Below the pieces are notes generated by a model. It saw only the letters and a program-made list of their open reading frames with translations. It was not told the DNA's origin and did not search any database. Of a DNA stretch of 64,000 nucleotides, positions 1-64,000 are shown one piece after another (position 1 is the stretch's first letter; the number at the start of each line of letters is the position of its first letter). The DNA is from Candidatus Poribacteria bacterium (lineage in GTDB: Bacteria > Poribacteria > WGA-4E > GCA-2687025), in NCBI GenBank assembly GCA_963665845.2, contig OY762492.1, positions 3,424,001 through 3,488,000 of the forward strand. Direction: 5' to 3'. The translations under genes and the position numbers were made by a program.

Positions 1-2292
<2,292 letters not shown>

Positions 2293-2317
2293 ATCATCCG
2301 CTCCTTTGCTCATCCAT

Positions 2318-2599
2318 CTACAATGTTAACGCCAACTCGCGCAACGCGCTCAAGGCGCGCCTTGTCTTTAATGAGTCCGCCGCCGCGTCCAGACGCAGCG
2401 CGCGGCTCAAGTTCTTCCCGGTCAAACCGCGCTCCATGCATGCCGCCTCTGCGCACACATAAGCGCCGCGCCCGCCGCCGGTTCCCGACGCATCCAGAAA
2501 CGGAACGCCCGACCCCGAACGACCGACGCGAACCAGACGGCTCTTCTCAAAACGCCCCCGGCAACCGAGGCACATGCGCGTCGGAAAACGGCGGGTCAA
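2318..2599 (-). CDS. ylxR: YlxR/RnpM (DUF448) family RNA-binding protein
   Basis: PTRMCLGCR...LVRV...GRGAYVC motif; canonical position between nusA and infB. Confidence 0.9.
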   Translation of the reverse strand: MTRRFPTRMCLGCRGRFEKSRLVRVGRSGSGVPFLDASGTGGGRGAYVCAEAACMERGLTGKNLSRALRLDAAADSLKTRRALSALRELALTL

Positions 2600-3960
2600 G
2601 GCGACTCCTCCGCGTTCAACGCCAAACGCGCCGTTTCAACCATCTTCTCCGTCGTCTTCACGCCGAGCTTCAACAGTTCCGACAGCCGTTCAGGGTCCGC
2701 CTCCGCCAGATCCGCAATCGAGTCGTAACCATGCTCCTTCAACATCTGCGCGATCTTCGGCGCCATGCCGGGCAGCTCCTCCACCGAAAGACCGGTCGGC
2801 GGTTCTGCGGGCGCGCTTTCTGCCGTTTCCGCTTCCTCCGCCTCCTCCTCGTCCGATTTGAACAGGTCGATTGCTTGCGAACGCGCCTCCGCCCCCGCTT
2901 CCCATTCGCCGACGATGTCGATATGCCAACCGGTGAGGTCGCTGGCGAGGCGCGCGTTCTGTCCGCGCCGTCCAATCGCCAGCGACAGCTGATCGTCCGG
3001 CACCACCACAATCGCGACAGGCTCCCCGTTCTCATCCTCCTCCAGCGTCACGTTGGTGATGTCCTTAACGGGGCTAAGCGCGTTCGCAATGAATCGGCGC
3101 GGGTCTGGATCCCACTCGATCACATCGATGCGTTCGCCGTTCAGCTCCTGCATGACCATCTGAACGCGGGAGCCGCGCACGCCGACGCATGTGCCGACCG
3201 GGTCGATTCCGCTTTCGCGGCTGGACGCGGCGATCTTGGAGCGTTCGCCAGGGTCGCGCGCGACCGCTTCCACCAGCACCAGTCCGTCCGCAATCTCCGG
3301 CACCTCCTGCTCAAACAGCCGTATCAGCAGCACCGGATGGGCGCGGGACAGCACGACCGACGCTCTTGGGCGCCGCCCCTGCCGCTCCATGTCCTCTGGA
3401 TCGACCACATCGACGATGAGAGAGCGGATGCGGTTGCCGCGCTCATAACGTTCATTGCGCAGCCGTTCCGCCGCCGGAAGAACCGCCTCGGCGCCTTCGA
3501 TTTCAACAATCACATCGCGGTAATGCTCCTGCTGAACGACGCCGGAGACGATCTCTTCGATGCGGTCTTTGTAAAGCGCATACACATTGGCGCGTTCGGC
3601 GTCTTTGATTTTTTGAACAAGCATTTGCCGCGCCAGCTGCGCCTCAATGCGCCCAAAGTCGCGCGTTTTGACGGGAACCTGTATGACCTGTCCGACGCGC
3701 GCTTCAGGGTCTATTTTTTGCGCTTCGTCAACCGGTATTTCGGAGGCGAAGGAGCGCATGATCTCCACGACGCGCTTCGGGGCGGACATGCGTATTTCGC
3801 CGGTGGAGTCGTTGAACTGCACGCTTACGGAGGCTTCCGCGCCAAACCGCCGGCGCGCCGCCTGAAGCAGCGCTTCCTCAATCGCCTCCACAAGGATATT
3901 TTTCGGCAACCCTTTTTGACTCAATATCTGCTGCATGCTTTGAAGCAGGCTCTGGTTCAT
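2596..3960 (-). CDS. nusA: Transcription termination/antitermination factor NusA with C-terminal HhH extension
   Basis: FGRIEAQLARQ, LFEQEVPEIADG, ARDPGERSKIA, GTCVGVRGSRV, LSLAIGRRGQNARLA. Start taken as ATG 3960. Confidence 0.97.
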   Translation of the reverse strand: MNQSLLQSMQQILSQKGLPKNILVEAIEEALLQAARRRFGAEASVSVQFNDSTGEIRMSAPKRVVEIMRSFASEIPVDEAQKIDPEARVGQVIQVPVKTRDFGRIEAQLARQMLVQKIKDAERANVYALYKDRIEEIVSGVVQQEHYRDVIVEIEGAEAVLPAAERLRNERYERGNRIRSLIVDVVDPEDMERQGRRPRASVVLSRAHPVLLIRLFEQEVPEIADGLVLVEAVARDPGERSKIAASSRESGIDPVGTCVGVRGSRVQMVMQELNGERIDVIEWDPDPRRFIANALSPVKDITNVTLEEDENGEPVAIVVVPDDQLSLAIGRRGQNARLASDLTGWHIDIVGEWEAGAEARSQAIDLFKSDEEEAEEAETAESAPAEPPTGLSVEELPGMAPKIAQMLKEHGYDSIADLAEADPERLSELLKLGVKTTEKMVETARLALNAEESP

Positions 3961-4177
3961 CGCTCTTGACCTCACTCTTAACGCCTATGCCGCGGCGTAC
4001 GGCAAAATACAGCCGTTAGGGCGCGCCGTTTTGACGCAGACCTACTCCGCGCTGCCTTTTACATGTTAACGCAAATCGGCGGCGGCGCCAAGCAAACAAC
4101 CAACCAACATGCCTTTAATTCGCTAAAACGCTATCATAAGAGCGGAAAAAGACGCCGCGGAACATGAAAGGACGCCC

Positions 4178-5251
4178 ATGAGCGAACAGAAACGGCTACT
4201 CACCGGCGACCGGCCGACAGGGAAAATGCATCTCGGACATTATGTCGGGTCGCTCGAAAACAGGGTACGGCTTCAGGATCAATACGAATGCTACATCTTC
4301 GTCGCCGACCTGCACATGCTCACCACCAAGCCGCAGAAGGAGCATATCGACGCCTTGCGCGACAATGTGCGGGAGGTTGTCCTTGGGAACCTAAGCGCAG
4401 GGCTTGATCCTGAACGAATCACATTTTATCTGCAGTCGGCGATCCGCCCCGTTTATGAGATGAACCTGATCTTCGAAATGCTGGTAACCTTGCCGCGCCT
4501 GACGAGACTGCCGAGCATCAAGGACATGGCGCAAGGCGCGCAGATCGATGAGGAGGCGGTTCCGTTCGGGCTGATCGGATACCCGGTGCTGCAGGCGGCG
4601 GACATCCTCATGCCGAGGGCGCATATCGTTCCGGTCGGGCAGGACAACAAGGCGCATGTGGAGATCACGCGCGAAATCGCCCGGCGGTTCAACCGTTACT
4701 ACGGCGACGTGTTTCCGATACCGGAAGCGATGATCGGCGACGTTCCAACGCTGGTCGGCATCGACGGACATGCGAAAATGAGCAAGAGCCGCGGCAACGC
4801 GATCTATCTGAACGACGATCCGAAGACCGTTGAAAAGAAGGTGCGCGGAATGTTCACCGACCCGAACCGCATCCGCGCCGACATCCCAGGGCGCGTTGAG
4901 GGAAACCCTGTCTTCATCTTCCATGACGCCTTCAACCCGAACCGCGAAGAGGTGGACGACCTGAAGCGGCGCTACCGCGAAGGGAAAGTGGGCGATGTGG
5001 AGGTGAAGCAGAAGCTGACGATCGCCGTCAACAACTTCCTCGACCCGATACGGGAGCGGCGGCGGCGGTATGAAGAGGACAAGGGGTATGTGGAACATCT
5101 GCTGTATGAAGGCTCGCGCAAGATGACCATTTTTGCGGAAGAGACGGCGTCGCAGATGCGAAAGGCGATGGGGTTGGCGGGCGTATGGAACCGCATCTCC
5201 CGCCGGGCGCGCGACCGCGAGAAACGGCTGGCGCGGCAAAACGAAGCGTAA
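4178..5251 (+). CDS. trpS: Tryptophan--tRNA ligase
   Basis: [17 protein letters not shown] (HIGH-like), [23 protein letters not shown]. Confidence 0.97.
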
Positions 5252-5293
5252 ATTGAAAAGATCGCGGCGTTTGCTTCGTTAATAGCGGTAAAG

Positions 5294-5449
5294 GCGACCA
5301 TGAGGCTTAAGTTGGAACCGTTGACGAACGTGGTTTTCTATTTACGGAAAAGGTTTTGCCAACCAAATCGTCATTCCCGCGCAAGCGGGAATCCAGAGGC
5401 GTCGCAGAAACCGTCCGCCGACATGTCCCAACTAAAGCCGTAAGGTCAG
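5294..5449. mobile_element. MITE-like repeat (CTGACC...GGTCAG end family) containing an ATTCCC-N8-GGGAAT hairpin
   Basis: Degenerate left end gaccatgaggcttaagttggaac and right end tgtcccaactaaagccgtaaggtcag match the ends of 47980-48202; hairpin attcccgcgcaagcgggaat at 5373-5392. Confidence 0.7.
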
Positions 5450-5480
5450 CTAGAAACGTTGAAAGGACGGCGCCGTTCAG

Positions 5481-6347
5481 ATGAAGACGCATTCGCTTGG
5501 CAAAATGTTCCATGGCGCAGAGCCGATCGTCGCCTGCGAAGACAACATGGCGTTCATGGAGAAGCTGGGCGATGAGACGATGTCGCTTATAGTTACCTCG
5601 CCGCCGTATAATCTCGGCAAGGCGTACGAGGGTCGCCGCTCGTCGCTGGAGGAGTGGCTTGAAGGTCAAAAGCGGGTCGTTGCCGAATGCGTTCGTCTTT
5701 TGCGGACGGACGGCTCCATCTGCTGGCAGGTCGGCAACTGCGTTGAAAAAGGCGCCGTCATCCCGCTGGACGCGCTGCTGTACCCTGTCTTTTTGGAGTT
5801 CGGGTTGAAGCTGCGCAACCGCATCGTCTGGCATTTTGGGCATGGGCTGCATTGTTCGCGCCGGCTGTCGGGGCGGTATGAAACGATCAACTGGTGGACG
5901 AAAACGGACGATTACGTGTGGAACTTAGACCCGATTCGCGTCCCGTCCAAATACCCTAACAAGCGGCATTTCAAAGGACCGAAGATCGGGCAGCTTTCAG
6001 GAAATCCAAAAGGGAAAAACCCAAGCGACGTTTGGGAGATACCGAATGTCAAAAGCAACCATCCTGAAAAAACGAATCATCCGTGCCAGTTTCCGGTGGA
6101 GCTGGCGGAGCGGCTGGTCTTGTCGATGACGAATGAGGACGGCGCCGTGTTCGATCCGTATATGGGCGTCGGGTCGACAATCATCGCGGCGCTGAAACAT
6201 GGGCGCATGGCGTACGGGTGCGACATCGTCCCCGAATATGTGGAGACGGCGCGGGAACGCATCGCCCAATATTACGCGGGGACGTTGAAAACGAGACCGA
6301 TGGGGAAACCGATTTACGACCCGACGAAGCCGAAAGGCGGGCATTAA
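5481..6347 (+). CDS. Beta-class N4/N6 DNA methyltransferase of a type II R-M pair
   Basis: VTSPPYN catalytic motif precedes HPCQFP...VFDPYMGVGST SAM-binding motif; SPPY suggests N4-cytosine specificity. Confidence 0.92.
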   Translation: MKTHSLGKMFHGAEPIVACEDNMAFMEKLGDETMSLIVTSPPYNLGKAYEGRRSSLEEWLEGQKRVVAECVRLLRTDGSICWQVGNCVEKGAVIPLDALLYPVFLEFGLKLRNRIVWHFGHGLHCSRRLSGRYETINWWTKTDDYVWNLDPIRVPSKYPNKRHFKGPKIGQLSGNPKGKNPSDVWEIPNVKSNHPEKTNHPCQFPVELAERLVLSMTNEDGAVFDPYMGVGSTIIAALKHGRMAYGCDIVPEYVETARERIAQYYAGTLKTRPMGKPIYDPTKPKGGH

Positions 6348-6958
6348 TGAAAATCGGGGCGTCTTATTCTCATCTGAACGGCGTCGAATATCTTCTTGTT
6401 CACCACGAGGATTTGTGGAAAGAGGTACTGGCTGTGATTGCCGATGTGGACGCATCCGCCTGTCGAACTAAAATCTCTAAAGAAAAAACGATGAAGGGCA
6501 AATTGCTGTATTCGCCTGAAGACATGAACGCGGCTTTCAAACAGGGTTTTGTTTCTAAAGGATGGAAGCAGCGCAGAAACACGTTCTGGGTTACGGCAGA
6601 CGAAAAACTCATGCGGGGAGTCTACAGCCTTCCGCCGGAAGAGCAGAAGCGCGCCATTATAGAGGCCGGACATGATCCGATTATGTCCTATAACCAAACC
6701 GATTTTGTCAAAGACCGCGTCGCCATCGAAGTTCAATTTGGGAAATACGCTTTTGTAGCGCACGATCTTTTTGTAAAACATTTGAGTTTTTATGTGTCCG
6801 ACATGATTGATGTCGGCATCGAAATTCTGCCAATGAAAGAGCTGGAGCGGGAAATGTCCTCAGGGGTGCCTTATTACGAAAGAGACCTGTTGAATGTGTT
6901 GCGTCAAGGCCGCGGAGTTCCTGCGGTGCCGTTGGTTCTTATTGGAGTGACGCCTTAA
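6347..6958 (+). CDS. BglII/BstYI-family type II restriction endonuclease
   Basis: TAATG coupling to the MTase; MKIGASYSHLNG..., NQTDFVKDRVAIEVQFGKY (BglII-like D...EVQ), IDVGIEILPMK. Lower GC than neighbours. Confidence 0.85.
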   Translation: MKIGASYSHLNGVEYLLVHHEDLWKEVLAVIADVDASACRTKISKEKTMKGKLLYSPEDMNAAFKQGFVSKGWKQRRNTFWVTADEKLMRGVYSLPPEEQKRAIIEAGHDPIMSYNQTDFVKDRVAIEVQFGKYAFVAHDLFVKHLSFYVSDMIDVGIEILPMKELEREMSSGVPYYERDLLNVLRQGRGVPAVPLVLIGVTP

Positions 6959-6998
6959 ACATGAAACGTCTGAATCGAGCGGAGGAAAAGAGAGCCGC

Positions 6999-7547
6999 AT
7001 GCTTGACCTAAACGCCCCCGGCCGCCTGTTCCATTTCAGCGGCGATCCGCGCATACGAATCTTCAACCCCAGGGAGAGCCATCGGACGCCGAAGCCCGCC
7101 GTCTGGGCGATCCATGAGCCGTATGCGTACCAGTATTTGTTTCCGCGCGGCTGCCCCCGCGTCACATACTGCGCGAACGCCTTGAGCGACCTCGCAGACA
7201 TAGAGCTGCATCTGAGCGGCGGAGAGGCGCCGGCGGTCGTCGCGTTTGAAACGGCATGGCTGGAGCGCATGCTGTCCGCGCGGCTGTATCGATATGAGCT
7301 GCCGTCCGAAACCTTTATCCCGCAAGACACATACGAAGGCTCCGTCACGGCGCGCGCCCTCGTTTCGTATGAGGCGGTAGAGCCTGTCGGCGTTGAGCCG
7401 ATGGAGAATCTGCTGGGGCGCCTGGGTCGGCTGGGCGTGGAGGCGCGGATGGTGCCGTCGCTGTGGAATCTGCGCGACCGCATACTCGCCTCGTCGCTTC
7501 CGTTTTCGTTTATACGCATGGGCAACGCAAAGCCGAGAGAGACATGA
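6999..7547 (+). CDS. Conserved hypothetical protein (DUF6886-like)
   Basis: LFHFSGDPRIRIFNPR...VWAI...YLFPRGCPRV...SFIRMGNA; good RBS; ATGA overlap with scpA. Confidence 0.65.
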   Translation: MLDLNAPGRLFHFSGDPRIRIFNPRESHRTPKPAVWAIHEPYAYQYLFPRGCPRVTYCANALSDLADIELHLSGGEAPAVVAFETAWLERMLSARLYRYELPSETFIPQDTYEGSVTARALVSYEAVEPVGVEPMENLLGRLGRLGVEARMVPSLWNLRDRILASSLPFSFIRMGNAKPRET

Positions 7548-8359
7548 CCGCTCAACCGCAAAGCGCCAAGCTGGAAATCCGCGCGCCGCAGTTTCAGGGA
7601 CCGCTGGACCTGCTCCTGCTGCTCATTCAGAAGCGGGAGGTGGAGATTGAGGACCTGCCGATTGCGGACATCGCGGATCAGTATCTGAACTATCTGGACC
7701 TGATGCAGTCGCTCGACATCGACATCGCGTCCGAGTATCTTGTGATGGCGTCCACGCTGCTTTTTTTGAAGTCGCAGAGCGTCCTGCCGTCCGCGAATCA
7801 AGCGGCCGCCGAAAAGCATCCTGAAGCGCAGGAGCTGCTGCGCCAGCTGATACAGTATAAGCGTTTCAAAGAGGCGGCGCAGTATCTTGAAAAGGAGGAG
7901 AATCGACGGGCGAACGCGTTCACCCGTCCGCCCGATCCCGGCTATGAGCAGGGCGCCTCGAAGGAGTATCGTCTGCATGCCACCTTGTTTGATTTGATGG
8001 CGGCGTTTCAGCGGACGGTTGACCATCAAGCCGCGTTTGAGTTTTACGACGACTTCCAGGACGAACCGCTTGAAGAGGAAGCGGCGACCGTTGAAGAGAA
8101 GATATACGAGATACTGGATCGGCTGGAAGCGGAGGGCGCGTTGGAATTCGCCCAGCTGTTTTTGCCGCATATCGGCAAGCTTGAGCTGGTGTGCGTCTTT
8201 TTGGCGGTTCTGGAGCTGGCGCGCATGCAGCAGATCTTGGCGACGCAGGAGGAGCCGCTTGGACCGATACAGATAGAGTTGATACCCGACCGACCCGAAC
8301 TGCATACCTTTGAATTGAGCCGATATGATGACCAGCGACAGCCCCATAGTATCGATTGA
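7544..8359 (+). CDS. scpA: Segregation/condensation protein A (kleisin)
   Basis: FQGPLDLLLLLI, ASEYLVMASTLLFLKS, FLAVLELAR; followed by scpB. Confidence 0.93.
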   Translation: MTAQPQSAKLEIRAPQFQGPLDLLLLLIQKREVEIEDLPIADIADQYLNYLDLMQSLDIDIASEYLVMASTLLFLKSQSVLPSANQAAAEKHPEAQELLRQLIQYKRFKEAAQYLEKEENRRANAFTRPPDPGYEQGASKEYRLHATLFDLMAAFQRTVDHQAAFEFYDDFQDEPLEEEAATVEEKIYEILDRLEAEGALEFAQLFLPHIGKLELVCVFLAVLELARMQQILATQEEPLGPIQIELIPDRPELHTFELSRYDDQRQPHSID

Positions 8360-9014
8360 ACAGGTCGACGCCCCTGACGCGGAGGAGACGCCGTCCATCG
8401 CGGTCGAAAACGATTCCGCCGGCGCGGAGCAGGAGAGCGCGGAAGTTGATCTGGAGCGTTCCAAACGCATTATTGAGGCGGTTCTGTTTGCGGCGGGGAA
8501 ACCTTTGCGCGCGCGGCAGATTGCGGACGCGGTGGAGAGCGTGGACGCGCGCGCTGTCCGCCGCCTGTTGAAACAGCTCGCGTTTGAATATGATGAAGCG
8601 GAGCGCGGGTTCCAGATTATTGAGGTGCAGAACGGCTTTCAGCTGACCGCGCGGGAGGCGTACGCGCCGTGGGTGCGCCGCCTCTTCACAAAGGAGGTGT
8701 CGGCGAAGTTGACGCCGGCGGCGCTGGAGGCGCTTGCCATCGTCGCCTACCGGCAGCCGGTCACGCGGGCGGATGTGGACGAGATTCGCGGCGTCAACAG
8801 CGGCAGCGTCATGAGTTCGCTCATTGAGCGCAATCTCATCAACATAACAGGGCGAAAAGACGCGCCTGGACGTCCGTTTTTACATGGCACCACCGACCGC
8901 TTTCTAGAGCATTTCGGTTTAAAAAATCTGAACGATCTGCCGACGCTGGAGGAGATTGGGGAGATGTTCAACCCGTTGGCAGAAGACGATGCGGTTGCCG
9001 ATGCGTCTAGATAA
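8325..9014 (+). CDS. scpB: Segregation/condensation protein B
   Basis: IIEAVLFA, ALEALAIVAYRQPVTRADVDEIRGVNS, PGRPFLHGTTDRFLEHFGLKNLNDLP. Confidence 0.96.
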   Translation: MMTSDSPIVSIEQVDAPDAEETPSIAVENDSAGAEQESAEVDLERSKRIIEAVLFAAGKPLRARQIADAVESVDARAVRRLLKQLAFEYDEAERGFQIIEVQNGFQLTAREAYAPWVRRLFTKEVSAKLTPAALEALAIVAYRQPVTRADVDEIRGVNSGSVMSSLIERNLINITGRKDAPGRPFLHGTTDRFLEHFGLKNLNDLPTLEEIGEMFNPLAEDDAVADASR

Positions 9015-9720
9015 GTATCTCGCCGCCGCAGGCTCCGCCTCCCGCCGAAAAGCGAAGGCGCTGATTGCCGACGGGCGCGTCGCAGTCAACGGCGTGACGG
9101 TTCTGGAACCGGGCGCGCGCGTGAACGAAAAGACGGACCGCGTCGCCGTCGACAACCGCCCTATCGACTCGATGCCGCCGCCTGTCTGCCTCATGCTCCA
9201 TAAGCCGCGCGGCTATCTCACTACGGCGCGCGATCCGCAGGGGCGGCTGACCGTGTACGACCTGCTGACCGATCTGAAGGAGCGGGTCGCTTACGCGGGC
9301 AGGCTGGACATGGACGCAAGCGGGCTTCTGATCATGACAAACGACGGCGAGCTGACCTTCCGTCTGACGCATCCGCGCTTCGGCGTTCAAAAAATCTACG
9401 AGGCGGAGACCGCCGCCCAGGCGTCCGACGCGCAGCTGCGCCGTCTCACAGAGGGCGTTCTCCTGGAGGATGGACCCGCCAAAGCGGACAGCGCGGAATG
9501 GATCCAACGGCGGCGCGGGAAAAGCGTCTTTCGCCTCGCGCTCCATGACGGGCGCAAGCGTCAAGTGAAACGCATGTGCAGGGCGGTCAAGATGCCGGTT
9601 AAACGGCTGGCGCGCGTCGCCTATGGACCGCTGCGCCTCGGCGGGCTGCCTGTCGGGAAGTATCGGCGGCTGACCGGCGACGAAGAACGGAGGCTGCGCG
9701 AATGCGTCCAGTTGACCTAA
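9001..9720 (+). CDS. rluB: rRNA pseudouridine synthase, RsuA/RluB family
   Basis: S4 domain MRLDKYLAAAGSASRRKA, HKPRGY, GRLDMDASGLLIMTNDG, GRKRQVKRM; follows scpB. Confidence 0.88.
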   Translation: MRLDKYLAAAGSASRRKAKALIADGRVAVNGVTVLEPGARVNEKTDRVAVDNRPIDSMPPPVCLMLHKPRGYLTTARDPQGRLTVYDLLTDLKERVAYAGRLDMDASGLLIMTNDGELTFRLTHPRFGVQKIYEAETAAQASDAQLRRLTEGVLLEDGPAKADSAEWIQRRRGKSVFRLALHDGRKRQVKRMCRAVKMPVKRLARVAYGPLRLGGLPVGKYRRLTGDEERRLRECVQLT

Positions 9721-10394
9721 GCCGAATAGACGCGGTTCTGTTTGACCTGGACGGGCTGCTGGTCGACACGGAGCCGATACAGATGGCGGCGTTTCAGGCG
9801 GCGGCGCGGCGTTTCGGCGCGGACGCGGAGACGGTAGAGCGCGAGATGACCGACGCGCTGCATGCGCAGTTTGTCGGCAAATCGGACGCCTTGAACGCCG
9901 AGCGGTTGATCAAAATGCTCCGCCTGAACGCCGCGCCTGACCGATTCGTCCGCGAGCGCGGCGATATTTATGTGGAGCTGTTGAAACGCGGCGCGCCGCT
10001 CATGCCGGGCGCGCGGGAGGCGATCCGATGGGCGCAGGGGCGCGGGATGAAATTGGCGGTCGGCTCCAGTTCGGTCCGCCGTTTTGTGGAGGCGTCGCTC
10101 AACGGCGCGCTGCCGGACTGGCGCGTTGTTTTCGGCGCCGTTGTGTGCGGCGACGACGCGCCTATTCAGGCGCGCAAACCGGCGCCGGACATCTATCTGC
10201 GCTGCGCCGAGCTGCTGGAGGTTTCGCCCGCCCGGTGCGCCGTCTTGGAAGATTCGGAGTCGGGGGTGGAAAGCGCCGCGCGGGGCGGAATCGGGTTCAT
10301 CGGCGCCGTTCCGAACGCCTTCACCCAGAACCATGATTTCACAAAAGCGCGCCGCATCATGAAATCTCTGGCGGAATTGGGTATCATGGGCTGA
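9702..10394 (+). CDS. HAD-family phosphatase (beta-PGM/CbbY-like)
   Basis: FDLDGLLVDTE, KPAPDIY, LEDSESG. Confidence 0.9.
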   Translation: MRPVDLSRIDAVLFDLDGLLVDTEPIQMAAFQAAARRFGADAETVEREMTDALHAQFVGKSDALNAERLIKMLRLNAAPDRFVRERGDIYVELLKRGAPLMPGAREAIRWAQGRGMKLAVGSSSVRRFVEASLNGALPDWRVVFGAVVCGDDAPIQARKPAPDIYLRCAELLEVSPARCAVLEDSESGVESAARGGIGFIGAVPNAFTQNHDFTKARRIMKSLAELGIMG

Positions 10395-10426
10395 ACTCTC
10401 GGCAAAGCCGAAAGGAAGGAGAGAGC

Positions 10427-11821
10427 GTGCCAATCACGCGGCGGGATTTTTTACAGACGATGGCTGCTGGCGCCGCGTCGGCCGCCGCCCTCTCATGCGC
10501 CACTCGGAGAACCGATATGCAAGACGACTCAACAACGAAAAAGCCGAACATCATCTTCATACTTGCGGACGACCTCGGATACGGCGACCTCGGCTGCTAC
10601 GGGCAGACGCGAATCAAAACGCCGCGCCTTGACCAGTTTGCCGCTGAAGGCATGCGTTTCACCGACGCCTACGCCGGAAGCACCGTCTGCGCGCCCTCGC
10701 GCTGCTGCCTCATGACAGGCATGCATACGGGTCATGCGTGGGTGAGAGGCAACGCGCGCATCCCGCTTCGACCCGAAGATCAGACCGCCGCCGAGACGCT
10801 CAAAGAGCAAGGTTACCGAACCGCCATCGTCGGCAAATGGGGGCTGGGCGAACCGGACACAACAGGCATTCCGAACCGCCAAGGGTTCGACTACTGGTTC
10901 GGCTACCTAAACCAGCGGCATGCGCACGACTACTACCCCGACTATCTCTGGCGGAACGAGGAGCGCGTGACGCTGGAAGGCAACCTTGAAAAGCCTGGGA
11001 CGCAGTACACGCATGACATGTTCACCGAGGAGGCGCTGCAGTTTGTTGAAGAAAGCGCGGACGACCCGTTCTTTCTCTACCTCGCCTACACGATTCCGCA
11101 TGCGAACAATGAGCTGGGGCGGGAGACCGGCAACGGCATGGAGGTTCCGTCCGACGAGCCGTACACGGATGAGGATTGGCCTCAGGTTGAAAAAGACACT
11201 GCCGCCATGATCACGCGCATGGACAGAGATGTCGGGCGTCTCATCGACAAGCTCCAGGAGCTGGGCATTGACGAAAACACATGCGTCATCTTCACCAGCG
11301 ACAACGGACCGCACTCTGAAGGCGGGCATCGTTCCGATTACTTTGAAAGTTCAGGTCCTTTGCGCGGGATGAAGCGCGATCTGTACGAAGGCGGCATACG
11401 GGTTCCGACGTTGGCGCGTTGGCCGGGCGTTGTCGCGCCTGGGTCGGTCAGCGCGGTTCCGTGGGCGTTTTGGGATTTCCCCGCCACTGCCGCCGAGATC
11501 GCGGGAACGGCGTTCAACCCAGACGCGGACGGCGTCTCCATTCTGCCGGCGCTGAAAGGCGCGGAGTCGCTGGATCGAGAGTATCTGTACTGGGAATTTT
11601 ATGAGCGCGGATTCTCCCAAGCCGTCCGAATGGGAAAATGGAAAGCGGTCAAGCAGAAAAAAGGCGGCGAACGCAACATGGAGCTGTACGACCTGGACAG
11701 CGACATCGGCGAGGCGAACGACATCGCCGCCGACCATCCCGACATCGCGGCGCGCATGCAGAACATCATGACCGAATCGCGCTTTGACAACGAAAACTAC
11801 AAAGCGCCTGAAGACGCATGA
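10427..11821 (+). CDS. Tat-exported arylsulfatase (formylglycine-dependent)
   Basis: TRRDFL twin-arginine signal, PNIIFILADDLGYGD, CAPSR sulfatase motif, GKWGLG, FTSDNG. Confidence 0.95.
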   Translation: MPITRRDFLQTMAAGAASAAALSCATRRTDMQDDSTTKKPNIIFILADDLGYGDLGCYGQTRIKTPRLDQFAAEGMRFTDAYAGSTVCAPSRCCLMTGMHTGHAWVRGNARIPLRPEDQTAAETLKEQGYRTAIVGKWGLGEPDTTGIPNRQGFDYWFGYLNQRHAHDYYPDYLWRNEERVTLEGNLEKPGTQYTHDMFTEEALQFVEESADDPFFLYLAYTIPHANNELGRETGNGMEVPSDEPYTDEDWPQVEKDTAAMITRMDRDVGRLIDKLQELGIDENTCVIFTSDNGPHSEGGHRSDYFESSGPLRGMKRDLYEGGIRVPTLARWPGVVAPGSVSAVPWAFWDFPATAAEIAGTAFNPDADGVSILPALKGAESLDREYLYWEFYERGFSQAVRMGKWKAVKQKKGGERNMELYDLDSDIGEANDIAADHPDIAARMQNIMTESRFDNENYKAPEDA

Positions 11822-13041
11822 AAAGCCAACTCGCATTGCATGGCGGCAAGCCTGTCCGAACGGCGGGATGGCCTCAATGGCCGCAGAACAGCCCAGAGCT
11901 ATGGGAGTCGAAGATCGAACCGGCGCTTCGGCAGGTGTATTTGAGCAGGTCGGAAGGTTTGCCGGGGACGCAGGCGAAGCGTTTTGGGCAGGCGTTCGCG
12001 GACTACTGCGGCGCGGCATACGGCGTTATGACCCCGCACGGCACCGACGCGCTCATGGCGGCGCTAACCGGCGCGCTGAACCTGGACGGGTTCGACAGCG
12101 GCGGCGAGATTATCTTGCCCAACTACACCTTCATCGCCACCGCCAGCGCGGCGCTGGATAGGCGTCTCTCGCTCTGTTTTGTGGATGTTGATCCAGATAC
12201 GTTCGCGCTTTGTCCAGAGGCGGCGGAGGCTGCCATCAACCCTGAACGGACGCGCGCCCTCCTGCCGGTTCACCTTGGCGGCCATCCCGCCGATATGGAC
12301 GCCATCAACCAGCTCGCTCAACGGCATGGGCTGAAGGTCGTTGAAGATTGCGCCCAGGCGCACGGCGCTGAAGTGAGCGGGCAAAAGGTCGGCTCGCTGG
12401 GAGACGCGGGCGCCTTCAGCTTTCAATCCTCCAAAAACTTGACCGCCGGCGAAGGCGGCATGGTCGTAACGAACGACGAAGCGATACGCAACCGCGTCGT
12501 CGCCTTTAAAGATGTCGGCAGGCATCCTGAAGGCGGGCGGTGGGAATATCCGCGCATCGGATGGAACTACCGCCCGTCCGAATACCTTGCCGCGCTGTTG
12601 AGCGTGCGGCTGGAGACGCTGGAGGCGGAGACGCGGCTTCGCAACGAGAACGCCGCCTATTTGACCCGTCAGCTGAACGATGCCGGCGGGTTGACGCCGC
12701 CTCATCTTGCGCCGTATGCGTCGGTTCACGGGTTCCATTTATATATGTGTCAATACGACGCGGACGCTTTCGGCGGACATAGCCGGGCGGAATTTTGCGC
12801 GGCTCTGCGGGCGGAGGGGGTTCCATGTTCGCCGGGATATACGGAGCCGCTGTCCGAATCGCCCGCGTTGAAACGTCTGCGGGAGCGCAGCCCCAATCTG
12901 ATACGGGTGGAGCCTTGCCCGAATGTTGAAAAAGCGGCGGCGGGAAGCGTCTGGCTGATGCAAAACATGCTTCTCGGCGAACGGAGCGATATGGACGACA
13001 TCGCCGAGGCGGTTGCAAAGATACGCAAAGCATACGCATAA
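11818..13041 (+). CDS. DegT/DnrJ/EryC1/StrS PLP-dependent aminotransferase
   Basis: YTFIATA, VEDCAQAHGA, FSFQSSKNLTAGEGG. Confidence 0.93.
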   Translation: MKSQLALHGGKPVRTAGWPQWPQNSPELWESKIEPALRQVYLSRSEGLPGTQAKRFGQAFADYCGAAYGVMTPHGTDALMAALTGALNLDGFDSGGEIILPNYTFIATASAALDRRLSLCFVDVDPDTFALCPEAAEAAINPERTRALLPVHLGGHPADMDAINQLAQRHGLKVVEDCAQAHGAEVSGQKVGSLGDAGAFSFQSSKNLTAGEGGMVVTNDEAIRNRVVAFKDVGRHPEGGRWEYPRIGWNYRPSEYLAALLSVRLETLEAETRLRNENAAYLTRQLNDAGGLTPPHLAPYASVHGFHLYMCQYDADAFGGHSRAEFCAALRAEGVPCSPGYTEPLSESPALKRLRERSPNLIRVEPCPNVEKAAAGSVWLMQNMLLGERSDMDDIAEAVAKIRKAYA

Positions 13042-13072
13042 GCGGTAAACGATTTAAATAAGGAGAGACGCA

Positions 13073-16000
13073 ATGAAACGATTCATCATAGCAGGGGCGG
13101 TCTTCGCATGGGTCTGTTTAGAGGCATGGGGCGCGGCGCTCCAGATAGACGGGACGGCGCTGCTGCGCAGTCAGCATAGGGACCTGATACCGGCGGCGGA
13201 TTCGGCGCCTCAAGACGCGCCTGTCCGTCAGGTCGGCTCTCAATTGTTGTTTTACGCCTACGATTTTCCGCAGGCGCTCCACTACCAGGTACCGTCAACG
13301 CTGCGCGCCGTCGGCGACCACTGCTATGTGTATGTGGAGGACAGCGAGTGGGACGAGGGGCGCGTGTCGCAGGCGGACGCGGACGCCGCGTTGAGCGCGT
13401 TTGAAAAGCGAACCCCCTCCGACGCGGCGCGCGGCGCGTATCAGATACTCACCGAGGCGTTCGGCTCCCCGCCGGACATTGACGGCGAGCCGCGCATCGT
13501 CTTGCTGCTGCTGGATATACGGGACTGGCATACCGGCCCGGGCAGCGGCTATATTTCAGGTTACTTTTCCTCGCTCAACCAGACGCGGCAGCCGGACAGC
13601 AACGAAACGGAGATGCTGTATATCGACGCAAATCCGCAGGATCTAAGCGATCCCGAATCGTTCGCCAACGCGGCGCATGAATTTCAGCACCTGCTGCATA
13701 CCGCAAGGGACTGGGACGAGGAGCATTGGCTCAACGAAGGCATGTCGGGGCTGGCGGAGGCGCTGTGCGGGTACGACATCTCTTTGCATATCAACGCTTT
13801 TCAGAACGACCCGTCCGGCTCCTTGACCAGCTGGCCGGAGAACGCGGCGCGGCTGGCGGACTACGGGCGGGCGTATCTCTGGACGCTGTATCTGTACGAG
13901 CGTTACGGCGGCATTGCGACGATACAGGAGATTGTGCGCAACCCGAAGAACGGGATGCCGACCGTGGACGCGGCGCTGCGCAATTTGGGCGTTCAGGCAA
14001 CCGCTTCCAACGTGTATCTGGACTGGATCGCGGCGCTGGCGGCGGACGACAGCCGCCATGAAGACGGGCGGTATTCGATACAGATTGCCGATATAAAAGC
14101 GTCGCCGACCCGCGCGCATTTTCAGTACCCGACCGATGAAACGAGCGGCGTACTGCAGGGATGGGAGGCGCAGCACCTTGAGTTTCATCCGCCGGCGGAC
14201 GGGGCGGGCAGCTTGCTCATCGAAATCGACGCGCCGATGGATCTGAAGGCGCGCGCGCTGCTGTTTGACGGCGGGCGCCTGGCTGATGTGCGGAATATCG
14301 ACATGATCAACGGCTTTGGAGAGGCGTACGACCGCGTCGTCGTCGCTCTCGGTTACCATCCGCAGTCTGAACAGGAGTCGGAGACGGTCTCATACGCTTA
14401 TTCGGCGCGCGTCTCAGTAACGGACGAGGATCGCCCGACCGTCACGATCACAGGTCCGACAGCGGTGCAGCGCGGCGCGTTTCAGATCGATATTGCGTTC
14501 AACGAGGATGTGGTCGGTTTTGAACGGAGCGATCTGGCCGTTGTGAACGGTACCGCGGTCGGCTTTTCAGGCGCGCGCGATACGTACCGCGCATCGATCG
14601 ACCCGATCGGCTCCGGAGAGGTTCAGGTGAGCGTCCCTGAAAACGCCGCGCATGATCTTGCCGGAAACGGAAACACAGCCTCCAACGTTTTTTCGGTTGA
14701 GGCGCGTAAAGTCGCTCAACTGCTGATCGTCGCGGGCGTCCTCCAAAACAGCGACGGAACGCCGGCGCCAGGGCTAAAGGTCTCCTTTCAAAACGTTACG
14801 ACGCAGGCTGACGCGGTTTTTGCGCCGGATCCAACCGACGCGCAGGGGCGTTATTCGCTCACGTTGTTCCATCTGAACGGAGTCGTCGAATCGGGTCAAA
14901 CCATCGCCGCCCGCGCCTATGCAGATGTGAACGGAACGCAAACCCTAGTCGGAGAGGTTGAGCGCGTCATAACGGACGCGGATATTGACGCGGCGTCTAT
15001 TCAAGTGAACATACAGGTCAACATTCCGAAGCCGCGCCTTCCCGCCTTTGTATTGAGCGGAGTTGCCGCCGACATGGACGGATCGCCCGCAGAGGGCGTC
15101 ACGGTCGAAGGCGTAAACTCAACGACCGTATCAGACGCATTCACCGCGGGCCCGACAGACGCGTCAGGCGCCTATACGCTCACCTTTTTTGATCCGAACG
15201 GCATTGTCGGCGCCGGCGAAACGTTAACCGTACGCGCCTATGCGGATGTGAACGGGACGAAAACGCTGGTCGGCGAAGCGTCCCATGTCATAACGGAAGA
15301 GGAGATCGACGCGGCGGCTGCCCAGCTGAACATACAGGTCGACATCCCGGCGCCGCGCCCCCCCGCCTTTGTGTTGAGCGGAGTCGTCTCGGATATGGAC
15401 GGCTCGCCCGCGGAGGGCGTCACAATAGAAGGCGAAAACGCATCCACCAAATCGGACGTCTTCGCCGCCAATCCAACAGACGCGGCAGGCGCCTATACGC
15501 TGACATTTTCTGATGAAAACGGCGTTGTCGGCGCCGGCGAAACGTTAACCGTCCGCGCCTACGCGGATGTGAACGGGACGAAAACGCTGGTCGGCGAGGC
15601 GTCCCATGTCGTCACGGAGGAGGAGATCGACGCGGCCGCGGCGCAATTAAACATACAGGTTGACATCCCGGCGCCGCGCCCTCCTTCGTTTGTGTTGAGC
15701 GGCGTTGTGTCGGACATGGACGAATCGCCGGCGGAGGGCGTCATGATGGAAGGCGAAAACGCATCGACCAAATCGGACGTCTTCGCCGCCAGTCCGACAG
15801 ACGCATCGGGCGCCTATACGCTGACCTTATCTGATGAGAACGGCGTTGTCGGCGCCGGCGAAACGTTAACCGTCCGCGCCTATGCGGATGTGAACGGAAC
15901 GAAAACGCTGGTCGGCGAAGCGTCCCATGTCATAACGGAAGAGGAGATCGACGCGGCGGCTGCCCAGCTGAACATACAGGTCGACATCCCGGCGCCGCGC

Positions 16001-18760
16001 CCCCCCGCCTTTGTGTTGAGCGGAGTCGTCTCGAATATGGACGAATCGCCCGCGGAGGGCGTCACGATAGAAGGCGAAAACGCCACGACCAAATCGGATA
16101 CCTTCGCCGCCAATCCGACAGACGCGGCAGGCGCCTATACGCTCACCTTATCGGATGAAAACGGCGTTGTCGGCGCCGGCGAAACGTTAACCGTACGCGC
16201 CTATGCGGATGTGAACGGAACGAAAACGCTGGTCGGCGAAGCGTCCCATGTCATAACGGAAGAGGAGATCGACGCGGCGGCTGCCCAGCTGAACATACAG
16301 GTCGACATCCCAGCGCCACGCCCCCCCGCCTTTGTGTTGAGCGGAATCGTCTCGAATATGGACGAATCGCCCGCGGAGGGCGTCACGGTGGAGGGCATAA
16401 ACGAAACGACCAATTCAGTCACCTTTACTGCAGCCAATCCGACAGACGCATCGGGCAATTATGCGTTGACCTTATCGGATGAAAACGGCGTTGTCGGAGC
16501 CGGCGAAACGTTAGCCGTGCGCGCCTATGCGGATGTGAACGGGACGAAAACGCTGGTCGGCGAAGCGTCCCATGTCGTCACAGAAGAGGAGATCGACGCC
16601 GCGGCTGCAGAACTAAACATACAGGTTGACATTCCAGCGCCGCGCCCTCCCTCGTTTGTGTTGAGCGGCGTTGTGTCGGACATGGACGGATCGCCCGCGG
16701 CGGGCGTCACGGTCGAAGGCGAAAATGAAACGACCAAATCGGACACTTTCGCCGCTAATCCGACAGACGCGGCAGGCGCCTATACGCTCACCCTATCTGA
16801 TGAAAACGGCGTTGTCGGCGCCGGCGAAACGCTCGCTGTACGCGCCTATGCGGATGTGAACGGAACAAAAACGCTGGTCGGCGAAGCGTCGCATGTTGTC
16901 ACGGAAGAGGAGATCGACGCGGCGGCTGCGCAGCTGAACATACAGGTTGATATACCGAAGCCGCCCGCGGACTTTGCATTGAGCGGCGCCGCGTTCACGT
17001 TGGACGGAATTCCCGCGCCGGGCTTTCATATCACAGCGCAAAACGCGACCGCTCAAACGGAGGAGTTTGAAGCGGACGCCCCGACCGACGCGGCGGGAAT
17101 GTATGCCGCCGCGTTGACCGGGACGGCTGTTGAGGCGGGCGACGCCCTGATTGTCCGCGCGTATGAGATCGTTGACGGGGAGCGGACGCTTGCCGCCGAG
17201 CGGACGCATACCGCAACGCAGGCGGAGGCGGAAACGTCCAAGGCGTCGGTCGACCTGACGATCCAGCGGCTGGCGCATGGCGGCGCCGTGTTATCGACCG
17301 CCTTTTCGCCGGACGGGCGCCTGTTTGCGACCGGCGGAGCCGACCGGACGCCCCGAATCTGGCAGGTTCAACCGCGCCGTCTGCTGCTGTCGCTGACGGG
17401 TCATACGGGAAGCGCCGCCGCGGTCGCCTTTTCGCCGGACGGGCAGACGCTTGTCAGCGGATCGTACGACGGCTCCGCGCGGATATGGGATGTCCAAACA
17501 GGCGCGCTTGTCAGAGAGCTGCAGGGGCATACGGATCGGGTGTACGCCGCCGCCTTCTCGCCGGACGGTCAAACGCTCGCGACCGGCTCCGCCGACCGTA
17601 CCATCAAGCTGTGGCGCGCGTCAGACGGAAAACTGATGAAAACGATGACCGCCCATGCCGGCGCCGTCTTGGCGGTCGCCTTCTCGCCGGACGGACAGAC
17701 GATCGCGTCCGGCAGCGCCGACCGTACGCTCAAAGTATGGAGCGGCGGCGGACAGCTGATCTACTCTCAAAAGAGGCATGGGCGCGCTGTACGCTCCGCC
17801 GCCTTTTCGCCGGACGGACAGACGATCGCGACCGGCAGCAGCGATGAAACGATTCGCTTCTGGAACGCCGCGGACGGGCGGCATCTTTTGACCGTCGGAG
17901 GCGGCGGAACGGGGCTTGTCCATTCGGTCGCCTTTTCGCCGGACGGACAGACGCTCGCCAGCGCGCATCATGACGGCAGCGTCTGGCTCTGGGCGGCGGG
18001 GAACGGACGGCGCAAGCGCCTCTTGGAGGGGCATACGGGAACCGTCTACACGCTCGCCTTTTCGCCGGACGGGCAGACGCTGTTGAGCGGATCGCGCGAC
18101 CGAACCTTCCGCTTCTGGCATACGCCGCCGCCACGCGTTGATGTGAACGGCGACGGCGCCGTCGACTTTGCGGACCTGGCGCTCGCCGCCGCGCAATACG
18201 GGCAGACGGAGAACATCACAGCCGATGTGAACGGCGACGGCGTCGTCGACATTCTGGACATCCTGCTCATTGCGGACGCGATCGATCAAGCGGCGGGATG
18301 GCTTGCCGCGCCGCCTGCGCATGCGTCCGCCGCGTTTTCGTCGGCGTATGAAGGCGAGGCGGCGCGCTGGTTTGCGGACGCGGAGCGGCTTGTTGTGAAA
18401 GGGTCGGCGACGCGGCGCGGAGAGGCGGCGCTGCGCAGTTTATGGGCGCATGCGGTCTCGCTGCCGGCGCGTTCATCGCTTCTGCCGAATTATCCGAACC
18501 CGTTCAACCCTGAAACCTGGATTCCGTTTGAGCTGTCGGAGGCATCCCATGTGCGCTTGACGATCTACAGCGCGGACGGGGCGGTCGCGCGGGAGATGGA
18601 TCTGGGAGAGCTGCCTGCAGGCGCATACCGCAGCAAGGCAAAAGCCGCCTACTGGGACGGGCGCAACAACCTCGGAGAACGCGCCGCCAGCGGAACCTAT
18701 TTTGTCCGCATTGAGGCGGGCGGATACACGGCTCTGCGGCGCATGGTTTTGTTGAAATGA
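13073..18760 (+). CDS. Giant secreted protein: zinc metallopeptidase (M30-like), Ig-like domain, ~8 x 107-aa repeats, WD40 propeller, dockerin-like domain, FlgD/T9SS-like C-terminal domain
   Basis: Signal peptide; AHEFQHLLH...WLNEGMS; 321-bp tandem repeats; 7 WD40 units; DVNGDGAVDFADL and [13 protein letters not shown]; [17 protein letters not shown]...RRMVLLK. Confidence 0.88.
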   Translation: MKRFIIAGAVFAWVCLEAWGAALQIDGTALLRSQHRDLIPAADSAPQDAPVRQVGSQLLFYAYDFPQALHYQVPSTLRAVGDHCYVYVEDSEWDEGRVSQADADAALSAFEKRTPSDAARGAYQILTEAFGSPPDIDGEPRIVLLLLDIRDWHTGPGSGYISGYFSSLNQTRQPDSNETEMLYIDANPQDLSDPESFANAAHEFQHLLHTARDWDEEHWLNEGMSGLAEALCGYDISLHINAFQNDPSGSLTSWPENAARLADYGRAYLWTLYLYERYGGIATIQEIVRNPKNGMPTVDAALRNLGVQATASNVYLDWIAALAADDSRHEDGRYSIQIADIKASPTRAHFQYPTDETSGVLQGWEAQHLEFHPPADGAGSLLIEIDAPMDLKARALLFDGGRLADVRNIDMINGFGEAYDRVVVALGYHPQSEQESETVSYAYSARVSVTDEDRPTVTITGPTAVQRGAFQIDIAFNEDVVGFERSDLAVVNGTAVGFSGARDTYRASIDPIGSGEVQVSVPENAAHDLAGNGNTASNVFSVEARKVAQLLIVAGVLQNSDGTPAPGLKVSFQNVTTQADAVFAPDPTDAQGRYSLTLFHLNGVVESGQTIAARAYADVNGTQTLVGEVERVITDADIDAASIQVNIQVNIPKPRLPAFVLSGVAADMDGSPAEGVTVEGVNSTTVSDAFTAGPTDASGAYTLTFFDPNGIVGAGETLTVRAYADVNGTKTLVGEASHVITEEEIDAAAAQLNIQVDIPAPRPPAFVLSGVVSDMDGSPAEGVTIEGENASTKSDVFAANPTDAAGAYTLTFSDENGVVGAGETLTVRAYADVNGTKTLVGEASHVVTEEEIDAAAAQLNIQVDIPAPRPPSFVLSGVVSDMDESPAEGVMMEGENASTKSDVFAASPTDASGAYTLTLSDENGVVGAGETLTVRAYADVNGTKTLVGEASHVITEEEIDAAAAQLNIQVDIPAPRPPAFVLSGVVSNMDESPAEGVTIEGENATTKSDTFAANPTDAAGAYTLTLSDENGVVGAGETLTVRAYADVNGTKTLVGEASHVITEEEIDAAAAQLNIQVDIPAPRPPAFVLSGIVSNMDESPAEGVTVEGINETTNSVTFTAANPTDASGNYALTLSDENGVVGAGETLAVRAYADVNGTKTLVGEASHVVTEEEIDAAAAELNIQVDIPAPRPPSFVLSGVVSDMDGSPAAGVTVEGENETTKSDTFAANPTDAAGAYTLTLSDENGVVGAGETLAVRAYADVNGTKTLVGEASHVVTEEEIDAAAAQLNIQVDIPKPPADFALSGAAFTLDGIPAPGFHITAQNATAQTEEFEADAPTDAAGMYAAALTGTAVEAGDALIVRAYEIVDGERTLAAERTHTATQAEAETSKASVDLTIQRLAHGGAVLSTAFSPDGRLFATGGADRTPRIWQVQPRRLLLSLTGHTGSAAAVAFSPDGQTLVSGSYDGSARIWDVQTGALVRELQGHTDRVYAAAFSPDGQTLATGSADRTIKLWRASDGKLMKTMTAHAGAVLAVAFSPDGQTIASGSADRTLKVWSGGGQLIYSQKRHGRAVRSAAFSPDGQTIATGSSDETIRFWNAADGRHLLTVGGGGTGLVHSVAFSPDGQTLASAHHDGSVWLWAAGNGRRKRLLEGHTGTVYTLAFSPDGQTLLSGSRDRTFRFWHTPPPRVDVNGDGAVDFADLALAAAQYGQTENITADVNGDGVVDILDILLIADAIDQAAGWLAAPPAHASAAFSSAYEGEAARWFADAERLVVKGSATRRGEAALRSLWAHAVSLPARSSLLPNYPNPFNPETWIPFELSEASHVRLTIYSADGAVAREMDLGELPAGAYRSKAKAAYWDGRNNLGERAASGTYFVRIEAGGYTALRRMVLLK
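14715..17270 (+). repeat. Intragenic tandem repeat, ~321-bp unit, about 6 near-identical plus 2 diverged copies
   Basis: FVLSGVVSDMD...RAYADVNGTKTLVGEASHV...LNIQVDIPAPRPP recurs at about 15047, 15368, 15689, 16010, 16331 and 16655. Confidence 0.95.
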
Positions 18761-18803
18761 GAGAAATTTGAGTTGGCATGTGGAAAAGCTGCTGTCCCCC
18801 GCT

Positions 18804-18984
18804 GTCATTCCCGCGTAAGCGGGAATCCAGAGGCGCCGCAGAAACCGTCCGCGTTCATCCAGGATCGTCATTCCCGCGTAAGCGGGAATCCAGAGGCGCG
18901 GCAGAGACCGTCCGCGTTCATCCAGGATCGTCATTCCCGCGTAAGCGGGAATCCAGAGGCGTCGCAGACGGCGTCCGCGTTCGC
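18804..18984. repeat. Three tandem 63-bp REP-like units with an ATTCCC-N8-GGGAAT core
   Basis: gtcattcccgcgtaagcgggaatccagaggcg with cores at 18807, 18870 and 18933; linkers nearly identical. Confidence 0.95.
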
Positions 18985-19048
18985 ATTTAAGGTTGACGTT
19001 CGCTGTCGGGCATGCTAAATTCTCTAGCGTATTGATTGGAGCGGCGAT

Positions 19049-20347
19049 ATGAATGAGAAAAAGCCTATTACGAGCCTGGCCGAGTTTCTGAAGTGGGCAG
19101 AGCAGTTCGAAGACGGTCAGTATCTGTTCCGCGGACTTCCGAAGGAGAGTTGGCCAAATCAAGAGTCCGCCTATCGTCGTCTGCCTAAATATCAGCGCGA
19201 CAATCTAGAACTTCTCCTCGAAGTCAATAAGGATTTAATCAACAAGGCGCGTCTCCGAGGACACGACCGAAAAGATGGAAACCGTCTTTCGGATCTGGAG
19301 CTGCTAGCGGAACTTCAGCATTTCCGCGCAGCTACCTGCCTAATTGATTATACGCGCAACGCTCTTGTGGCGCTTTGGTTTGCATGTAAGCAGATTGATA
19401 TTGAGGACACGGAGGAAAATGCTAAAAGTAACGAATCAACGCAAAAAAATAAGGAACCGAAAGGAAAGGTTTACGCAGTACGCATTGACGACCCGGCGCG
19501 CTTTAAAACAATTAATTCTGAATCGATAGGAAATGATCTTGATTATTTCTATAAACTTGAGAACAGCGGCGAATCGTCGCTAAAATTATACCTTTGGGAA
19601 CCGAAATTTCAAAATAACCGCATCGTTGCGCAAAATTCTGTTTTCATACTCGGCGCCGCTGACATTAAACATGACGAAACATGTATTGTCGACTCAAGCA
19701 GCAAGGAAAGTATAACGAAACAGTTAGATAAATTATTTGGCATAAATGAAGCGAGTTTATTCCCAGATTTTGATGGGTTTGCGCGTCTGCATTCTCAGCG
19801 TAATCCGTATGTTGAGCTTGATGCTCCGGGCTATCTGCAACGAGGTATGGACGCGCATTTAGCAGGCAATTTGGACGACGCAATTGATAACTATACGGAA
19901 ACGATTAAACTGAAGCCAAACGAAGCCAAACCCTATGTCTATCGCGGCTTGGCTCACGCTAAAAACGACGATTTCGACGACGCCATCAGGGATTATACCA
20001 AAGCGATTGAACTGGAGCCAAACAATGCCATGGTCTATAGCGATCGCGGCCGGGCTTACGCCAGAAACGGCGATCTTGACACCGCCATCAAAGATCTTGG
20101 CAAAGCGATTGAACTGAAACCATATGATGTCGGGTTCTATATAAGCCGCGGCCGGGCTCACGCCAGAAACGGCGATCTTGACACCGCCATCAAAGATTTT
20201 GATCAAGCGATTGAACTGGAACCAAACAATGCCATAGTCTACAGCGATCGCGGCCAGGCTTACGCCGGAAAAGGCGAGCATGAAAAAGCCAGACAAGACC
20301 GCGAAAAAGCGACGGAACTTGAGCTGGCTAGCAGAGGGGAATCTTAG
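19049..20347 (+). CDS. FRG-domain protein with C-terminal TPR repeats
   Basis: YLFRG...LAELQHFRAATCLIDYTRNALVALWFAC...NRIVAQNSVF...LFPDFDG; about 5 TPRs; AT-rich. Confidence 0.9.
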   Translation: MNEKKPITSLAEFLKWAEQFEDGQYLFRGLPKESWPNQESAYRRLPKYQRDNLELLLEVNKDLINKARLRGHDRKDGNRLSDLELLAELQHFRAATCLIDYTRNALVALWFACKQIDIEDTEENAKSNESTQKNKEPKGKVYAVRIDDPARFKTINSESIGNDLDYFYKLENSGESSLKLYLWEPKFQNNRIVAQNSVFILGAADIKHDETCIVDSSSKESITKQLDKLFGINEASLFPDFDGFARLHSQRNPYVELDAPGYLQRGMDAHLAGNLDDAIDNYTETIKLKPNEAKPYVYRGLAHAKNDDFDDAIRDYTKAIELEPNNAMVYSDRGRAYARNGDLDTAIKDLGKAIELKPYDVGFYISRGRAHARNGDLDTAIKDFDQAIELEPNNAIVYSDRGQAYAGKGEHEKARQDREKATELELASRGES

Positions 20348-20372
20348 AAACCCCGAAAGGAAAGGCGGAACA

Positions 20373-21776
20373 ATGGCGCAAGACTTCAACCCCAACACCC
20401 TCTACTACGGCGACTGCCTAGACTGGATGCGCGAATGGGAATCGGACTGCGTTGACCTGATTTACCTTGATCCGCCGTTCAATTCCAACGCGAATTACAA
20501 CGTCCTCTTCAGCGATAAAGGCGACGGAAAAGCGCAATACCGCGCCTTCAACGACACATGGAGCTGGGACGCCGCCGCCGCCGAACGGTATCGGCAGTTT
20601 GAAAACGCGCCCGCGCGTCCGGCGCATGACGCCATCGTCGGGCTGCGCCGCATACTCGGCCGCTCCGGAATGCTGGCGTACTTGACCTACATGGCGGAGC
20701 GTCTAGAGGAGATGCGCCGCATGCTAAAACCGACCGGCTCCATCTACCTCCATTGCGACCCGACCGCCAGCCACTATCTTAAAATCGTCATGGACGCTGT
20801 CTTCGGCAAGGAGAATTTTAGAAACGAGATCGTCTGGGCATACCGCACAGGGGGCGTGAGCAAAGCTTGGTTTGGCAGAAAACATGACATCATCCTCTTC
20901 TATACGAAGTCGCCCAAACGAGAGCATGTCTTCAACCTAAAGAAAGAACGCTCCTATAATCGAGACTTCAAGCCGTATAAATTCAAGGGCGTTTCGGAAT
21001 ATCAAGATGAAGAAGGCAAATGGTACACCATGGCGGCAATGCGCGATGTTTGGGAAATCAACGCGGTTGGCAGATCGTCAGGCGAGCGACTCGGCTATCC
21101 GACGCAGAAACCGCTGGCGCTGCTGGAGCGCATTATTGAGGCGTCGTCCAACGAAGGCGATATTGTGCTGGATCCGTTTTGCGGCTGCGGCACAGCGGTG
21201 GAAGCGGCGCGCCGTCTCAACCGCCGCTGGGCGGGGGTCGACATCAGCTCCTTCGCGATTGATCTTGTTCGGCAGCGTCTGCAGGACGAGTCGATTCCGG
21301 TCAAAGGCATTCCCGCCGATCTGGAGTCGGCGCGTAAGTTGGCGCGCGAGAAGCCGTTTGAGTTTGAATCCTGGGCGGTGACGCGCCTCCCTGGTTTCGC
21401 GCCGAACACGAAGCAGGTGGCGGACGGCGGCGTGGACGGTCGCGGCATGCTGTATGACGAGCCGGACGATTGGGACTCGCGTCTCGCTCTTGCGCAGGTG
21501 AAGGGCGGTAAGTTCACCGCCGGCGCGCTGCGCGACTTTATCGGCGTCATCAACAGCGACGAGGCGGCGATCGGACGTTTCATCACGTTGGATCCTGTCG
21601 GGTCGGCGGACGCAAAATCGCGCGCCGTGGAGCAGGGTACGATCGTCGTTCGCGGTCAAACGTATCGGCGGCTGCTTCTCTGGTCGATGGACGATTATTT
21701 CAACAACCGCCCCTGCCCCCTCCCGCCGATGACGAATCCCTATACGGGCAAGCGGATGCAGCAGGGGCTGTTTTAG
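20373..21776 (+). CDS. Beta-class adenine DNA methyltransferase fused to a C-terminal Mrr-like endonuclease domain
   Basis: LIYLDPPFNSN, GYPTQKPLALLERII, VLDPFCGCGT; C-terminal ADGGVDGRG...AQVKGG (D-x-QxK). Confidence 0.85.
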   Translation: MAQDFNPNTLYYGDCLDWMREWESDCVDLIYLDPPFNSNANYNVLFSDKGDGKAQYRAFNDTWSWDAAAAERYRQFENAPARPAHDAIVGLRRILGRSGMLAYLTYMAERLEEMRRMLKPTGSIYLHCDPTASHYLKIVMDAVFGKENFRNEIVWAYRTGGVSKAWFGRKHDIILFYTKSPKREHVFNLKKERSYNRDFKPYKFKGVSEYQDEEGKWYTMAAMRDVWEINAVGRSSGERLGYPTQKPLALLERIIEASSNEGDIVLDPFCGCGTAVEAARRLNRRWAGVDISSFAIDLVRQRLQDESIPVKGIPADLESARKLAREKPFEFESWAVTRLPGFAPNTKQVADGGVDGRGMLYDEPDDWDSRLALAQVKGGKFTAGALRDFIGVINSDEAAIGRFITLDPVGSADAKSRAVEQGTIVVRGQTYRRLLLWSMDDYFNNRPCPLPPMTNPYTGKRMQQGLF

Positions 21777-21787
21777 CCGCGTCCGAT

Positions 21788-21986
21788 TCCCCCTTGAAAA
21801 GGGGCCCGACTCGTTCCTCTTGAAAAGGGGCCCGACTCGTTCCCCCTTGAAAAGGGGGGCTAGGGGGGTTTTCGGCGCCTTAAGATTCCCGCACGTTTTA
21901 CCGCAAGGGCGGGAATGCATGTCCTCGCGGAAGCGGGGAACGACAAGCGGCGCCAACGCTTTAAGGTCAAAATGAAGTTCATCGCG
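21788..21986. repeat. Modular repeat: 3 x CCCCTTGAAAAGGGG hairpin, an ATTCCC..GGGAAT variant and a MITE end segment
   Basis: Three cttgaaaagggg units at 21788-21870; 21950-21986 approximates the reverse complement of 30759-30792. Confidence 0.85.
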
Positions 21987-22063
21987 GAAATTTGACTTCC
22001 GGGCGCGTTCGGAGTATCGTTACTCAATGCCCATTTCCAGCGGCAGAATATGGAGAATGCGAT

Positions 22064-22381
22064 ATGTACGCAATTATTTCGACAGGAGGCAAGCAGTACC
22101 GCGCCTCCGTCGGCGATATGATCGATGTTGAAAAGATAGAGGGCGGGGTCGGCGACGAGGTGATTCTCTCCGACCCGCTTTTTGTGATGGACGAAAACGG
22201 GTCGGCAAAAGTCGGCGCGCCCGGCGTTGAGGGCGCCTCCGTCGTCTGTACAATCGTCAAGCAGGACCGAAACCCGAAGGTGATCGTGTTCACATCAAAA
22301 CGCCGAAAGCGGTATCAGCGCAAGATCGGACACCGCCAGCATTACACGCGGCTGCGCGTCGAAGCGATCAACGTTTCTTGA
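22064..22381 (+). CDS. rplU: 50S ribosomal protein L21
   Basis: MYAIISTGGKQYR...KIGHRQHYTRLRV. Confidence 0.98.
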   Translation: MYAIISTGGKQYRASVGDMIDVEKIEGGVGDEVILSDPLFVMDENGSAKVGAPGVEGASVVCTIVKQDRNPKVIVFTSKRRKRYQRKIGHRQHYTRLRVEAINVS

Positions 22382-22408
22382 CCGAACGGCAAACGAAAGG
22401 AGAGCCGT

Positions 22409-22666
22409 ATGGCGCATAAAAAAGGACAAGGCAGTTCTCAAAACGGGCGCGAAAGCCACTCCAAACGCTTAGGCCTCAAACTCCATGACGGGCAATTTGC
22501 GAAGGCGGGCGCGATACTGGTCCGCCAGCGCGGAACGCGCATCCACCCTGGCGTCAATGTCGGGCGGGGCGGGGACGACACGCTTTTTGCCAAACTGGAA
22601 GGCGTCGTCAAATATGAGCGCGTCGGGCGGCGGCGCAAACAGGCAAGCGTCTATCCCGTCATCTGA
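22409..22666 (+). CDS. rpmA: 50S ribosomal protein L27
   Basis: [22 protein letters not shown]...ILVRQRGT. Confidence 0.98.
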
Positions 22667-22671
22667 ACCGC

Positions 22672-24057
22672 ATGATCGATCTTGTTGAAATCGATGTCAA
22701 GGCGGGGGACGGCGGAAAGGGGTGCGTCTCCTTTCGACGGGAAAAGTTTGTCCCGAAAGGCGGACCGAACGGCGGCAACGGCGGGCGCGGCGGAAGCGTC
22801 TATGCGGTCGGCAGCCGCTCCGTGTCGACGCTCATTGACCAGCGTTACCAGAAGCATTACGAGGCGCAGCGCGGGTCGCACGGCATGGGAAAAAACGCGC
22901 ACGGCATGGACGGCGGCGACATCGAGATACCGCTCCCGATCGGCTCCGTTTTAACCGATCTCGACACGGAAGAAACGATCGGCGAGCTGCTGGCGCCGGG
23001 CGACCGGCTGCTGTTGGCTGAAGGCGGCATCGGCGGGCGCGGCAACGCCGAGTTCAAAACAAGCGTCTATCAGGCGCCGAGAGCCGCCGAGCTGGGCGAA
23101 CCTGGGCAGGCGCGCCGACTGCGCATCGAAGTGAAACTGATTGCCGATGTCGGATTCGTCGGCTTTCCAAACGCGGGCAAGTCGACGCTTCTAAGCGTCG
23201 TTTCGGCGGCGAAGCCGAAGATCGCGCCGTACCCGTTCACGACGCTGTCGCCCAACCTGGGTCTGGCGCGCGTCGCGGCGCAGAAGAACTTTGTCGCGGC
23301 GGATCTGCCCGGCATCATCGAAGGCGCGCACGCGGGCGCGGGTCTTGGACACGGCTTTTTGCGGCATGTGGAGCGGACGCGGCTGCTGATTCATGTGGTG
23401 GACGCTTCATCGGCGGACGGGCGCGATCCTGTGGAGGATATACGCGCCTTGAACCGAGAGCTGGCGCTTCACAGCGACCGGCTGGCGGACCTTCCGCAGC
23501 TGATTGCGCTGAATAAGATCGATCTGCCGGCGGGACGGGAGGCGGTTGCGTCGATACGGTCGAAGCTCAAAAAGGCGCCCGTTTATCCGATCTCGGCGGT
23601 CACGGGCGAGGGCGTCCAGAAACTGCTTTTTGACAGCTACACCGCTTTGCAGCGCATTTTGAAACGTGAAGAGGAATCGGCGGCGAAGGCGGAAGCTGAA
23701 CAGAGCGCCGCGGCGACGATATACCGCAGCGAAGGGCGAATGCAGATACAGGCGCGCGGCGGCGGATTTGCGGTGGAAAGCAAGCAGGCGTACCGCGCTG
23801 TCGTCATGACCGACTTCAGCAACGACGAGGCGGTCTGGCTCATGGGAAAGCGGCTTGAACAGCTCGGCGTTCGTCAGGCGCTGAAACGGGCGGGCGCCAA
23901 AGAGGGCGATTCCGTTTTCATTGGAGGTCGAGAATTTGTCTTCTCAAACGAACGGCAGCCAGATTCCGTTGCGGAGTTTTTGGCTGAAAGACGCGCGGCG
24001 GGTCGTCGTCAAAATCGGGACGAGCGCGCTGACCGCAAACACGCGGACGCTCAATAA
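22672..24057 (+). CDS. obgE: GTPase ObgE/CgtA
   Basis: Gly-rich Obg fold FRREKFVPKGGPNGG, GFPNAGKSTL, YPFTTL, DLPG, NKID and a C-terminal DUF1967-type domain. Confidence 0.97.
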   Translation: MIDLVEIDVKAGDGGKGCVSFRREKFVPKGGPNGGNGGRGGSVYAVGSRSVSTLIDQRYQKHYEAQRGSHGMGKNAHGMDGGDIEIPLPIGSVLTDLDTEETIGELLAPGDRLLLAEGGIGGRGNAEFKTSVYQAPRAAELGEPGQARRLRIEVKLIADVGFVGFPNAGKSTLLSVVSAAKPKIAPYPFTTLSPNLGLARVAAQKNFVAADLPGIIEGAHAGAGLGHGFLRHVERTRLLIHVVDASSADGRDPVEDIRALNRELALHSDRLADLPQLIALNKIDLPAGREAVASIRSKLKKAPVYPISAVTGEGVQKLLFDSYTALQRILKREEESAAKAEAEQSAAATIYRSEGRMQIQARGGGFAVESKQAYRAVVMTDFSNDEAVWLMGKRLEQLGVRQALKRAGAKEGDSVFIGGREFVFSNERQPDSVAEFLAERRAAGRRQNRDERADRKHADAQ

Positions 24058-25111
24058 AACGCGCATCGAATGGGTCGCCGAGCAGATCGCCGAAATGCGC
24101 CGGCGCGGCATTCAAACGATACTGGTAACGTCAGGCGCCATCGGCGCGGGGACGGGTCGTCTAGGGTTAAAAAAACGCCCCTCCAAAATCAGCGAGCTGC
24201 AGGCGGCGGCAAGCGTCGGACAAAGCCTGCTCATGAAAATGTATGAAGAGGCGCTGCGGCCCTACGGGCTGCCCGCCGCGCAGGCGCTGTTGACGACGGA
24301 AGACCTGCAGAACCGGCGCCGGTATGTGAACTTCACCAACGCGCTCAACGCGCTCTTCCACTTCGGCGCCGTGCCGATTTTAAACGAAAACGACGCGGTC
24401 GCCACGGAAGAGATTCGCGTCGGCGACAACGACACCCTCTCCGCCCATACCGCCGTCGCTGTCGGCGCCGACCTGCTCATTCTGTTGAGCGACACGGACG
24501 GCGTCTTCACGGCAGACCCGATCCGATTCCCGGACGCCGAGCGCATTCCGATCATCCATGAGATCGATGCGGAGCTGATGCGTATGGCGAACGAATCGCC
24601 CGGCGGGAACGGAACGCAGCTCGGCACGGGGCGCCTTTTAACGAAACTAAAAGCGGCGCAGACCGCCGGCTCCTCCGGCATACCGACCGCGCTTGCGAAC
24701 GGCGGACGGCGCAATTCAGCCATCGACATACTGGACGGAAAGGATGTCGGCACACTCTTTATCCCCAAAGGAGAACGCAAAACGGGCAAGAAGCGTTGGA
24801 TCGCGCACGCGCTGGACGCCAAAGGCGTTGTTGTGGCGGACGAAGGCGCGCGGGAGGCGGTTGTAAAGCGTAACGCGAGCCTGTTGCCGGCGGGCGTCTG
24901 CAGCGCGACGGGGGAATTTCAAACGGGCGATCTGGCGCGTTGCGTCGGGCTGGACGGCGTCGAATTCGCGCGCGGGCTGGTCAACTACAGCGCCGATGAG
25001 CTGAACAAAATCGCCGGCAAACGCGCCAACGACATCATGAAAACGCTTGGATACCATTACGCAGACGAGGCGATCCATCGAGACAATCTTGTGTTGGTAG
25101 AGAACGGCTAG
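23936..25111 (+). CDS. proB: Glutamate 5-kinase with PUA domain
   Basis: VVVKIGTSAL, TSGAIGAG, NENDAV...GDNDTLSA, IHRDNLV. Probable TTG start at 23936 after GGAGG. Confidence 0.95.
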   Translation: MSSQTNGSQIPLRSFWLKDARRVVVKIGTSALTANTRTLNKTRIEWVAEQIAEMRRRGIQTILVTSGAIGAGTGRLGLKKRPSKISELQAAASVGQSLLMKMYEEALRPYGLPAAQALLTTEDLQNRRRYVNFTNALNALFHFGAVPILNENDAVATEEIRVGDNDTLSAHTAVAVGADLLILLSDTDGVFTADPIRFPDAERIPIIHEIDAELMRMANESPGGNGTQLGTGRLLTKLKAAQTAGSSGIPTALANGGRRNSAIDILDGKDVGTLFIPKGERKTGKKRWIAHALDAKGVVVADEGAREAVVKRNASLLPAGVCSATGEFQTGDLARCVGLDGVEFARGLVNYSADELNKIAGKRANDIMKTLGYHYADEAIHRDNLVLVENG

Positions 25112-25144
25112 CAGCCGATGGCAGATAAAACGGCAGTACGCCGA

Positions 25145-25350
25145 TACAGGGATATTCGCGGCGCCGCATCCGATTCCCCCCTTGAAAAGGGGGAACCAGG
25201 GGGGTTTAAAGATGGGCGCGCCGCATCCGATTCCCCCCTTGAAAAGGGGGGCTAGGGGGGGTTTTCTGCGGCGCCTTAAGATTCCCGCTTACGCGGGAAT
25301 GACAGGTAAGATTGAATGACAGGTACGATTCCCGATTAAGCGGGAATGAC
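25145..25350. repeat. Intergenic REP-like cluster (2 x CCCCCCTTGAAAAGGGGG, 2 x ATTCCC-N8-GGGAAT)
   Basis: Seen directly; 25145-25215 approximates the reverse complement of 32095-32163. Confidence 0.9.
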
Positions 25351-25370
25351 GATAGCGGAAGGAGAGCGAT

Positions 25371-26648
25371 ATGACGGACGGGGTCAACGGAAACGAACTC
25401 GCGCAGAAGGCGATTCGGCAGATGCGCATGGCAAAAGAGGCGGCGCGGCAGATCGCCGTAGCGTCCACCGAGCAGAAAAACGACGCGCTGAAACGCATGG
25501 CGGCGCTGATCCTTGAAAACCGCGCGTTCTTGGCAATTGAAAATAAAAAGGACATGGAGGCGGGGCGCGAAAACGGACTCTCCCCCGCCCTGCTGGACAG
25601 GCTGGAACTGACCGACCCGCGCATCGACGCGATGGCGGACGGCTTGCGTCAAGTGGCGGAACTGCCCGACCCTGTCGGACGGCGGTACGACCGGAAAACG
25701 CGCCCGAACGGCCTCGTCGTCGAAAAAGAGCGCATACCGCTCGGCGTCATCGGCATCATCTATGAATCGCGCCCGAATGTGACGGCGGACGCGGCGGGTC
25801 TCTGCTTCAAGTCGGGCAACGCGGTCGTCCTGCGCGGCGGATCGGAGGCGATCCATTCCAACGCCGCCATCGCCCAGCTGCTCCATAACGCCATCGAACA
25901 GGCGGGGCTTTCCAAAGAGATCGTCCAGTTCATCAACACAACCGACCGAGAGGCGGTGAATGTGATGTTGAAACAGGACGCGCTCATCGACGTCATCATC
26001 CCGCGCGGCGGAAAAGGGCTGATTCGGCATGTCGCCGAAAACTCGACGATACCGGTTATCAAGCATGAGGACGGCATCTGCCACGTCTATGTGGACGAGA
26101 CGGCGGATCTGCAGAAAGCGGAGACGATCTCTCTGAACGCAAAGATACAGCGTCCGTCCGCCTGCAACGCGATGGAGACGCTTCTGGCGCATGCGTCGAT
26201 TGCGGAAGCGTTTTTGCCGTCGGTGTGCGCGAAGATGGCGACGGCGGGCGTGGAGCTGCGCGGCTGCGAACGCTCGCGACGGATCGCGTCCGGCATGAAA
26301 CCCGCGGCGGAAGAGGACTGGCGGACCGAATACCATGATCTGATTTTGTCGATAAGGATCGTCGACTCGCTGGAGGAGGCGGTTGAACATATCGAGACGT
26401 ACGGCTCAAACCATTCCGACGCGATTGTGACGCGGGACGAAGTGAGCGCCCGGCGGTTCACGAAGGCGGTCGATTCGTCGTCCGTATTTGTGAACGCTTC
26501 GCCGCGGTTCGCGGACGGGTACGAGTACGGCTTGGGCGCCGAGATCGGCATCAGCACCCAGAAGCTGCACGCGCGCGGACCCATGGGGCTTGAGGAGCTG
26601 ACCATCTATAAGTTCATCGCGCATGGGGACGGGCATATTCGGGAGTGA
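25371..26648 (+). CDS. proA: Gamma-glutamyl phosphate reductase
   Basis: GIIYESRPNVT, LRGGSEA, CNAMETLL, GAEIGISTQKLHARGPMGL. Confidence 0.97.
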   Translation: MTDGVNGNELAQKAIRQMRMAKEAARQIAVASTEQKNDALKRMAALILENRAFLAIENKKDMEAGRENGLSPALLDRLELTDPRIDAMADGLRQVAELPDPVGRRYDRKTRPNGLVVEKERIPLGVIGIIYESRPNVTADAAGLCFKSGNAVVLRGGSEAIHSNAAIAQLLHNAIEQAGLSKEIVQFINTTDREAVNVMLKQDALIDVIIPRGGKGLIRHVAENSTIPVIKHEDGICHVYVDETADLQKAETISLNAKIQRPSACNAMETLLAHASIAEAFLPSVCAKMATAGVELRGCERSRRIASGMKPAAEEDWRTEYHDLILSIRIVDSLEEAVEHIETYGSNHSDAIVTRDEVSARRFTKAVDSSSVFVNASPRFADGYEYGLGAEIGISTQKLHARGPMGLEELTIYKFIAHGDGHIRE

Positions 26649-26680
26649 GCTTCGCCGCCCTTCCCGCGCCCTTTTTCGTC

Positions 26681-26712
26681 GTCATTCCCGCGTAAGCGGG
26701 AATCTTAGGCGT
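26681..26712. repeat. ATTCCC-N8-GGGAAT palindrome
   Basis: gtcattcccgcgtaagcgggaatcttaggcg. Confidence 0.9.
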
Positions 26713-26835
26713 CCGCCCATCGTCATTTATGGAATGACTCCCGCGCAGAATGCATGGGCGCGTGAAACAATGTAGAATGCATCAAAGCGGTTTCAAGCGA
26801 AAGCCGTTTGCGCGCATCGCGGGAGGAGGAGCCAA

Positions 26836-27513
26836 ATAAAAGTCTATAGGTCTCCAATCCCTGGAATCTTTATTGCGTTGGGGCTGATGTGGATTGCACT
26901 GGGATCCGGCAAAATCGCCTCCGCAATAGACGAAGGCGCCAGAAGAGTCTACAGCGCGTTGGCCATTGAGAATTCGCCTTATATTTCGGCGCATTCGTTT
27001 GAGAGGTTTGGCGTTCTTTGGGTTGCGTTATGCGCTCTCATGTGGTTGATCATGTACATCAAGACTGACGCTGCGTATATTGGGCAAGAGGCGGGCGGAA
27101 AGAGGCGTCCCGCGTTTCTTGCGGCGGGGGCCGTCCTGGTTGCGGCGCTCTCCATTCTGATTCAATCCGCCGTTGAGTTTCAAACGGCTTCACAGGCGTA
27201 CTTCGCGTTTGGAATGTCCGCCGCGCTGCTGTCTTTGAGCGGCGTATGCCTCCGGCAGCTCCAAAGCGCGCTCCGCCGCGGCATGCCAGTAACAGCGGAC
27301 AGTTATCTGTTAGCGGCGTTTTTAACGTTGTTCGGAGCGGTCAGAGCCATGCTGGTTTATATGGAGATTGCCCCGTTGACGCCATTTTCGCATACGGCGT
27401 TCTCGATCATCTTGTATGCGCCGATCTTCGTCGGGTATTTCTGGATGCGCCGCCGCTTGAATCAGATTCGAGAAGCGCATGAGCCAATGCTAGAAATGGA
27501 GCATGCGGAATGA
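26836..27513 (+). CDS. Hypothetical multi-pass membrane protein (paralogue 1); ATA codon at the RBS-supported start, first near-canonical start TTG 26878
   Basis: About 6 hydrophobic segments; shares PAFLA.GA.L.A.LSILI.SAVEF and QLQSALRRGMP.TADSYL with the next ORF. Confidence 0.7.
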   Translation: MKVYRSPIPGIFIALGLMWIALGSGKIASAIDEGARRVYSALAIENSPYISAHSFERFGVLWVALCALMWLIMYIKTDAAYIGQEAGGKRRPAFLAAGAVLVAALSILIQSAVEFQTASQAYFAFGMSAALLSLSGVCLRQLQSALRRGMPVTADSYLLAAFLTLFGAVRAMLVYMEIAPLTPFSHTAFSIILYAPIFVGYFWMRRRLNQIREAHEPMLEMEHAE

Positions 27514-27571
27514 AAAATGCGCCGCTCTGGATTCTTAGAGCGTTTGCGGTATCAAGAGAGGAGGCGCCTGA

Positions 27572-28177
27572 ATGAGCCTCAAAGCTAGAATCATCAATTT
27601 CGCCGCCATGGTTGCGGTCGGGCTGGTTACCCTTAAACTCATATCGGGAGTTGAGTTTCCGCCTTCTGTGTCAACGCTGGGCAATTTAATGCTTGCGGCA
27701 TTGGCGCTCACATGGATCGCGTCCATCTTCATGAACGCTGCGCAGGAGTCGGGAAAGAAGCTTCCTGCGTTTCTTGCGTCGGGGGCGGCGCTGCTTGCGG
27801 TACTCTCCATTCTGATTCGATCCGCCGTCGAGTTTGAAACGATTTCACAGGCGTACCTCGCGTTCATAATGGTTGCCGCGCCGCTGTCGTTGACCTGCAT
27901 ATGCCTCTGGCAGCTCCAAAGCGCGCTCCGCCGCGGCATGCCAAGAACAGCGGACAGTTATCTGTTCTCGGCGGCTTTGCTGTTGGTCGCGGCAGTCGGC
28001 GCCATGCTGGATTATATGGAGCTTGCGGCGTTGATGCCGTTTTCGCGTACGGCGTTCGAAATCGCCTTGTATGCGCCGATCATCGTCGGATTTCTCTGGA
28101 TGCAACATCGTTTAAATCAGATTCAAGAGGCGCAGGAGCGGTTGTTAGAAACGGGGCATGCGGAGCGGGAATCTTAA
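27572..28177 (+). CDS. Hypothetical multi-pass membrane protein (paralogue 2)
   Basis: RBS AGGAGG; about 6 TM segments; clear paralogue of the upstream ORF. Confidence 0.75.
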   Translation: MSLKARIINFAAMVAVGLVTLKLISGVEFPPSVSTLGNLMLAALALTWIASIFMNAAQESGKKLPAFLASGAALLAVLSILIRSAVEFETISQAYLAFIMVAAPLSLTCICLWQLQSALRRGMPRTADSYLFSAALLLVAAVGAMLDYMELAALMPFSRTAFEIALYAPIIVGFLWMQHRLNQIQEAQERLLETGHAERES

Positions 28178-28186
28178 AGACCAGAG

Positions 28187-28238
28187 CCGCGCAGCTCCCG
28201 CAAAACGCCGCGCGTGTCAATAACCGGGCAGGGCGCGT
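28187..28238. repeat. 52-bp direct repeat, left copy (duplicate of the dehydrogenase 3' end)
   Basis: ccgcgcagctcccgcaaaacgccgcgcgtgtcaataaccgggcagggcgcgt, identical to 29382-29433. Confidence 0.95.
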
Positions 28239-28433
28239 TCATAACATGACGCTCTCGGCGGACGGGACGCGCCTGCTCATCGCAAGCGTATGGATGCGCA
28301 GGGCGCGCCGATCGGCCGCTTTTCTCTCTCTTTACGCATCCAAATTCAATATTATTAATGTACGGGTCAACCTTTTCAGGCGGCGCTGCGTTGTATGATT
28401 TAGAACGTTGGTTTTAAATCATGGAGATGCGCA

Positions 28434-29348
28434 ATGCATAATGTCAACAATCCCGCTCGAATTTATGCTCAAATCCCAGCTGTCAATTTCCATCTGTGGC
28501 AACCTTGCAACATGCGCTGCCACTTCTGCTTCGCTGAGTTTCAAGACGTCAAAAAAGAGATGCGCCTCCCCAAAGGACACATGCCAAAAGAAGAATGCGC
28601 AGCGGTTGTCGACCGCATCGCAGCGTACGGGTTTGAAAAGATCAATTTCGCCGGCGGCGAGCCGACGCTCTGCCCCTGGCTGCCGGAGATGATTGCGCAG
28701 GCAAAGCGGCATGGAATGACGACCTCCATCATCACGAACGGATCAAGAATAACGAAAGAGTGGATGGACAGCGCGCGCGGAAATCTTGATTGGATCGGTC
28801 TGAGCATCGACACGGTGGATCCTGCAATACAGATACGCTCCGGACGCGCCCTCCGAGGGAAGGACCCTGTCTCCGAGCAAGAGTACATGGACGTCGTCAA
28901 CATGATCAAGCGGTACAAAATGCGCTTGAAGATCAACACCGTCGTTCATTCATTGAACTGGGAAGAGGATCTGACGCCCTTCATCCGATTGGCGAAGCCT
29001 GAACGATGGAAGCTGCTGCAGGCGCTTCCGGTCGGCGGCCAAAACGACGCGCGAATAGACGAGTATATCGTCTCGCAGGAACAGTTCGAGACGTACGTTC
29101 GACGCAGCCAGATTGCTGAAAAGGACGGAATCGCTGTAGTGCCGGAAAGCAATGAGCTCATGACAGACAGCTATGCGATGGTTGATCCAGCAGGGCGCTT
29201 TTACGACAACGCGCAAGGTTTTCATCGTTACAGCAGCCCCATTTTAGAGGTCGGCGTTGAGGAAGCTTTGAAGCAAGCGTCCATCAACCCTGAAAGGTTC
29301 CGCCGGAGAGGCGGCGAATATGATTGGGGCGGGAAGCCCCCGTCTTAA
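28434..29348 (+). CDS. Prokaryotic viperin (RSAD2-like antiviral radical SAM enzyme)
   Basis: VNFHLWQPCNMRCHFCFA (CxxxCxxC), INFAGGEPTL, SIITNGS, WIGLSID, LKINTVV, PERWKLLQ, PESNELMTDSYAMVDPAGRF and C-terminal RGGEYDW. Confidence 0.92.
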   Translation: MHNVNNPARIYAQIPAVNFHLWQPCNMRCHFCFAEFQDVKKEMRLPKGHMPKEECAAVVDRIAAYGFEKINFAGGEPTLCPWLPEMIAQAKRHGMTTSIITNGSRITKEWMDSARGNLDWIGLSIDTVDPAIQIRSGRALRGKDPVSEQEYMDVVNMIKRYKMRLKINTVVHSLNWEEDLTPFIRLAKPERWKLLQALPVGGQNDARIDEYIVSQEQFETYVRRSQIAEKDGIAVVPESNELMTDSYAMVDPAGRFYDNAQGFHRYSSPILEVGVEEALKQASINPERFRRRGGEYDWGGKPPS

Positions 29349-29354
29349 AACAAA

Positions 29355-29372
29355 GCCCTCTTTTATGAGGGT
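29355..29372. terminator. Short hairpin between the convergent viperin and dehydrogenase genes
   Basis: ccctc-ttttat-gaggg. Confidence 0.35.
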
Positions 29373-30673
29373 CGGTCTGATCCGCGCAGCTCCCGCAAAA
29401 CGCCGCGCGTGTCAATAACCGGGCAGGGCGCGTCCAGCAACGGCGAATAATCGATGGCGCGGTGTTTCGTCAAAATGACGGCGATGTCGATGGAATCGAG
29501 CAGCTGATGCCAGTTCTCGTAGCTGTCAAAACGCTTGTTCTCGCAGAAGACGACCGGCACGTTCGGGTCATGATAAACCAGCTGTGCGCCCTGTCGAAGC
29601 AGCAGCGTCATGACATCAATGGCGGGCGACTCGCGCACATCCGCCACATCCGACTTATACGCCGCGCCGAGCAGCAGCGCCTGCGAGCCTTTGATCGACT
29701 TTTGCCGTTCGTTCAGCTCCCTGTTCACCTTGCTTGCGACATGCTGCGGCATGGAGCCGTTGATCTCGGAGGCGAGCTCGATGAAGCGCGAATGGAACTG
29801 AAACTCCCGCGCCCGCCACGCCAGATAATGCGGGTCGACAGGTATGCAGTGTCCGCCCAGCCCCGGCCCCGGATAGAACGGCATGAACCCGAACGGCTTC
29901 GTCGCCGCCGCGTCGATCACCTCCCAGACATCCAGCCCCAGCCGGTCGCACATCAGCGACATCTCATTCGCAAGCGCAATGTTGACGCTCCGAAACGTGT
30001 TTTCCAGCAGCTTTGTCATTTCGGCGGCGCCGGTGGAGGAGACCTGGACAACCTCGTCAATAAAGCGTTTGTAGAAACGGGAGGCAAGCTCGGCGCATCG
30101 CCGCGTCACCCCGCCGACGATCTTCGGCGTGTTGGAAAGCCGATAACGCTTGTTGCCGGGGTCAATGCGTTCAGGCGAGTAGGCGAGAAAAAAGTCCTGC
30201 CCCGCCGTCAACCCGCTCTCTTCCAGCGCCGGCAGCAGCAGCTCTTCGGTCGCGCCTGGGTAGGTGGTGCTTTCTAGGACGACCAGCTGCCCCCTGCGCA
30301 GAAGGCGCGCGATGGTCTGCGTCGCCGACAGCACATGGGACATGTCCGGCTCCTTGCTTTTGCTAAGCGGCGTCGGGACGCAGATATGGAGTATGTCCGC
30401 TTCGCGCAGGCGTCGCGGGTTGATCTCGGCGGTGAACATGCCGTCGTTCAACGCGCGCAGCACATCTTCCGAGTCGACGTCCGCGATGTAGGAGCTTCCG
30501 TTCAGGAGCGCCTGAATCCGTTCAGGGTTGATGTCATGCCCGACGACGGGCATATTCTGGCGCGCAATCGCCATGGCGAGCGGAAGCCCGGCGTATCCCA
30601 GCCCGACGACGCCCGCTTTGACGTCTCCGTTGTCGATGCGTTTCAGTAATTGAGCGTAATCTGCGTCTTTCAT
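29363..30673 (-). CDS. UDP-N-acetyl-hexosamine 6-dehydrogenase (WbpA/WecC-like)
   Basis: GVVGLGYAGLP, ICVPTP, LESTTYPG, SPERIDPG, KLLENTFRSVNIA, GGHCIPVDP, DVRESP. Confidence 0.93.
   Translation of the reverse strand: MKDADYAQLLKRIDNGDVKAGVVGLGYAGLPLAMAIARQNMPVVGHDINPERIQALLNGSSYIADVDSEDVLRALNDGMFTAEINPRRLREADILHICVPTPLSKSKEPDMSHVLSATQTIARLLRRGQLVVLESTTYPGATEELLLPALEESGLTAGQDFFLAYSPERIDPGNKRYRLSNTPKIVGGVTRRCAELASRFYKRFIDEVVQVSSTGAAEMTKLLENTFRSVNIALANEMSLMCDRLGLDVWEVIDAAATKPFGFMPFYPGPGLGGHCIPVDPHYLAWRAREFQFHSRFIELASEINGSMPQHVASKVNRELNERQKSIKGSQALLLGAAYKSDVADVRESPAIDVMTLLLRQGAQLVYHDPNVPVVFCENKRFDSYENWHQLLDSIDIAVILTKHRAIDYSPLLDAPCPVIDTRGVLRELRGSDRPS
29382..29433. repeat. 52-bp direct repeat, right copy (inside the dehydrogenase CDS)
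   Basis: Identical to 28187-28238. Confidence 0.95.
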
Positions 30674-30739
30674 TCGCGCCCGCGCCTGTTGTTTCTGGTT
30701 ATGGTATCACAGGCGCGCCGATTTTACACATGCTCTTTT

Positions 30740-30892
30740 CTGACGGCAGTACGCTCATGCGATGAACTTCATGACCCTAAAGCGTTGGCGCCGCCCAGTA
30801 CCGTCATTCCCGCGCAAGCGGGAATCTAGAGGCGCCGCAGAAGACGTCCGCGTTCGCACGCCGACATGTCCCAACTTAAGACGTAAGGTCAG
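30740..30892. mobile_element. MITE-like composite repeat
   Basis: Left ctgac-ggcagtacgctcatgcgatg, hairpin at 30806-30825, right tgtcccaacttaagacgtaaggtcag (exact inverse of 47980-48005). Confidence 0.75.
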
Positions 30893-30921
30893 TAAGAGCC
30901 CATGCTTCAGCGAGCTCAAAA

Positions 30922-30930
30922 TGGTACTAT
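30922..30930 (+). promoter_or_regulatory. Putative extended -10 promoter
   Basis: TGgTACTAT upstream of a long structured leader. Confidence 0.4.
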
Positions 30931-30941
30931 TATCTTGGGCA

Positions 30942-31084
30942 TTCGGCTAAATCGTGGGTCGATGTGGACAGCGAGACAAATAAGCGACACCCAGTCACTG
31001 GATTAAAGCCTTATGTTACCCGTTACCGATCAAGTTCACATCCCTGATCTCTCGCCGGCGGTCTCTCTTCACGGATTTATCGAA
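30942..31084 (+). ncRNA. Candidate structured RNA or 5' leader (long irregular rod)
   Basis: Nested complementarity: taaatcgtg/cacggattta, gatgtggac/gttcacatc, ataag/cttat, ccag/ctgg. Confidence 0.3.
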
Positions 31085-31098
31085 AGGAGGGGACGCAG

Positions 31099-31998
31099 AT
31101 GAAACCTTACCGAATCGCGTTGATCGTTTCTCTCGCCTGTTTGCTGGCGGCTGTCGTCTGGGTCTTATGGCAGCGGGTCGGTCCGGAGCGCGCCGCCGAC
31201 CTCAACATGGACCCGCCTGCCGGTTCATTTCAAAAAAGCGGCTCTGCTTTGAAGACCGAAGATCAGACGCCCGTTCAGAATTCCGTCAAGGAGCAGCCGA
31301 CAGCGTCTGCTGACGCGGAGGAGGGCGCGTCGGCAGATGAAAAACCCCCTGTTCAATACGACTTCCGAAACTGGCAGGACGCGATGGGCGCCTACGCCGA
31401 GCTGGCGGGGCAGGCGTACGATCGGCTGAAACGGCTAGGCGCGCCTGAATCGGTCTTAGCGATGTTCGACGAATCGTACCAAAAAGAGCCCGCCATGTAT
31501 CAGCGTATGGGCAAGACGCGCGCGGGCGAGGCTGAAACATGGGTGAGGCATACCGCTGTGGATGAAACTTTCGAGAAGCTGGAAACCGAATACCGCGGCC
31601 TGTTGGACGCCATGATTCCGTTTCTCAACGACATTCCTTTTTATGAATGGCGCCCGAACTATGTGCTGGCGCGCGCGGGGCGCATACCGCTCTCGGAAGC
31701 GCAGGATCTGGTCGCGCTTCCAAACGGCGATGTCATTAATTTGGACGAGTACTACAACAAAAAGATTGTGATCAAATTCCAAAAAAAGATGATCCCGACG
31801 ATCGAAGGCGTTCGAGAGCTCATGCGACTGGAGGCGAAAGCGGCAAACCCGTCAACCCCGCTCACCGCATCGGAACTGATGCAGCTAGAGGAACTTCGCA
31901 ACCCTGGCTACGCGGAACATTCGACGGAATATTACAAGGGAAATGGCGTTGAGGAGGACATGGAAGAGCTGATCATAGACCTGGGCGTCGTCAGGTAA
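31099..31998 (+). CDS. Hypothetical membrane-anchored/exported protein
   Basis: RBS AAGGAGG; N-terminal TM helix, low-complexity linker and a globular domain with no recognised motif. Confidence 0.75.
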   Translation: MKPYRIALIVSLACLLAAVVWVLWQRVGPERAADLNMDPPAGSFQKSGSALKTEDQTPVQNSVKEQPTASADAEEGASADEKPPVQYDFRNWQDAMGAYAELAGQAYDRLKRLGAPESVLAMFDESYQKEPAMYQRMGKTRAGEAETWVRHTAVDETFEKLETEYRGLLDAMIPFLNDIPFYEWRPNYVLARAGRIPLSEAQDLVALPNGDVINLDEYYNKKIVIKFQKKMIPTIEGVRELMRLEAKAANPSTPLTASELMQLEELRNPGYAEHSTEYYKGNGVEEDMEELIIDLGVVR

Positions 31999-32057
31999 AA
32001 GCGCATGGGGCCGCCTAGGACCGCCATTCCGCCCTTGCCCATGCGGTAAAACATAAC

Positions 32058-32163
32058 GCGCGGGAATCTTAAGGCATTGCAGCCGCCGCGCCCGCCCTTT
32101 AAACCCCCTGGTTCCCCCTTTTCAAGGGGAATCGGAGGCCGCGCGGCGCGAATATCCCCGTAT
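32058..32163. repeat. REP-like repeat (partial GGGAAT plus CCCCCTTTTCAAGGGG)
   Basis: Inverse copy of 25145-25215. Confidence 0.8.
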
Positions 32164-32252
32164 GGACGTATCTACACGGGATCGGTTTCTGTTCGATCCA
32201 ACGGCGTTCGGCGCTATCATAACGTTATCAATGAACGGCATGGAGCGGCGGT

Positions 32253-33146
32253 TTGACGGAACGGATACGCATTGGAACGCGGGGAAGCGCGCTGGCGCTG
32301 GCGCAGACGCGGCTGGTCGCGGACGCGCTGACAGCGGAAGTGGAAACGCGCGTCATCCGCACAACAGGCGACCGCATCCAGGACAGACCGCTGCCGGAAA
32401 TCGGCGGAAAAGGGCTGTTCACATCGGAGCTGGAGGCGGCTCTGCTGGAGGGACGCATCGACGCCGCCGTCCACAGCATGAAAGACATGCCGACCGAAAT
32501 GGACGCGCGGCTCATGGTCGGCGCCGTTCCAGCGCGGGCAGCCCCGTTCGACGCGCTCATCACAGCCGACGGCGCCGCTTTAAAAGAGCTGCCTGAAGGC
32601 GCGCGCGTCGGGACAAGCAGCCGACGGCGCGCCGCCCAGCTGCTTGCGGTCCGCCCTGACATAAACGCGGTACCGATACGCGGCAATGTGGACACGCGCA
32701 TACGCAAACTGCGCAGCGAACCGTACGACGCGCTCATACTCGCCGCGGCGGGTCTGGAGCGCCTTGGACGCGCGGAGGAAATCGTTCAGCTGTTGAAGCC
32801 GCCCATGATGCTGCCCGCCGTTGGGCAGGGCGCCTTATGCATACAGACGCGGAGAGGAGACGCGGAAACGCTGAAACTCCTGCAGCCCGCGCATGACGAG
32901 GCGGCATGGCGCGCCGTTCAAGCCGAACGCGCCTTTCTGCGCGCCTTAGGCGGCGGCTGCCATACGCCCATCGCCGCTTACGCCGTATGGACGGAGGAGG
33001 ACGGCGCGGCGCTGACAGGGCGCGTCTTGAACGCGGACGGTTCAAAATGCGTGGAAGGCGCGCGCGTCGGACATGACCCTGAAAGGGTCGGGGCGGAGCT
33101 GGCTGAACAGCTGTTGAAACAAGGAGCGAAGGAGCTGCTGACATGA
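32253..33146 (+). CDS. hemC: Hydroxymethylbilane synthase
   Basis: IGTRGSALALAQ, GGKGLFTSELE, AVHSMKDMP, GTSSRRR, RGNVDTR, GGGCHTP. Confidence 0.97.
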   Translation: MTERIRIGTRGSALALAQTRLVADALTAEVETRVIRTTGDRIQDRPLPEIGGKGLFTSELEAALLEGRIDAAVHSMKDMPTEMDARLMVGAVPARAAPFDALITADGAALKELPEGARVGTSSRRRAAQLLAVRPDINAVPIRGNVDTRIRKLRSEPYDALILAAAGLERLGRAEEIVQLLKPPMMLPAVGQGALCIQTRRGDAETLKLLQPAHDEAAWRAVQAERAFLRALGGGCHTPIAAYAVWTEEDGAALTGRVLNADGSKCVEGARVGHDPERVGAELAEQLLKQGAKELLT

Positions 33147-34657
33147 CGGGGCGGGCGTATCTGATAGGCGCGGGTCCGGGCGATCCGAAGCTGTTGACGC
33201 TGCGCGGACGCGAGCTGCTGGAGCGCGCCGACATTATTTTTTACGACGCGCTGGCGAACCCGTCGCTGTTGAAACACGCGCGCCCGGACGCCGAAAAAGT
33301 GTATGTCGGCAAGCGCGGCGGCGAGAATTACATTCAACAGGAGGAGCTGAACGCGCGGCTCCTCCAATCGGCGCGGGAAGGCAAAACGATCGCCCGTCTC
33401 AAAGGCGGCGACCCGTTCATCTTCGGGCGCGGCGGCGAGGAGGCGGAAATGCTGCGCCTTGCGGGCGTCGATGTTGAGATCGCGCCGGGCGTTCCGTCGC
33501 CGCTCGCGGCGGCCGCTTACGCCGGCATTCCGTTGACACACCGCGAATACGCCTCTTCAGTCGCGTTCGTAACGGGTCATGAGGATCCGACGAAGCCGTC
33601 TCCCTCTGTCGACTGGAGAAAGCTGGCGGGCGCGGTCGACACGATCGCCGTTTTGATGGGTATGGGAAACCTGGCGCGCATCGCGGAGGAGCTGATGGCG
33701 GGGGGGCGTTCGCCAGAGACGCCGGCGGCGGTCGTTCAATGGGGGACGCTTCCGCGGCAGCGTACCGTTTTGGCGGCGTTGTCGACCGTCGCCGAGGAGG
33801 CGGAGAAGGCGGGCGTCGGCAGCCCCGCGATTGTTCTCATCGGCGAAGTGGCGCATCTGCGGGAGCGTCTGGCGTGGTTCGACCGCCGGCCCTTGTTTGG
33901 AAGAACGGCGGTCGTGACGCGCGCCCGTTCGCAGGCGAGTTCGCTGGTCGGCTTGCTGGAGGAGGCGGGGGCTGAAGTGATCGAATGTCCGGCGATTCGC
34001 GCCGTACCTTTAAAAGAGAACCCGCTTTTGGACGCCTCGGTCAAGATCCTCCGCGGTTTTGACTGGACGATCTTTTCAAGCGTGAACGCTGTGGACGCTT
34101 TCTGGGCGCGGCTGGAGTCTTCGGGTCTGGACGCGCGCGCGTTCGGCGCATGCAAGGTCGCCGCGGTCGGTCCGGCAACGGCGCGCCGCCTCCGAGAGCG
34201 CGGAATACAACCCGACCTTGTGCCGCGCGAGTCGCGTTCCGAGGGCGTTTTGAAGGAGATAGAGAATCCCATATGGAAGCGGTTTTTGCTGGTTCGGGCG
34301 TTGAAAGGGCGCGAAACGCTGCGCGAGGGGCTGCTCAACGCGGGAGCGGATGTGGTCGATGCGCCGGCGTATGAGACCCTTGCGGACGCGCAAAACGCCG
34401 ACCTTGTCAAAAAACGATTAGCGCAAGGGGGCGTAAACGTGGTAACATTTACCAGCGGATCGACGGTCGAGAATTTTTTAAAGGCTCTTGAGTCCGAGGA
34501 TGCGGCGGGATTGCTTCAAAATACGGCGGTCGCGGCGATCGGACCCGTGACGCGGGCGGCGGCGGAAGCGCGCGGCTTGAAGGTCGCCATCGAAGCGCCC
34601 GAAGCGAGCGTCGAATCGCTGGCGGAAGCGGTCCTCAATTATTTCGCGGGAAAGTGA
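33143..34657 (+). CDS. cobA: Fused uroporphyrinogen-III C-methyltransferase / uroporphyrinogen-III synthase (CobA-HemD)
   Basis: [28 protein letters not shown], then the HemD part VVTRAR...FSSVNAV...TFTSGSTV...AIGPVT. Confidence 0.95.
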
Positions 34658-34664
34658 GCGGCTT

Positions 34665-35153
34665 ATGGAAAGCAAATGGATCAAGTTCGTTCTCGCCGGG
34701 ACGCTGCTGACAGCGGCGGCGGTTCTGTTGAGCGTTGTCGCCTTCAACAGCCCCGGCGCCAACCTTGTCCGCTTCACCCCAGACCAGCTGCTTGCGGACC
34801 AAGGCGGCGCGTCCGCCGGCGTTCAGGTAGACGGATGGGTGGCAGAGGGGACGGAACAGTACGACATCGACCAGCAGGAGCTGCGCTTTCAGGTCCGCGA
34901 CGCCGAAAGAACGGCGTTTATCGACGTCGTATACCGAGAAGGGCTGAAGCCGGACAGCTTCAAGGAGGGCCAGGGCGTCGTCGTGAGCGGACATTACAAC
35001 CGCGCCTCCAACACCATTCAGGCGTCCAAGCTGATGACAAAATGCCCCTCCAAATACGAAGCGGCGGACGGCGGTTACGCCGAGTCGGAAGGCGCGGCTG
35101 AACAGACAGAGGCGCCGCAATACTCCGAAAGCTCTCCTGAAAGCTCTCCATGA
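34665..35153 (+). CDS. ccmE: Heme chaperone CcmE, CxxxY variant
   Basis: N-terminal TM, KPDSFKEGQGVVVSG, LMTKCPSKY. Confidence 0.92.
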   Translation: MESKWIKFVLAGTLLTAAAVLLSVVAFNSPGANLVRFTPDQLLADQGGASAGVQVDGWVAEGTEQYDIDQQELRFQVRDAERTAFIDVVYREGLKPDSFKEGQGVVVSGHYNRASNTIQASKLMTKCPSKYEAADGGYAESEGAAEQTEAPQYSESSPESSP

Positions 35154-37342
35154 ACGACCGTCCGCGCGAGACGAAATTCGCTTTTTCCATCGCTTTTGCG
35201 TTTGTAGGCGTTTCGACGCTCATTTTTTTGCTGATGTCTAGGACGGACGATGTCGCTGCTACAGGATTTCCGCGCGCCGCCGTCTACATTGCCGCGGGCT
35301 GCGCGGCATGGGCATGCCTCGCGTTCGCTGTCGGGCTGCGCAGCCGGCATGAGGGCTGGCTCCGCAGCGCGCGGCGCGGGATTGTCGCCGCGTGGACGCT
35401 GATACTCTTTACGACCGTCTGCCTGCTCATCGCGCTGCTGTCCGACTGGCACCATGTCGAATATGTATGGCGCACTTCAACGCCGCAACAGCCCGTCCAT
35501 TACAAGTTGAGCGCTCTGTGGGGCGGCATGTCCGGCTCCATGCTGTTTTGGAACGCGATACTGACCTCCTGCGCCGCGCTGATGGTCTGGCGAAGCCGCG
35601 GCGAAGAGGACAGGCTGACCGATTACGCGCTCGGCGTCATGTCGGTCGTCATGCTGTTTTATGCGGTTTTATCGGCGGGGCTTGTCCCGGGCATCAGCAA
35701 CCCGTTTCAGCTGTTGAGCGACGACATCCGCATGCGCGTGGAGGCGGACGCGGCGGCGGGCGTTTCAACGCGCGGGCTTGGAATGAACCCGCTTTTACAG
35801 ACCCCCTTGATGATGATTCACCCCCCGAACCTGTACGGCGGCTTTGTGATCTGCACCGCGCCGTTCGCCTACGCGGTCGGGTCGATGCTTCAAGGGTCGG
35901 GAAGTACGCTCTGGCTCGCCCGTTCTCGGCGTTGGACCATCGCGGCGTGGCTGTTCTTGACGCTCGGCAACCTGCTCGGCGGCGCGTGGGCGTATAACGA
36001 ACTTGGATGGGGCGGCTACTGGGGCTGGGATCCTGTGGAGAACGCGGCGCTGCTGCCTTGGCTCATGATCACCGCGTTTCTCCATTCGGTCATGATTCAA
36101 GAGCGGCGCAACATGCTCAAGATATGGAACATCGCTCTCATCTCGCTCACCTTTCTGCTGGTTCTGTTTGGGACGATGCTGGTACGGTGCGGGCTGTTGA
36201 CATCTGTCCATGCGTTTGGAGAGTCGAGCGAGCTGCTGACCTATTTTGGAAGCTTTTTGGCGCTTTCAACCATCGCTGTCGTTTTGTTGATCGCGCGCCG
36301 ATGGCGCCGGCTGCGCAGCGTCAACCGATTCGATTCGCTGCTGTCTAAGGAGGCGGCGTTCCTTTTTAACAACTGGATCTTTGTGATCAGCGCCGCGGTT
36401 GTCCTGGCAGGCACCATTTTTCCGATCATTTCGGAAGCGTACTACACCTATGTGCGCGGAATTCCCGACCGCAAGATCGCCGTTTCGGAGCCGTATTACA
36501 ACGCTTTCATCGTTCCGCTTGGGCTGATTCTGCTCGCGCTGACAGGCGTCGGACCGATGATTTCATGGAAAAAAGCGACAGGCTCGAACCTTCGCCGCAA
36601 CTTCCTCTTGCCGACAGCGGCGGGCTTGATTGCGGCGCTGGCGTGCGTCGCCCCGTTCGTCATCATCGGGAATTCCTCCCCTGACGAATTCCCGTTATTG
36701 AAGACGATCTATTCGCTGCTGTGCGTTTTTGCGTCTGTGTTTGTGTTAGGGACAATCGCGCTGGAGTACTGGAAAGGCGTACGGATACGCATGCGGCGCG
36801 GGTCGCCGAATCTGTTTTCAGCCTTGTTCAAATTGACGAATCAGAATCGGCGGCGGTACGGCGGTTATATTGTGCATATCGGCGTCGCGCTGTTTTATAT
36901 CGGCGCGCTGGGGTCGAACGGGTTTCAGCTGTCGGATCGGGTGATACTGGCGCCGGGCGAAACGCATCAGATTGCCGGTTATCAGCTAAAATACGCCGGC
37001 GAGCCGTTTCAAAAGCGCGGTCCGAACGCCGTTTTCCATGGCGTTCCGATTGAGGTGTCCAAAAACGGCAGCGGACCTATCGCCCAACTGGAGCCGTCCC
37101 GCGGCATGTACGACGCCAGCGAATCGGCGACATACGAATCCGACACGCTGCGCCGCTTGTCGGGCGACCTGTATATATCTCTAGGCGGGGTCAACGAGGA
37201 GGGGAAAGCCGATATGCAGGTGTACTACAACCCGCTCGCATGGGTCGTTCTATGGGCGGTTCCGATTGTGATGATCATCGGCGGGGCGGTCTGTCTAGCG
37301 GAGCGGATCAAATACCGGCCGACGAAAGGAGCGGAAGCATGA
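35150..37342 (+). CDS. ccmF: Cytochrome c heme lyase CcmF
   Basis: GMNPLLQ..IHPP, WAYNELGWGGYWGWDPVENA (WWD), AFLHS, SVHAF, YGGYIVHIG. Confidence 0.96.
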   Translation: MNDRPRETKFAFSIAFAFVGVSTLIFLLMSRTDDVAATGFPRAAVYIAAGCAAWACLAFAVGLRSRHEGWLRSARRGIVAAWTLILFTTVCLLIALLSDWHHVEYVWRTSTPQQPVHYKLSALWGGMSGSMLFWNAILTSCAALMVWRSRGEEDRLTDYALGVMSVVMLFYAVLSAGLVPGISNPFQLLSDDIRMRVEADAAAGVSTRGLGMNPLLQTPLMMIHPPNLYGGFVICTAPFAYAVGSMLQGSGSTLWLARSRRWTIAAWLFLTLGNLLGGAWAYNELGWGGYWGWDPVENAALLPWLMITAFLHSVMIQERRNMLKIWNIALISLTFLLVLFGTMLVRCGLLTSVHAFGESSELLTYFGSFLALSTIAVVLLIARRWRRLRSVNRFDSLLSKEAAFLFNNWIFVISAAVVLAGTIFPIISEAYYTYVRGIPDRKIAVSEPYYNAFIVPLGLILLALTGVGPMISWKKATGSNLRRNFLLPTAAGLIAALACVAPFVIIGNSSPDEFPLLKTIYSLLCVFASVFVLGTIALEYWKGVRIRMRRGSPNLFSALFKLTNQNRRRYGGYIVHIGVALFYIGALGSNGFQLSDRVILAPGETHQIAGYQLKYAGEPFQKRGPNAVFHGVPIEVSKNGSGPIAQLEPSRGMYDASESATYESDTLRRLSGDLYISLGGVNEEGKADMQVYYNPLAWVVLWAVPIVMIIGGAVCLAERIKYRPTKGAEA

Positions 37343-37806
37343 AACGGATCGCGTTTGCGGCGGCGTTGACCGTTGTTCTTACGGTTGGCGCCGCCGAGGA
37401 GAGCGGACCGCTGACGCCGATACAGCAGGCGGCGCTGAAGAAAGCGTCGCAAAGCGTCCTTTGCGGCTGCGCCGACTGCCCGCCGACAATTCTGCGCGAC
37501 TGCATGTGTCATTGGGCGCGCGACGCCAGGGATGTCATGACGGAGCAGGCGCAGGGGGGAGAGACGGCGGAGCAGATTGCGGCGGCGTATATTGAAAAGT
37601 ATGGGGAGCGGTATCTTGCGGCGCCGAAGAAGGAAGGTTTTGATCTACTGCTTTGGATCTTGCCGGCGGTTCTGTTTGCGGCGGCGACGGCGTTTCTCTG
37701 GTTTTTCTTAAAAACTCAAAAAGAGAGGGCGGAAGAGACGGCGGCGGAGCAGCCCTCGGACGAGTATCGAGAGCGAATTGAAAACGAGCTGAAGGCGCGG
37801 GGATGA
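37339..37806 (+). CDS. ccmH: CcmH/CycL-type cytochrome c biogenesis protein
   Basis: Signal peptide, LCGCADC..LRDCMC, YIEKYGERYLAAP and TM LLLWILP. Confidence 0.8.
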   Translation: MKRIAFAAALTVVLTVGAAEESGPLTPIQQAALKKASQSVLCGCADCPPTILRDCMCHWARDARDVMTEQAQGGETAEQIAAAYIEKYGERYLAAPKKEGFDLLLWILPAVLFAAATAFLWFFLKTQKERAEETAAEQPSDEYRERIENELKARG

Positions 37807-37859
37807 CGATTAACGGCGCGGAATGGTTTTGGCGGATGCGGACGTTGTTTGCGCCGCCT

Positions 37860-38032
37860 AAGATTCCCGCTTACGCGGGAATGACGAAGAGAGAGGGGCG
37901 GGAATGACCCCCGTTTTCACGGGGCAGGCTATGGGGCGCGGGAATGCATGCCCTCGCGGAAGCGGGGGACGAAGAGAGAGGCGCGGGAATGCATGCCCTC
38001 GCGGAAGCGGGGGACGAAGAGAGAGGCGCGGA
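37860..38032. repeat. ATTCCC-N8-GGGAAT plus tandem ~44-bp derived units inside the ccm operon
   Basis: gcgggaatgcatgccctcgcggaagcgggggacgaagagagag occurs twice; the same module occurs near 21910, 48072 and 53690 (inverse). Confidence 0.85.
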
Positions 38033-38060
38033 ACCGTATGAGCGTTGGGGCAGGTTCAAG

Positions 38061-38444
38061 ATGACGGCGGAGACGGCTCTGTTTGCCGCATTGTGCGCGT
38101 TGGCGCTGCTCGGTTTGCTTTATTTGGGAAGCCCGATTTTGAGCGCCGGCGGGCAGCGTTTTGAGGCGCGCGACACGGAGCTGGACGAGCTGATGATCGA
38201 ACGGGAGCGCAGTTATACGGCTCTTGCCGATCTGGATTTTGACAAGGAATGCGGTAAGATTTCGGACGCTGATTATGAGCGGCTGCGCGCCGATCTGATG
38301 CGCGAAACGGCGCACATACTGGCGGAGATGGACGCGCGCATTGAGGCGCGGGGAGGATCGCCGACCGCGGCCGCCGGCGCCGTTGACGACGACCTGCTGG
38401 AGCGGGAGATCGAAGCGTTCAAGAAAGCGCGGGAGCGGTACTGA
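38061..38444 (+). CDS. Small CcmI-N-terminal-like membrane protein
   Basis: TM helix then ERERSYTALADLDFDKECGKISDADYERLR; inside the ccm operon. Confidence 0.6.
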   Translation: MTAETALFAALCALALLGLLYLGSPILSAGGQRFEARDTELDELMIERERSYTALADLDFDKECGKISDADYERLRADLMRETAHILAEMDARIEARGGSPTAAAGAVDDDLLEREIEAFKKARERY

Positions 38445-40174
38445 TGAGGCTTGCTGTACGGTTCGCCGCCGTTCTATGCGCAGCGGCGGCGGCGTTTTTA
38501 ACTGCAGACGCCCAGACAAACGGAACGATACGCGGACGCCTTCTCGACGCGGCGACCGAGCAGGCGTACGACGGCGTGGACGTAACTCTCACATGGACGC
38601 AGGACGGCAAAACGGAGCGGCGCGTTCAACAAACGCAGAACGGCGGGCGGTATGAATTCACGAACCTTCCTGTTCAGCTGGAGCTGTCGTTCACGTTGTC
38701 GGCGGAGGTAGAGGGAGAGCTTATTGAGCGGAAGGGCGCCGCGCTGTCGGAGTGGACGCCGGAGATGGTCTACGATTTGAAGCGCGTTGCGGCAACTTCA
38801 GACAACGCCGAACTGGCGACGCGCCTCGTCATTGCGATTCACGATTCGGGCGACCGCGGTTCATGGAGGCTGGCGGAATTCATCACGATAGAAAATAAGG
38901 GCGCCGAGAATTATGTCCACGCGGACGCCGACGGCAAACAGATTCCTTTGCTTTTAGACGCGCCGGCGGGAGCGTCGGAGCTTTCTGGACAGCGTCAGGC
39001 AATTGACGGCGCCTCAACCCCGCTTCAAATAGACGAAATGGGCGCGCTTCTGAACGACCCGCTGCCGTCGGGTCAAACGCTCATCACCTACTCCTACAAC
39101 CTTTCGGCGGAGCCGCCGCTGGACCTGTCGCGGACGCTTCATCTTCCGATGGACGAAATACTTGTGTTGGTCGAAAATCCGAACGGGAGAGTCGTTTCGG
39201 ACGGGTTCGAGTCGACAGGCTCGCAGACGATTGGAGGCGCCACTTTCCAGCGTTTTGAGCTGAAAAACGCGCCGGCGGGACAGAATATACCGATACGGGT
39301 GGAGCTGCCCTCGTTGTCGGCGCAGCTGATGATCATGCTTCAGGCGGCGGAAACGGACGGGTTCGTTGAGGCGGTTGAGTTTCTGCATGTTCAAAACAGC
39401 GGGAGCGAGGATTTCAGCGAAACGGATCATGACGGAAACCCGATCGGTCTGCATATCCATCTGCCGGAGGGCGCGCGGGATATAAAGGCGGGCGGCGCCG
39501 GCGGGCGGCCGATTCAAACGCGGACAGACGAAACAGGCGTCAGCGTTGTCGACCCGATACCGCCGGGAATCACAACGATTGAGCTGGCGTATTCCATGCC
39601 GGTCGGCGCGCCGATAGACCTGTCGCGTTCGTTTCATATTCCGGTGAGCGAGATACGGGCGGCGCTAGAGAATTCGCGCGCCTGGATCGCCTCTCCGCTT
39701 TTCATCATGCAAGGCTCCGAGTCGATCCACGGGGACGGAAGCGGCGCGCCGACGATGCGCGTCAACCTATTCACGCGGCATAACATTCCGTTTGGCAGCC
39801 CCGTTCCGATACGGGTCGATTTTTTCGGCGGCGCGGCTTCCAGTACCGAGGGAGTCCCGGTTTTCTTGGCGGCTTTGATTGGCGCGCTTGCGTTGACGGT
39901 CGGCGGCGCGGTCGGCTCATGGGTCTCGCAGTCGCGTTCGTTGAACAAAAGAACGGCGGAGGAGCCGGAGCCGCCCCCTCGTCCGATGGAGAAGCTGAAA
40001 CGTTTCAAGGCGGGCGATCTGGCGGTCATGAAGCGGATGCTGCTGGAGCAGATCGCCGAGCTGGACGCCCAGCGGGAACAGAACGCGCTGACAGGCGCCG
40101 CCCACCGGCAGATGCGCGATGAGGCGAAGGCGCGCCTTGCCCGCGTCATTGAGCAGCAAGAGGCGCCGCGATGA
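38444..40174 (+). CDS. Exported, membrane-anchored protein with a carboxypeptidase-regulatory-like domain and two paralogous beta domains
   Basis: Signal peptide, GTIRGRLLDA...GRYEFTNL, internal duplication (EFITIENKG / EFLHVQNSG; PLDLSRTLHLP / PIDLSRSFHIP) and a C-terminal TM. Confidence 0.7.
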   Translation: MRLAVRFAAVLCAAAAAFLTADAQTNGTIRGRLLDAATEQAYDGVDVTLTWTQDGKTERRVQQTQNGGRYEFTNLPVQLELSFTLSAEVEGELIERKGAALSEWTPEMVYDLKRVAATSDNAELATRLVIAIHDSGDRGSWRLAEFITIENKGAENYVHADADGKQIPLLLDAPAGASELSGQRQAIDGASTPLQIDEMGALLNDPLPSGQTLITYSYNLSAEPPLDLSRTLHLPMDEILVLVENPNGRVVSDGFESTGSQTIGGATFQRFELKNAPAGQNIPIRVELPSLSAQLMIMLQAAETDGFVEAVEFLHVQNSGSEDFSETDHDGNPIGLHIHLPEGARDIKAGGAGGRPIQTRTDETGVSVVDPIPPGITTIELAYSMPVGAPIDLSRSFHIPVSEIRAALENSRAWIASPLFIMQGSESIHGDGSGAPTMRVNLFTRHNIPFGSPVPIRVDFFGGAASSTEGVPVFLAALIGALALTVGGAVGSWVSQSRSLNKRTAEEPEPPPRPMEKLKRFKAGDLAVMKRMLLEQIAELDAQREQNALTGAAHRQMRDEAKARLARVIEQQEAPR

Positions 40175-40181
40175 GCCGCCG

Positions 40182-40835
40182 ATGAACGGGCTTTCGGCGG
40201 AGCGTCTAGAAAAGAGGCGCGGCGGGCTTCCTGTTCTGCGCGGGGCGACGCTTCAACTGGAGCGCGGCGCAAGCCTGTCGCTGATCGGAGCGAACGGAAG
40301 CGGAAAGACGACGCTGCTGGAGCTGCTGGCGGGGCTGTCCCGCCCGAACGGCGGGTCGATCTTTTGGAACGGCGTGGACGCGCGGAAGCGTCCCATGAAC
40401 TACCGCCGCTGCGTCGGGTACGCGGCGCATGAGCCGTTGATTTATCCTGAATGGTCGGGTCGGCAAAACTTGCTTTTTTTTGCGCGGCTGCGGGGCATCG
40501 ACAATCCGCGCTTGCAGGTTGAACAGGAACTGAACGAGGCGGGGCTGGCTCCCTTCGCCGAGACGCCCGCGCGGTTCTACTCAAGAGGGATGACGCAGCG
40601 TCTGGCGCTGGCGCGCGTTTTTTTGCGCCGTTCAGAGCTGCTGCTTTTGGACGAGCCGTTCGCCGGCTTGGACGAAGAATCGCGCCGGCGCCTGCTGGAT
40701 CGGCTGCATCGAGAACGGGAGAGAGGAGCCGCGCTCATCCTTGCGACGCATGACGCCGAGATCAGCCGCCAAGCATGCGAACGCGAAGCGCGTCTGCTGG
40801 AGGGAGCGGTCGTTTTGAGCGGCGGCAATGAATGA
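40182..40835 (+). CDS. ccmA: Heme exporter ATP-binding subunit CcmA
   Basis: GANGSGKTT, YSRGMTQR, LLLDEPFAGLD; followed by ccmB and ccmC. Confidence 0.9.
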   Translation: MNGLSAERLEKRRGGLPVLRGATLQLERGASLSLIGANGSGKTTLLELLAGLSRPNGGSIFWNGVDARKRPMNYRRCVGYAAHEPLIYPEWSGRQNLLFFARLRGIDNPRLQVEQELNEAGLAPFAETPARFYSRGMTQRLALARVFLRRSELLLLDEPFAGLDEESRRRLLDRLHRERERGAALILATHDAEISRQACEREARLLEGAVVLSGGNE

Positions 40836-41545
40836 AACACACGTTTGCGCAATTCAGCCGCCTCTTTTACAAAGACCTGTCGCTCCAATGGCGCAGTCGG
40901 GGGGCGATGGCGGTGGCGCTGCTGTTTTCGTTGACGGCGGTCATGCTGTTCGCGCTGGTGTACGGTCCCTTCTTCTCGCCGCCGGAGCTTCCGATGGAGG
41001 CGCGGCGGCGCGAGCTGGCGAAACTTGCCTCCAGCGTCTACTGGACGGCGGCGGCGTTTGCAGGCGTTGTCGCCGTGTACCGCAGCGCGGAGGCGGACAG
41101 GGAAGCGGGCGGAATCAAGGCGGTACGAATGGACGCGGACGGCTCCGTCATTTATGCCGCGAGAGTCTGCGCCTTGAGCGTCATGTTATGCTTGACGCAG
41201 CTGGCGCTCGGTTTGTTGACGGCGGCGTTTTTCGACATTGCCTGGTTGACGCTGGGCGATGTCCTGCGGCTGATCGGAGTCGGCGCGGCGGCGGCGGTCG
41301 GACTTGGAGCGGTCGGCGCGCTGATGGGCGCCATGGCGGCGTCTATGCGCGGCGGCGAAGGGCTGCTCTCGGCGGGAATGCTGCCCCTTCAGTTGCCGCT
41401 GCTTATGGCGGCGTCCAAATGCGCGGCTCCGATCTGGGCGTCCGAGCCGATACCGGAAAAGATGTGGATCGCGCTGCTTGCCTCGTATGCGCTCATCATG
41501 TCGGCGGTCGGGCTGCTGCTTTTTGAACTTGTTTTGGAGGATTAA
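40832..41545 (+). CDS. ccmB: Heme exporter permease CcmB
   Basis: KDLSLQWRSR, six TMs, LPLQLPLL; operon position. Confidence 0.85.
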   Translation: MKHTFAQFSRLFYKDLSLQWRSRGAMAVALLFSLTAVMLFALVYGPFFSPPELPMEARRRELAKLASSVYWTAAAFAGVVAVYRSAEADREAGGIKAVRMDADGSVIYAARVCALSVMLCLTQLALGLLTAAFFDIAWLTLGDVLRLIGVGAAAAVGLGAVGALMGAMAASMRGGEGLLSAGMLPLQLPLLMAASKCAAPIWASEPIPEKMWIALLASYALIMSAVGLLLFELVLED

Positions 41546-41546
41546 A

Positions 41547-42212
41547 ATGACGAAAATGCAGGCGGGGGCGGTCGTTTCAACGCTGGCGGTTTTTGCGGCG
41601 TTGACGGTCGTGTTCCTGTTTTTGCCGCTTGAAAAGGAGATGCTTGAGGCGCAAAAGATTTTCTATTTTCACGTCTCGTTTGCGTTCACGATGTTTCTGG
41701 CGTGCGTTGTGACGGCGGTTGCCGGCGGATATTATCTTGCGCGGGGAGGCGCGCTGGCGGACGCGGTCGCGGGGGCGTCGGCGGAAGCGGCGTTTCTGTT
41801 CGCGTCGATCGTGCTGTTGACCGGAATGTTCTGGGCGCGCAGTTCGTGGAATGCATGGTGGAGCTGGGAGCCGCGCCTGACCTCCATGCTGGCGCTGTGG
41901 GCGATCTACGCGGGTTATCTGCTGTTTCGGGCAAACGCGCGCGGGGAGACGCGCCGCCGCCTCTCGTCGGTCTACGGGATCGCCGCGTGCGTCATGGTTC
42001 CCATCGTGTACTACTCCATCAAGCTGTGGGGAAGCGTCATGCACCCGCCGCAGGGGACGATCTTCAACATGGAAGGTTCCATGCAGGTCGGCTTGCTCAT
42101 CAGTTTCGCGGCGGTTTTAACCGTGTATGCGTCGCTGATCGCGCTTCGTTCTCAAATCGAGACGGCGGAGCGGCGCTTGGAGTCTCTCTGGCAAAACGAA
42201 GGAGGGCGGTAA
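41547..42212 (+). CDS. ccmC: Heme exporter CcmC
   Basis: QKIFYFHV, TGMFWARSSWNAWWSWEPRLT (WWD), MHP. Confidence 0.92.
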   Translation: MTKMQAGAVVSTLAVFAALTVVFLFLPLEKEMLEAQKIFYFHVSFAFTMFLACVVTAVAGGYYLARGGALADAVAGASAEAAFLFASIVLLTGMFWARSSWNAWWSWEPRLTSMLALWAIYAGYLLFRANARGETRRRLSSVYGIAACVMVPIVYYSIKLWGSVMHPPQGTIFNMEGSMQVGLLISFAAVLTVYASLIALRSQIETAERRLESLWQNEGGR

Positions 42213-42213
42213 G

Positions 42214-42534
42214 ATGCGGGCGGCATGGATCGCGTTTGCGGTCAGTTTTGCGGTATGTACAGCGTTGGCGTTTATGACAACGGCGCCGGTGGGCGTCTCG
42301 GCGGAGGATGTGCGCGCCGAGGCGGAGGCTGCTCAAACGGCGGCTCCCGATCTGCTGTCGGACGAGGCAATTCAAAAGGCGGTCGACTATTTAGAGAAGA
42401 AGCAGCGCCGTCGGCTCAACTACCTTTTTTCGGCGTATCTTGTGTTGTGGGGCTTGCTGGGACTGTATCTTTACACGCTGGCGCGGAGACAGGCGCGCAT
42501 TGACGCGGAGCTGGAGCGGTTGAGCGCGTTGTGA
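42214..42534 (+). CDS. CcmD-like small membrane protein with N-terminal extension
   Basis: NYLFSAYLVLWGLLGLYLYTLARRQARIDAEL directly after ccmC. Confidence 0.65.
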   Translation: MRAAWIAFAVSFAVCTALAFMTTAPVGVSAEDVRAEAEAAQTAAPDLLSDEAIQKAVDYLEKKQRRRLNYLFSAYLVLWGLLGLYLYTLARRQARIDAELERLSAL

Positions 42535-42582
42535 GAGGAGGCGCCTGAAGACAGCGGGGAGTGAACGCCGCCGCCCGCTGTC

Positions 42583-42640
42583 CGTCATTCCCGCGCGTCC
42601 CTTCCCGTCCCGTCATTCCTGCGCAAGCGAGAATCCAGAA
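42583..42640. repeat. Degenerate ATTCCC-N8-GGGAAT copies between convergent genes
   Basis: gtcattcccgcgc... and gtcattcctgcgcaagcgagaatccag. Confidence 0.75.
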
Positions 42641-42641
42641 T

Positions 42642-43475
42642 CTACCTCATAAGATTCCCGCCCCGCGCGGAATGTCGGATCAGGGTCTCGATGAGCGCAA
42701 AGTTGCCCTGTATGAAAAGCGCATGCGCCTCTTCCAGACGCATGTATGCGATGCGCGCCTCCAGCGGTCCCGTCCGCGTGGAGAAGCCGGCGCGCGGCTC
42801 CCCGTCGCCGTATCCGACGCGCAGCTGAAGACGCCTCGCCAGGTTCCATTCCGCGCCGAAACGCCCGCCGCCGTCCCATTCAACCAACAAAAGAAAACGC
42901 CCCAGACGCAGCGACGACCCGACCGCGTAACGCTCAAACCCGCCGCCGCGCTCCGTTTGACTCCACCGCGCGCCGACCGTCCACCGCTCCGACGGCAGCA
43001 GCAAAGCCCCGACATCCAGCGCAGGCGCATGACCCAGAAACTGAAACCGGTTCGACGGATGCTTTCGCCAAAACTTTCCGCTGACGCCCGCCGACGCATG
43101 GCGCCCGATTCGCCGCGCCGCGCTCAAGTAGGTATGGTCGAAGACGCCGTCCGTTTGCCCGATGCGGTTGCCCCATGCGAGACCCCACCCGCGCCAGCGG
43201 TAGGAGGCGCCTTTCGGGTCGAAGGAGATGTCGGCGCGTCCTGTCAGGTTCGTTTGTCCAAAAAAGACGGCGCCCTGCCCAAAGCCGAGATGGGCGGGGT
43301 TGTGAAAAAAGCCGACGCCCCCGTCCAGAAGCGCCGCCCCTGCGCCTCCCATCGCGGCGGCGCGCGCGTCCACAGGACCCGGCAACGGCAGCCGTATCTC
43401 CGCATCCTCCGCCGAAGCGGACGCCGTTATGCAAGCCAAGAGCGGGACGCATAGCAGGCGGGGCAGGTTCAGCAT
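42642..43475 (-). CDS. Putative outer-membrane beta-barrel, PorV/PorQ/FadL-like
   Basis: Signal peptide then DARAAAMGGAGAAL...FFHNPAHL (FadL/PorV-type NPA motif) and alternating beta strands. Confidence 0.6.
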   Translation of the reverse strand: MLNLPRLLCVPLLACITASASAEDAEIRLPLPGPVDARAAAMGGAGAALLDGGVGFFHNPAHLGFGQGAVFFGQTNLTGRADISFDPKGASYRWRGWGLAWGNRIGQTDGVFDHTYLSAARRIGRHASAGVSGKFWRKHPSNRFQFLGHAPALDVGALLLPSERWTVGARWSQTERGGGFERYAVGSSLRLGRFLLLVEWDGGGRFGAEWNLARRLQLRVGYGDGEPRAGFSTRTGPLEARIAYMRLEEAHALFIQGNFALIETLIRHSARGGNLMR

Positions 43476-44524
43476 GCGGCGCCGCCTGTTTGGAGAAGCC
43501 GCCGGACGCCTTCCGCGGCCGTTTCGGCGTCTCTCAAGGGGGTCGTCTGCGCGGGGGGAGTCCAGTCCGCCAGCGCGTCAATGGAAACGCGCCCCATGCC
43601 TGTCTTCTCGGCGATGGCGGCGTAGGTCGGCGCGTAACGGTCTCGACGGCGGGGCGGAATGTCCACGACAACCGCCGGACGTCCGCTGGACGCCGCTTCG
43701 CACACCATCGAAAAGGAGTCGACCGTGACGGCTGTCCATGCGCTGCGGGCGAGGACGTTCAGCGCCGCCATCGGTTTCTGCTCAGGGTCGCCGGCGTAGG
43801 CGGCGTAGACGCAGAGTCCGCTTTCGTCTAAGACGCGCCGTATCGCCGCTTCCGCCTCCGGGGGCGTTCGTCTAGATGTGGCGGCGGCGATGCGCATCCC
43901 GTTTTGACGCGCCGATTGGACGACCGCTTGCGCCGTCCGTTCCGCGGCCTGCGCCGTCCATGTATATCGCTTGTCGTTCCCCCCAAAAAGCAGTCCGGCG
44001 CAGAGCGGCGCCTCAATCCGCGCGCTCATTTCGTCGACGATTTCAGGACAGACGCGGTTCGGCGCGCCCAAGGTTCGGAGGACGCGCCCGCTTCCGCGTT
44101 CATGGAACGGCAGCGCCGCGGCGTCAAACGGGCGGACGCCCAGCGGCGATGGACGCATACAGACGACGCTTTTGGCGCCCAAGAGGCGCGACGCAATCAG
44201 GTTCGGCGCCGCAACGGAGGAGCCTGTCGACAGCGCGATGTCGGCATGGGAAACAGACGCCAGCTCCGCATATGAGTCAGGCTGAAGCGCATGCCGCAGC
44301 GCCGCGGCGAGCCGTTTGAACCCGACAACGCGCCGAAGCAGAACGGCGGCGCGCAGCGCGTTGTCATGCCGTTTGGACCGCCAGCGTATGCGGACTCGCG
44401 CGGCTTCAAAGTCGGGAAGGCAGCGCAAAACGCCTTCCGTTTGGCTTTCATGCCCCGGCTTGCCGTCCATCAGGGCGAGGATGACGGGAACTCGGTTTTC
44501 CATCGCCTGTGGGTCCATAACCAT
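43469..44524 (-). CDS. ELM1-family (GT-B-like, DUF1022) protein
   Basis: DGKPGHESQTEG, LLFGG, ATSRRTP, VTVDSFSMVCEAASSGRP. Confidence 0.85.
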   Translation of the reverse strand: MVMDPQAMENRVPVILALMDGKPGHESQTEGVLRCLPDFEAARVRIRWRSKRHDNALRAAVLLRRVVGFKRLAAALRHALQPDSYAELASVSHADIALSTGSSVAAPNLIASRLLGAKSVVCMRPSPLGVRPFDAAALPFHERGSGRVLRTLGAPNRVCPEIVDEMSARIEAPLCAGLLFGGNDKRYTWTAQAAERTAQAVVQSARQNGMRIAAATSRRTPPEAEAAIRRVLDESGLCVYAAYAGDPEQKPMAALNVLARSAWTAVTVDSFSMVCEAASSGRPAVVVDIPPRRRDRYAPTYAAIAEKTGMGRVSIDALADWTPPAQTTPLRDAETAAEGVRRLLQTGGAAC

Positions 44525-45363
44525 TGCGAAGGGCGCTCTCGGATCAGCTGTTCGAGCCTTGCGTAAATGTTTTGGAGCGTCTCGCGGTCGGAGCCGCCCT
44601 GCGGTATCGGTTCAATGAAGACGGCGTGTTTTCCGCCGCCGTTTCTAAACGGGGCGCATAGCAGAAGCGGGCATCCGAGTTTGCGCGACAGCGCCGCCGG
44701 GCTGCGCTCCGCCGAGGCGTACCGTCCAAAAAAGAGCGTCGGGGTCCCGTTTGGACCGGCGTCCTGATCGGCGAGAAAGCCGACAGCGCGCCCCTCCCTC
44801 AGACCGCGAACCACTTTTTTGAGCGCGCCTTCTCTCGGCGTCAGCTCAAGCCCGGCGCTGGACCGGCAGCGGGCGGCGAGCGCCTCCAGCGACCGATGCG
44901 GCAGCGGCTGCGCAATCGCCATCGGCTTCGGCAAAAACTGCGGGCTAAGCGGCGCGAGTATCTCCCAGTTGCCCGTGTGCGGTATGAAGAGAACGACGCC
45001 GCGCCCTTTTTCCGCCGCTTTTTCCGCCTCCGTCCGTCCCACAATCTGAACGCGCCTCTGAAAACGCCGCTCCCATTGCGGAAAGAGCAGCAGCTCCACG
45101 ATGTTTTGACCCAGATGCCGAAAATGATCGCGGACGATATTTTGACGCTCCGCCGCCGTTTTTTCGGGGAACGCCGCGTCCACGTTTTGCCGCGCGACGC
45201 GCCGCCTTGAACCGAGCGCCGCATGCATCAAACCGCCGATTCGGGCGCCTAAAAAGAGCGCGGCGCCATGCGGCAATCGGCGCGCCGTGAACGCAAGCGC
45301 CAACGCGGCGAACGTCAAAACGGCGTATTGCGCGCGCTTTAGAAACGAACGTTTTTTCAACAT
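44470..45363 (-). CDS. Lipid A biosynthesis acyltransferase (LpxL/HtrB family)
   Basis: HTGNWE, FLADQD, FFG, IRERPSQWLWTHRRWK. Confidence 0.9.
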   Translation of the reverse strand: MLKKRSFLKRAQYAVLTFAALALAFTARRLPHGAALFLGARIGGLMHAALGSRRRVARQNVDAAFPEKTAAERQNIVRDHFRHLGQNIVELLLFPQWERRFQRRVQIVGRTEAEKAAEKGRGVVLFIPHTGNWEILAPLSPQFLPKPMAIAQPLPHRSLEALAARCRSSAGLELTPREGALKKVVRGLREGRAVGFLADQDAGPNGTPTLFFGRYASAERSPAALSRKLGCPLLLCAPFRNGGGKHAVFIEPIPQGGSDRETLQNIYARLEQLIRERPSQWLWTHRRWKTEFPSSSP

Positions 45364-45412
45364 CGCTTTATGTTATCATGCATGGCGGCGCGGCGGCAGC
45401 GGCTCCTGTAGG

Positions 45413-45441
45413 TTGACATCCAGGCGGAAAACGGTTAGCCT
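45413..45441 (+). promoter_or_regulatory. Putative sigma70 promoter of the DUF488 operon (would give a near-leaderless mRNA)
   Basis: TTGACA-N17-TAGCCT, 7 nt before ATG 45449. Confidence 0.5.
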
Positions 45442-45448
45442 CATTCTA

Positions 45449-46000
45449 ATGAAAAACCGCGCCCAGACCCCAATCTACACGATCGGATACGGCAGCCGCG
45501 CTCTGGATGCGTTCATAGAAACGCTGCGCAAATACGGCGCGCAGTATCTCGTTGATGTGCGTTCGGCGCCGTATTCCCGCTATAAGCCTGAATTTTCCAA
45601 ACAGCCGCTGGAGCAGGCTCTCCGCCGAGAGGGGCTGCATTATATCTATATGGGCGAGGCGCTGGGCGGCAAGCCGAGGGACAGGTCATATTATTATGCG
45701 AACGGCAAGGTGAACGATGATCTCCTGCGAAAGGCGGAGTTTTATCAAAAGGGGATCGCGCGGTTGCTGAAGGCGGCTGAACGGGGGCTGACGATAGCGG
45801 CAATGTGCAGCGAGGAGAAGCCGGAGAGGTGCCACCGCAGCGAGCTGATTGGGGCGTCGCTGAAGGAGAAGGGCGTTGATGTGCGGCATATCGACGAAAA
45901 CGACGCGCTTCTGACGCAAGATCAGGTTGAGGAGCGGTTGAACCCAGGCAGGCAGGGGTTGCTGCCTGGGATAAGCGCGGTTCGGTCGCGCAAGCGGTAA
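45449..46000 (+). CDS. DUF488 family protein
   Basis: IYTIGYG, LVDVRSAPYSR, LGGKP, MCSEEKPERCHRS. Confidence 0.88.
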   Translation: MKNRAQTPIYTIGYGSRALDAFIETLRKYGAQYLVDVRSAPYSRYKPEFSKQPLEQALRREGLHYIYMGEALGGKPRDRSYYYANGKVNDDLLRKAEFYQKGIARLLKAAERGLTIAAMCSEEKPERCHRSELIGASLKEKGVDVRHIDENDALLTQDQVEERLNPGRQGLLPGISAVRSRKR

Positions 46001-46009
46001 CGGTAAAGA

Positions 46010-46507
46010 ATGCGTATGAAGCGTCCAAAGATTGTCACCATCGGCGTTTACGGTTTTGACGAGGAAGGTTTTTTTGAGGCGCTACGCTCCGCGGGGGTGG
46101 ATGTTTTCTGCGACATTCGCTTTAGGCGCGGCATGCGCGGCGCAGCCTATGCGTTCGTCAACAGCGTTCGTCTGCGGGAGCGCCTTGACGAAATGAAAAT
46201 CCGTTATCTGCATCGAAAAGACCTTGCGCCGACGCAGGCGGTTCGAGACCGTCAAGCGGAGGAGGACCGCGCCTCTAAAACGGCGAAACGAAAGCGCGTC
46301 CGGCTGGGCGAGGCGTTTATCGAGGCGTACCGCGCTGAATGTCTTGACTCGTTTGATCCGCAAAGTTTACTGGACGATCTTGGGGAAGATGCGCAGGTCG
46401 CGGCGCTGTTTTGCGTTGAGAGGGAACCGAAGGCATGCCACCGTTCCTTGCTGGCGGAGAAGCTGAAGAATGAGCTTGGTCTTGAGGTGAAGCATCTTCT
46501 GCCATGA
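46010..46507 (+). CDS. Second DUF488 family protein (different subtype)
   Basis: IVTIGVYG, CDIRFRRG, LAPT, LFCVEREPKACHRS. Confidence 0.85.
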   Translation: MRMKRPKIVTIGVYGFDEEGFFEALRSAGVDVFCDIRFRRGMRGAAYAFVNSVRLRERLDEMKIRYLHRKDLAPTQAVRDRQAEEDRASKTAKRKRVRLGEAFIEAYRAECLDSFDPQSLLDDLGEDAQVAALFCVEREPKACHRSLLAEKLKNELGLEVKHLLP

Positions 46508-47151
46508 ATTCCGCCATGATGAACGTCAGGCTGTTGATCGCCGCCAAAACGCGAATGAGGAATGGAGTCTGCCTCGGCGCGTTGACAACAAGGGGGGAGA
46601 ATCTTCGGTTGATTCCGCCAGGCGAAATCTTCTTTCCCTTTGCGGATGCGGAACAGTTTGAGATCGGGCAGGTCTGGGAGATGACGGTTCAGCGTGTGAG
46701 GTCTGTCAAACCGCCGCATACAGAAGATGTTTTTGTTCATCAAAGAGAGCAAGATCGAACTCTGACAATGGAGGAGACGGAAACCGCAATTGAAAAGGTG
46801 GCGGAGATTGCCGCTGGGCGTTTCAGCGCGCTTTATGACAGGTTGTTGCGACGGACATCTGCGGGATCGCTTTACATATCGAGAGCGGGCGGCGTTCCGA
46901 ATTACAGCGTTGGGTTTTGGCGTCCAGACAAGCCGCTGACGCGCTTTCCGACAGGCAACGGGCAGCGTTACCGTTATCCGACATCAATGGGGCCATTGAG
47001 TTTTAAGTTTGTCGGGTTTCAAGAGCCTATCGAGACGATTCCTGCGGATACGCTGGTTCGCGTTTCGTTGGCGCGCTGGTGGAAACCTGATGATCTGGAC
47101 GTGGAGTTGCGCTGTTACGCGCAAATCTCTGGATGGTACAAAAAACCTTAG
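46504..47151 (+). CDS. Putative dual OB-fold nucleic-acid-binding protein
   Basis: AKTRMRNGVCLGA..LRL...PPHTED...LVRVSLARWW...CYAQISG resembles the dual-OB family recalled beside DUF488 genes; ATGA coupling. Confidence 0.65.
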   Translation: MNSAMMNVRLLIAAKTRMRNGVCLGALTTRGENLRLIPPGEIFFPFADAEQFEIGQVWEMTVQRVRSVKPPHTEDVFVHQREQDRTLTMEETETAIEKVAEIAAGRFSALYDRLLRRTSAGSLYISRAGGVPNYSVGFWRPDKPLTRFPTGNGQRYRYPTSMGPLSFKFVGFQEPIETIPADTLVRVSLARWWKPDDLDVELRCYAQISGWYKKP

Positions 47152-47615
47152 CAAGCTGATTGGGCGCTACTGACGAAGGCGGGCGTGGAGACGCTCTTAA
47201 GCGGTTCCGTTTCCCCCCGATGATGCGCGTTCAACGCTTCGTCCGCCATATTGCTTAGGAGCGTTTCGGATTCAGGCAGTCGGAACGCCGCGTCCCATTT
47301 TGCGTCGTCCTCCTCGTCTTCCTTTTTGATGCGCGCAAATTCAGCCCCGTATTTTCGGTGGTTCATCAGCTCAGGTTGAAGCGAAACGGCGGCGCTAAAA
47401 TCCTCTTCGTAATTGTCCATATCGCCGATTTCTTTGTAGGCTAGTCCGCGGCATATAAACGCAGGGGCGCAGTATCTGTCTTGCTCAATTAGGCTTTTGA
47501 AGCATGCGATCGCGTCCGACCATCGATTTGCCCGCATATATGCGCACCCTAAAAGAGAAAGAGTCCTTGTTTCCATACTCTGGAGTTCCTTGCGGTCGTC
47601 AACGAAAAACTGCAT
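47148..47615 (-). CDS. TPR protein with antitoxin-like C-terminal tail
   Basis: Two TPR-like helix pairs, then DDAKWDAAF...LLSNMADEALNAHHRGETEPL. Confidence 0.55.
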   Translation of the reverse strand: MQFFVDDRKELQSMETRTLSLLGCAYMRANRWSDAIACFKSLIEQDRYCAPAFICRGLAYKEIGDMDNYEEDFSAAVSLQPELMNHRKYGAEFARIKKEDEEDDAKWDAAFRLPESETLLSNMADEALNAHHRGETEPLKSVSTPAFVSSAQSAC

Positions 47616-47735
47616 TTTTCACTCCGCCTATTCAGCGCGCCGCGGCTGGGATCCCGATAAGGTTTTCATACCTGTCAACATTTCCATACTAGCCTAACAT
47701 TAAAATATTCCCGAAGGCAAGCGGGGCGCCTGACC

Positions 47736-47977
47736 GGCAGTCTCTATAGGCGATGGTCTTGATTTTAGAGAGTCGTTTTGGAATGCGGAGGCTGTCTGGG
47801 AAAACTCTGGATTCCCGCTTACGCGGGAATGACGAATAGCCCAATAACAGCGGTTGGGGCGCGGTTTCTGGACTCCCCCCTTGAAAAGGGGGGCTGGGGG
47901 GTTTTAGTTCCGTGCGCGGAATCACGATTAGCATAACTCAAACGGGATTTTCGTCGTCATCGCCTGTAGAGACTGCC
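47736..47977. mobile_element. 242-bp MITE with 20-bp terminal inverted repeats and 8-bp target-site duplication
   Basis: TIRs ggcagtctctataggcgatg / catcgcctgtagagactgcc (1 mismatch); flanked by GCCTGACC at 47728-47735 and 47978-47985; carries both hairpin motifs. Confidence 0.88.
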
Positions 47978-47979
47978 GC

Positions 47980-48202
47980 CTGACCTTACGTCTTAAGTTG
48001 GGACACGGCGGCGGGCGAACGCGGACGTCTTCTGAGGCGCCTCTAGATTCCCGCGCGTTTTACCGCAGGGGCGGGAATGCATGCCCTCGCGGGCATGTCC
48101 TCGTGAAAACGGGGAAGCGGGGGACGCTCTGGTTGGCGAAGCCTTTTCCCATAAATAGAGCGATCGTCAGTTCAAATGTCCCAACTCTCGGCATGAGGTC
48201 AG
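47980..48202. mobile_element. MITE with CTGACC...GGTCAG terminal inverted repeats
   Basis: ctgaccttacgtcttaagttgggaca / tgtcccaactctcggcatgaggtcag. Confidence 0.8.
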
Positions 48203-48279
48203 AGACGAAGAGCGTTGACGAACGCCGCTCCCGGCGTTAACCTTCATGCGTAAGAACGCTTCCTTTTCGAGAGGTAGAT

Positions 48280-50499
48280 ATGCGAAAGATTGCTGTCATT
48301 GCAATCGCGGCTGCGGTCGCGGCGTTTTTCATCTTCCGCGCATTGACGCGCCCGACGGGGCTGTCCGAGTCAGAGATCGCGCGTCAGTCGGCGGTCGGCT
48401 TGTCGACGCGCGACATAGCGCCGACCGATTACCGTTCCATGCCGCATCTTGAACAGGGGGCGAAGGGGGCGGTCGTTTCCGCCGTTCATGCGCATCATAT
48501 CGCGGAGAAGGCGGGTTTCAAAAGCGGCGATCTGATCCTCTCGGTGAACGGCGTTGAGACGAAGTCGGCGGCAGAATATGAGACGGCGCTCCAGCAGGCG
48601 CTGGCGGCGGATCGGCTAGAATACCGCATACAGCGCGCGTCCGGCGTCGAGACGATCCGTTTCTCGCTCGATTACGGCGCCTCGTTCAACTCCATCGGCG
48701 CCGCTCTCATGCGGGACGGGCAGCTGGACGAAGCGGAGGCGGCGTTTCAGCGCGCCTTGGCGATGGAGCCGAATTTCGCCGAAGCGCATTACAACTTAGG
48801 AAACCTGAACCTTAAACGCGGCGATCCGGAGACGGCCGTCTCGATGTTTCAGAAGGCGGTTGAGGCGGATCCGAATATGCGCGAGGCGCGGTATCAACTC
48901 GGCGAGGCGTATGCGCAGCTGGAGCAGTATGAACGCTCCATCGCCGCCTTCAAGCAGCTGATCGCCGTCGCGCCGCCGGAGACCGCGGAGCGGGAGCTGC
49001 GCCCTGCGCATGCGGCGCTCGCGTCGGTGGGCGACGTTCTGCGCCAAATTGAGGCGTCGGGCGAGGTGGAAGCGGGAGCGCATGCGGCGGTGTATCCGAA
49101 GGCGCAGGGCGTTATTATAGAAATGTCAGCGGAGGAGGGCGACCGCGTTCAGAAGGGGGATGTTCTCGCAGTCATTGAGCATGAGGAGCTGAAGATTGCC
49201 GCCGTTCAAGCGAAGGCGTCTTTGGAAGCGGCGTCGGCGGCGTATGTTCAAGCGCAGAAGCTGGCGAAGACGTCGGCGCTGGCGCGGTTGAAGCAGGCGG
49301 AAGCGGGCGCGGCGCTTGCGTGGGCGTCTTTGGCGCAGGTGATGGACATCAGCGAAACGCGCGCCCGCGCCCAGACGGAGCAGGCGCAGGCGGGATTGGA
49401 AGCGCTGCGGGCGAACCTAACGAAACTGAAAACGGGTTTGCGCGAGGAGGAGAAACTGCAGGCGCGGGCGGCGCGAAATCAGGCGCGCTCGGCGTTGACA
49501 AGCGCCGAAAGCGAACAGCAGCGCGTCAAGGCGCTGTTTGAAGGCGGAGCGGTGAGCTTGCAGACGTTTGACTTGTCGACGGCGCAGCTGGACGCGGCGC
49601 GGGCGCAATTTGACGCGGCGGAGCAGGGCTGGGTTCTCGCGCAGAAGGGCGCGCGGGAGGAGGACATCTCCGCGCTGGAGGCGCAGGTTGATCAGGCGGA
49701 AGCGGCGCTTCGGCTGGCGCAGGCGCAGCTGGAGACGCAGACCTGGGAGAAGGACGCCGCGATGGCGCAGGCGCAGGTTGATCAGGCAAACGCCTCGCTC
49801 TTGACCGCGCAGGCAAGCGTGGACGCCGAATCGTGGCGGGCGGAGATTGCGGCGGCGAAGGCGTCTCTGGCGCAGGCGCAGGCGGCGTCCGATTTAGCCG
49901 AAAAAAGAGTCCGCGACGCCTCCGTGCGCGCGCCCATCGGCGGCGTCGTTTCCAAACGCATGCTGGACCTGGGCGGGCGCGCCTCGCCTCAGGAGCCGCT
50001 GTTTGAAATTCATGATCAAGACGCGGTGACGGCGTCTGTGCCGATACTGGAAGCGGACATCGCCTGGGTGAAGCCTGGTTTGAAAGCGCGCGCGTATCTG
50101 TCGGCGCTGGCGGAGCCGGTGGAGGGGGTCGTCGCGTCGGTCAGCCCGTCTGTCGACCCGAAGACGCGGACAGCGGATGTGGAGATCGCGCTGGAGAACC
50201 CAGGCGGAGCGGTGAAGCCAGGGATGTTCGCGCGGGCGGCCATCGATGTTGAAACGCGCGCGGACGCGGCGCTGGTTCCGCGCGACGCGCTGGTGACGGA
50301 GAACAGCCTCTTTGTCGCGCGGAACGGGCGCGCTCATTTGACTCAAGTGGAGGTCGGCTTGACGTCCGGAAACGCGGTGGAGATCTTGTCGGGCGTTCAG
50401 CCTGGAGACGCGGTTCTGTTTATCGGGCAGAGAAGCTTGCGGGACGGCGACTTTATTCAGATTGTGCGCAGCGTGGACGATTGGCGGTCGGAACCATGA
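48280..50499 (+). CDS. RND periplasmic adaptor with N-terminal PDZ and TPR domains and a very long helical hairpin
   Basis: TM; PDZ (AEKAGFKSGDLILSVNG); 3 TPRs; EEGDRVQKGDVLA...VRAPIGGVV...PSVDPKTRT...KPGMFA. Confidence 0.88.
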   Translation: MRKIAVIAIAAAVAAFFIFRALTRPTGLSESEIARQSAVGLSTRDIAPTDYRSMPHLEQGAKGAVVSAVHAHHIAEKAGFKSGDLILSVNGVETKSAAEYETALQQALAADRLEYRIQRASGVETIRFSLDYGASFNSIGAALMRDGQLDEAEAAFQRALAMEPNFAEAHYNLGNLNLKRGDPETAVSMFQKAVEADPNMREARYQLGEAYAQLEQYERSIAAFKQLIAVAPPETAERELRPAHAALASVGDVLRQIEASGEVEAGAHAAVYPKAQGVIIEMSAEEGDRVQKGDVLAVIEHEELKIAAVQAKASLEAASAAYVQAQKLAKTSALARLKQAEAGAALAWASLAQVMDISETRARAQTEQAQAGLEALRANLTKLKTGLREEEKLQARAARNQARSALTSAESEQQRVKALFEGGAVSLQTFDLSTAQLDAARAQFDAAEQGWVLAQKGAREEDISALEAQVDQAEAALRLAQAQLETQTWEKDAAMAQAQVDQANASLLTAQASVDAESWRAEIAAAKASLAQAQAASDLAEKRVRDASVRAPIGGVVSKRMLDLGGRASPQEPLFEIHDQDAVTASVPILEADIAWVKPGLKARAYLSALAEPVEGVVASVSPSVDPKTRTADVEIALENPGGAVKPGMFARAAIDVETRADAALVPRDALVTENSLFVARNGRAHLTQVEVGLTSGNAVEILSGVQPGDAVLFIGQRSLRDGDFIQIVRSVDDWRSEP

Positions 50500-53400
50500 G
50501 GCTGGCGCGCTTTTCCGTTAAAAATGTGCTGCTCATCAACCTTGCGATGGCAACGATACTGCTTTTGGGCGCGTATGCGTTTCTGGTACTGCCGCGCGAG
50601 GCGTCCCCCGACATCAACTTCAACTGGGCGTTTGTGACGACGGCGTATCCCGGCGCCGCGCCGATTGAGGTGGAGCAGCTGGTCACGATACCGATGGAGG
50701 AGGCGATACGCGAGGTGGCGGACGTCAACATGGTCACCTCCACCTCCAGCGAGGGTATCAGTTTTATCAGCGTCAAATTCGCCCAGAACATGTCGCGCGG
50801 CGATTTTGACAAGCGCTTTCAAGACCTTCAAACGAATATACGCGCCGCGGAGGTTCCAGACGGCGCCGAAGACCCGGACATCCGCAAGCTGGACACGCAG
50901 GACTGGTGGCCCGTTGTGAGCGTCGCGGTGAGCGGGCAGCTGCCGGAGCCTGTCATGAATCAGATCGCCGAGGATCTGATCGACCTGTATGAGCAGAACG
51001 ACGATGTTGGGCAGTTGACCGCCGTCGGAATGCGCGAGCGGGAGATCTGGGTTGAGGTTAACCCAGACGCGATGAACAGCCTCGACATCGGTTTTCAGAG
51101 CGTCGTTCAGGCGCTGGCGGCGCGTAACTTAAACGTGCCGGGCGGAGAGCTGCGCCCCGGCGGACGCGGCGAGTTTCTTGTACGAACGCTCGGCAAGATC
51201 AACGCGCCGGAAGAGGCGCGTCAAGTCATCATCCGAACCGGACCGTCGGGGCGGCAGGTGCGCGTCGGCGATGTGGCTGAGGTGACCGATACCTTCGAAA
51301 AAGCGCGCATGATCTCCCGCATGGACGGCGAACCTTGCATCACGATCAATGTCGCCAAAAAGCGCGGCGCCAGCACCATCAGCGTCGTGGACGATGTGCG
51401 CGAGCTGACCGCCCGATACGAAGCGGAGCGGCTTGTCCCCGGCGCGCGGCTGGAGATGGTGAACGACTCCTCCGAATATATCATCAACATCATCGACAAG
51501 CTGCAGTCGAACGCCGTCTTCGGCATCGTCTTTGTGACGCTGGCGCTCTGGCTGTTTATCGGCTGGCGGGCGGCGCTGGCGGTCGTCGTCGGCATGCCTG
51601 TTACTTTCGCCGTCACCTTTATTTTCATGCGCGCGACGGGGCGGTCGCTGGACGGCAACGCGCTCTTTGCGCTGGTGCTGGTCTTGGGAATGATCGTCGA
51701 CCATGCGATCGTCATCGCGGAAAACTGCGTCCGCCATCTACAGATGGACAAGTCGAAGGCGCAGGCGGTCATTGACGGCGTCGGCGAGGTGTTTCAGCCG
51801 GTGCTGGCGGCGACGCTGACGACCATCGCCGCATTTTTGCCGTTGATGCTCATGCCGGGCATCATGGGCGCGTTCATGCGCATCATCCCGCTTGTGGTGA
51901 CGCTGGCGCTGGTCGCGTCCAACTTTGAGGCGTTTTTGATCTTGCCCGCGCATGTGATGGACTGGACGAAGCGGCGCGCTCAAGGCGTCCGCGCCGAAAA
52001 CCGCTGGTTTCGCGCGGTTCGGCTTCGGTATATGCGCCTGCTGCGGCGGGTCATTCATCGGCGTTATCTGGCGGTGGCGCTGTTTTTGTTGATAGCGGTC
52101 GGAAGCGCGTTTTTACTGCCGCTGGTCGGCGTCCAATTGTTTGAGGGCGACCCGCTCTCCCGTTTCTATGTGCGGGTCTGGATGCCGCTCGGCACAAGCC
52201 TTGAAACGACCGACGAGACGCTGCGCGAAATTGAAACGATCGCCATGCAGCTTCCCGACACGGACGTCGCGGCGGTCATCTCAACGGCGGGCATGCTGCT
52301 GGACGACGAAGGGACGCGCGTCGGCGACCGGTATGGACAGGTTCTGGTCGATGTGCCGGACGGTTCAAAAGAGAGCCGACCCATTCCAGAGATTCTTGCC
52401 GACATGCGCATGCGCTGCAGCCGTTTGACAGGGTATGAAAAGATACGGTTCACGATGGACGAGGGCGGACCGCCGACCGGGAAGCCTGTAGAGGTGAAGG
52501 TGAAAGGTCCCGATCTAGATCGGCTGCAGGAGCTGGTGACGGAGCTGAAGGGGGAGCTGGCGTCCATGCCAGGCGTGTACGACATCGGGGACGATTTTTC
52601 GCCCGGCAAGGAGGAGCTGCGCATCAAGGTGAACGACGAACGGGCGCGGATGCATGGGTTGGACGCGGCGCAGATCGCCATGTTTGTGCGCACCGCCGTC
52701 AACGGGACGACCGCCACCTCCATCCGCGACGGCAACGACGATGTGGATGTGATTGTGAAGGTGAAGGGCGGCGCGGAGTCGCCTCTGGAACGGATCAAGA
52801 GCCTGCGCATTGCGGCGCCGGGGGGCGGTTCTCTTCCGCTGCGCGAGGCGGCAACCTTTGAGACGGGGCGCGGCTATTCGGACATTCTCCGCTTTGAATA
52901 TGAACGCTCCATCACCGTCTTTGCGGAGGTTGACTCGACCATCGCGTCCGCGGTGGCGGTAAACAGGGAGATGGAAAGCAGGTTTGCGAATCTCGGCAAG
53001 CGTTACCCAGGCTACCGTCTCGATTTTCGGGGCGAGTTTGCGGAGTTCAGAGACGCTTTCAACAGCCTTGCGAGTCTGTTTGCGCTGGGCGTTTTCATCA
53101 TCTTCCTGCTGCTGACGGCGCAGTTCAAGTCGCTCATACAGCCGTTCATCATTCTCTTCACGATACCGTTTGCGTTTGTCGGCGCGGTCGTCGGGCTGAT
53201 TGCGATTCGGGCGCCGTTCAGCATCATGACGCTCTACGGGATCGTCGCGCTGGCGGGCATTGTGGTGAACGACTCGATTGTGCTGATCGACTTCATCAAC
53301 AAGCGGCGTCAAAACGGGGCGGGGCGTTGGCGCGCCGTCATGAAGGGCGGGGCGCTGCGTCTTCGTCCGGTGCTGTTGACCTCCATCACGACGATTGCGG

Positions 53401-53615
53401 GGCTTCTGCCGATGGCGCTCGGAATCGGCGGCGGCTCGGAGGTGTGGGCGCCGCTGGCGAACACGATCGTATGGGGGCTGTCCGCGGCGACGTTCATGAC
53501 GTTGTTTCTCGTCCCGGCGCTGTATGCGATCGCGGACGACGCGGCGGCGTTTCGGCAGCGTCTTCGGGCGCGCCGCCCCGCGCGGTTAGAGGCGGCGCCC
53601 GCCTCGGCAGATTGA
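50496..53615 (+). CDS. RND efflux permease (AcrB/CzcA-like)
   Basis: YPGAAPIEVEQLVTIPMEE, LGMIVDHAIVIAEN, GIVVNDSIVLID, RLRPVLLTSITT. Confidence 0.95.
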   Translation: MRLARFSVKNVLLINLAMATILLLGAYAFLVLPREASPDINFNWAFVTTAYPGAAPIEVEQLVTIPMEEAIREVADVNMVTSTSSEGISFISVKFAQNMSRGDFDKRFQDLQTNIRAAEVPDGAEDPDIRKLDTQDWWPVVSVAVSGQLPEPVMNQIAEDLIDLYEQNDDVGQLTAVGMREREIWVEVNPDAMNSLDIGFQSVVQALAARNLNVPGGELRPGGRGEFLVRTLGKINAPEEARQVIIRTGPSGRQVRVGDVAEVTDTFEKARMISRMDGEPCITINVAKKRGASTISVVDDVRELTARYEAERLVPGARLEMVNDSSEYIINIIDKLQSNAVFGIVFVTLALWLFIGWRAALAVVVGMPVTFAVTFIFMRATGRSLDGNALFALVLVLGMIVDHAIVIAENCVRHLQMDKSKAQAVIDGVGEVFQPVLAATLTTIAAFLPLMLMPGIMGAFMRIIPLVVTLALVASNFEAFLILPAHVMDWTKRRAQGVRAENRWFRAVRLRYMRLLRRVIHRRYLAVALFLLIAVGSAFLLPLVGVQLFEGDPLSRFYVRVWMPLGTSLETTDETLREIETIAMQLPDTDVAAVISTAGMLLDDEGTRVGDRYGQVLVDVPDGSKESRPIPEILADMRMRCSRLTGYEKIRFTMDEGGPPTGKPVEVKVKGPDLDRLQELVTELKGELASMPGVYDIGDDFSPGKEELRIKVNDERARMHGLDAAQIAMFVRTAVNGTTATSIRDGNDDVDVIVKVKGGAESPLERIKSLRIAAPGGGSLPLREAATFETGRGYSDILRFEYERSITVFAEVDSTIASAVAVNREMESRFANLGKRYPGYRLDFRGEFAEFRDAFNSLASLFALGVFIIFLLLTAQFKSLIQPFIILFTIPFAFVGAVVGLIAIRAPFSIMTLYGIVALAGIVVNDSIVLIDFINKRRQNGAGRWRAVMKGGALRLRPVLLTSITTIAGLLPMALGIGGGSEVWAPLANTIVWGLSAATFMTLFLVPALYAIADDAAAFRQRLRARRPARLEAAPASAD

Positions 53616-53634
53616 CATCGTCAAGCCTCGCGTT

Positions 53635-53876
53635 CTGACCTCTGAATGATCGCTCTATTCATGGGAAAAAGACCCCGCTAACCAAACCGTCCCCCGCTTC
53701 CGCGAGGACATGCATTCCCGCGCAAGCGGGAATCCAGAGTGCCGACAGAAACCGTCCGCGTTTACCCCAAGCGTCCATCTTACACGCCGTCATTCCCGCG
53801 CAAGCGGGAATCTTAGGCGTCGCAGACGCCGTCCATATCGCGTCTCCGATCAACATCATCGTATGAGCGTACTGCC
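53635..53876. mobile_element. MITE-like composite repeat with two ATTCCC-N8-GGGAAT hairpins
   Basis: Starts ctgacc; 53645-53690 approximates the inverse of 48130-48170; ends catcgtatgagcgtactgcc (near-inverse of 30745-30764). Confidence 0.75.
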
Positions 53877-54035
53877 GCCCAGCCGTTTTGGATGCATACC
53901 CTCCCCCGCATGTGTTATACTCTAATGCAATCGTTCCGGCTGATGCCGGCGTTACACAGGTTTGCGCACAGGCAACTCGAAAGGAGCGCCGCATAGATGA
54001 GGTTCCACAGATTCAACATCAGGAGTGTCGCGCAC

Positions 54036-57000
54036 ATGAAACTCACACGTGACGTACCCCCCCCCCCCCCCCCCCCCCCCCCGCGCTTGGTCCGCTGCTC
54101 TAGCGGCGGCGCTTCTCTGCGCATGGCTCGTTGCTGAAAACAGCAGCGCGCAACAGGTCCTGACAGGGCATACGGATGATGTCAGGTCCGTGGCGTATTC
54201 GCCGGACGGTCAGACGATCGCCAGCGGCAGCGCCGACGGCACAATCCGCATCTGGAATCCAGCGACGGGCGCGCATGTCCGAACGCTGGAAGAAAACGAA
54301 ACCAGAGTTTTCGCTGTGGGCTATTCGCCGGACGGTCAGACGATCGCCAGCGGAAACTTCTACAACACGATAAGCGTCTGGAACGCTCAAACAGGCGCGC
54401 ATCTCAAAACCCTGGAAGAGCGCGTGAACGGCGCGAGCGTCTGTAGAGTAGGCGACGTCCTACAGCCCGGAGACAGCTGCTATTATCCGGGAACTGACAT
54501 TGTGATTCGCGCTGAGGGCGGAAGCCTTATCATTGGAGGCGCATCCTTCTCTGGGGCAACCATAAATCTCCAGGGCGTTACCATCGGCGGCGTACGCATC
54601 TCCATTACTGCCGTACGCGACGGAAATTCTTATAGAATTTCCGGAATTGCGAGCGCGTCCGCTGTCTACTCGGTGTCGTATTCGCCAGACGGAACGCGAA
54701 TTGTCAGCGGCGGCGGCGGCGGCAGCGGCGACGACACGATTCGGATCTGGAACGCCGAGACGGGCGAACTCATACGAACGCTTGAAGGGCATACGGGTAT
54801 TGTCTGGTCTGTGGCGTATTCACCGGACGGTCAGATGATCGCCAGCGGCAGCTGGGACGACATGATTCGGATCTGGAACGCCAACACGGGCGAACTCATA
54901 CGAACGCTTGAAGGGCATACAGATAATGTCTATTCTGTGATGTATTCACCGGACGGTCAGACGATCGCCAGCGGCAGCGCCGACGACACGATTCGGATCT
55001 GGAACGCCAACACGGGAGCGCACATACGAACCCTCCAAGGACATACGAATACAGTCCTTTCTGTCCTTTCTGTGGCATATTCGCCGGATGGTCAAACGAT
55101 CGCCAGCGGCAGCGCCGACGACACGATTCGGATCTGGAACGCCAACACGGGAGCGCATCTACGAACCCTCCAGGGACATACGGATGTAGTCCTGTCCGTG
55201 GCCTATTCACCGGACGGTCAGACGATCGCCAGCGGCAGCTGGGACGACACGATCCGCCTCTGGGACATCAGCGACCTCGCCGCTCCTGTAGACCGCCCAA
55301 CGGCGACCGTCTCCGGCCCGAGTGAGACGCAAACAGGCGCGTTCGATGTGACCATCGAGTTCAGCTCCGCCGTCACAGGTTTCGAGTCGTCCGACATTGT
55401 TGTGACGAACGGCTCTGTGACCAATCTTGCCGGCAGCGGCGCATCCTACACGGCAACGATTCAACCGTCCAGCACAGGAGCCGTTACGGTGAGCGTCCCC
55501 GCCAACGCCGCGGGGAACAACACCGCTTCCAACACCTACTCTGTCAACGCTGAAACCGGAGGGCCGCAGGTCCTGACAGGGCATACGGATGATGTCTTTT
55601 CTGTGGCGTATTCTCCGGACGGTCAAACGATCGCCAGCGGCAGCAGGGACGACACGATCCGCATCTGGAACGCCAACACGGGAGCGCACATACGAACCCT
55701 CCAAGGACATACGAATATAGTCCTTTCTGTGGCATATTCGCCGGATGGTCAAACGATCGCCAGCGGCAGCGTCGACGCCACGATTCGGATCTGGAACGCC
55801 AACACGGGAGCGCATCTACGAACCCTCCAGGGACATACGCGTGTAGTCACATCCGTGGCCTATTCACCGAACGGTCAGACGCTTGCCAGCGGCGGCTTCG
55901 ACAACACGGTTCGGATTTGGAACGCCAACACGGGAGCGCATCTACGAACCCTCCAGGGACATACGGATCAGGTATGGTCCGTGGCATATTCACCGGACAG
56001 TCAGATGATCGCCAGCGGCAGCGCCGACGCCACGATTCGGATCTGGAACGCCAACACGGGCGAACTCATACGAACGCTTGAAGGGCATACAGATTATGTC
56101 TATTCTGTGATGTATTCACCGGACGGTCAGACGATCGCCAGCGGCAGCGTCGACGCCACGATTCGGATCTGGAACGCCAACACGGGAGCGCACATACGAA
56201 CCCTCCAAGGACATACGAATACAGTCCTTTCTGTGGCATATTCGCCGGATGGTCAAACGATCGCCAGCGGCAGCTGGGACGACATGATTCGGATCTGGAA
56301 CGCCAACACGGGAGCGCATCTACGAACCCTCCAGGGACATACGGATGGAGTCCTTTCTGTGGCGTATTCGCCGGATGGTCAGACGATCGCCAGCGGCAGT
56401 TACGACGATACGATACGCATCTGGGACATCAGCGACCTCGCCGCTCCTGTAGACGGCCCAACGGCGACCGTCTCCGGCCCGAGCGAGACGCAGACAGGCG
56501 CGTTCGATGTGACCATCGAGTTCAGCTCCGCCGTCACAGGTTTCGAGTCGTCCGACATCGCTGTGACGAACGGCTCTGTGACCAATCTTGCCGGCAGCGG
56601 CGCAAGCTACACGGCGACGATTCAGCCGTCCAGCTTCGGAGCCTTTACCGTTACGGTGAGCGTTCCCGCCAACGCCGCGGGCAACAGAGCCTCCAACACC
56701 TACACGGTCAACGTTGAAATCGGAGCGCTGCGGGTCCTGACAGGACATACGGACCCGGTCTGGTCTGTGGCGTATTCGCCGGACGGTCAGACGATCGCCA
56801 GCGGAAGCTCGGACGACACGATACGCATCTGGAACGCCAACACAGGGGAGCCTCTCAGAACCCTCCAGGGACATACGAGTACTGTCAGGTCTGTGGCGTA
56901 TTCACCGGACGGTCAGTCGCTCGCCAGCGGCAGCTACGACAACACGATACGCATCTGGAACGCCAACACTGGCGCGCATCTACGAACCCTCCAGGGACAT

Positions 57001-59385
57001 ACGAATTGGGTCAGGTCTGTGGCATATTCTCCGGACGGTCTGACGATCGCCAGCGGCAGCAACGACAACACGGTTCGGATCTGGAACGCCAACACTGGCG
57101 CGCATCTACGAACCCTCCAGGGACATACGGGTCAGGTCTGGTCCGTGGCGTATTCACCGGATGGTCAGACGATCGCCAGCGGCAGCGGCAGCGTCGACAA
57201 CACGATACGCATCTGGGACGCGAACACGGGAGAGCATCTCCGAACCCTCCGAGGGCAGTCTTGGGTCACCTCTGTGGCATATTCGCCGGACGGTCAGACG
57301 CTCGCCAGCGGCAGCAGAGACCAAGCAAATCCAATTCGGGTCTGGGACGCGAACACGGGAGCGCATCTACGAACCCTCCATGGACATACGAATCCAATCC
57401 TTTCTGTAGCGTATTCACCTGACGGTCAGACGATCGCCAGCGGCAGCGGCGACGACACAATCCGCATCTGGAACGCCAACACAGGGGCGCATCTACGAAC
57501 CCTCCAGGGACATACGGGTACGGTATGGTCCGTGGCGTATTCGCCGGATGGTCAGACGATCGCCAGCGGCAGCTGGGATGAGACGATTCGGATCTGGGAC
57601 ATCAGCGACCTCGCCGCTCCTGTAGACCGCCCAACGGCGACCGTCTCCGGCCCGAGTGAGACGCAGACAGGCGCGTTCGATGTGACCATCGAGTTCAGCT
57701 CCGCCGTCACAGGTTTCGAGTCGTCCGACATTATTGTGACGAACGGCTCTGTGACCAATCTTGCCGGCAGCGGCGCAAGCTACACGGCAACGATTCAACC
57801 GACAGGCGATGGCGCTGTTACGGTGAGCGTCCCCGCCAACGCCGCGGGCAACAACACCGCCTCTGACGCCTACTCTGTCAACTACGAACCGCCTTTGTTT
57901 GCGCATACGGGCGGCATTTTAGCGGCGGCGTATTCATCTGACGGAACCCGCATCGCCACCGCCTCCGCGGACGATACGGCGCTCATCTGGGATGCCGACG
58001 CGGAAACGCCGCTCCTTGAACTGACGGAGCATACGGTTGATGTCCGCTCCGCCGCCTTTTCGCCGGACGGAACCATGCTCGCCACCGGCAGCGCCGACGA
58101 CACGATACGCCTCTGGAACGCTGAAACGGGCGCGCATATTCGAACGCTGGCGGGACACACGGGCGACGTCTATGCGCTAGACTATTCGCCGGACGGCGCG
58201 ACCATCGTCAGCGCAAGCGGCGACCGTACAGTTCGGCTCTGGAACGCCGAAACCGGGGAGCTTGTCAAGACGATGACGCAGCATGCGGGGGTTGTTCGGA
58301 CAGCCGTCTTCTCTCCTGACGGAACGCTCATCGCCAGCGGCGGCGCCGACCGTACCGTGCGCCTCTGGAACGCGCAAACCGGCAAGCTTCTCTCCACGCT
58401 GAAAGAGCATGGGCGGACGATCTACTCGGTCGCCTTTTCACCCGACGGAACGGTTTTGGCAAGCGGCAGCGCCGACAAAACGATTCGTTTTTGGGATGTT
58501 TCGTCGCAGTCGCTTCTCCATACCCGTACGGTGGGCGGGTCTGCGGGTCTCGTGTTTTCGGTCGCCTTTTCGCCGGACGGTTCCACGCTCGCTTCCGGGA
58601 ACGAGGATGGGACCGTCCATCTCTGGGCGTCCGGAAACGGCCGGCATAAAGAGACGCTAGAGGGACATACGGGAACCGTTTACGCGGTCGCCTATTCGCC
58701 CGACGGTCAAACGCTCATCAGCGGAAGCCGCGACAAGACGCTGCGCTTCTGGTCAATGCCGAAGCCCAATCTCGATCTGAACGGCGACGGCGTCGTGGAC
58801 GCGGCGGATCTGCAGATGGTCGCCAACAGCTACGGCGGCTCCGATCCGAACGCGGATGTGAACGGGGACGGCGTCGTGGATGTGAACGACGTTCTGCTGA
58901 TCGCGGACGCCCTGGCGAACGCGCAGGCGGTCGCGGCGGCTCCGGCGTTGGCGTCGTTGCGGGAGGCGCCGTCCTTTCCGCAGGTGTCCAGCTGGCTGAA
59001 CGACGCGAATGGGCTGATTGTCCGCAGCGATTCGGCAAAGCGGGGCATCGCCGTTTTGGAGGAGATGCTTCGGTCATCGCTGCCGGTTGTGTCCACCAGC
59101 GCGCTTCTGCCGAACTACCCGAACCCGTTCAACCCAGAGACCTGGATCCCGTTTGAGTTGGCGGAAACGTCCCGCGTAAAGTTGACGATCTACAACTCAT
59201 CGGGTCAAACCGTGCGCGTGTTGGAGCTTGGGCAGTTGCCGGCGGGCGCCTACCGCAGCCGCGCCAAAGCCGCCCATTGGGACGGACGGAACAATCTGGG
59301 CGAACCTGTCGCCAGCGGCATGTATTATGTCCGCATTGAGGCGGGGTCGTTCACGGCGCTGCGGCGCATGGTTGTGCTGAAGTAA
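54036..59385 (+). CDS. Giant secreted WD40 protein: 3 x (7-blade propeller + Ig-like), fourth propeller, dockerin-like and FlgD/T9SS-like C-terminal domain; RBS-supported ATG 54036 is out of frame at a poly-C tract (in-frame GTG at 54049)
   Basis: About 28 WD40 units [25 protein letters not shown]; three [19 protein letters not shown] Ig-like units; DLNGDGVVD; [17 protein letters not shown]. Confidence 0.9.
54057..54082 (+). repeat. C26 homopolymer in the signal-peptide coding region
   Basis: 26 consecutive C. Confidence 0.95.
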
Positions 59386-59463
59386 GGCATTTCTGTTTGC
59401 GCGGGAGCGCGTTGCCGTTCCCGCGCAAATTTTCCGCGTTCTCATGCCGACATGTCAAGCGCG

Positions 59464-60501
59464 TCAATCTCTCCGCTCCTCGCCGTCCCAGTAGCCGACA
59501 GCGTCTTTCTTTCGGAAGGCGCCGATGGGGCGCGCGACAATCTTCTCGGAGTCGGGGTATTCGCACACCAGATGCGGATGTTCTTCGCCCAGCAGAAAGA
59601 GAACGCACCGCTCCGAGCCGTTGTTGATGAACTTGTGCGCGCCGCTGCGTCCGGGCGGGAAGGCGATGAAGTCGCCCTTGCGCACCATGAACTCGCCGCG
59701 GTCGGTTCGCATCAGGCATTCGCCCTCCATCACGATCGCCGCTTCTTCGTCGAAATGATGAAAATGGAACGGGCAATTGAACTGCCCAGGCTCCAGCCGC
59801 CACAGCATATAACCTAGATTTTGCGCCCCAATCAGATGTCCAATCTCCGCCGTGAACCCCTCCTCCAGCTCCTCCATGTTGATGCGGTTGATGTACACAT
59901 CGGAGCGGCTTTGGAGGCATTCGACAAGGCGGCGGCTGGCGTCATGAAAGATGGAATGTCCGTCTCCAACAAGGATAACTTCAGGCTGAAGGCGCAAGAT
60001 CTTGCGCAGCTCCAGCGCCGCTTTGGCGGGGTTTGCCAGCTTTTCGTCCGGCAGCATGGACAGACGCCCCATCGGTTCGCCGGCAATCAGATCGCCCGCC
60101 AGAACGGCGTTGTGTTCCGGAAAGTGCAAGGCGATCTCCCCTGGGCTTTTGCCGTCTTCAAGGCGCACGGCGCGCATCCCCTCGACAACCTCTTCCCCGT
60201 CCTTGAGCGTTCGGTCGACCCGTATGGAGAGGAGCGGCGCGTCCGCTTCATGCGCGGCAACTTCGGCGCCGAAACGCTTGCGGAAGGCGTCCGCTTCGCG
60301 CTCATGGTCTCGGTTGGTGATGACAATCAGGCTGGCGCCCCCCAGCTGTTCAAGCTGCCGCTGATCCGCGTCCGACATCGGAACGGGGTCGATCAGTATG
60401 TTGCCTTGCGGGCGCGTCCATAGATGCCCGTTGAAGTCGATCTGGCGCATTTCGCTGAAGAGTGACCATGTATAAAATCCGTCGAGCGTCAGCTGTTTCA
60501 T
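59464..60501 (-). CDS. Metallo-beta-lactamase-fold domain fused to a cupin domain
   Basis: LIDP, ITNRDHER, AGDL, LVGDGH; cupin PFHFHHFDEE...GDFIAFPPGRSGAHKFIN...EYPDSEK. Confidence 0.8.
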   Translation of the reverse strand: MKQLTLDGFYTWSLFSEMRQIDFNGHLWTRPQGNILIDPVPMSDADQRQLEQLGGASLIVITNRDHEREADAFRKRFGAEVAAHEADAPLLSIRVDRTLKDGEEVVEGMRAVRLEDGKSPGEIALHFPEHNAVLAGDLIAGEPMGRLSMLPDEKLANPAKAALELRKILRLQPEVILVGDGHSIFHDASRRLVECLQSRSDVYINRINMEELEEGFTAEIGHLIGAQNLGYMLWRLEPGQFNCPFHFHHFDEEAAIVMEGECLMRTDRGEFMVRKGDFIAFPPGRSGAHKFINNGSERCVLFLLGEEHPHLVCEYPDSEKIVARPIGAFRKKDAVGYWDGEERRD

Positions 60502-60600
60502 TGTTTCCCTTCGCTGTTGAGAGCCGCTGCAGACGCCCCTATTCTATCCGAAATAGAGGCGCGAAGAGAAGAGCGGATGAAACTTGCCGCGCCGCGCGCT

Positions 60601-60700
60601 GTCATTCCCGCGTAAGCGGGAATCTTAGGCGCCGCAAACGCTGTCCGCAGCGCTTTAAACCCCCCTAACCCCCCTTTTCAAGGGGGGAATCAGAGGCGCG
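60601..60700. repeat. REP-like cluster (ATTCCC-N8-GGGAAT plus CCCCCTTTTCAAGGGGG)
   Basis: Seen directly between divergent genes. Confidence 0.9.
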
Positions 60701-60758
60701 CTTGACTCCCCCGCCCATACCAAGCATGATGCGGCTAACGCAACGCGGAGGATGAAAC

Positions 60759-61871
60759 ATGGCAGACGGCAAAGCGTTCCGAATCGGAGTTATCGGCGCG
60801 GGATGGGCGGCGGACGGGCATATCGCCGGGTTCAATATCGACCCGCGCGCGCAGGTTGTCGGCGTCGCCAACCGAACCAGAGAACGCGCCGAAGCGACCG
60901 CTCAAAAACATGGCATCCCGCATGTCGTTGGAAACCACACAGAGCTGCTCAAGCTGGACCTGGACGCTGTCGCGATCACAACGCCCGGCAAATACCATTA
61001 TGAAGCGGCGATGGACGCCTTCGCCGCGGGCTGCCATGTGATCTGCGAAAAGCCGATGGCGATGAACGCCCAAGAAGCGTACGAGATGCAGCGGGCGGGC
61101 AAAGAGCGCGGACTCGCCGGCGCGATGGCGTTCACATGGCGCTACCCCGCGCGGTTCATGCGCATGCGCAAGATGATCGCGGACGGCGAAATCGGGCGCG
61201 TCCATGAGGTTCACGCGCACTGCATGTCCCCCTCAGGCAAAATCTCCGTCGATGGATGGATGAGTCGGCTGGAAGAGGGGGGCGGGCTGCTTTATCAGCT
61301 CGCGTCGCATGAGATTGACCGCGTCCGCGCGCTCATCGGGCGGGAGGCGGAAAGGGTCTGCGGACGACAAAAACGCGCGATCACAAAAGCCGCCGTCGAC
61401 CCGAAAACGCGCTACTTTTTGGAGATGATGCGTTGGCGCCCCGACAAGCCGATTGAGGAATACGAGATGGTCGAAGCGACCGCGGACACCGGCTACGACA
61501 TCATCGCCGACTTTGAGGAGCAGATTGCCGCCGTCTTCCGCGCCGGAAAAGGTCGAGGGGAAAACGGGCGCGTCATTGAAGTGTACGGCGACGAAGGAAC
61601 GCTCATCTTGCGCGAGCATGAGCTGGTCAGAAGCCCCTACGGGGAACGCAAATTTGAGCGCATTGAGGTTCCCGAAACGTTTAGAGAGGCGACGGCGCAT
61701 CTGCCGTACCTGCATCGGCTCTGGGCGGAACTGATTGCCGAGTTCATCAACCTGATGGAAGACAAGGAAAGCCCCGTCCCGACGCTGTGGGACGGCTACA
61801 AAGGCATGCAGATCATCGACGCGGCGCGTATTTCTGGGGCGGAGGAGCGGTGGGTTCGCATAGAGCCTTGA
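60759..61871 (+). CDS. Gfo/Idh/MocA family oxidoreductase
   Basis: IGVIGAG, HVICEKPMA, GGGLLYQLASHEID. Confidence 0.92.
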   Translation: MADGKAFRIGVIGAGWAADGHIAGFNIDPRAQVVGVANRTRERAEATAQKHGIPHVVGNHTELLKLDLDAVAITTPGKYHYEAAMDAFAAGCHVICEKPMAMNAQEAYEMQRAGKERGLAGAMAFTWRYPARFMRMRKMIADGEIGRVHEVHAHCMSPSGKISVDGWMSRLEEGGGLLYQLASHEIDRVRALIGREAERVCGRQKRAITKAAVDPKTRYFLEMMRWRPDKPIEEYEMVEATADTGYDIIADFEEQIAAVFRAGKGRGENGRVIEVYGDEGTLILREHELVRSPYGERKFERIEVPETFREATAHLPYLHRLWAELIAEFINLMEDKESPVPTLWDGYKGMQIIDAARISGAEERWVRIEP

Positions 61872-61907
61872 GGCGCGCGGCAATTTCAGATACTCATGGC
61901 TCCTTTG

Positions 61908-62900
61908 TTATGGTCTTTCGGCGCGGTTTCTGCTCAATCGAAACTCTGGATTCTCGTAGAAATCGTATAGATGCTCAATGCCAAGGCGTCTATAAAGATT
62001 TCGAATGGCCAATGCGACTCTTTCTCTCGTTCCTTCGGGACCTGGCGGGAGGGATGGGGACGGAAAGCTGGTAATCCGACTGCCGTGGGTGACGGGAAGC
62101 TCCCCTTGCGCGGAAACCATAAGCGTTTGCATCTCCTGCCGCAGCAAGGCGGCGCGCGAGGCGGCGCTGTCGCGACGCGCCCGGATCCAATTCGCTTCGA
62201 GGTTTAGGAACCGATCCAACTGCTCTGGAGATGGGCGAAAGCCTGTGCGTTTACCGTAATTCATCACGGTTGGCAAGTTCCCAAAATGCTGAAACGGTTT
62301 TCCCCAGTTGTCTAGTCGTGCTTCGTAAGGCCTCGTTCCGTCTCCGCTCCCTATGGGCGGTTCAAACCCCCAGAAATTTCGATACGATTCCCAGGTTCTT
62401 GGGTCTCGCCAATCGATTTCGAAGGGAGCTATCATTTTGCTTCCTCCCGTTGCTTGGGTCCAATCAATTGAGAGTGGAGGCCCCGTAGGGGTTGCGCGCG
62501 CTGCTTTCAATGATTTCGAATCAACTTTGCGCGTTGTGGTATCCCAATCGGGATTGATACGGTAGGGATTGCCTTGCCGCGTGTAGGCGATCCTTCCGTA
62601 CCGTTCGCACCCAGGGGGAATCAAATTTGAGATTTCGCCGCTTGCAGTACCGGCGGCCGCTTTAGCGCTTGTCGCCGTTTCTTCATTCCGGGCGATTTCC
62701 TCGGCGTTTTCAGGCTTTTCGGCGGGGGCGTCCGGCGTCGTTGCCCGCTCCGTTTTGTCGATCTTGACGACAGGCGACTGGACGAACGTTTCATCGGCGG
62801 GAATGTCGTTCTCGGCGCTGTTGCGGTATGCCAGCCAGAACGCTCCCGCGATGATGAACGCGAGACCGACCAGCGCTCCTCCGATCGCAACTTTTTTCAT
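61908..62900 (-). CDS. Hypothetical membrane-anchored exported protein (paralogue A)
   Basis: MKKVAIGGALVGLAFII... after an AAAGG RBS; paralogous to the next ORF. Confidence 0.8.
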   Translation of the reverse strand: MKKVAIGGALVGLAFIIAGAFWLAYRNSAENDIPADETFVQSPVVKIDKTERATTPDAPAEKPENAEEIARNEETATSAKAAAGTASGEISNLIPPGCERYGRIAYTRQGNPYRINPDWDTTTRKVDSKSLKAARATPTGPPLSIDWTQATGGSKMIAPFEIDWRDPRTWESYRNFWGFEPPIGSGDGTRPYEARLDNWGKPFQHFGNLPTVMNYGKRTGFRPSPEQLDRFLNLEANWIRARRDSAASRAALLRQEMQTLMVSAQGELPVTHGSRITSFPSPSLPPGPEGTRERVALAIRNLYRRLGIEHLYDFYENPEFRLSRNRAERP

Positions 62901-62977
62901 GGCAAAACCCTTTCGTGTCGCTGCTTGCCTGTCGAGTCGTTTCGCATCGCTTCCGCGTTTCATGTTGGTTGTCTGCG

Positions 62978-63937
62978 TTACTTGCGGTTCTTTCTGAAAT
63001 CAGGTTTTTCGTAAAATTCATACAGATGTTCAATGTCCATCCGCTTGTAAAGGTCCCTGATCGCAGCGTCACTGGTTCTTCTTCTGCTTTCACGGGTTCG
63101 TTCCACATTGCCAGTTCCTTGATAGATGATGGCAACAGTCTCGGTATTGGGGAGCATGCCCTGGGCGGAATCCCTGAGATTGCGCATCTTTTGACGCAAT
63201 GCCTCTGCCGCGTCGGAATCGCCAACGAAACGCGCCCGACGCCATTCATCTTCAAGGTTCATATACCGCTCTAACTGCTCAGGGGAGGGTCGAAAACCAG
63301 TCCGTCTGCCATAGTCAATCACGATTGCGGTATTGTCATGCCATTGTATCGGCTTCCCCCAGTTGTCAATCATGGCTCTATAGCGGCTGGAACCGTTGGG
63401 GTTAAAAGGCGGGTCAAAGCCGAAGAAGTTACGGTAAGATTCCCACGCTCTTGGGTCTGTGAAATCAGCTCCTGGCACAAACTTTTTGATCGGATCCGAT
63501 TTTTCCGCTTTCCACCAGGGAAGAGACAGCGGAGGTCCGGTCGGCTCTTCGGCGGCAGCAGCCCACGCGGTCGGATCGTGTATTGACGGCACAGGACCAT
63601 ACTGATGCGGGTTGATGATGTACTCGTTCCCCTGCCGCGTGATCCCAATCATCTCGCCTTTCTCGTTCGTATAGGCGACGCGCGGCTTCGTTACGAGCGG
63701 GGGCGCATCTCCATTCGCCGCGGCTTCCGCTTCGCCTTCTGCCGTTTCGGTCGGGGAGTCCTGCGCGCCTTGCTTGGCGGTCGGCGCCTCCTGGCCGGAC
63801 TGGACGACGGGCGACTGGACGGGCGTCTCATCAACGGCAATGTCGTTCTCGGCGCTGTTGCGGTATGCCAGCCAGAACGCTACCGCGATAATGAACGCGA
63901 GACCGACCAGCGCTCCCCCGATGGCAACTTTTTTCAT
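62978..63937 (-). CDS. Hypothetical membrane-anchored exported protein (paralogue B)
   Basis: Same N-terminus; shared TRQGN.Y.INP, PTGPPLS, WESYRNF.GF.PP, DNWGKP, RTGFRPSPEQL, IEHLY.FYE.P. Confidence 0.8.
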   Translation of the reverse strand: MKKVAIGGALVGLAFIIAVAFWLAYRNSAENDIAVDETPVQSPVVQSGQEAPTAKQGAQDSPTETAEGEAEAAANGDAPPLVTKPRVAYTNEKGEMIGITRQGNEYIINPHQYGPVPSIHDPTAWAAAAEEPTGPPLSLPWWKAEKSDPIKKFVPGADFTDPRAWESYRNFFGFDPPFNPNGSSRYRAMIDNWGKPIQWHDNTAIVIDYGRRTGFRPSPEQLERYMNLEDEWRRARFVGDSDAAEALRQKMRNLRDSAQGMLPNTETVAIIYQGTGNVERTRESRRRTSDAAIRDLYKRMDIEHLYEFYEKPDFRKNRK

Positions 63938-63967
63938 GGCAAATCCTTTCTTTCGTCCGACGCTTTT

Positions 63968-63995
63968 ATTATAGACCATAATTGCATCCGCTCAA
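63968..63995 (-). promoter_or_regulatory. Putative sigma70 promoter
   Basis: Minus strand TTGAGC-N16-TATAAT, 30 nt upstream of ATG 63937. Confidence 0.6.
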
Positions 63996-64000
63996 CTTTA

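Follow-up and report, generated by a model that had tools for sequence, protein, structure and literature searches.

In slipped-strand mispairing, single-base slips shift a gene among three reading frames. Such a mechanism has been described close to the 5′ end of a secreted-protein gene in Gardnerella, where the nanH3 sialidase carries a poly-C of 8-14 C just after the signal peptide, with length variation shown by cloning (bioRxiv 10.1101/2020.09.16.300947). The SSR contingency loci of host-adapted bacteria have been reviewed (PMC11868660), N-terminal repeat enrichment has been presented as a signature of phase variation at termini that also simply tolerate indels (PMC3315296), and a meningococcal model covers tracts of G5-G13 (PMC4085013). 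Phase-variable methyltransferases of type I and III R-M systems form the phasevarions (PMC5909438, PMC7383803). Our literature search, which left most subscription journals outside its reach, returned no paper on phase variation or repeat tracts in Poribacteria.

The locus compared here with these systems lies in a 64,000-nucleotide stretch of Candidatus Poribacteria DNA, the whole of which is called the window. Direct reading of the forward strand gave a homopolymer of exactly 26 C at 54057-54082, beginning 21 bases after an ATG (54036) that is preceded by AGGAG (54021-54025, the start unit as a whole spanning 54021-54038). With 26 C, the frame opened by this ATG comprises 33 codons and closes at a TGA (54135-54137), whereas a long frame at 54049-59385 (forward strand) is offset from it by one base, so that 25 or 28 C would restore the reading. 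The first-pass annotation had interpreted this arrangement as a phase-variation switch, apparently in its OFF state; the motif, the start, the tract and the stop that it described were all recovered, and its frame arithmetic held. An upstream AGGAG (53982) with ATG 53997 (53982-53999, forward strand) offers an alternative start in the same frame as ATG 54036, and both SD-linked starts are thus out of frame with the long frame. Reading of the translation revealed no other lesion in its 1778 codons, and a change of tract length alone toggles between the stub and an intact full-length frame. The long frame is itself opened by a GTG (54049), rightly described earlier as far from the ribosome-binding site: the nearest AGGAG ends 23 bases upstream of it.

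The same annotation had singled out the tract as the longest homopolymer in the window. This proved correct (the next longest run is 8) and extends to the whole genome (3.98 Mb in three contigs), where the next longest run is 12. The C/G runs of the genome number 207 of length 7, seven of 8, one of 10, two of 12 and the single one of 26, while geometric extrapolation from short runs predicts between 1e-6 and 1e-14 runs of at least 26. A simple repeat far beyond chance length is therefore found within a 5′ coding region. The promoter and 5′ leader block before it (53877-54056, forward strand) yielded no sigma-70 consensus site in a simple scan, nor did a scan of 53600-54200 yield a terminator-like site.

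This block is common to a paralog on the minus strand of contig C1 (C1:1202434-1202255), with 96.7% identity over 180 bases of promoter and leader and 91% over the next 87. The paralog (C1:1202434-1195100, minus) keeps the upstream AGGAG, has AAGAG in place of the AGGAG before ATG 54036, and encodes a 2355-aa product with a normal leader. At the tract position it carries five C in frame, and it is read in frame from the ATGs and not from a start at GTG 54049; the window copy has 22 extra bases there. Since the five-C paralog is in frame, the tract lies inside the codons for the n-region of the predicted signal peptide, and the alignment indicates that it grew from the five-C run that the paralog has retained. 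The hydrophobic h-region and predicted cleavage site follow in the long frame at 54085-54150 (forward strand, residues 13-34) and are near-identical in the paralog; here and below, signal peptides were judged by eye or by hydrophobicity.

In the sister species G001, 47 bases stand in place of a 5.84-kb block, window positions 53618 and 59459 corresponding to 2315 and 2363 of locus L192. As the block is absent from G001, the gene represents a lineage-specific gain or loss. The whole insert (53619-59458) contains REP-like repeats, the promoter and the WD40 gene, between an acrB-like gene and metallo-beta-lactamase/cupin genes (Pfam names); the neighbouring AcrB-like protein is 94% identical to a Candidatus Poribacteria protein. 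The repeats, at 53648-53876, are palindromic, intergenic and multi-copy, with many copies of 85-94% identity across C1, and REP-like is used for them as a descriptive label. Searches for further relatives of the gene gave little: exact database look-up of the window protein and of its paralog returned no match, an exact leader pattern found no ortholog among metagenome contigs, and a DNA search of eight family genomes with the leader returned only the paralog already described and a weak 48-base match in G001. A protein search with residues 1-210 retrieved mostly WD40 proteins, with the unique insert in none of the 120 matches listed. The earlier expectation that poly-C tracts would recur in paralogous CTD genes was not borne out, as none of the other 52 CTD matches in this genome has a run longer than 7 near its 5′ end.

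Analysis of the 1778-aa product revealed 27 WD40 repeats (Pfam search), three Ig-like Big_12 repeats (three copies by motif, one tested by Pfam), a dockerin-like pair and a FlgD-Ig/T9SS-type C-terminal domain. The latter, at 59116-59376 (forward strand), matches the T9SS type A sorting model TIGR04183 with 33.8 bits against a cut-off of 23. A leader, judged by eye, combined with a C-terminal sorting domain is the make-up of T9SS type A cargo; the product is predicted to be secreted and may reach the surface. Kamke et al. (2014, PMC3909097) reported WD40 proteins with a Por-secretion-like C-terminal domain as frequent in Poribacteria and did not find secretion genes there. The window gene resembles them in its WD40 repeats and TIGR04183-like tail, and differs in its repeat tract and proposed switching, which the available part of that paper does not mention. 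SprA was the sole T9SS component searched for, and a 2225-aa SprA-like frame was found (C1:937278-941039, minus strand; E 4e-22, 76.8 bits, below the cut-off of 200), possibly a divergent T9SS-type translocon in a phylum reported without one.

Two further observations concern the giant proteins of the window. An 80-aa non-WD40 insert (54410-54660) lies within the first propeller of the gene; neither the genome nor 140 retrieved proteins contained a second copy, and NCBIfam gave no match. A second giant CTD protein of 1895 aa (13073-18760) has no long tract; it comprises a WD40 block, a dockerin-like pair, about seven internal repeats that are nearly identical, and an HExxH stretch resembling that of peptidases.

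The tract was also sought in the contigs of four public runs that contained more than half of the words; they come from three samples of a single study that gives no library type. Runs X5-X11 (word share of 0.21 or less) and the RNA runs (word share of only 0.05-0.06) were left out. The tract ends of window-type contigs were read by alignment onto the paralog. In X1, the upstream contig ends in 26 C followed by four bases and the downstream contig begins with 26 C; the assembly agrees with X1 and may derive from it. The downstream contig of X3 begins with 27 C, giving a length of at least 27, and the upstream contig of X2 stops after 21 C. Both flanks are covered in X4, where none of the contigs listed reaches the tract. 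X2 and X3 derive from one sample (S2), which represents another strain, because an X2 base differs from the assembly at 53958. These contigs indicate that the tract is long in two strains, with lengths of 26 (X1), at least 27 (X3) and a break after 21 (X2) that come from contigs only and may include read error. Homopolymer read errors or two-colour poly-G tails could yield the 27-C contig.

As a control, all 47 C/G runs of 7 with a confident coding context were in frame and none was shifted, while another 158 could not be classified; homopolymers are therefore no general source of noise in this assembly. A pure assembly artefact was ruled out by the long tract in contigs of two samples together with these clean shorter runs. 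The exact tract length, and hence the predicted OFF state, holds for the assembly only. The earlier OFF call applies to the assembly, with 26 C out of frame; contigs of X1 give 26 C as well, those of X3 at least 27.

We consider it likely that C26 is a slipped-strand translational phase-variation switch. Replication slippage would add or remove cytosines in the tract, and only one length in three would bring an SD-linked start into frame with the predicted signal peptide and the rest of the 1778-aa WD40 protein. A single clone would then hold cells displaying the protein alongside cells making the 33-codon stub only. A point against this reading is that about eight prolines would stand in the n-region of the ON form, whose export is a prediction. 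Slippage in living cells, its reversibility, protein export and selection for variability are steps that we infer. Given that well-studied switches are about half as long, the population would more likely be a lasting mixture of frames than a stable OFF clone. The locus has the sequence features of an SSR contingency locus and is probably functional. The contingency locus suggested by the first-pass annotation gains from the in-frame C5 paralog, the long tract in a second strain and repeats in leaders and R-M genes elsewhere, and loses from the lack of tracts in the other CTD genes.

Other repeats in this genome occupy comparable positions. C12 at C1:3713297-3713308 (L137, minus strand) puts the methylase part of an Eco57I-type R-M gene out of frame with the 352-aa frame that follows it, which makes this gene a candidate phase-variable R-M system. 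G8 at C1:239943-239950 shifts a lipoprotein leader and (CA)6 at C1:71563-71574 a secreted-protein leader, each out of frame as assembled; the latter is the only (CA) repeat of at least five units in the genome, and the matching site in G001 is C9. None of the four frame-type candidates of this genome is in frame, which counts against the switch. G10 at C1:736981-736990 falls at the ribosome-binding position of a predicted-secreted protein, and its matching G001 site (L140, L141) has a run of at least 24 at a contig end; the adjoining G001 contig starts with an unexplained C48. The second C12 (C1:2498664) lies in a repeated palindrome and was dropped as a switch. The MutS (900 aa) and MutL (599 aa) frames are open and intact, with activity presumed from sequence, which argues for a local effect and not a genome-wide mutator.

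Some repeats and homologs stand apart from this set. A dispersed family with a T9/A9 run occurs at about 25 places in C1 (for example 278960, 301418 and 1801452), accounts for most A/T runs of 9, and has some copies in triplets about 1.18 kb apart. At C1:395695, 1800075, 2985752 and 3121988, homologs of the G001 leader families described below stop early or have no start; they have no long tracts and may be in decay.

In G001, all 26 listed C/G runs of at least 8 were read, runs at the first base of a contig being missed. Seventeen of the 26, of lengths 8-13, lie in leader-coding regions with full context, and one further run, at a contig end, precedes the same leader. A rough calculation with 1000 leaders of 100 bases each puts the number of the 26 runs expected in leaders by chance at about 0.4. 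From their SD-linked starts, 5 of the 17 tracts are in frame, 10 are out of frame and 2 are start-dependent; in two leaders, an in-frame ATG precedes the tract by five bases. After most tracts the frame is long and open; after two of the 17 it is short (80-83 aa). The share of 5 in 17 in frame is also what free slippage without selection would give. The 17 leaders belong to three or four related families and so do not represent 17 independent origins. Their homologs in the present genome have runs of 3-6. Within one family, P0010 and P0013 are identical at 234 of 244 residues after the run and differ by one proline within it. In this genome and G001, repeats occupy the same kind of position, with mixed frames, in several unrelated leader families.

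The G001 leader families themselves (L134, L145, L150, L155, L160, L165, L169, L172-L176, L180, L182, L183, L185 and L186) are predicted-secreted proteins of 250-500+ aa, each with C8-C13 in its leader codons and with mixed frames. The 13 proteins searched belong to no Pfam family, one of them giving a weak match under cut-off, and a metagenome scan with the leader family gave 0 matches. One family has 18 database relatives, none functionally named.

The survey was extended to the class, in which 60 of 151 genomes have a C/G run of at least 13. Many complete genomes lack such a run (11 of the 15 genomes with 1-4 contigs), so the trait is patchy. About a third of the first 30 loci (some ten) were discarded as prone to artefact, since they lay beside N or at a contig end. 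A further 64 tracts were read, namely all 26 of at least 11 from five chosen genomes and 38 others chosen on long contigs within the first 150 of the 181 matches listed. On the C strand of these 64, a gene start was found at most 800 bases downstream in 50 and a hydrophobic N-terminus in 38; on the G strand, the same search gave 16 and 2. Ten frames that carry or adjoin a tract and were selected as R-M-like matched, without exception, R-M or methylase families. Tracts are thus enriched at predicted surface/secreted genes, with leaders judged by hydrophobicity, or at R-M genes.

Conserved poly-C cassettes with C on the sense strand were noted in genomes of families f8 and f6 (L072-L103, L106-L130), mostly 180-650 bases upstream of secreted-protein genes, and one genome (G035) has 15 tracts of 13-31 C. 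Of 25 cassettes tested, 22 have a short frame that starts at an ATG 115-129 bases upstream and reads through the tract; a check for terminators, made by motif, gave a T-rich motif in 15 of the 25. The window tract differs from this module of other Poribacteria: it has no separate leader ORF or terminator, and the paralog shows a direct fusion to the signal peptide. Five copies of an IS1595-methylase element occur in G141 (L104, L105, L109, L110 and L111) with 12, 13, 13, 14 and 16 G; in the 12-G copy, the transposase is joined in frame to the DNA methylase as a fused 789-aa frame.

Tentatively, and with somewhat less than even confidence, we propose that C26 is an extreme member of a phylum-wide, repeat-based contingency system that randomises which secreted or eukaryote-like proteins each cell displays. 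Such a system would act by three routes, namely signal-peptide frameshift, poly-C leader ORFs placed before genes and switchable methylases, and would have evolved repeatedly in unrelated leader families. Through C26, each clone would remain a mixture of states, a form of surface variation reminiscent of pathogens in a benign symbiont whose sponge habitat is inferred from its taxon only, Poribacteria being known from marine sponges.

Some of these observations could also be explained by neutral run-away expansion through biased slippage in a recently inserted, redundant WD40 paralog, leaving a disabled gene with an unstable, unselected tract. The absence of the gene from G001, the abundance of paralogs (53 CTD matches in the genome), a length far above that of usual switches and frame ratios in G001 that fit chance are all compatible with this explanation, as is the tolerance of leader n-regions to indels (PMC3315296). 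Against it stand the 5.3-kb downstream frame without other lesion and a second strain in which the tract is also long. Leaders and R-M genes are moreover where long repeats cluster in these genomes, and at the counterpart of the C9 of G001 the repeat is of another unit, (CA)6. Considering both sets of observations, we regard neutral expansion as unlikely.

The remaining explanations concern the state of the gene at 26 C. If the length were mis-called and the population mostly in frame with 25 or 28 C, the gene would simply be on with a polyproline leader. Long homopolymers are unstable, and an in-frame C25-28 could hardly stay fixed; contigs of X1 give 26 from both sides, as in the assembly, and no shorter C/G run classified in coding regions is shifted. 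Even though long homopolymers are error-prone, sample S2 with at least 27 C is compatible with 28, and the EF-P gene is present in the genome, we hold a mis-called length to be very unlikely. Translation from GTG 54049, by which the gene would be expressed at 26 C and the tract would only alter the start used, would account for the GTG opening the 1778-aa frame and recalls the two G001 leaders with an in-frame ATG five bases before the tract. This start is nevertheless very unlikely: the 23 bases to AGGAG are too far for a normal SD, the in-frame reading of the paralog begins at ATGs and not at this GTG, the n-region would lose a lysine and one arginine, and the GTG itself falls out of frame once the tract slips. 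The slipped-strand switch thus remains our preferred reading of C26.

Eukaryote-like repeat proteins are a leading candidate for the means by which sponge symbionts interact with their host, and their function is still presumed because the bacteria are uncultured. If C26 is a switch, metagenomes from different hosts, tissues, larvae and conditions of phage exposure would give the share of in-frame alleles, a natural experiment in which allele shares would show when the protein is favoured; phase variation would also be extended to an uncultured phylum. A practical artefact would be explained at the same time, since such genes are mis-called without signal peptides and assemblies break there.

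Both features recall Gardnerella nanH3, whose signal peptide is missed by gene callers and whose tract breaks assemblies. Both loci have a poly-C near the 5′ end of a secreted-protein gene, with one length in three giving the full-length product. In nanH3, however, the tract follows the signal peptide and its variation was cloned, whereas the window tract, 26 long, is placed inside the n-region and is known from assembly and contigs only. With the phasevarions, this genome and its relatives share C/G tracts in or at methylase and R-M genes; the resemblance is one of gene sequence and concerns other loci of the repertoire than the window gene. Compared with SSR contingency loci, the window locus has the same kind of localised, presumably hypermutable repeat near the N-terminus of a predicted surface-protein gene, the same intact mismatch-repair genes and several loci per genome. 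It differs in a tract twice the lengths modelled in PMC4085013, in an uncultured phylum outside the usual mucosal pathogens and in a eukaryote-like WD40 target. The mechanism is thus a textbook one, while the phylum and the kind of target are new.
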